Source: Promethearchaeota archaeon (lineage in GTDB: Archaea; Asgardarchaeota; Lokiarchaeia; Sigyniarchaeales; SOKP01). Taken from it: a DNA stretch of 26,156 bases. The stretch covers positions 1 through 26,156 of the forward strand of contig JBHLMQ010000044.1 in NCBI GenBank assembly GCA_048938005.1, read 5' to 3'. The translations under genes were made by a program, and so were the position numbers. Below the pieces are notes generated by a model. The model was given only the letters and a program-made list of their open reading frames with translations. It did no database searches and was not told where the DNA came from. Below, in pieces: positions 1 through 26,156 of the stretch; position 1 is the stretch's first letter, and the number at the start of each line of letters is the position of its first letter.

Positions 1-981
1 GAAAGTGAGGATCTTACTGGAAGTAAAAAATTCGATATCTCTCAGTATTCTAATGAAGATATAATGATAATGTTCACTTTACGTTCAAATAATTATGTCC
101 CACCACCACCCGATGTAGGATATGGTTGGTTGCTCTCTAACATATATGTAGGTTATGATAAATCAACAGATTTTATAGCTCCTCAAATTAAAATATTAAA
201 TCCTGAACCTGATATTACCGTTAATTCAATAATTATGATTAAAGCAAATATAACTGACGATATTGAACTAGATGAGTCGAGAATTTATATACTTCTTAAT
301 AATAAGAGTGTTGATATACATAAACTCACATTTAATAGTACAACAAATATCTTAGAGTTTAATTGGAATACTGCTCAATATAATGATGGAAGATATGAAA
401 TTAGAGTTGTAGCTTACGACGAAGAAGGGAATAAAGCAGAGTCATTTATAACCGTAATTGTAAATAATGTAAGATGGTGGCAAACATGGGGTCTATATAT
501 TATAATAATAATTATTGTAGTAATCGCGGGAATAGCAATATATTTTATTTCTGAAAAGAAAAGAAGAATATGGATTGATAAAATTAGGACCACTCGTATA
601 GAAAAAATAAAGATTAAAGATTTTGATAGAGATCAAGTAATACAACAAATAGAACTAATTGAACATGAAGAAGAGTTGAAAAGACCTTTAACTTTATACT
701 GTAAATTTTGTGGATCCTGGTTTTTTTCTTCGAAATTCGATATTATCTGTCCTGTTTGTGAGCATGATCAAATTTACGCAACATATATTTGTACAAATTG
801 TGGAAAAATCCATCTAAAAGATGAACCAAGAGAAAATTATTATTGTAAAAATAAAGTTTGTGAAGGTGTAAGATTAATAAGAAGGGAAAAAGAAGATATA
901 CAAGAACTTTTAGCTAAAGAAGGAAAAGTCCTAAGGGAATTTAAGACTAAAAAAAAGAAATTTAGCATTTTGGATATATAA
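1..981 (+). CDS. 5'-truncated single-pass membrane protein: extracellular beta-sandwich and Ig-like domain, one TM helix, cytoplasmic double zinc ribbon
   Basis: Frame is open from base 1 (ESEDLTGSKKFDISQY...), so the true start lies outside the window. Ig-like signature D..APQIKILNP...FNWNTAQYNDGRYEIRVVAYDEEGN. TM segment WGLYIIIIIIVVIAGIAIYFI is followed by basic KKRR. Cys pairs CKFC, CPVC, CTNC, CKNKVC. Confidence 0.75.
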   Translation, partial: ESEDLTGSKKFDISQYSNEDIMIMFTLRSNNYVPPPPDVGYGWLLSNIYVGYDKSTDFIAPQIKILNPEPDITVNSIIMIKANITDDIELDESRIYILLNNKSVDIHKLTFNSTTNILEFNWNTAQYNDGRYEIRVVAYDEEGNKAESFITVIVNNVRWWQTWGLYIIIIIIVVIAGIAIYFISEKKRRIWIDKIRTTRIEKIKIKDFDRDQVIQQIELIEHEEELKRPLTLYCKFCGSWFFSSKFDIICPVCEHDQIYATYICTNCGKIHLKDEPRENYYCKNKVCEGVRLIRREKEDIQELLAKEGKVLREFKTKKKKFSILDI

Positions 982-1013
982 AAAAAATATATAAGAATTT
1001 ATTAGAAAAAAGT

Positions 1014-4004
1014 ATGGATTTAAGGAATTTTTTATATAAAATAAGAAAACGAATAAATCTGCAATTCTTCAAGCATTCTTGGCTTGATCTCAAACGAGAT
1101 AAAGCAAAAGCTATTTTTGGGATATCCGGTATAGCAATTTCATTATTTTTATTAACTACTATTGGAATGCTAAATGATACAGTGAATTATAATTACTTGT
1201 TATATGTGACATCGACAACTGGGAGGAGTGATATAATGATAACGCGAACAGTCCAAACAGATTTAACATTTAATCCTTTTTATGACGAGAATATTATTGA
1301 TAATAAATTGAAGGATATTGAAGGTGTCGAAGAATTATTTCCGCGCATTATGATGTTGGTTGAAACTTCTTCAGATAAAATAAACGCAAGCGGTTTTTTA
1401 CAGCTATATGGTCTTGACTTTATTAAAGAAGCAACGAATGGAAATATGGGAGATTTAATCATTGTAGACGATGAGGGAGAAGAAACTCGTGAGATCTATG
1501 ACAGTGAACCAAATAATGGTGAATGTGTTATATTATGGAACACAGCAGAAATACTTAACGTGACCAGAGGAGATGTAATACATATAGAATACCAAACTTA
1601 TAGATTAAATTTAACTGTTGTTGAAATTTGTATTCAAGATCAAAAATTCATGCAATTTGAAAATACTTTAATTCTAGTAAATTTACAACAATCCCAAGCC
1701 TTTTTAATAAGAGAAGGTCAAATAAACTTTATTGTTGGGACTATTAAAAATCCTAAATCTGTTTATGATGCAAGTGATTTAACGAGAACAACTAGGACAC
1801 TTCGGATGATTGGTGCAAGGATACAAGAAAGGTTGGACCTTAATGAGTTTACTGTTAGTTTACCAAAGTTGGAAGAACTTGAAGGAGGTGAATTTATGTT
1901 AATGATGGTGACAATAATGTTTTGGTTTATTACTATTCTTTCCACACTTATAACAGGTATTTTAATTAACAGCATTTTATCTACTTCTGTTGAAGAGAGA
2001 ATAAGAGAATTTGGTATTGTTCGAGTAGTTGGAAGTAAAAAGGCGTACTGTATAAAGATGGTTTTATTTGAAGGGTTGATGTTAGGGTTGATTGGATCGA
2101 TTATTGGAATGATACTTGGAGTTACAATGATGCAGCCGATCGCACAAGGTTTATTTCCTCTATATCAGTTTCAATTTGAGTTTACTGAAGTAGAATGGAT
2201 TATTCAGCCAGATACACTTATACTTACATTTTCAATAGGAACATTTGTATCCTTAGCAATAGCTTTATTACCTGCTCTCAAAACGGCGAGGATAAATATT
2301 ATTAAATCAATTACACCATTTCAAACTAAGGAAGAAGGATGGGAAATTAAAAAAGAAGGTAGTATGAATGTTAAGAGTTTTCTTACAGGTATTGCGATTG
2401 CTACAATTGGAATGATAGTGTTTGTTTTAATGCCAAATATTTTTATCACAGGTGATTTTATGTTAACATCAGCACTTTTTATTGGATTGCTTGCTGCAAT
2501 TGTAATCGGATTAGTTTTTGCATCAATAGGAATAATTCCCTTGATCCAAAAAATATTTTTAGGCATTATTTCACCTGCTATAAAAAAATATAGTAAGATA
2601 ATAAGTATCTCGCTAAGAAGATATAGAAGACGAAATACGAGCACTGTGATTATGTTTGCTATTAGTTTTTCATTCATTTTCTTTCTTACAAGTGTAATTG
2701 AAATGGAATCAGAAAATATGAATTTAAATTTAAGATTCCAATATGGATCAGATCTAGTTTTAATGAATCAAGAATTATATAATCCTGAAAATGCACTAAC
2801 TCTTGAAATGGTTGAAGAGTTAGAAAGTTTATCAGGTGTAGATAAATTAGCAATTTCTCTCCATAATACATTTGATCTTCAAGCCACGTTAGCAACACTT
2901 TTTGAAATAAGTGAAGGACAAGTAGGATTTAGTAGCGAATCCACTGAACAAATGATGACTATGTTTCAATTTTTTGGAGAAGAAGATGATACAAAACTGA
3001 AGACAACTGCTGGAGACACTATGGATTTTGATGTTGTAGAGGCAGGTTTTATTGGTATTAATGAAGATTTTGTTGATTTAATAGATAAAGATTTATTAAT
3101 TTGGAAAAGCGATGGTAGTAGTACAAGTTATTCATTTAATGAATTATTTACCTATAATAATACCTGTATTATTGCCAAATCAATAGCAGATTATGTTGGG
3201 ATAAGAGAAGTAGGGCAAAATATTCGTATAACATTTTATTCTCCAAAAGAATGGGATCGCGACCCAGATAAAAGAGGAACTGGAAATGCGACAGAACTCC
3301 GTGTTGTAGGAATTTCTGGGGGAATTCCGGGATTTTTTAACTTTCGAAGTAACGAAATGGCAGCTGAAGGTGGAGGTATAATGGTCTCATTAGAGAATTA
3401 TATGCGTTTGATGAAAATTGAAAATCCTGGAGAGCCTAATATGATAGTTGATAAAATGTTTATAAACCTGGTTGATAAAACTGAAGAAAACATCAAAAAT
3501 ACTAAAGATGATATTCTCATGATGTATCAAGAAAAAAATATAATAATTGATGATGCAATTTCTAAAATTAACTTTTTCAAGACGATGACAGAACGACAAT
3601 CCTTCCTCATGGAATTGATATTAACATTCACAGTAGTTATTAGTATTTTTGGTCTTGTTAGTAGTATGTATGCGGTTGTTTTAGAGAGAAAATTTGAAAT
3701 TGGGATACTTAGATCTATGGGTATGAAAACTAGAAATGTCAGAAATATGTTTTTAATCGAAAGTATGATAACATTACTTTCGGCGGGTGTAATGGGGACA
3801 ATTATTGGTACGTTTTCTGCATATCTTCTGGAGTCAACTATGGGACTAATGACTGAGATGCCCATAATATTTTCTATTCCTATGGACACTTTATTAAGAG
3901 TATTTATATTATCAATTGCTTTTGCATTTCTAGGAACTTATGCGATTCTAATTAAATACTTCTACAAGAAGAGTATTATGGATATATTCAGACAAACATT
4001 TTAA
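1014..4004 (+). CDS. MacB/FtsX-family ABC transporter permease (duplicated architecture)
   Basis: 996 aa with two repeats of TM, large extracytoplasmic loop and 3 TM. FtsX motifs SVEERIREFGIVRVVG and VLERKFEIGILRSMG. Confidence 0.9.
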   Translation: MDLRNFLYKIRKRINLQFFKHSWLDLKRDKAKAIFGISGIAISLFLLTTIGMLNDTVNYNYLLYVTSTTGRSDIMITRTVQTDLTFNPFYDENIIDNKLKDIEGVEELFPRIMMLVETSSDKINASGFLQLYGLDFIKEATNGNMGDLIIVDDEGEETREIYDSEPNNGECVILWNTAEILNVTRGDVIHIEYQTYRLNLTVVEICIQDQKFMQFENTLILVNLQQSQAFLIREGQINFIVGTIKNPKSVYDASDLTRTTRTLRMIGARIQERLDLNEFTVSLPKLEELEGGEFMLMMVTIMFWFITILSTLITGILINSILSTSVEERIREFGIVRVVGSKKAYCIKMVLFEGLMLGLIGSIIGMILGVTMMQPIAQGLFPLYQFQFEFTEVEWIIQPDTLILTFSIGTFVSLAIALLPALKTARINIIKSITPFQTKEEGWEIKKEGSMNVKSFLTGIAIATIGMIVFVLMPNIFITGDFMLTSALFIGLLAAIVIGLVFASIGIIPLIQKIFLGIISPAIKKYSKIISISLRRYRRRNTSTVIMFAISFSFIFFLTSVIEMESENMNLNLRFQYGSDLVLMNQELYNPENALTLEMVEELESLSGVDKLAISLHNTFDLQATLATLFEISEGQVGFSSESTEQMMTMFQFFGEEDDTKLKTTAGDTMDFDVVEAGFIGINEDFVDLIDKDLLIWKSDGSSTSYSFNELFTYNNTCIIAKSIADYVGIREVGQNIRITFYSPKEWDRDPDKRGTGNATELRVVGISGGIPGFFNFRSNEMAAEGGGIMVSLENYMRLMKIENPGEPNMIVDKMFINLVDKTEENIKNTKDDILMMYQEKNIIIDDAISKINFFKTMTERQSFLMELILTFTVVISIFGLVSSMYAVVLERKFEIGILRSMGMKTRNVRNMFLIESMITLLSAGVMGTIIGTFSAYLLESTMGLMTEMPIIFSIPMDTLLRVFILSIAFAFLGTYAILIKYFYKKSIMDIFRQTF

Positions 4005-4186
4005 ATTGAAATAATTGTACTTAAGAATGAATAAGTTATCCAATTCCTAAAAGAAACTCAAATTTTTAGACAATTTTATTTAAAACTATTAAAAATCTTA
4101 ATAAGTAAATTATATATATAATTTGAACAAAATTAGAATATAAATTTCATATAAAAAATTTACAAAACCAAATAAGGTAATGCAAA

Positions 4187-4693
4187 ATGGAATCTGGAAA
4201 AATAACAAGTTTAATAGCAGGAATAATAACTATTCTTGCTACCTATGTTTTTTCTTGGTATACTATGCTCATAGCGGCACCCATACCAATATTTCGTTCC
4301 AATGGTTTAGGGATAATAACTAATCTTCCAGATTTGTTTACCAACGCCGATATTTACGGACCTTTATTAGGTATGCCCGGATTTGCTGTTTATATTGTTG
4401 CTGGCTTTCTTATCTTTTTTCTGGTTTCTGGCTTTATACAAATTATTGGTATAAAAAGCAGAGCTGCGGTAATTGTAGGTTCTATTATGCCGATTGCAGT
4501 AGCTATCGCATTGTTATTTAGTGTTAGTGATGTACTTAATAAAACATTATGGATACACTATGTTTTCGGTACAAATCCACTAGGAATATTTCCCTTACAA
4601 ATAATACCTAATGATTTAGTGGATATAGGGGGTTATTTATTATTTGTTGGTGGGGGTTTAGGTATAGTTGCCGCATTTCTACCTCGAGATTAA
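4187..4693 (+). CDS. Hypothetical integral membrane protein (about 4 TM)
   Basis: 168 aa, hydrophobic Gly-rich helices; AAGG upstream of ATG; followed by a T10 run. Confidence 0.8.
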   Translation: MESGKITSLIAGIITILATYVFSWYTMLIAAPIPIFRSNGLGIITNLPDLFTNADIYGPLLGMPGFAVYIVAGFLIFFLVSGFIQIIGIKSRAAVIVGSIMPIAVAIALLFSVSDVLNKTLWIHYVFGTNPLGIFPLQIIPNDLVDIGGYLLFVGGGLGIVAAFLPRD

Positions 4694-4708
4694 AAAGAAA
4701 TATTTCAA

Positions 4709-4718
4709 TTTTTTTTTT
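4709..4718 (+). terminator. Archaeal oligo-T terminator candidate
   Basis: T10 run 15 nt after the stop of 4187..4693, between convergent genes. Confidence 0.5.
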
Positions 4719-4809
4719 GGTATTACAAGCATTTTAAATTGTTAATCACAAACTATTCAATTCCTAAAAAAAATTTAATTCTTTTTAAAATCTCAATCAA
4801 TAAATTGTC

Positions 4810-5400
4810 CTAATTAGTATTTTCTCTTAGAAACTTGATAAATTTTCTCCAAGCTTGTCCCCTATGAGAAATTTTGTTTTTTTCCTCCGTTGTCATTTCC
4901 GCAAACGTTTTATGTGGAATAACATTGGGAAGAAAAATAGGATCAAATCCAAAACCACCTGAACCCCTTATAGTTTTTGAAACTTTCCCATAGACATTTC
5001 CTTCAAAAAATAAGTTTTTATCAAGAGGTTTAAAATAAAGCGCTATAACTGAAGTAAAATGAGCTTTAGTCATTTCGAAATCATTGATTAATCTCAATAT
5101 TCCTTTATTGCCAATTGTCTTCATAATATATGAAGAATAAACTCCTGGGAAACCGTTTAGAGGCGTATCAACAAAAAATCCAGCATCCTCTATAAAGTAA
5201 GAGCCATATATTTTTCCTCTTATGCTGTTTAACTTGAATAATGCCACTTCCTGAATAGATCCTGCTTGAATTTCGATTGTTTTTGTAGTCTTCTGTTTTA
5301 AAATATATCTGAGATTTTCTTTTTTAAAGAGATTGGATACTTCGTTATATTTATGGATATTTCCAGTAATAAAATAAAGAATATTTTGATCCTTGTTCAT
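4810..5400 (-). CDS. rdgB: Non-canonical purine NTP pyrophosphatase (RdgB/HAM1, dITP/XTP pyrophosphatase)
   Basis: Motifs FITGNIHK, EDAGF, LNGFPGVYS, GFGFDPIF, KNKISHRG. Confidence 0.95.
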   Translation of the reverse strand: MNKDQNILYFITGNIHKYNEVSNLFKKENLRYILKQKTTKTIEIQAGSIQEVALFKLNSIRGKIYGSYFIEDAGFFVDTPLNGFPGVYSSYIMKTIGNKGILRLINDFEMTKAHFTSVIALYFKPLDKNLFFEGNVYGKVSKTIRGSGGFGFDPIFLPNVIPHKTFAEMTTEEKNKISHRGQAWRKFIKFLRENTN

Positions 5401-5558
5401 AATTACTATAATAGCTTAAGATTTATTTAGATATTCGAGTTCAATAAAGATCAAATCAGTTGTAACAGTTAACATTCCAAAAGTTTATTTTTTATACTTC
5501 TTTATTTACTCTATACTAAATCTTAAAAGAACTGCAATATGAAAGGAAGAAAGTAAAA

Positions 5559-6017
5559 ATGGCTCGGATGCATTCAAGAAAGCGTGGAAAGGCGGGTAGT
5601 ACACGCCCTGCGAGATTAGAAAAGCCAGTATGGGTAGAACTCTCACCTGAAGAAGTTGAAAATGAAGTTGTCAAATTAGCAAGAAGAGGACATTCAAAAT
5701 CTATGATAGGTACGATTATGAGAGATTCTCGAGGGGTACCATTAGTTAAAATTGTCGCTGGTAAAAATATTAGCCAAATCCTAAAAGAAAATGATATCGA
5801 AGCACCTTTACCAGAGGAACTAGCCAACTTAGTAAAAAAAGCTTTAAATATAAGAAAGCATCTCGAAACAAATCATAAAGACTTAGAAGCTAAGAAGGGC
5901 CTTAATAGAACAGAATCAAAAATTTATCGTTTAATTAAATATTATAAAAAGAAGAAAATACTTGCGCCAGATTTCAAATATGATCCAGAGAAAATTAGGA
6001 CGTTAGTGGCCAGGTAA
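5559..6017 (+). CDS. rps15: 30S ribosomal protein uS15 (archaeal S15/S13e)
   Basis: MARMHSRKRGKAGS N-terminus; LPEELANL...HLETNHKD...TESKIYRLIKYYK. Confidence 0.97.
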   Translation: MARMHSRKRGKAGSTRPARLEKPVWVELSPEEVENEVVKLARRGHSKSMIGTIMRDSRGVPLVKIVAGKNISQILKENDIEAPLPEELANLVKKALNIRKHLETNHKDLEAKKGLNRTESKIYRLIKYYKKKKILAPDFKYDPEKIRTLVAR

Positions 6018-6019
6018 AT

Positions 6020-6025
6020 GGAGGA
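6020..6025 (+). promoter_or_regulatory. Shine-Dalgarno site for rps3ae
   Basis: GGAGGA 6 nt upstream of the GTG at 6032, supporting that start. Confidence 0.7.
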
Positions 6026-6031
6026 TCGAAA

Positions 6032-6832
6032 GTGAGTTCAAGAGCAAAAAAACGTAAACCTAAATTAAAGAAGGTAACTTTTAAAGATAAAAATTGGTAC
6101 AAAATTTTAGCACCGCGTATCTTTAACAACAAAGAGATTGGTGAAGTGATCGGAACTGAGACCAATATAATCGGGAGGATTGTAGAAGCTTTAATGTATG
6201 ATTTTACTGGACAATATAAAGATATAAGCCTAAAATTAAACTTTAAAATTGTCAATGTTAATGAAGAAGCAAAAAAATGCAATACATTGTTTCAAGGTCA
6301 TAGTTATACAAATGATTATGTAAGGTCCCTGATAAACAGGGGAAGTACAAAAATACAAACAATTCTCAATCTTACAACTAAAGATAATTATAAATTTCGT
6401 GTTACAATAATTTGTACAACAATTAGAAGAGCGAGAAGTAGCCAACAGGTTTTAATTCGAAAAATAATGAGTGAAATATCAAGGGAGTTCTCTAAAAGCT
6501 TAAATCATGAAAAATTTATTGCAGGAATGGTATATGGAGAATTTCAAAACCAAATTTTAAGAGTCGCTAAGACAATATATCCATTATCAAGCTCTGTGAT
6601 AGTTAAGAGTAAGCTAGTATCTATGCCTGAAGGAGGAAAAGATAAGATAATCCCTGATGATCAATTCGAAATTGTAGAAGTTGACGTAAAGAGATCTAGA
6701 AAATCAGAAATTAAAAGATCTGAAAGAATTAATGTAAAAAAACTCGCACAATCCAAGAGTCAACCACCTTCAATTGAGAGAGAAAAAAGTATTGGCTCTA
6801 TAGAAGAAAGCAGTTCTGAGGAATCAGAATAA
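6032..6832 (+). CDS. rps3ae: 30S ribosomal protein eS1 (S3Ae) with long charged C-terminal tail
   Basis: KNWYKILAP..F, IGRIVE, FQGHSYTNDYVRSLI.RG, IYPL motifs; directly downstream of uS15. Confidence 0.95.
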   Translation: MSSRAKKRKPKLKKVTFKDKNWYKILAPRIFNNKEIGEVIGTETNIIGRIVEALMYDFTGQYKDISLKLNFKIVNVNEEAKKCNTLFQGHSYTNDYVRSLINRGSTKIQTILNLTTKDNYKFRVTIICTTIRRARSSQQVLIRKIMSEISREFSKSLNHEKFIAGMVYGEFQNQILRVAKTIYPLSSSVIVKSKLVSMPEGGKDKIIPDDQFEIVEVDVKRSRKSEIKRSERINVKKLAQSKSQPPSIEREKSIGSIEESSSEESE

Positions 6833-6992
6833 CTTAGTTTTATATAATAACTTATTAATATTTATATTCTAAAAGCTTATTACTTTATAAGATAACTTCT
6901 TATATTTTCAAGAATAATAAATTAAATACTTTTATAGAAAATTATTCTTTTACAATTCAAATAAATATTATTACTTTAATTGACAGATAGAA

Positions 6993-8750
6993 GTGGTACT
7001 TATGTCTTCTCAAGAAGGAAATAGAGATAACCAATACTCATTTGATGATTTCCTATTTGTTAGGGATCATTTCAATTATTATAAAGACGATGATTTTTTG
7101 CAGACTCTTGTTAAAGCATACGCTCCTCAAGATAAATTTGAAGAAATTGATAGAGATCTCCGTGCTCTTTCTGATTACGTGTCTTTCAGGTTTCGAAATC
7201 TCTCTGATAAAGCTAATGAACTTGAAAACAGAATAAAAGTTACAAAAGTCAAACATTATGATGCACATAATCATCGAATTGATCGTATAGAACGATGTTT
7301 AGAAACTGAAATTTTGGAACGTGAAGTTTTTAGCCTTGGACTGTATGATCCAGCAAGAAATACAGCGTGGAGTAGATATATAAAGATGTTTTTGCTGTAT
7401 GAAAACGGAGAAGCAGGTGTCATGTGCCCTGTGGCTTGTTCTCATGGAGCTGTTGAAATTATGCAAAAATATGAAAATGAATTGAGCCCTGAAGCGAAAA
7501 GAATTCTCAAACATATTAGAGATGGAAAAAAAGGAGAATATGCTAGAGGAGCACAGTTTGTAAGTGAAATTCAAGGTGGAAGTGATGTTCCTGCCAATCT
7601 TGTCGAAGCTGTATTTGAAAAAGAAGAGGGTTCAGATGGAATTTCAAATTGCTGGAGATTATATGGACAAAAATTCTTCTGTTCTGCTACGCATGCTGAT
7701 TATGCTATAGTTACAGCAAAACCTAAAGGTGTAGAGTCATCTACTAGAGTTGCTGCATTTGTTGTTCCTTCATGGCTTCCTGGTAATAAAGAGAGAGAAA
7801 TCAGGAATTCTTTTACTATTGATCGGTTAAAACAAAAATTAGGAACTGCAGAATTACCCACTGCTGAAATTACTTATAATGGAACCGTGGCATATCCCGT
7901 AGGACCTCTTGAGAAAGGTCTTGCTGACATTGTAGGGATTGTTCTATCGTTATCTAGACTTCATGTAGCTTTTGGAATGGCTGCTGGTGCATTACGAGTA
8001 GCAAGAGAAGCTATATTATATTCACAATTTAGGACTGCTTTTGGTGTTCCTATTTCTTCATTTCCATTAATGATAAACCAAATAAATGATTTGGATCATT
8101 TTGCCAAGAGAAGCGCCGCTGGATCATTTAAAGTATATTCAGAATATATTCATTTTGGAGAAGAATTGATTAGTGGAATAAGGGAATTAGAAAAAATAGA
8201 GAATATCCAGGAACGAAGACGCCGCTTTAGGTTGCGTGAATTAATAATGTTACAGAAAATAGTAGTAGCCGATGAAGCTCCAGCAATGATAAGAAAAGCA
8301 ATTTCTTTCTTTGGAGGGCATGGTATAATGGAAGATTTTTTATCATTTCCACGGCTCCATCGTGATTCAATGATTATGGAACTATGGGAAGGACCACGGA
8401 ATGTTCTTTTAGCACAAATACATCGAGATTTTCAGAGAGTAGAAGATTGGTATTCAGCTGATGATTTTTGTAGAGATTTGCTAAGAGGAGCAGATTCAGA
8501 TCTTGTTGAAACATATACGTCAGAGTTCTCCAGAATAATGTCTCATGATACCCTTCTCCGAAATGATGAGGAAACTTTGGCAATTTGTCGAGATTGGGAA
8601 GAATTCTCTAATAAACTTTTTATTGCTTACCAAGAACAGGCTCTCAGGGAAATTAATTATAAAGGTAAACCACTAAAATTTTCAAAATTACTGCGTGAAT
8701 TTAGAAAAAGAGAAGCTCCAAAAGAGCAAGTGGAAATGATAGTTGAGTGA
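6993..8750 (+). CDS. Acyl-CoA dehydrogenase family protein, AidB-like
   Basis: GAQFVSEIQGGSDV, LYGQKFFCS, RLKQKLGT...PTAEI, GGHGIMEDF, WEGPRNVL. The start may be the ATG at 7002. Confidence 0.9.
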   Translation: MVLMSSQEGNRDNQYSFDDFLFVRDHFNYYKDDDFLQTLVKAYAPQDKFEEIDRDLRALSDYVSFRFRNLSDKANELENRIKVTKVKHYDAHNHRIDRIERCLETEILEREVFSLGLYDPARNTAWSRYIKMFLLYENGEAGVMCPVACSHGAVEIMQKYENELSPEAKRILKHIRDGKKGEYARGAQFVSEIQGGSDVPANLVEAVFEKEEGSDGISNCWRLYGQKFFCSATHADYAIVTAKPKGVESSTRVAAFVVPSWLPGNKEREIRNSFTIDRLKQKLGTAELPTAEITYNGTVAYPVGPLEKGLADIVGIVLSLSRLHVAFGMAAGALRVAREAILYSQFRTAFGVPISSFPLMINQINDLDHFAKRSAAGSFKVYSEYIHFGEELISGIRELEKIENIQERRRRFRLRELIMLQKIVVADEAPAMIRKAISFFGGHGIMEDFLSFPRLHRDSMIMELWEGPRNVLLAQIHRDFQRVEDWYSADDFCRDLLRGADSDLVETYTSEFSRIMSHDTLLRNDEETLAICRDWEEFSNKLFIAYQEQALREINYKGKPLKFSKLLREFRKREAPKEQVEMIVE

Positions 8751-8798
8751 AAAATAGCAATGATAAAGTATTGAGTTAGAATTGCTTAAATATTAATC

Positions 8799-9704
8799 TT
8801 ATAAGTTCAAGATTTGATCAAAATTCTTTAAAACATTATTGAAGTATAACTTTAAATGTTTAAATGGTCTCAAATCTCCTGAAAAATCATCTTGGAAGGC
8901 GGAATCTAAAGACATCTTAGCCTTTAGTTGCTTGAAAATATCTTTAATTTTATAAAAATTCCCTGTTGCGATGAAATCTAATGAGTACCCATTAATATTT
9001 CCAAAAAAAATAATTTTTTTAACCGCATTATTTTCAGTATCTTGAATATGAATTTCTTTAATCTTTGTTTTTGCGCGAATTTGGGTATTCATAGAGATCG
9101 TTGCTAATTTTGCAGAAAGATCTGAACTAAATAATTCAATATTTTCATTTGTTTTTTCTCTCTTTAAGTTTCTCAAAAGATCTTTATCATATAATTGAGA
9201 GATAATTGGTAATCCTTGAGCAGAAATACCCGCATACAATAAGGCATTTTGTCTATTATTATTTATTTTTTCATAGATTATTTCTTCTTCAAGTGGCTCT
9301 AAATATTTGTCTTTTAAATAATCTATAATTAAATTAATAACTTGTTTAAATGTGGGTTCTTCTGAATCGAATATCAATCTATCTAGATTATTATATTGGA
9401 TATTAACTTGTTTACCGAAATCTTCTAACATTTTAAAAGCTTCTAGAGAACCTACACTAAAATTACCTAAACTACAAAAGAATAAATTTTGACCTGCTTT
9501 TGTAACAACGTGCTCAACAATTATTCTTTCTCTGCCAATTTTTTTACTCTTTAAACATAATTTCTTTAATCGCCATGTATTTCTAGGATTAATACTTCTA
9601 AGTAGCTTCTCGACAAATAGTACTATCTCAAAAGCATTATATTTTTTATCATCGGAACAATATAAAATTTTATCTTCCAAAATAATAGAATAAGCCGAGA
9701 TCAT
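8799..9704 (-). CDS. Hypothetical protein, probable tandem longin/roadblock-like domains
   Basis: Two beta-beta-alpha-beta-beta-beta-alpha-like units: MISAYSIILEDKILY... and LLYAGISAQGLPIISQLY...LSAKLATIS...IKEIHI...IIFFG. Fold call is by pattern only. Confidence 0.55.
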   Translation of the reverse strand: MISAYSIILEDKILYCSDDKKYNAFEIVLFVEKLLRSINPRNTWRLKKLCLKSKKIGRERIIVEHVVTKAGQNLFFCSLGNFSVGSLEAFKMLEDFGKQVNIQYNNLDRLIFDSEEPTFKQVINLIIDYLKDKYLEPLEEEIIYEKINNNRQNALLYAGISAQGLPIISQLYDKDLLRNLKREKTNENIELFSSDLSAKLATISMNTQIRAKTKIKEIHIQDTENNAVKKIIFFGNINGYSLDFIATGNFYKIKDIFKQLKAKMSLDSAFQDDFSGDLRPFKHLKLYFNNVLKNFDQILNL

Positions 9705-9886
9705 ATCAAAAACTTTGAGAGAGCAAAAAGTTAATTAATTAGCTTTTATTATTGAAAAAATTATCTAATATATTAATTTTTTTTGATTTAAAAACATACC
9801 AAAATTTGGGGTTAATATTCAATTTTAGTTCTTTTAGCAATAAAATACAATCTAAAATTAATTATAAAGAGAAATAGGGAAGAAAA

Positions 9887-11866
9887 ATGGATTTAAAAAA
9901 GTTTATCGATGTAATGTTATCTGAAATAAACGGAAAGAAAGCATGGGATTATATATCTCATATTTCTCAATTTAATAGAATCCAAGCATCTAAAGGTTAT
10001 CACCAAGCAGCTGAATTAATAATAAATGAGCTAAAAATTTTAGGTTTTAAAGATGTTGAGTTATTTACATCTCCGGCTGATGGAAAAACTAAAACCTGGG
10101 GTTCTACACCCTCATTTCAATGGGATATAAAGTCAGGTGAGCTATGGATTGTTGAACCTATTGAAGAAAAACTATGTGATTATCACAAAATTCCATTATC
10201 TGTCATAACTCATTCTAAATCTTGTGATTTAATAGCAGAAGTAATTGATGTGGGAAAAGAAGTATCGCTAGATAGTTTAAAAAATATTGATGTTGAAAAT
10301 AAAATAATTATGACCTCTGATTTGGTGTATCTTTATCATGAAATTATAGAAAATTCTGGAGCCAGTGGTGTAATATATTATCCAGATTTAGAAAGAGCAG
10401 GCAAAGAATTGGATAAAATTATTTATAATGGACTATTTACTACTCAAGAGCGAATGGCAAATGCATTATTTGGATTTAGTATTAGTTACAAACAAGCAAT
10501 GCATTTAAAAGAATTAATGGAGAAAGGCCCTCTTAAAATCCATGCAAAAATTGATGCAGAATTTTCAGAGGGAAAATTAGAGGTAATTTCTACATCAATA
10601 AAAGGGATTAAATATCCAAAAGAAGAAATTATCTTAATTGCCCATCTTTGTCATCCTGTTGCTTGTGCTAACGATAATGCAAGTGGATCAGCAGGATTAA
10701 TAGAATTAGCTGGAACTTTTTTAAGATCCATAAAGGATAATTTGATTACCCCTCCTAAGAGAACATTAAGATTTGTTTGGGTGCCAGAAATTATTGGAAC
10801 CCTTCCTTGGGTTAAGAAAAATGAAGATATCACAAAAAAAGCAGTATGTTGTATTAATTTAGATATGATTGGGGAACATAGGAACAAAATTGGAAATCCT
10901 CTGATTATCTATACAGCACCATATTCAACTCCATCTATTTTAAATGATATAGTAAGTTTCTTTACTAAATTAATTGCCGATCACCCTAAAGGAGTTGCTG
11001 TTAATGGATCGGTTGCCCCATTAAGTTTCAGAATAAAAGCGTATGATGGAGGAAGTGATCATTCTATCTTTATTGATTCATATTTTGGCATTCCTTCATT
11101 AATGCTAAATCATGATGATCCATATTACCACTCATCAATGGATACTATAGAATTCTGTGATTCTTCGGAACTCCAACGTGTAATCGGTATAGCAGCATGT
11201 ACTGCGTACATTTTTGCTAATCTTGATTATGATTTAATAACTACCCTTTTACCTATTATAAATGAAGGTTTTTATAATCGAATGGGTAAGGCAATAAATA
11301 TTTTGAATAGGTTAGCAATTGAAAAAATAGAGAATGATGATAAAAACAACGAGGCGCAATTTAGCGAAACAATCGCTCTAATTAATGATTTAATTAAAAC
11401 TGTTAATGAATATGAGCATAACGTTATTGAATCGATAAAAAATTTTAATAGTAATTTGAAACAAAATAAAATCTTAAAAAATCTAGAGGATGATGTGAAT
11501 TTTTGGTTAAAAATTCAAACGCAGAGATATGCTAAGTTATTTGGATCAAATAAGAACTCTATTAATAATTTAGAAGATATTAATATATTATACTCATCTC
11601 AATATATTAGAACTTATGAAGGGGTAATTCCATTCAGGGCGCTTGTTAAAATTTCTAAGAGCCCTCTTTTTAAAGAATTTAGCGAAAAAATGGCATATAA
11701 ATGGCTAGGTCCAATTCATGAATTATTGAACTTATTGAATAAAGGATTTAAGGTATTGAGAATTTGCAGTTATTTATCTCTTCATTATGAACAAATTATT
11801 TATCCTAGTACAATCCAAGAATTAATTAATTATCTAGAAGATCAAGGTTTTGTGAAAAAGAGATAA
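9887..11866 (+). CDS. M28-family zinc aminopeptidase-like protein with PA-like insert (DUF4910-like) and probable C-terminal winged helix
   Basis: AHLCHP, ANDNASG, WVPE, NLDMIG, GGSDH, YYHSSMD metal-ligand motifs; C-terminal ...IQELINYLEDQGFV. Confidence 0.85.
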   Translation: MDLKKFIDVMLSEINGKKAWDYISHISQFNRIQASKGYHQAAELIINELKILGFKDVELFTSPADGKTKTWGSTPSFQWDIKSGELWIVEPIEEKLCDYHKIPLSVITHSKSCDLIAEVIDVGKEVSLDSLKNIDVENKIIMTSDLVYLYHEIIENSGASGVIYYPDLERAGKELDKIIYNGLFTTQERMANALFGFSISYKQAMHLKELMEKGPLKIHAKIDAEFSEGKLEVISTSIKGIKYPKEEIILIAHLCHPVACANDNASGSAGLIELAGTFLRSIKDNLITPPKRTLRFVWVPEIIGTLPWVKKNEDITKKAVCCINLDMIGEHRNKIGNPLIIYTAPYSTPSILNDIVSFFTKLIADHPKGVAVNGSVAPLSFRIKAYDGGSDHSIFIDSYFGIPSLMLNHDDPYYHSSMDTIEFCDSSELQRVIGIAACTAYIFANLDYDLITTLLPIINEGFYNRMGKAINILNRLAIEKIENDDKNNEAQFSETIALINDLIKTVNEYEHNVIESIKNFNSNLKQNKILKNLEDDVNFWLKIQTQRYAKLFGSNKNSINNLEDINILYSSQYIRTYEGVIPFRALVKISKSPLFKEFSEKMAYKWLGPIHELLNLLNKGFKVLRICSYLSLHYEQIIYPSTIQELINYLEDQGFVKKR

Positions 11867-11964
11867 TTTGATATCTATAAAAGATCCTTACTAATAATAC
11901 TTTAAAATAAATTTTATTAGAATTAAAATCATTTAAAACTTAAATATAATGAATCAATGTAAAA

Positions 11965-12771
11965 ATGGACACGTTAAAATTTGTAGATAAAGAAAACATC
12001 AGAAAGGCAGCAAAACTTCTGCTAAATTCAAAAAGCGCAATAGTTTTAACTGGAGCTGGGATATCAACAGAGTCAGGTATTCCAGATTTTAGAGGAGAGG
12101 GTGGAATTTGGGAAAAGTATAAACCTGAAATTTATGGTAATATTCAATCTTTTTTAAGGGATCCTTCAAAATTTTGGCAAATGGCTGAAGATATCGCACC
12201 AACTTTATTTAACGCAGAACCAAATCCAGGGCATTATGCAATTGCAGATCTTGAAAAAATGAATATTATTAAAGCAGTAATTACCCAAAATGTTGACGAA
12301 TTACATCAAAAAGCTGGTTCTATTATTGTATATGAAGTACATGGTAATATAAATAGATTTACCTGTTTAGGATGCCGTGCAAGCTACAATAAAGAACAAT
12401 TATTACGTAAATTAAAGAAAGAAAAAAATATACCTCCAGTATGCGATTACTGTGCCGCTCCTTTAAAGCCATCAGTCGTATTATTTGGAGAAGATTTACC
12501 TAATTTTGAGAAATATATGTCAATAGACTTAGCTAAAAAATCAGACATTATGCTAATAGCAGGATCTTCCCTATTAGTGGCTCCAATTTGTGATTTACCT
12601 ATATTTACTTTAAGAAATAAGGGTAAAATCATCATTATAAACGATGAACCAACTCATCTGGATGAACGTGCGGAAATTGTGATCAATAATAAAACAGGGA
12701 TTGTCTTACCATTGATAGTAGAGGAAATAGTAAAAATTCAACAAAAACTTGAATCTAAAACTCATAATTAA
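11965..12771 (+). CDS. cobB: Sir2/CobB-family NAD-dependent protein deacylase
   Basis: TGAGISTESGIPDFRG, TQNVDELHQKAGS, catalytic EVHG, Zn site CLGC...CDYC, KPSVVLFGE, GSSL. Confidence 0.95.
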   Translation: MDTLKFVDKENIRKAAKLLLNSKSAIVLTGAGISTESGIPDFRGEGGIWEKYKPEIYGNIQSFLRDPSKFWQMAEDIAPTLFNAEPNPGHYAIADLEKMNIIKAVITQNVDELHQKAGSIIVYEVHGNINRFTCLGCRASYNKEQLLRKLKKEKNIPPVCDYCAAPLKPSVVLFGEDLPNFEKYMSIDLAKKSDIMLIAGSSLLVAPICDLPIFTLRNKGKIIIINDEPTHLDERAEIVINNKTGIVLPLIVEEIVKIQQKLESKTHN

Positions 12772-12808
12772 ATGAAATTAATTTTAAAATTTTTATAACC
12801 TTTTTTAA

Positions 12809-14398
12809 ATGATTAATAAGAATGTGATTGTTAAAGATTGGCGAAAAATCGATTTTTCATTTGGATTAATTTATCCGAATATTTTTAAACTCGGGATGTC
12901 CTCTTATTCTATTAGACTTCTTTATTTTATAATTAATTCTTTTAAAAACATTGCTTGTGAACGAATTTTTTTGCCTGATAATGTACGGTTAAAATTTCCT
13001 GCTTCAAAAGATTATTCTTCAAAAAATCTTCTACGATCCCTCGAAAATAAAGTATTACCAAATGATTTTGATATTTTAGGATTCTCATTACATTTTGAAA
13101 ATGATTTTAAAAATATTTTATGGATATTAGAAAAAGCAGAGATTCCTTTAACTTTTCAAGATCGCCAAAAAGTTATAAGCGAAACCAAAACTCAATTTCC
13201 ATTAATAATAGGTGGGGGTCCTGTAGTTACATCAAATCCAATACCATTGAGTAAAATTTTTGATTTGTTATTTATTGGTGATTCAGAGCGGAATTTAAAA
13301 TTGTTTTTTCAAACCTTTAGGAGATACAAGGATGATAAATTAAATTTAAGAGAATTTTTAGAAACAACCAGTCAAATAGAAGGAATCTTTGTTCCAGCTC
13401 TTAATAATAAAGTTAAAAGAGAAGTGCTTAAAAATCTTGATGATTCACCAATCCCAATTTTTCAATTAATCTCTAAATCACCGAAAGAAAATTCGATTTT
13501 TGAAAGAAATTTTTTTCTAGAAATAAATCGGGGTTGTCCTTATCAATGTAAATTTTGTATTTCTTCCTTTCATAATTCTCCATTCAGAAACAGAAGTTAT
13601 GAAAATATAATAAACACTATTGAAGATGGTATGAAGTATTCTAATTTTGAAACGATAAGTCTTATAGGATCTTGTGTATCATCCCATCCTAAATTTAAAC
13701 AAATTTGTGAATTTATAATTAACAATGGAAAAAGATTAACAATTCCTTCAATTCGAATTGAGCATTTAACTCCAGATATAATTCAGCTATTAGAAAAAGC
13801 AGCCATTAAAACAATTACTATTGCTCCAGAAGCGGGTTCAGAAAGTTTGAGATTTGCTCTTGGAAAAATGATATCCAATGAGAAAATACTTTCAGTTTTA
13901 ACTCAAATTCGAGATTCTCAAATTAAGAACGTTAAATTCTACTTTTTAATAGGGTTACCAGAGGAAAAAGAAGAAAATATTGATGATATTATTAATTTAT
14001 TAAATTCAATAGATGGTTTGGGTTTTGATAAAGATTCATTGCGAGTAAACGTTAATCCATTTGTTCCAAAACTTAATACTCCTTATGAAAAAGAGATTAA
14101 TTTCTATTTAAAAGAAAATACTCGAGAATTAATCAAAAAATATCAAAAATTAGAAAGAGAATTAAAAACTTTAATTACTCTAAAACTTAAATTTAAAAAT
14201 TTCAAATTTATTATCAAGAATGCTAGGCTTCAAACAATTATTTCATTAGGAAACCAACAAATATCAAACTTACTTTTTAAGTATTATTTCAATGGAGCTA
14301 CTCATGGGGCATTAAAAAAAGCTGAAAGAGAATTAGATTTCTCTCTGAATGAGTACTTGTTAAATATTAAAAACTGTTTTAGTCCTTGGATTATCTAG
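12809..14398 (+). CDS. Radical SAM protein with N-terminal B12-binding-like domain; function unknown
   Basis: EINRGCPYQCKFC (CxxxCxxC); YPN...GMS, FDILGFS, IIGGGP, TIAPEAGSE.LR, YFLIGLP.E, FVPK..TP. Confidence 0.88.
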   Translation: MINKNVIVKDWRKIDFSFGLIYPNIFKLGMSSYSIRLLYFIINSFKNIACERIFLPDNVRLKFPASKDYSSKNLLRSLENKVLPNDFDILGFSLHFENDFKNILWILEKAEIPLTFQDRQKVISETKTQFPLIIGGGPVVTSNPIPLSKIFDLLFIGDSERNLKLFFQTFRRYKDDKLNLREFLETTSQIEGIFVPALNNKVKREVLKNLDDSPIPIFQLISKSPKENSIFERNFFLEINRGCPYQCKFCISSFHNSPFRNRSYENIINTIEDGMKYSNFETISLIGSCVSSHPKFKQICEFIINNGKRLTIPSIRIEHLTPDIIQLLEKAAIKTITIAPEAGSESLRFALGKMISNEKILSVLTQIRDSQIKNVKFYFLIGLPEEKEENIDDIINLLNSIDGLGFDKDSLRVNVNPFVPKLNTPYEKEINFYLKENTRELIKKYQKLERELKTLITLKLKFKNFKFIIKNARLQTIISLGNQQISNLLFKYYFNGATHGALKKAERELDFSLNEYLLNIKNCFSPWII

Positions 14399-14429
14399 AT
14401 TGAATAATAATTAAATAAAAAGAAAAAAA

Positions 14430-14933
14430 TTAATCAATTTTTTTAAAAACTTTTTTTACGGCTCCACAGACTGGGCATTTGTCAGGTGGTGTTCCTTCAT
14501 GGGTATATCCGCAGACTGGACATATATATAAATCATTTTTTTCTAAATCTCTGTTATTCTCAACCGCTTCAAGAGCAGCATTATATAATTTGTGATGAAC
14601 CTTTTCTACTTCGTTGGCATAATTAAAGGTTCTTTCTGCATCTTTATTACCCTCATTCTTAGCATCCTCAAGGAATTCAGGATACATTTTAGTAAATTCA
14701 TAATGTTCACCTTCGATAGCAGATTGTATATTTTCCTTTGTTGATTTAATTCCACCCAGAACTCTAAGATGATTATGAGCGTGAACTGTTTCTGCGGCAG
14801 CAGCAGCTCTAAAGACTTTTGCTATTTGAGGAAATCCTTCTTTATCAGCTTTTTCAGCGAAGGCTAAATATTTACGATTTGCTTGTGATTCTCCTGCAAA
14901 TGCTGCTTTTAGACCTTCTTCTGTTTTTGACAT
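14430..14933 (-). CDS. rbr: Rubrerythrin
   Basis: AFAGESQANRKY, ETVHA, GEHYE, EKVH diiron ligands; C-terminal rubredoxin-like CPVCGY...CPVCG. Confidence 0.96.
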   Translation of the reverse strand: MSKTEEGLKAAFAGESQANRKYLAFAEKADKEGFPQIAKVFRAAAAAETVHAHNHLRVLGGIKSTKENIQSAIEGEHYEFTKMYPEFLEDAKNEGNKDAERTFNYANEVEKVHHKLYNAALEAVENNRDLEKNDLYICPVCGYTHEGTPPDKCPVCGAVKKVFKKID

Positions 14934-15001
14934 AAATATTCACTCTTAACAATATTTTTATTTTAAAATTATTTTTAGATGTTTTTTAACTTGGTTTTTA
15001 T

Positions 15002-15034
15002 AAATCATAAATTTTAATCGAAATTTTATGATTT
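15002..15034. repeat. 10-bp perfect inverted repeat upstream of rubrerythrin
   Basis: AAATCATAAA (15002-15011), 13-nt spacer, TTTATGATTT (15025-15034). Confidence 0.6.
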
Positions 15035-15110
15035 CTGAATTTTAACTAAGTCTTTAAGATTTAAATATTTAAACAATTAATTTCAAGTCCAAATTTTATT
15101 TTATGTAATA

Positions 15111-15911
15111 TTAATTTGAAAGCATATTTTTAACAGAATTTACAATTCGAGTTAAATAATGTTCAGCCATTCCAAATTTTACATGTGAATCAAAAACTAG
15201 AATTATAAAATATTTATTCTGAACATATTCTGAAAAGATAAATCGCTTATCTTTAAATGTATAAAAAAGTTTTAATATGGAATTATTGTAGATTTTAACA
15301 CGAAATTCAACTTCTTTTAAAAAATATTTCAAATCTAATTTATTATATGAAGAATAAATCACTTTTCCTCTATCAGTTAAAAGAATAACTCCATCAATTT
15401 CGTCAATTAAGATTAATTCTTTCATATATTCTATAATTTGTTTTTCGATGTTTAGGTTAAACTCATTGCTAAACGCATCATCAACAATCTCCTCAATAAT
15501 TTCATTGAATTCACCATCGAATACAATTAGTTTGTCTATATTAATTTTATTTTTACGCAAATGGGCAGCAAGTTGTTTATTAATTTTTGAAATAACCTCC
15601 TCCAAAAAATTCTCGTTTTCAATTGTATCGCATAAGATATTATAGATTATAGAGCCTTTTTCAAAAATAACAAATTTTACGTCACCCATTTCTATCGTTT
15701 TGAACTTTTTCCCGATCATTTCTTTTGAAAAAGACATCAAGGCAGTAATAAAGGGAGAAATTAAATTTTTCTCCATATTAAAATAATCTGTAAAATTTCT
15801 GCCATAAAAACAAATACCAGATCTATTAAATATAAATAAATTATGAATATTTATGTTATCATAAGATCGCTTAATCATTGAAGGTATAGAGATTCTATCC
15901 TGTATTCCCAT
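15111..15911 (-). CDS. Longin-domain plus roadblock-domain protein (Asgard eukaryotic-signature type)
   Basis: N-half LFIFNRSGICFY...LISPFITALMSFSKE...IEMGDVKFVIF (longin-like). C-half IDGVILLTDRGKVIYSS (roadblock-like). Confidence 0.7.
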   Translation of the reverse strand: MGIQDRISIPSMIKRSYDNINIHNLFIFNRSGICFYGRNFTDYFNMEKNLISPFITALMSFSKEMIGKKFKTIEMGDVKFVIFEKGSIIYNILCDTIENENFLEEVISKINKQLAAHLRKNKINIDKLIVFDGEFNEIIEEIVDDAFSNEFNLNIEKQIIEYMKELILIDEIDGVILLTDRGKVIYSSYNKLDLKYFLKEVEFRVKIYNNSILKLFYTFKDKRFIFSEYVQNKYFIILVFDSHVKFGMAEHYLTRIVNSVKNMLSN

Positions 15912-15985
15912 GATAAATTATTAAAAAATAACTATAAAAAGCACAGAATTTTTAAGTTTTATTCTCGAGAGAAGTTAAACAAGCT

Positions 15986-16060
15986 CTATTCCTTTTCTAT
16001 AACTAAATTCTCAATCTCAAGTTTGCACTTCCATGTTCCATCAAGAGAAATTGTTTTCAT
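15986..16060 (-). pseudogene. Probable N-terminal remnant of a glycoside hydrolase family 2 gene
   Basis: Translates to MKTISLDGTWKCKLEIENLVIEKE*, with AAGGA upstream. ISLDGTW matches the typical GH2 sugar-binding-domain start (sLnG.W). No continuation after the TAG. Confidence 0.45.
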
Positions 16061-16302
16061 CGAAGATTTCCTTACTTTTGAATTAATTCAATTACTTCCA
16101 ATTTGGAATTTATGATATCTTACTAAATTTATGATTAATTTTGAAATTGGTCCCAATTTATACATAATTTTGACATTACAAAATTTGCATTTAGGGGGTG
16201 ATTATTCATCGTTTAAGATGATTTGATCTTAAAGTTTAAAAATAAGGAAGACAGAATAATATTTAAAATATAATTTAATTTAAAACATTTTTAAAACATT
16301 AT

Positions 16303-16308
16303 AGGAGG
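16303..16308 (+). promoter_or_regulatory. Strong Shine-Dalgarno site for the histone gene
   Basis: AGGAGG 9 nt upstream of the ATG at 16318. Confidence 0.75.
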
Positions 16309-16317
16309 AATAAAAAA

Positions 16318-16515
16318 ATGGCTAAAAAAGCAGCTGTTGAGGCTCTATTTGTGAAAAGTAAAGTCCGAGAATATATCAAAGGTAAGGGTTGCAACACAAG
16401 TGGGGATTTAATTGATGGTCCAGCACTTAACAATGCTATCATTGATATTCTCGATAAAGCTATTGGACGCGCAAAAGCTAACAATCGAAAAACAGTCCAA
16501 GAAAAAGATCTATAG
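16318..16515 (+). CDS. Small histone-fold protein of the short-alpha3 type (Bd0055/face-to-face-like)
   Basis: 65 aa with LFVKSKVREYIK...NTS...ILDKAIGRAKANNRKTVQEKDL. The RKTV...D L2-loop motif and the V.SKV+..IK helix-1 pattern are present; strong SD; own terminator. Confidence 0.88.
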   Translation: MAKKAAVEALFVKSKVREYIKGKGCNTSGDLIDGPALNNAIIDILDKAIGRAKANNRKTVQEKDL

Positions 16516-16618
16516 AGTAATTTAAAAGGGTTCATTTTTCCAAAAGGGCTTCAAATAAAAAAATAAAAAAGTATATGTAAGGGTTCAGAGGTTTTATTTA
16601 CAAATAGCTTAATTAAGA

Positions 16619-16631
16619 TTTTTTTTTTTTT
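16619..16631 (+). terminator. Oligo-T terminator of the histone gene
   Basis: T13 run about 100 nt after the stop codon. Confidence 0.55.
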
Positions 16632-16745
16632 ATTTTAATTACTTCTTTCTAAGTTGATTAAATTTTCTAATGGAAATTACAAATTTTATACTCATATGAT
16701 ATTTAAATTTCTAAAATTAGATTTTGCAATTAACACACAACCCAC

Positions 16746-16824
16746 AAATAAAGAATAAATATTCCACCAAATCGCCTTATACCTGATACTCTTTCTAAAA
16801 AAATGGAATATTTTATTCTTATTT
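16746..16824. repeat. Imperfect 20-bp inverted repeat between the convergent histone and nikR genes
   Basis: AAATAAAGAATAAATATTCCA (16746-16766), 37-nt spacer, TGGAATATTTTATTCTTATTT (16804-16824); 20 pairs with two single-nt bulges. Confidence 0.6.
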
Positions 16825-16846
16825 ATATTATTTTATTTAAATATGA

Positions 16847-17377
16847 TTACTTGACATTTTGAGCAATTTCTTTATCAATTATGAAGAAACCAATCGATAA
16901 TACGCTTTTTAACCTTTGGAGATCATTTTTCAATTTTTTTACACGTTTATAGGGACCAGACACAGCAATAATTTCTAGACATTTTTCAAATTCTAAGTGA
17001 ACATGCATTGTAGAAATAATAATATCATGAAAATGATGTTGAATATCGTTTTTTAAAATTTCGTCTGTTTGCTGAACATTTGCATAAATAGATTTTGAGC
17101 TATAATCATGGTCATGCTCAGAATCATGTAATTCTTTATGAGAATGAGAATGATTTATGGCCACATGTTCATGAGACATCATTATTGTAATGCATCCTAC
17201 AACATTTTCGGATACTACAGAGATATTTTCTTCTTGTATCATAAAAAGGTGCATGGACTTACGAATAGCGTCAGATCTTGATATTCCTAATTTATTTCTA
17301 AATTCCTCAAATTTATCGTATAGATCTTGAGGAAGAGAAATTGTAAAACGTTTATATTCTTCCATTTTAGACAACAA
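16847..17377 (-). CDS. nikR: Nickel-responsive regulator NikR with His-rich insertion
   Basis: Ribbon-helix-helix RFTISLP...ISRSDAIR; Ni-ligand pattern QH...MHVH.....CLE. The start may be the ATG at 17365 rather than the TTG at 17377. Confidence 0.9.
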   Translation of the reverse strand: MLSKMEEYKRFTISLPQDLYDKFEEFRNKLGISRSDAIRKSMHLFMIQEENISVVSENVVGCITIMMSHEHVAINHSHSHKELHDSEHDHDYSSKSIYANVQQTDEILKNDIQHHFHDIIISTMHVHLEFEKCLEIIAVSGPYKRVKKLKNDLQRLKSVLSIGFFIIDKEIAQNVK

Positions 17378-17410
17378 TAAAATTATAAAATTAAAGTAAA
17401 ATAAAAAAAA

Positions 17411-18145
17411 TTATTTTCTTATTAAGATAGCAATAGGCACACTAGCTTCACGCCATTGAGCAATTTTACCGGAATATTCGAGGTCTAATTTTACCCTACC
17501 ATGATCTCCAATAATTATCATTAATGAATTTGATCTTAATTGTTTATAATTACTCAAGATCCATTTATCCGTTCTATTTATTAACTTTTCAATCAAATCT
17601 TCTGGAGTTCTTTGTCTTAATCGCTGTTGTTGTTTATGTAAGTTCTCAAAATCTAAGTAATGCATCCATGAAAGGTCATGGGTATTAATAGCTTTCGCTG
17701 ATTCAACCCAGGTACTCATATCAGTGTCCTTAGGAATAGATTTTGTTCCACCATCGTATCTTTCTAAATCTTTTTTTCTCCCTATGAAACACGATTTTTT
17801 ACCGGCTGAGCCTATAGCCTTTAATAAATGAAACCCATTAGGTTCAACCTCGAAACCACCATATAATAATTGATGCAGTACTCCTAAAGTGTATGGATTT
17901 TTAGTACTTAATAATAACATTACCTCAGAGTTAGCAATCATAAAATGTGGCTTCATATATGTAATTTCGAATAAACCAAAATTATCGATTAAATTAATAC
18001 TAATGCGTTCTATTCCTTTATATAAATCGACTATTTTTGGGATTGCTTCTGGAATGGTATTATGGGGTGGATCGATATTTAATAATTTTAAAATAGTTGC
18101 AGGCAATTGTGTCATATAACATTTAAGAGTTTGGAGTTCACTCAT
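17411..18145 (-). CDS. Alkaline-phosphatase-superfamily (phosphodiesterase/PglZ-like) protein, short and divergent
   Basis: LPATILKLL...LIDNFG at the N-terminus and IIIGDHG...VPI at the C-terminus match superfamily metal-site motifs. Confidence 0.6.
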   Translation of the reverse strand: MSELQTLKCYMTQLPATILKLLNIDPPHNTIPEAIPKIVDLYKGIERISINLIDNFGLFEITYMKPHFMIANSEVMLLLSTKNPYTLGVLHQLLYGGFEVEPNGFHLLKAIGSAGKKSCFIGRKKDLERYDGGTKSIPKDTDMSTWVESAKAINTHDLSWMHYLDFENLHKQQQRLRQRTPEDLIEKLINRTDKWILSNYKQLRSNSLMIIIGDHGRVKLDLEYSGKIAQWREASVPIAILIRK

Positions 18146-18276
18146 AATTGTGCCTTAAAATTGAAATGTTCAATTAATTTTTGATAATTCTTAATATTAT
18201 TAAAAAGATAATATAATTATAAAATTGTTATCACTTTAATTATTGAGTTGTATACCAAATTCATAATTATTATAAA

Positions 18277-19560
18277 ATGAGAATAATATACTTGGATTTG
18301 ATTAATTCCGGAATTTCAGGAGACATGTTCCTTGCAGCTCTTTTAGGATTAGTTTCTAAACCCAGTGAAATTCTAAATGAAATCCAAAATATAAAAAATT
18401 TTTTGCCTGATGTTTCAAAATTAGATATTGAATTAATTCACATGGAGCATTACGGAATTCAATTAAATAAATTAAAAATCGAGATAAAAGAAACAAAAGA
18501 TCACAGAACTGTGAAAACACTACAGAAAACATTAAATGATTTTTTAGCAAGATCTAAGATTTCTGACTCTGCAAAGCAATATGCTAATAATGTTTTAGAC
18601 ACTTTGATTCAAGCAGAAGTAGAGGTTCATGGAAGCCTAATCGAGAATATTCATTTACATGAGCTTAGCTCTGTTGATACACTAGTAGATATTTTAGGAG
18701 TTGCGATTGCCCTTGATAGAATCAAAGGTTTTGATAAAGATATAAGAATATTTTATAGTAAAATCCCCTTGGGAGGTGGGAAAATAAACACAAAACATGG
18801 TTTATTAGCTATTCCTGCCCCTGCCACTTTAAAAATCTTGGAAAAATCAAAACTAGTTACTTTTGGTGGGCCTATAGAATCTGAACTTGTTACACCAACA
18901 GGGGCAGCTTTATTAGCAAATTTGAACCCAAATTTTCTTCAATTTTCTGCAGAAATGAAAATTATAAAGTCCATTTATAGTACTGGTCAGAAGAAATTTA
19001 AGAATTTCTCGAATATTTTAAGATTATTTTATGGTGAGTATGAGGAATCAAGTTATAAAGATTTTAGTCACCCACTACAAAAATATATAGAACAAGTATC
19101 TGTACTGGAAACAGATGTAGATGATGTATCTGGGGAACTTCTTGGAAATTTTATCACACAATTCGAAAAAGAGGAAATTTTAGACATTCAAATATTTCCA
19201 AGTATAACGAAAAAAAATCGCCCTGGGCATATAATAAAAGTTTTATGTTATCCAGAACATATTTTTAAACTAATTAAAAAAATAATAAATGAATTAGGTA
19301 CTTTAGGAGTAAGGTTTAACATAATTAACCGAGTATGTATTAATAGAAAAAATGAAAGGAAAAGTATTGAAATAAATGAGAAAATTTATGAATTAAATTA
19401 TAAAATTTCATATATTGAATCAGATAGTGGAAGTGAAATCGTTAACATTAAACCAGAATATGAAGACTTAAAAAAGATAAGTAAAGACACGGGATTAGCT
19501 GTAAAAAAGGTTCAATTAATAGCTCAGGCTAAAATACAGCAGATTTATAACAATCAGTAG
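18277..19560 (+). CDS. larC: Nickel-pincer cofactor biosynthesis nickel insertase LarC
   Basis: SGISGDMFLAAL, AEVEVHG...HLHE...D...DI, PAPATL, ELVTPTGAA, LETDVDD.SGE, KKNRPG, TLGVR, KPEYED. Confidence 0.95.
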   Translation: MRIIYLDLINSGISGDMFLAALLGLVSKPSEILNEIQNIKNFLPDVSKLDIELIHMEHYGIQLNKLKIEIKETKDHRTVKTLQKTLNDFLARSKISDSAKQYANNVLDTLIQAEVEVHGSLIENIHLHELSSVDTLVDILGVAIALDRIKGFDKDIRIFYSKIPLGGGKINTKHGLLAIPAPATLKILEKSKLVTFGGPIESELVTPTGAALLANLNPNFLQFSAEMKIIKSIYSTGQKKFKNFSNILRLFYGEYEESSYKDFSHPLQKYIEQVSVLETDVDDVSGELLGNFITQFEKEEILDIQIFPSITKKNRPGHIIKVLCYPEHIFKLIKKIINELGTLGVRFNIINRVCINRKNERKSIEINEKIYELNYKISYIESDSGSEIVNIKPEYEDLKKISKDTGLAVKKVQLIAQAKIQQIYNNQ

Positions 19561-19633
19561 TCTTTTAAATACAATATCATAAAATTAATAAATAGAAAAA
19601 AAAATAGTTTGAAAATCAGTTTCAATATTATAA

Positions 19634-20176
19634 TTAATATTTATCGACATTAAACTTATGTAGATAATACTCGTCTTCAACCATTTCTCTTGAAAATTCC
19701 TTTAATCTTGTGATTTCTTTTTTTATTTCCTTAACTTTTCTTAATTTACCCAATTCTTGAAAAATTTCTGAGGCTTCTTGGAATCGCTGAATACTGTTAT
19801 CAAAGTTTCCTGATACCTCAAGATCCTCCGCAAGAAATACTAACCCTTCAGCTGTTTCTAATTTTTTACCTAATTTCTTCTGTATTTTTAATGATTGGTA
19901 ATGATATTTCATGCTTTCCGGATATTGTTTGAAAAGAGAGTAAGTCCTTCCTAATGCTCTTAAAACCAGTGCTTCTTCTTCGGGTAAATTATTTTCCCTG
20001 CAGTGATTTAAAATTGATTCTAAAAATTGAATATATTCAGGTTTGTTTTTAATTTTTGACCGATCAATGCGTTCCATTGCTTTTTCATAGTTTTCTAAAG
20101 TATTAAGGATATCACCATCTTCAAAAAACTTTTTAGATTTTTCAAAAAGTTCAGTATGATCAATAGATGCGACCAT
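19634..20176 (-). CDS. Tetratricopeptide-repeat protein
   Basis: TPR-like units ALVLRALGRTY...SMKYHYQSLKI and AEGLVFLAEDL...SIQRFQEASEIF. Confidence 0.8.
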   Translation of the reverse strand: MVASIDHTELFEKSKKFFEDGDILNTLENYEKAMERIDRSKIKNKPEYIQFLESILNHCRENNLPEEEALVLRALGRTYSLFKQYPESMKYHYQSLKIQKKLGKKLETAEGLVFLAEDLEVSGNFDNSIQRFQEASEIFQELGKLRKVKEIKKEITRLKEFSREMVEDEYYLHKFNVDKY

Positions 20177-20439
20177 CGGGGTCTCAACTACTTATTCTTA
20201 GATTTTTTTTTTAGATTTTATTAATTGAAAAATAAGTTCAATATTAATTATATTAATTTACCTATAAATACTTATCCATCATAGATAAAAGGGTGAGAGA
20301 TATCAAAAAGGGATAAATTTTTGGATAATCTGGTCCTTCAATTGAAGTAAAAAAATTCATTAAACATTTAGATATTTAATTAAAAATGTGTCTAATTAAA
20401 TGAATTAATTTAAAATAAAAAAAATGGGAGTTAAATATA

Positions 20440-21114
20440 TTAAAAATTGATTATATGTGTAATACCTAATGGTAGAAAGATGCATAAAAGCCCAATTCCA
20501 ATAGCATAGATTATTCCAACTACTCTAGTTTTTGACTTTCTATCTGGTAAATCATATACATAAAAAGCTCCTACAAAAAAATAGAAGTATCCTATTAGGA
20601 AGATTAGAATTGGATTATACCAATTCCACCATGGATATGCCCATATTAAATAATTTCCTAAATTTAAAAATATTTCTACAATTACGCAAAATAGCGCAAA
20701 ACCAATTGCATAAGCCCATCGATTAGGAAGGCCGAGTAATTTTTTATTTTTATCATCTGGCAAAAATTTTGCAAAAATAATGCCTGCAATAGAGAACATA
20801 AAAGCAATTTCAATATTCCAACCAATTAAAATGATATAAGCGCTTGCTCCAGGGGTAGTCCAAAAAGCGGAGTAGTTGGTAAAGGCAAAAACAAGTCCAT
20901 TCCATATTTCATTAATCAAATCCAAGCCTAATATAGTTAATCCGGCAAATACTGTACTCCAATTTCCTGTTTCTCTGGCTTTTTTAATCTCTACACCATA
21001 AATATATAATACCAAAGCAAGTAGTGGAATAATATACCATCCTAATTCTGGATTTAATGTTCGAAGTTTTCCTAGCGCGTCTAATGAAGCTTGGGTTGGG
21101 TCCATAAATCTCAC
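20440..21114 (-). CDS. Hypothetical multi-pass membrane protein (about 6-7 TM)
   Basis: Hydrophobic helices with intramembrane acidic residues (DLINEIWN, GWNIEI, VEIFLN). The start may be the ATG at 21105. Confidence 0.8.
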   Translation of the reverse strand: MRFMDPTQASLDALGKLRTLNPELGWYIIPLLALVLYIYGVEIKKARETGNWSTVFAGLTILGLDLINEIWNGLVFAFTNYSAFWTTPGASAYIILIGWNIEIAFMFSIAGIIFAKFLPDDKNKKLLGLPNRWAYAIGFALFCVIVEIFLNLGNYLIWAYPWWNWYNPILIFLIGYFYFFVGAFYVYDLPDRKSKTRVVGIIYAIGIGLLCIFLPLGITHIINF

Positions 21115-21255
21115 TTTTTATTTAATATTAGAATTTTTTTATGATTAGTTAAAAGAAATTTAAACCAATTTATTTATATAGTTTTCTTACTTGCGTTTAA
21201 ACTAAAAGAAGAAAAGATTTTAAGAACTATTTTTAGATGAACCGCTGAATCAAAC

Positions 21256-22035
21256 CTATTCAGCAATTTTATTTGCAATGATAGCAGCAGAAGCTCCTGC
21301 GCCGAATCCATTATCAATATTAACAACTAATAATCCTGGAGAACAAGATTGAAGCATAGTGATTAGGGCTCCCTTTCCCTTTTCGCCCATACCATATCCA
21401 CTTGATATCGGAACTCCTATAACAGGAACATCTACAAGAGCCGCAACCACACCGGGTAACGTTCCTTCCATCCCTGCACAGACAATTATCACATGGACTC
21501 CGCTTTTTATCATATTGCTTAAAGGATTAAAAATTCGATGTATACCAGCAATTCCTACATCATAACTCGAAATGACTTCACAACCCATAGCTTTTGCTAT
21601 TACTTCTGCCTCAGCTGCCACAGGTATATCGGAACTCCCAGCAGTAATAATTCCAACAACTCCTCCTTTTTTAGTAAAATTAAAGGAGATATCTTTAATT
21701 ACAATGATTTTCCCTAATTCATTTATATCAATTAAATAATCTCTATTATTACCAAAATTTTCAAGTACTAAGTCCTTTTGTTTATCATTATAACGTGAAA
21801 TTATCGCAAAATTTTTGTTTTTCAGAAATCCAGAAGCAATATCTAATAATACTTGAGAATTTTTATTTTGTGCAAAAATTACTTCGGGGGCGCCTGTCCT
21901 TGTTTTACGGAAAATGTCTAATTTTGCCACTTCTCCAACTTCTTCAACTATATTCGCTTTCAATAACTTTTCGGCATCCTCCAACGATATTTTCTTTTCA
22001 AGTAATTTCAGGAGAATTTCTTTTATTTTACTCAT
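21256..22035 (-). CDS. larB: Nickel-pincer cofactor biosynthesis carboxylase/hydrolase LarB
   Basis: RTGAPEVIFA..K, AGSSDIPVAAEA, DVGIAGIHR, AGMEGTLP, GVPISSGYG, SCSPG..VVNIDNGFGA. Confidence 0.96.
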   Translation of the reverse strand: MSKIKEILLKLLEKKISLEDAEKLLKANIVEEVGEVAKLDIFRKTRTGAPEVIFAQNKNSQVLLDIASGFLKNKNFAIISRYNDKQKDLVLENFGNNRDYLIDINELGKIIVIKDISFNFTKKGGVVGIITAGSSDIPVAAEAEVIAKAMGCEVISSYDVGIAGIHRIFNPLSNMIKSGVHVIIVCAGMEGTLPGVVAALVDVPVIGVPISSGYGMGEKGKGALITMLQSCSPGLLVVNIDNGFGAGASAAIIANKIAE

Positions 22036-22179
22036 TTAGTGTTTCCTTTACTTATTGTGGTTGTATTAAAATCAATAAAATTCCATAAATTTTGTATTTT
22101 ACTAATATTTAAAAAAAGATAATAATTAGTCAAAATAATTATAAATTACTATAATATCAATTATTAATCCTAATTTGAA

Positions 22180-23418
22180 GTGATGCAATATATGAAGATT
22201 GATTATACCTCTTTTAAGGATGTGAAATTGAAAGGAAAAAAAATTTTGATGCGAGTTGATATTAACTCCAATATTGATACCGAAAAAATGGAGATCAGAG
22301 ATTCTCCTCGAATTCGAGTCCTTGCTCCCGCATTGAATGAATATTTTAAAAAAAGTGCTGTAATTATCCTCGCACATCAATCTCGTCCCGGAAGTGAAGA
22401 TTTTACAGATTTAGATATACATGCGAGAGAATTAGAAAAATATCTCGGTCGACCGGTAAAATTTGTTAAAGATATTTTTGGAGAACAAGCAATTCATGCA
22501 ATTAAAGATCTCAAACCTGGAGAAGTGTTGGTCCTTAATAATGTTCGAAAATTTGAAGGAGAAATGAAAAATTATAAAGATTTCTCTGAGGCAGAAAATA
22601 CTGAAATGATAAAAACTCTTTTTCCATTAGTAGATTATGTTATTGTTGATGCATTCGGAGCTGCTCATCGTGCTCACGCTTCTATTGTAGGATGGCCAAA
22701 AATGATGGCAGGACCTATAACAGATAAAGAGTTAGATGTTTTAAAGAAAATAATGCAAGAACCAGAAAGACCAATGGCTATGTTAATTGGAGGTGCTAAA
22801 GCGATAGATAAATTTAAGGCAATGAAATATAATTTTGATAATGAAAAATTAGATTATGCTCTCTGTTCAGGATTAACCGCAATCTTAATCTTTGAAGCCC
22901 TAGGAAAAAACATGGGTGAACCAAACCATAAAATAATAGCTGAAGATTTGGAAGCCAATAAAGATATGATTGTAGATACATACGAGAAATACAAAGATAA
23001 GATTATGCTTCCAGAAGATTTAATTATTGATGATAACGGCAATAGAAAAACAATAGGAATTGATGAAGCTGGTACTTATAATACAACCACTGGCGATATT
23101 GGTCAAAAAACTGTCGATAAATTTAATGATATTCTTATGAAATGTAAAACAATTGTTGCTAATGGTCCACCAGGAATATTTGAAAAGGAGGTTTTTAGAA
23201 AAGCCACAAATGAAATTGTGGATACAATGGCAGCTGCAACAAAGAAAAATAAGGCACTTACGATAATAGGTGGAGGAGAAATGGGGGCAGCTGCTTCAAT
23301 GGCCGGAAAAGCGGATGATGTTTCCTTTATTTCAACCGCGGGTGGAGCAATGTTAGAAATTCTCTCTGGAAATGATTTACCAATGATTAGAGCTTTACGC
23401 GAAAAAAAGTATAAATAG
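22180..23418 (+). CDS. pgk: Phosphoglycerate kinase
   Basis: RVDIN, LAHQSRP, NVR, DAFGAAHRAHAS, GGAK, NGPPGIFE, IGGG, ISTAGGA.LE.L.G..LP. The start may be the ATG at 22183 or 22192. Confidence 0.97.
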   Translation: MMQYMKIDYTSFKDVKLKGKKILMRVDINSNIDTEKMEIRDSPRIRVLAPALNEYFKKSAVIILAHQSRPGSEDFTDLDIHARELEKYLGRPVKFVKDIFGEQAIHAIKDLKPGEVLVLNNVRKFEGEMKNYKDFSEAENTEMIKTLFPLVDYVIVDAFGAAHRAHASIVGWPKMMAGPITDKELDVLKKIMQEPERPMAMLIGGAKAIDKFKAMKYNFDNEKLDYALCSGLTAILIFEALGKNMGEPNHKIIAEDLEANKDMIVDTYEKYKDKIMLPEDLIIDDNGNRKTIGIDEAGTYNTTTGDIGQKTVDKFNDILMKCKTIVANGPPGIFEKEVFRKATNEIVDTMAAATKKNKALTIIGGGEMGAAASMAGKADDVSFISTAGGAMLEILSGNDLPMIRALREKKYK

Positions 23419-23425
23419 TTAATCT

Positions 23426-23443
23426 TTTTATTTTTTTATTTTT
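23426..23443 (+). terminator. T-rich terminator candidate after pgk
   Basis: Interrupted T tracts immediately after the stop codon. Confidence 0.45.
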
Positions 23444-23543
23444 ATTCGAAATTAGGAATTATGGCAGAATTTAACAATTTTAATAAAATATTTATTTTTT
23501 AATATTATAAATTACATATCATTTGGGATTTATAATGATTAAA

Positions 23544-23636
23544 GGGCCCGTGGTCTAGCTCGGTAAGTAACTAACCCGGAATGACGTCCGCTTGACGTGC
23601 GGAAGGTCGTGCGTTCAAATCGCGCCGGGCCCACCA
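23544..23636 (+). tRNA. tRNA-Val(GAC), 93-nt gene with a predicted 16-nt intron in the D-loop; CCA encoded
   Basis: Acceptor GGGCCCG/CGGGCCC plus ACCA. Anticodon arm TCCGC-TTGACGT-GCGGA (GAC at 23594-23596). T arm GTGCG-TTCAAAT-CGCGC. Removing 23566-23581 gives a canonical 77-nt tRNA. Confidence 0.95.
23566..23581 (+). other. Predicted non-canonical tRNA intron at position 21/22 (BHB type)
   Basis: 4-bp helix UCGG (23560-63)/CCGG (23576-79); 3-nt bulges UAA (23564-66) and AAU (23580-82). Cleavage after the second nt of each bulge excises AGUAACUAACCCGGAA. Confidence 0.75.
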
Positions 23637-23659
23637 TTAAATAATTAAATAATAGAAAG

Positions 23660-24139
23660 ATGCCAATTAGAATTCGCTGGTTATCAAAGGAGTATTTTGG
23701 TATTGGATTATTACTGTTATCAATATGTGGAATATTCCAATTGTTTTTTATATTTATAGGTCAATATTTCTTGGCGATGGGAAATCATATCATTGTGATT
23801 TTAATTCCAATTGGAATTTGGGTGGCAATTTTCTATGCTACACTTATTATTTTTGAAAGTTATGCCCAAGTTGAGAGGAGAGAAAAATTAAGGAGTCGGT
23901 TTGGCAGAACTACAATTAAGAGTTCAAGATTAAAAAAATTTTTAGATTTTCCAATAACAAAACCATTATTGATTATTTTTATCTTATTTAACGGCTTTTT
24001 CTTTAGTATATTTTTTATCTGTGTTTTGTTCTTAAACAATTCTTTATCTTTTTTATTAGCAGAAAATCTAAGTGCTCTTTTTTGTTTACTTATTGCAAAT
24101 CTAATAGAGAAAAATTACGGTCGAGTTAAGAGATATTAA
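23660..24139 (+). CDS. Hypothetical membrane protein (4 TM with basic central loop)
   Basis: 159 aa; two TM pairs separated by an R/K-rich loop; starts 23 nt after the tRNA CCA. Confidence 0.75.
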   Translation: MPIRIRWLSKEYFGIGLLLLSICGIFQLFFIFIGQYFLAMGNHIIVILIPIGIWVAIFYATLIIFESYAQVERREKLRSRFGRTTIKSSRLKKFLDFPITKPLLIIFILFNGFFFSIFFICVLFLNNSLSFLLAENLSALFCLLIANLIEKNYGRVKRY

Positions 24140-24183
24140 AAATTTGCTCTATCTCATAAAATCTACTCTTATAGAGCAAATTT
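24140..24183. repeat. 13-bp perfect inverted repeat directly after a stop codon
   Basis: AAATTTGCTCTAT (24140-24152), 18-nt spacer, ATAGAGCAAATTT (24171-24183); extends 5 more bp with one bulge. Confidence 0.75.
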
Positions 24184-24287
24184 ATTAATTAAGAACACCA
24201 CATTTATTATATAAAAACAAGATTGTAAATTTACTACTTATATTGTATATGAAAAGTTTTCTCAAAAACATTTCTTTTTGATAGAAT

Positions 24288-25136
24288 ATGGCAAGACTTG
24301 AAATAAGATGCCCAATTTGCTTACAATGGCAACATATAGAGATTTCAGATGATATGACTAAAAACGTTTCAAAAGGACTTTTAGCAATTAATATAGCAGC
24401 AGGAATGATATGCGAACATTCATTTATCGCATATGTAGACAAAAATTTAACTGTTAGGGACTGTATTGTAGCAGATTTTAAAATTGAACTTCCGGAGGGG
24501 GCCCCAACTCAGGAAACTGAAAAACTTATCACTCCTGAAACTGATACAATTAAATTTGATTTAATCAAGTTGAATATCCCCGAATTGTTAATGGCATATG
24601 TTCTCAAGTCAATATTTGTAGGAGAAAAAGTATTAATAATTTCTGAAGAGGAGTTCCTACATAACCACGTAATAAATTTCTTTAAGTATATTGCGCAAAA
24701 TTCATTTGAATTTGAGATGTCAATTATCACTGAAGAAGAATATAAAAAGAATAAAGATAACTACAAAGAATATATTATCTTTAAAAACAGGAAAATTATA
24801 AGAGACACTTATAAAATAATCAACCCCAAACAATTAGAAAACGAAAAATCTATGGTTCAAAAGTTTTTAGCTGAATATGATTTAATGGCAGGTTTAATCA
24901 TATTAAGAAATGAAGTAAATAAAACCTATGAATTTTCGAAAACTATTGCTGAATCTCTCGAAAAACAAAAAGGAAAACCTATGACTTCTAAAATTCTTAT
25001 TGATTATGTCTTTGAAAAATATGGTGAAAGGATCCAAATTCCTTATCTAACATTTCTAATCAACATTGTTCAGAACTATTTTAAAGTCGAAGTCCCTAAA
25101 ATAGGGGGAGTTACTGATCTTCTTGGTTTCCTATAA
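24288..25136 (+). CDS. Hypothetical protein with N-terminal CxxC...CxH zinc-binding module (Lokiarchaeia-type family)
   Basis: RCPIC...GMICEHSFIAYVDKNLTVRD N-domain, followed by an alpha/beta and a helical region. Confidence 0.75.
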   Translation: MARLEIRCPICLQWQHIEISDDMTKNVSKGLLAINIAAGMICEHSFIAYVDKNLTVRDCIVADFKIELPEGAPTQETEKLITPETDTIKFDLIKLNIPELLMAYVLKSIFVGEKVLIISEEEFLHNHVINFFKYIAQNSFEFEMSIITEEEYKKNKDNYKEYIIFKNRKIIRDTYKIINPKQLENEKSMVQKFLAEYDLMAGLIILRNEVNKTYEFSKTIAESLEKQKGKPMTSKILIDYVFEKYGERIQIPYLTFLINIVQNYFKVEVPKIGGVTDLLGFL

Positions 25137-25189
25137 ATTTTAATCAAAAATAATAATACAAAAAATAGTTAAAAAATAAGAAAAATTGA

Positions 25190-25636
25190 TTATTTTGCTA
25201 ATTTTATCCCGAATTCTTTACATTTTGGAAGATCTTCGTTTACAATGGGTCCCTTCATCCCTCCAACTTTTATAGATAAACCAGGGCTTAATTTATTTAA
25301 GTTTGGCATAACCTTATTAATTTGCTTTTCCATTTTTTTTACAGCTTTTTCAAAATCCTTTCCCATATACGTATCAAATACAGCAAAAGATTTTCCTTTT
25401 ACTGAAACCTTAGAGAGATTCTTAATGAATTTCTTGACATTGGTAGTATGAGCCCCCATATGATTTGGAGAACCAAAGAGTATTAAATCATAGGTCTCAT
25501 CTTTATTTAAATCAACTTCTTTCACATTCTCGACTGTAATAACGTTTTCCTCAACAGTTTTAAGGCCATCACCAATCAATTCTGCCACTTTTTTAGTATT
25601 TCCATATTTTGTGTCATAAATTATAAGTGCTTTCAT
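25190..25636 (-). CDS. Flavodoxin-family protein
   Basis: IIYDTKYGNTKKVAE FMN phosphate loop; LFGSP; AVFDT. Confidence 0.9.
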   Translation of the reverse strand: MKALIIYDTKYGNTKKVAELIGDGLKTVEENVITVENVKEVDLNKDETYDLILFGSPNHMGAHTTNVKKFIKNLSKVSVKGKSFAVFDTYMGKDFEKAVKKMEKQINKVMPNLNKLSPGLSIKVGGMKGPIVNEDLPKCKEFGIKLAK

Positions 25637-25715
25637 TTTAGATCATTATAATATATTAAAATTAATTTTGTATTAAATATTCATGATACTAAATAAGTTT
25701 TAATTATAGTTAGTT

Positions 25716-26156
25716 TTAAGAACTTCTCTTAGTAGTTAAATCTTTTAGTTTTTCGTAAGCTTGTTTACCATTTGAAAAGGGGCAAACTTTAATACAAATA
25801 CTGCACCCTTGAGTTTTTAGAAAATAGGGAAAGCATTTTTCTCTCTCAATACATGTACGCATTGCACCAATAACGGGAATATTATCAATTGTAATTTGCT
25901 TTTCTTCATGAATAGCATTAGTAGGACAATTTTTTTGGCATAAGTCACATGTTTTACAAAGTTCTTCAATCCAGATGTGATCTGAGTTGTCTGTAAAATT
26001 AAAGATTTTTTCTTCAATAAATATGGGTGCTAATCGTTGACGAGGACCAAACTCAGGAGTAATTAGCATTCCACTTCTTCCTTGTCCTCCCATTCCTGCT
26101 TTACCTGCGAGTGGTGGGGTGCAAACAAGCCCACCAAGAGGGTGATTACTTTGACA
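25716..26156 (-). CDS. 5'-truncated reductive-dehalogenase/epoxyqueuosine-reductase-like 2x[4Fe-4S] protein
   Basis: Frame is open to the window edge (CQSNHPLGGLVCTPPLAGKAGMG...). Motifs AG.G..GRSGMLITPEFGPRQRL, CKTCDLCQKNCP, and C...CSICIKVCPF. Confidence 0.85.
   Translation of the reverse strand, partial: CQSNHPLGGLVCTPPLAGKAGMGGQGRSGMLITPEFGPRQRLAPIFIEEKIFNFTDNSDHIWIEELCKTCDLCQKNCPTNAIHEEKQITIDNIPVIGAMRTCIEREKCFPYFLKTQGCSICIKVCPFSNGKQAYEKLKDLTTKRSS

Follow-up and report, generated by a model that had tools for sequence, protein, structure and literature searches.

The window, that is, the whole stretch of 26,156 nucleotides analysed here, carries on its forward strand a tRNA-Val(GAC) gene (23544-23636) in which 16 extra bases (23566-23581) stand at the end of the D-loop. 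Gene identity and coordinates, as put forward in the original prediction, match the sequence base for base. The 7-bp acceptor stem is formed by positions 23544-50 with 23626-32 and the D-stem by GUCU (23553-56) with UGAC (23582-85); the anticodon GAC (23594-96) lies in the loop UUGACGU on a 5-bp stem, and a variable loop of 5 nt precedes the T-arm (23609-25, loop UUCAAAU), the discriminator A being at 23633. The extra bases separate a 5' exon (23544-23565, tRNA positions 1-21), comprising the 5' strand of the acceptor stem, U8 and G9, the 5' strand of the D-stem and the D-loop AGCUCGGUA, from a 3' exon (23582-23633, tRNA positions 22-73), which runs from the 3' strand of the D-stem to the discriminator. 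A CCA triplet is encoded in the genome at 23634-36, where orthologues have CCA, CTA, TTA, CGA, TCC and others; it is probably there by chance. Since the triplet varies among orthologues, the length of 77 nt quoted below for the product may count a chance CCA.

Upstream of the tRNA gene, and on the same strand, lies the phosphoglycerate kinase gene pgk (22180-23418; Pfam PF00162, E 2.4e-98), and downstream an ORF of 159 aa (23660-24139, forward strand) to which no Pfam family could be assigned; the same holds for a 282-aa ORF located further downstream (24288-25136). Among 30 loci of related genomes tested by tblastn, some of which end at contig ends, pgk lies upstream of the tRNA in 21 and the 159-aa ORF downstream in 23, and because these flanks are common to them the loci are regarded as orthologous. 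A MAFFT alignment of 21 orthologous upstream regions brought to light a 38-base, A+T-rich block (23481-23518, forward strand), which is kept in nearly all 21 rows, whatever the intron state, while its distance to the gene varies. It may be read as an archaeal promoter (TATA/BRE-like), may mark where the pgk transcript ends, or may serve as both.

The unspliced stretch yields no tRNA with ARAGORN, and once 23566-23581 are removed in silico a 77-nt tRNA-Val(gac) is called. As drawn by ARAGORN, the product is complete in U33, GAC at 34-36, G18G19 and a 7-nt anticodon loop, and it obtains a cloverleaf score of 26 with a custom script; its D-stem pair 13:22 is U-U, likewise in intronless orthologues. 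The original prediction had claimed that excision of these 16 bases gives a 77-nt tRNA, at a precise junction. Both points are borne out, the former by the ARAGORN call and by the identity of the product to natural intronless orthologues, the latter by an exact match of the junction in intronless congeners, as found in a survey of the tRNA-Val genes of the genus. A BLAST search of the genome with one such orthologue (L010) returned the two exons at 100% identity, namely 23544-23565 (query 1-22) and 23581-23633 (query 22-74), the one-base overlap of the two matches being due to an A on either side of the junction. As the intronless orthologues define the same junction, the boundary 23566-23581 is fixed independently of any structural motif. 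A cut one base leftward would give an identical product; position 21/22 is therefore chosen over 20/21 by the geometry of the bulges.

EndA, the splicing endonuclease, cuts after the second base of each bulge of a bulge-helix-bulge motif. In the tRNA-Val(GAC) precursor, the central 4-bp helix is made of the exon strand UCGG (23560-23563, that is, U17, C17a, G18 and G19) and the intron strand CCGG (23576-23579), with four of four pairs formed; on its two sides are the three-base bulges UAA (23564-23566) and AAU (23580-23582), with predicted cuts after 23565 and 23581, respectively. The intron is closed by an inner hairpin (23567-23575), in which the pairs G23567:C23575 and U23568:A23574, a 2-3-bp inner helix, enclose a loop of 5 nt. 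One cut in each bulge is what is described for EndA in the main text of a recent preprint (Goswami et al. 2026, 10.64898/2026.10.13.758758). When intron lengths of 11-59 were scanned throughout the 93 bases, with a rule that demanded four pairs in the centre, a 3-nt bulge on either side and a helix of 2 bp or more in at least one flank, 14 of 2373 candidate boundaries conformed, 23566-23581 among them. The strict form of the motif, with helices flanking both sides, is not present, the outer helix being reduced to one possible C:G pair. The bulge-helix-bulge originally proposed stands as to its central helix, bulges, inner pairs and boundaries, yet not as to the outer pair C23559:G23583, a rival of the D-stem pair C12:G23 with an ensemble probability of 0.0. 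For this reason the motif, as modelled, is of the relaxed class rather than a strict helix-bulge-helix-bulge-helix.

Energy calculations illustrate the same competition. The conformer in which the central helix and the inner hairpin coexist with a D-stem of 3 bp amounts to -34.7 kcal/mol, and the one in which C23559:G23583 replaces C12:G23 to -27.3 kcal/mol; the pairs of the central helix have ensemble probabilities of 0.26-0.47. Next to the D-stem, a 4-by-3 internal loop probably harbours the 3' cut site. The minimum-free-energy fold of the precursor (-36.6 kcal/mol, z-score -1.13) adopts a shifted register in which the motif is absent; as a test of the motif it was dropped, for the energy model penalises 3-nt bulges.

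The distribution of the insert was assessed by extracting tRNA-Val(GAC) genes, through closure of acceptor and T-arm plus a valine anticodon loop, from every match in the genus. The gene was found in 29 of 41 genomes in the search for relatives, and in 46 of the 54 genomes of the genus, that of the window included, for a total of 47 genes. Twenty-four of these are intronless, and nine of them (L010-L013, L113, L114, L119, L121 and L127) are identical over all 74 bases to the predicted product, lacking the 16 bases at the exact junction. The 16-nt insert at 21/22 is the only one in six genes (the window's own and L004-L008), and in a seventh (L009) it occurs together with a 31-nt intron at 15/16, so that six other congeneric genomes share the site. 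Thirteen genes (L014-L016, L021, L032, L115-L118, L123-L125 and L129) have only an intron of 25-32 nt at 15/16, and the remaining three (L025-L027) a different D-loop intron of 29-30 nt.

The introns other than that at 21/22 have features of their own. The one at 15/16, in its 13 congeneric genes, is placed directly after TAG, takes its helix strand from the D-stem GTCT, forms three to four of four central pairs and has an inner helix of 3-9 bp. In genome G015, the gene with two introns (L009:1455-1578, forward strand) has both within the D-loop, separated by one exon base (C16); the exon strand of the 21/22 helix begins one base past the 3' cut of the 15/16 intron, hence the order of splicing may matter. 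The D-loop introns of L025-L027 (genomes G006, G009 and G003) reach three of four central pairs at best, whichever boundary is tried, and a tRNA-Val(GAC) of another genus (L028, genome G031) has a D-loop intron with four central pairs at about 20/21; in these four genes the introns measure 29-31 nt.

The seven carriers of the 21/22 insert were aligned without gaps over 78 columns, which begin with the outer C and extend to the 3' end. Exon columns are invariant as far as the discriminator; the only places that vary are the initial base of the intron, the second of the inner pairs, the loop and a single position in the intron strand of the helix. In all seven, the insert is 16 nt long, UCGG pairs with the bases at 23576-79, the 3' bulge AAU is unchanged, and the motif keeps its 4-bp helix, its two 3-nt bulges and its inner helix; overall, 119 of 119 pair cells of the proposed structure are standard. 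The second inner pair is G:C in four carriers and U:A in three, a compensatory change, and the first pair of the central helix is U:A in four and U:G in three. When the 3' partners are slid by 1-3 columns, pairing falls to 23.5-54.6%. The observed score of pairing plus covariation was attained by 11 of 500 shuffles of these seven related sequences, whereas the count of covarying pairs, which is one, was attained by 445 of 500, seven related sequences affording low statistical power. A set length, set bulges, a retained helix and a free loop are the pattern that a splicing constraint would predict.

The host appears to be equipped for the task. Two genes, on different contigs, encode proteins of 198 and 205 aa that match both PF01974 and PF02778 and have the N-terminal as well as the C-terminal EndA domain. 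The 198-aa protein matches the alpha subunit of Aeropyrum pernix EndA (3p1z_B) with an E value of 1.8e-35, ungapped through the Crenarchaea-specific loop, with its K56 opposite K44; in the same alignment it keeps the Tyr, His and Lys positions, which we take to be the residues of the EndA catalytic triad. The 205-aa paralogue is nearest to Methanocaldococcus jannaschii EndA (E 8e-25), and in it a Ser replaces the catalytic His. K44 is described as the loop lysine that gives the A. pernix enzyme its broad substrate range (as cited from Hirata 2019), and an (alpha-beta)2 EndA with the L1 loop is the type reported for Asgard archaea (as cited from Kaneta 2018). Judged by its sequences, the host pair fits the (alpha-beta)2 type with a Crenarchaea-specific (L1) loop. 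The ligase candidate RtcB is likewise encoded in the genome (E 1.4e-170).

The same enzyme bears on the origin of the DNA. Promethearchaeati is the formal name of the Asgard group. Relatives of the catalytic subunit, at 76-94% identity, are almost all labelled Promethearchaeota or Promethearchaeia, a few having other Asgard candidate-phylum names, and NCBI places Promethearchaeia under the kingdom Promethearchaeati; the Asgard origin proposed at the outset agrees with these records.

Taken together, it is very probable that the window contains a single-copy, functional tRNA-Val(GAC) gene of a member of the Promethearchaeia (Loki-type Asgard), interrupted at 21/22 by a 16-nt intron that is removed by proteins; its splicing, an inference, is almost certain. 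Transcription would start from the A+T-rich, promoter-like block upstream. In the precursor, U17-C17a-G18-G19 would pair with the intron CCGG, thereby hiding the G18G19 that is needed for the contact between D-loop and T-loop, and the 2-bp hairpin would close the intron, leaving a 4-bp helix with one 3-nt bulge in either strand. The flank on the exon side would probably be the D-stem instead of an adjacent helix, hence a motif of the relaxed type. RtcB would then join the exons, the D-loop would become AGCUCGGUA, and the tRNA could fold.

A quite different outcome, in which the 16 bases stay and the D-loop of the mature tRNA is enlarged and bears an additional small hairpin, is very unlikely. 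G18G19 and A21 must be free in a working tRNA; the insert pairs with the former and adjoins the latter. Its length of exactly 16, together with the bulges and the 4-bp helix, is retained in seven of seven carriers while the loop drifts, congeners have intronless alleles with identical exons, and splicing enzymes are encoded in the genome. The lack of a spliced RNA and one contig with the insert are points in favour of retention, although the RNA data as a whole neither show nor contradict splicing. Six RNA runs contain each 0.03-0.07 of the sampled words of the stretch, and the reads of four of them show no spliced joint, although identical intronless congeners would look like spliced reads in such data; they assemble into contigs over 23544-23648, 23586-23634 and 23729-23787. 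The first of these, a 151-nt contig of an oligo-dT library, still contains the insert in a variant form, yet it also bears the 5' flank of a relative, and consequently derives from a precursor or from DNA rather than from a mature tRNA. According to the main text of the preprint, some D-arm insertions may be non-introns (Goswami et al. 2026).

A copy that is decaying or silent, valine GUY codons being read by another tRNA, seems even less plausible. The genome is a draft (3.72 Mb in 101 contigs, 29.8% G+C, 95% completeness, 7% contamination) and the tRNA census described below, with 27 solved genes, is incomplete, which leaves some room for such a tRNA. Nevertheless, an intact tRNA-Val(GAC) elsewhere, which the original prediction had named, together with a lack of expression of this gene, as evidence against its claim, was not found in this 95%-complete, 7%-contaminated assembly by BLAST with the intronless L010, the only matches being the two exon pieces on contig C79; the other valine tRNAs of the custom census are Val(TAC), with no intron, and Val(CAC), with one. 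Moreover, the two exons match intronless orthologues with 100% identity, synteny and upstream block are conserved, and among the 118 valine codons of eight ORFs in the window GTT is the most frequent (50, which with 13 GTC makes 63). As to an artefact of assembly or binning, which the contamination of a metagenome-assembled genome might invite, the chance is minimal: the same insert site recurs in seven separate genomes, nine DNA runs, whose sources include sediment and mangrove metagenomes, contain at least half of the words sampled from the 601 bases at 23300-23900, and the contig from the RNA library spans a variant of the insert. With the spliced intron as the preferred reading, a Loki-type Asgard archaeon would depend on D-loop splicing for the sole tRNA found for the commonest valine codon of the window. 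In addition, intronless, single-intron and double-intron alleles with identical exons provide natural controls for assays in which splicing by an Asgard EndA is tested; by the account of Goswami et al. 2026, assays of this sort are still lacking for any Asgard cell.

Introns in unusual positions of Asgard tRNAs have precedents. In three genomes of Atabeyarchaeia and Freyarchaeia, 92-95% of tRNA genes are reported to be intron-bearing, and the positions are frequently non-canonical (Valentin-Alvarado et al. 2024, PMC11291895). The preprint's main text states that tRNAscan-SE overlooks 30% of the intervening sequences in its focal Asgard families, that half of those overlooked lie in the D-arm, at bulge-helix-bulge boundaries far above chance, and that such sequences have been gained repeatedly, none having so far been demonstrated to undergo splicing in an Asgard cell (Goswami et al. 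2026). With the D-arm sequences of these two papers, as far as described in their main texts, the tRNA-Val(GAC) intron shares an Asgard host, location, invisibility to standard annotation, a bulge-helix-bulge boundary, a two-subunit EndA and a presence that varies among close relatives. It differs in size (16 nt as opposed to a median of 22-23 nt) and in lineage, those papers being centred on Atabeyarchaeia and Jordiarchaeia (a class in which the preprint places Freyrarchaeaceae and Jordiarchaeaceae; Freyarchaeia is the name used in the 2024 paper); neither 'Loki' nor 'Prometh' occurs in the main text of the preprint. No paper on D-loop introns in Promethearchaeia specifically was found in the literature, the supplementary tables of the 2024 paper and of the 2026 preprint aside.

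Outside the Asgard group, non-canonical introns at 20/21, 22/23 and elsewhere have long been known in Crenarchaeota (Thermoproteales) and Nanoarchaeota (Yoshihisa 2014, PMC4090602). They too are spliced by proteins, affect the region of D-loop and D-stem, rely on a transplantable bulge-helix-bulge motif and need an (alpha-beta)2 EndA that has the Crenarchaea-specific loop; however, they belong to another phylum, and to thermophiles, whereas here the genomes were assembled from metagenomes of mesophilic sediments, and 21/22 is not among the positions named in the relevant passages of that paper. The canonical archaeal intron at 37/38 has the same architecture, i.e. a 4-bp helix and two 3-nt bulges, with the 5' strand in the exon and the 3' strand in the intron, but takes its exon strand from the anticodon loop instead of the D-loop, and in the present case the outer helix is not contiguous. 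Along the same line, the ectopic introns of eukaryotes (Cyanidioschyzon merolae and nucleomorphs) are short, sit in D and T arms and are excised by a protein endonuclease, which in their case is the Sen complex (Yoshihisa 2014, same passages).

In the light of these precedents, the proposal that an Asgard EndA handles D-arm sites is no novelty, since it is already published in Kaneta 2018, Valentin-Alvarado 2024 and the 2026 preprint; its bearing on the origin of TSEN is, as a consequence, not new either. The tRNA-Val(GAC) intron is a real, fresh instance of a published phenomenon, and what is gained is that instance and a test system, with no new principle.

The gene also exemplifies a hazard for annotation. 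ARAGORN finds no tRNA gene in the whole window, Rfam at gathering score no match in it, and the 27 matches of RF00005 across the whole genome include none on contig C79. A permissive Rfam search of 23480-23700 was discarded: it gave a partial tmRNA-like match to the end formed by T-arm and acceptor and two chance matches, with no tRNA row. With introns allowed, ARAGORN reports 30 tRNA genes in the whole genome; in 21 it forces an 'intron' on the anticodon loop, which yields wrong anticodons, such as Tyr(ata) and Asn(att). At C24:133219-133320 the custom script reads Pro(TGG) where ARAGORN reads Tyr(ata), and at C60:96894-97054 Leu(CAG) where ARAGORN reads Asn(att). Because ARAGORN and the Rfam tRNA model are blind to genes of this kind, genomes of this group will seem to be devoid of essential tRNAs, or will carry false anticodon calls.

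In the census of the other tRNA genes, acceptor and T-arm had to close, bulge-helix-bulge candidates were taken out, and the product had to reach a strict cloverleaf score of at least 24. This score took the place of acceptance by ARAGORN, which had led to wrong solutions, e.g. a 19-nt removal for tRNA-Val(GAC). The census solved 27 tRNA genes, 19 with at least one predicted intron; 9 of 37 candidates were unsolved, the full tRNA set was not recovered, and two of the 27 solutions look spurious (C70:64677-64856 and the second intron of C97:155112-155244). Five genes of the genome have predicted introns that occupy the D-loop end and pair with G18G19, namely tRNA-Val(GAC), whose intron is the shortest, Leu(TAG) (C41:35484-35601), Glu(TTC) (C41:35244-35348), Leu(CAG) (C60:96895-97054) and Glu(CTC) (C90:6364-6475). 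Non-canonical introns are predicted elsewhere in the genome at about 14/15, 24/25, 25/26, 28-32, 43/44 and the D-loop end, further instances being those at C24:133219-133320, C31:71331-71432 and C41:42399-42500, and two introns are predicted in each of Leu(CAG) and Leu(GAG). ARAGORN also calls a tRNA-SeC(tca) on the reverse strand (C97:101872-101964), which suggests that the archaeon uses selenocysteine.

The syntenic tRNA-Val(GAC) locus shows at least five allelic states, i.e. none, 15/16, 21/22, both, and another D-loop intron. In a maximum-likelihood tree of the flanks (810 bases, comprising the last 333 nt of pgk and the downstream ORF, from 23 loci) the seven carriers of the 21/22 intron are scattered, and well-supported sister pairs differ in state: none as against both in one pair (100/99), 15/16 as against 21/22 in another (100/99). 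The 21/22 state requires six changes over the 23 loci, and shuffled labels require 6.2 on average and three at the minimum. A constraint uniting the seven carriers, a group chosen after the tree had been viewed, is worse by 270 log-likelihood units and is rejected (p-AU 8.9e-8). The intron sequence itself was set aside as a phylogenetic marker, for 16 nt with some eight free positions cannot separate a single origin from several. The flank tree points to repeated gain, to repeated precise loss, or to very short tracts of recombination. It is conceivable, and is advanced here with some reserve, that the tRNA-Val(GAC) D-loop is in this genus of Promethearchaeia a hotspot where introns are still being gained or precisely lost; if so, the locus would be a natural system to catch how archaeal tRNA introns arrive and leave. 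A minor case concerns genome G016, in which two tRNA-Val(GAC) loci share the same flanking genes, one being intronless (L010) and the other having the 15/16 intron (L032); the pair may reflect a mix of strains in the bin, not a duplication.
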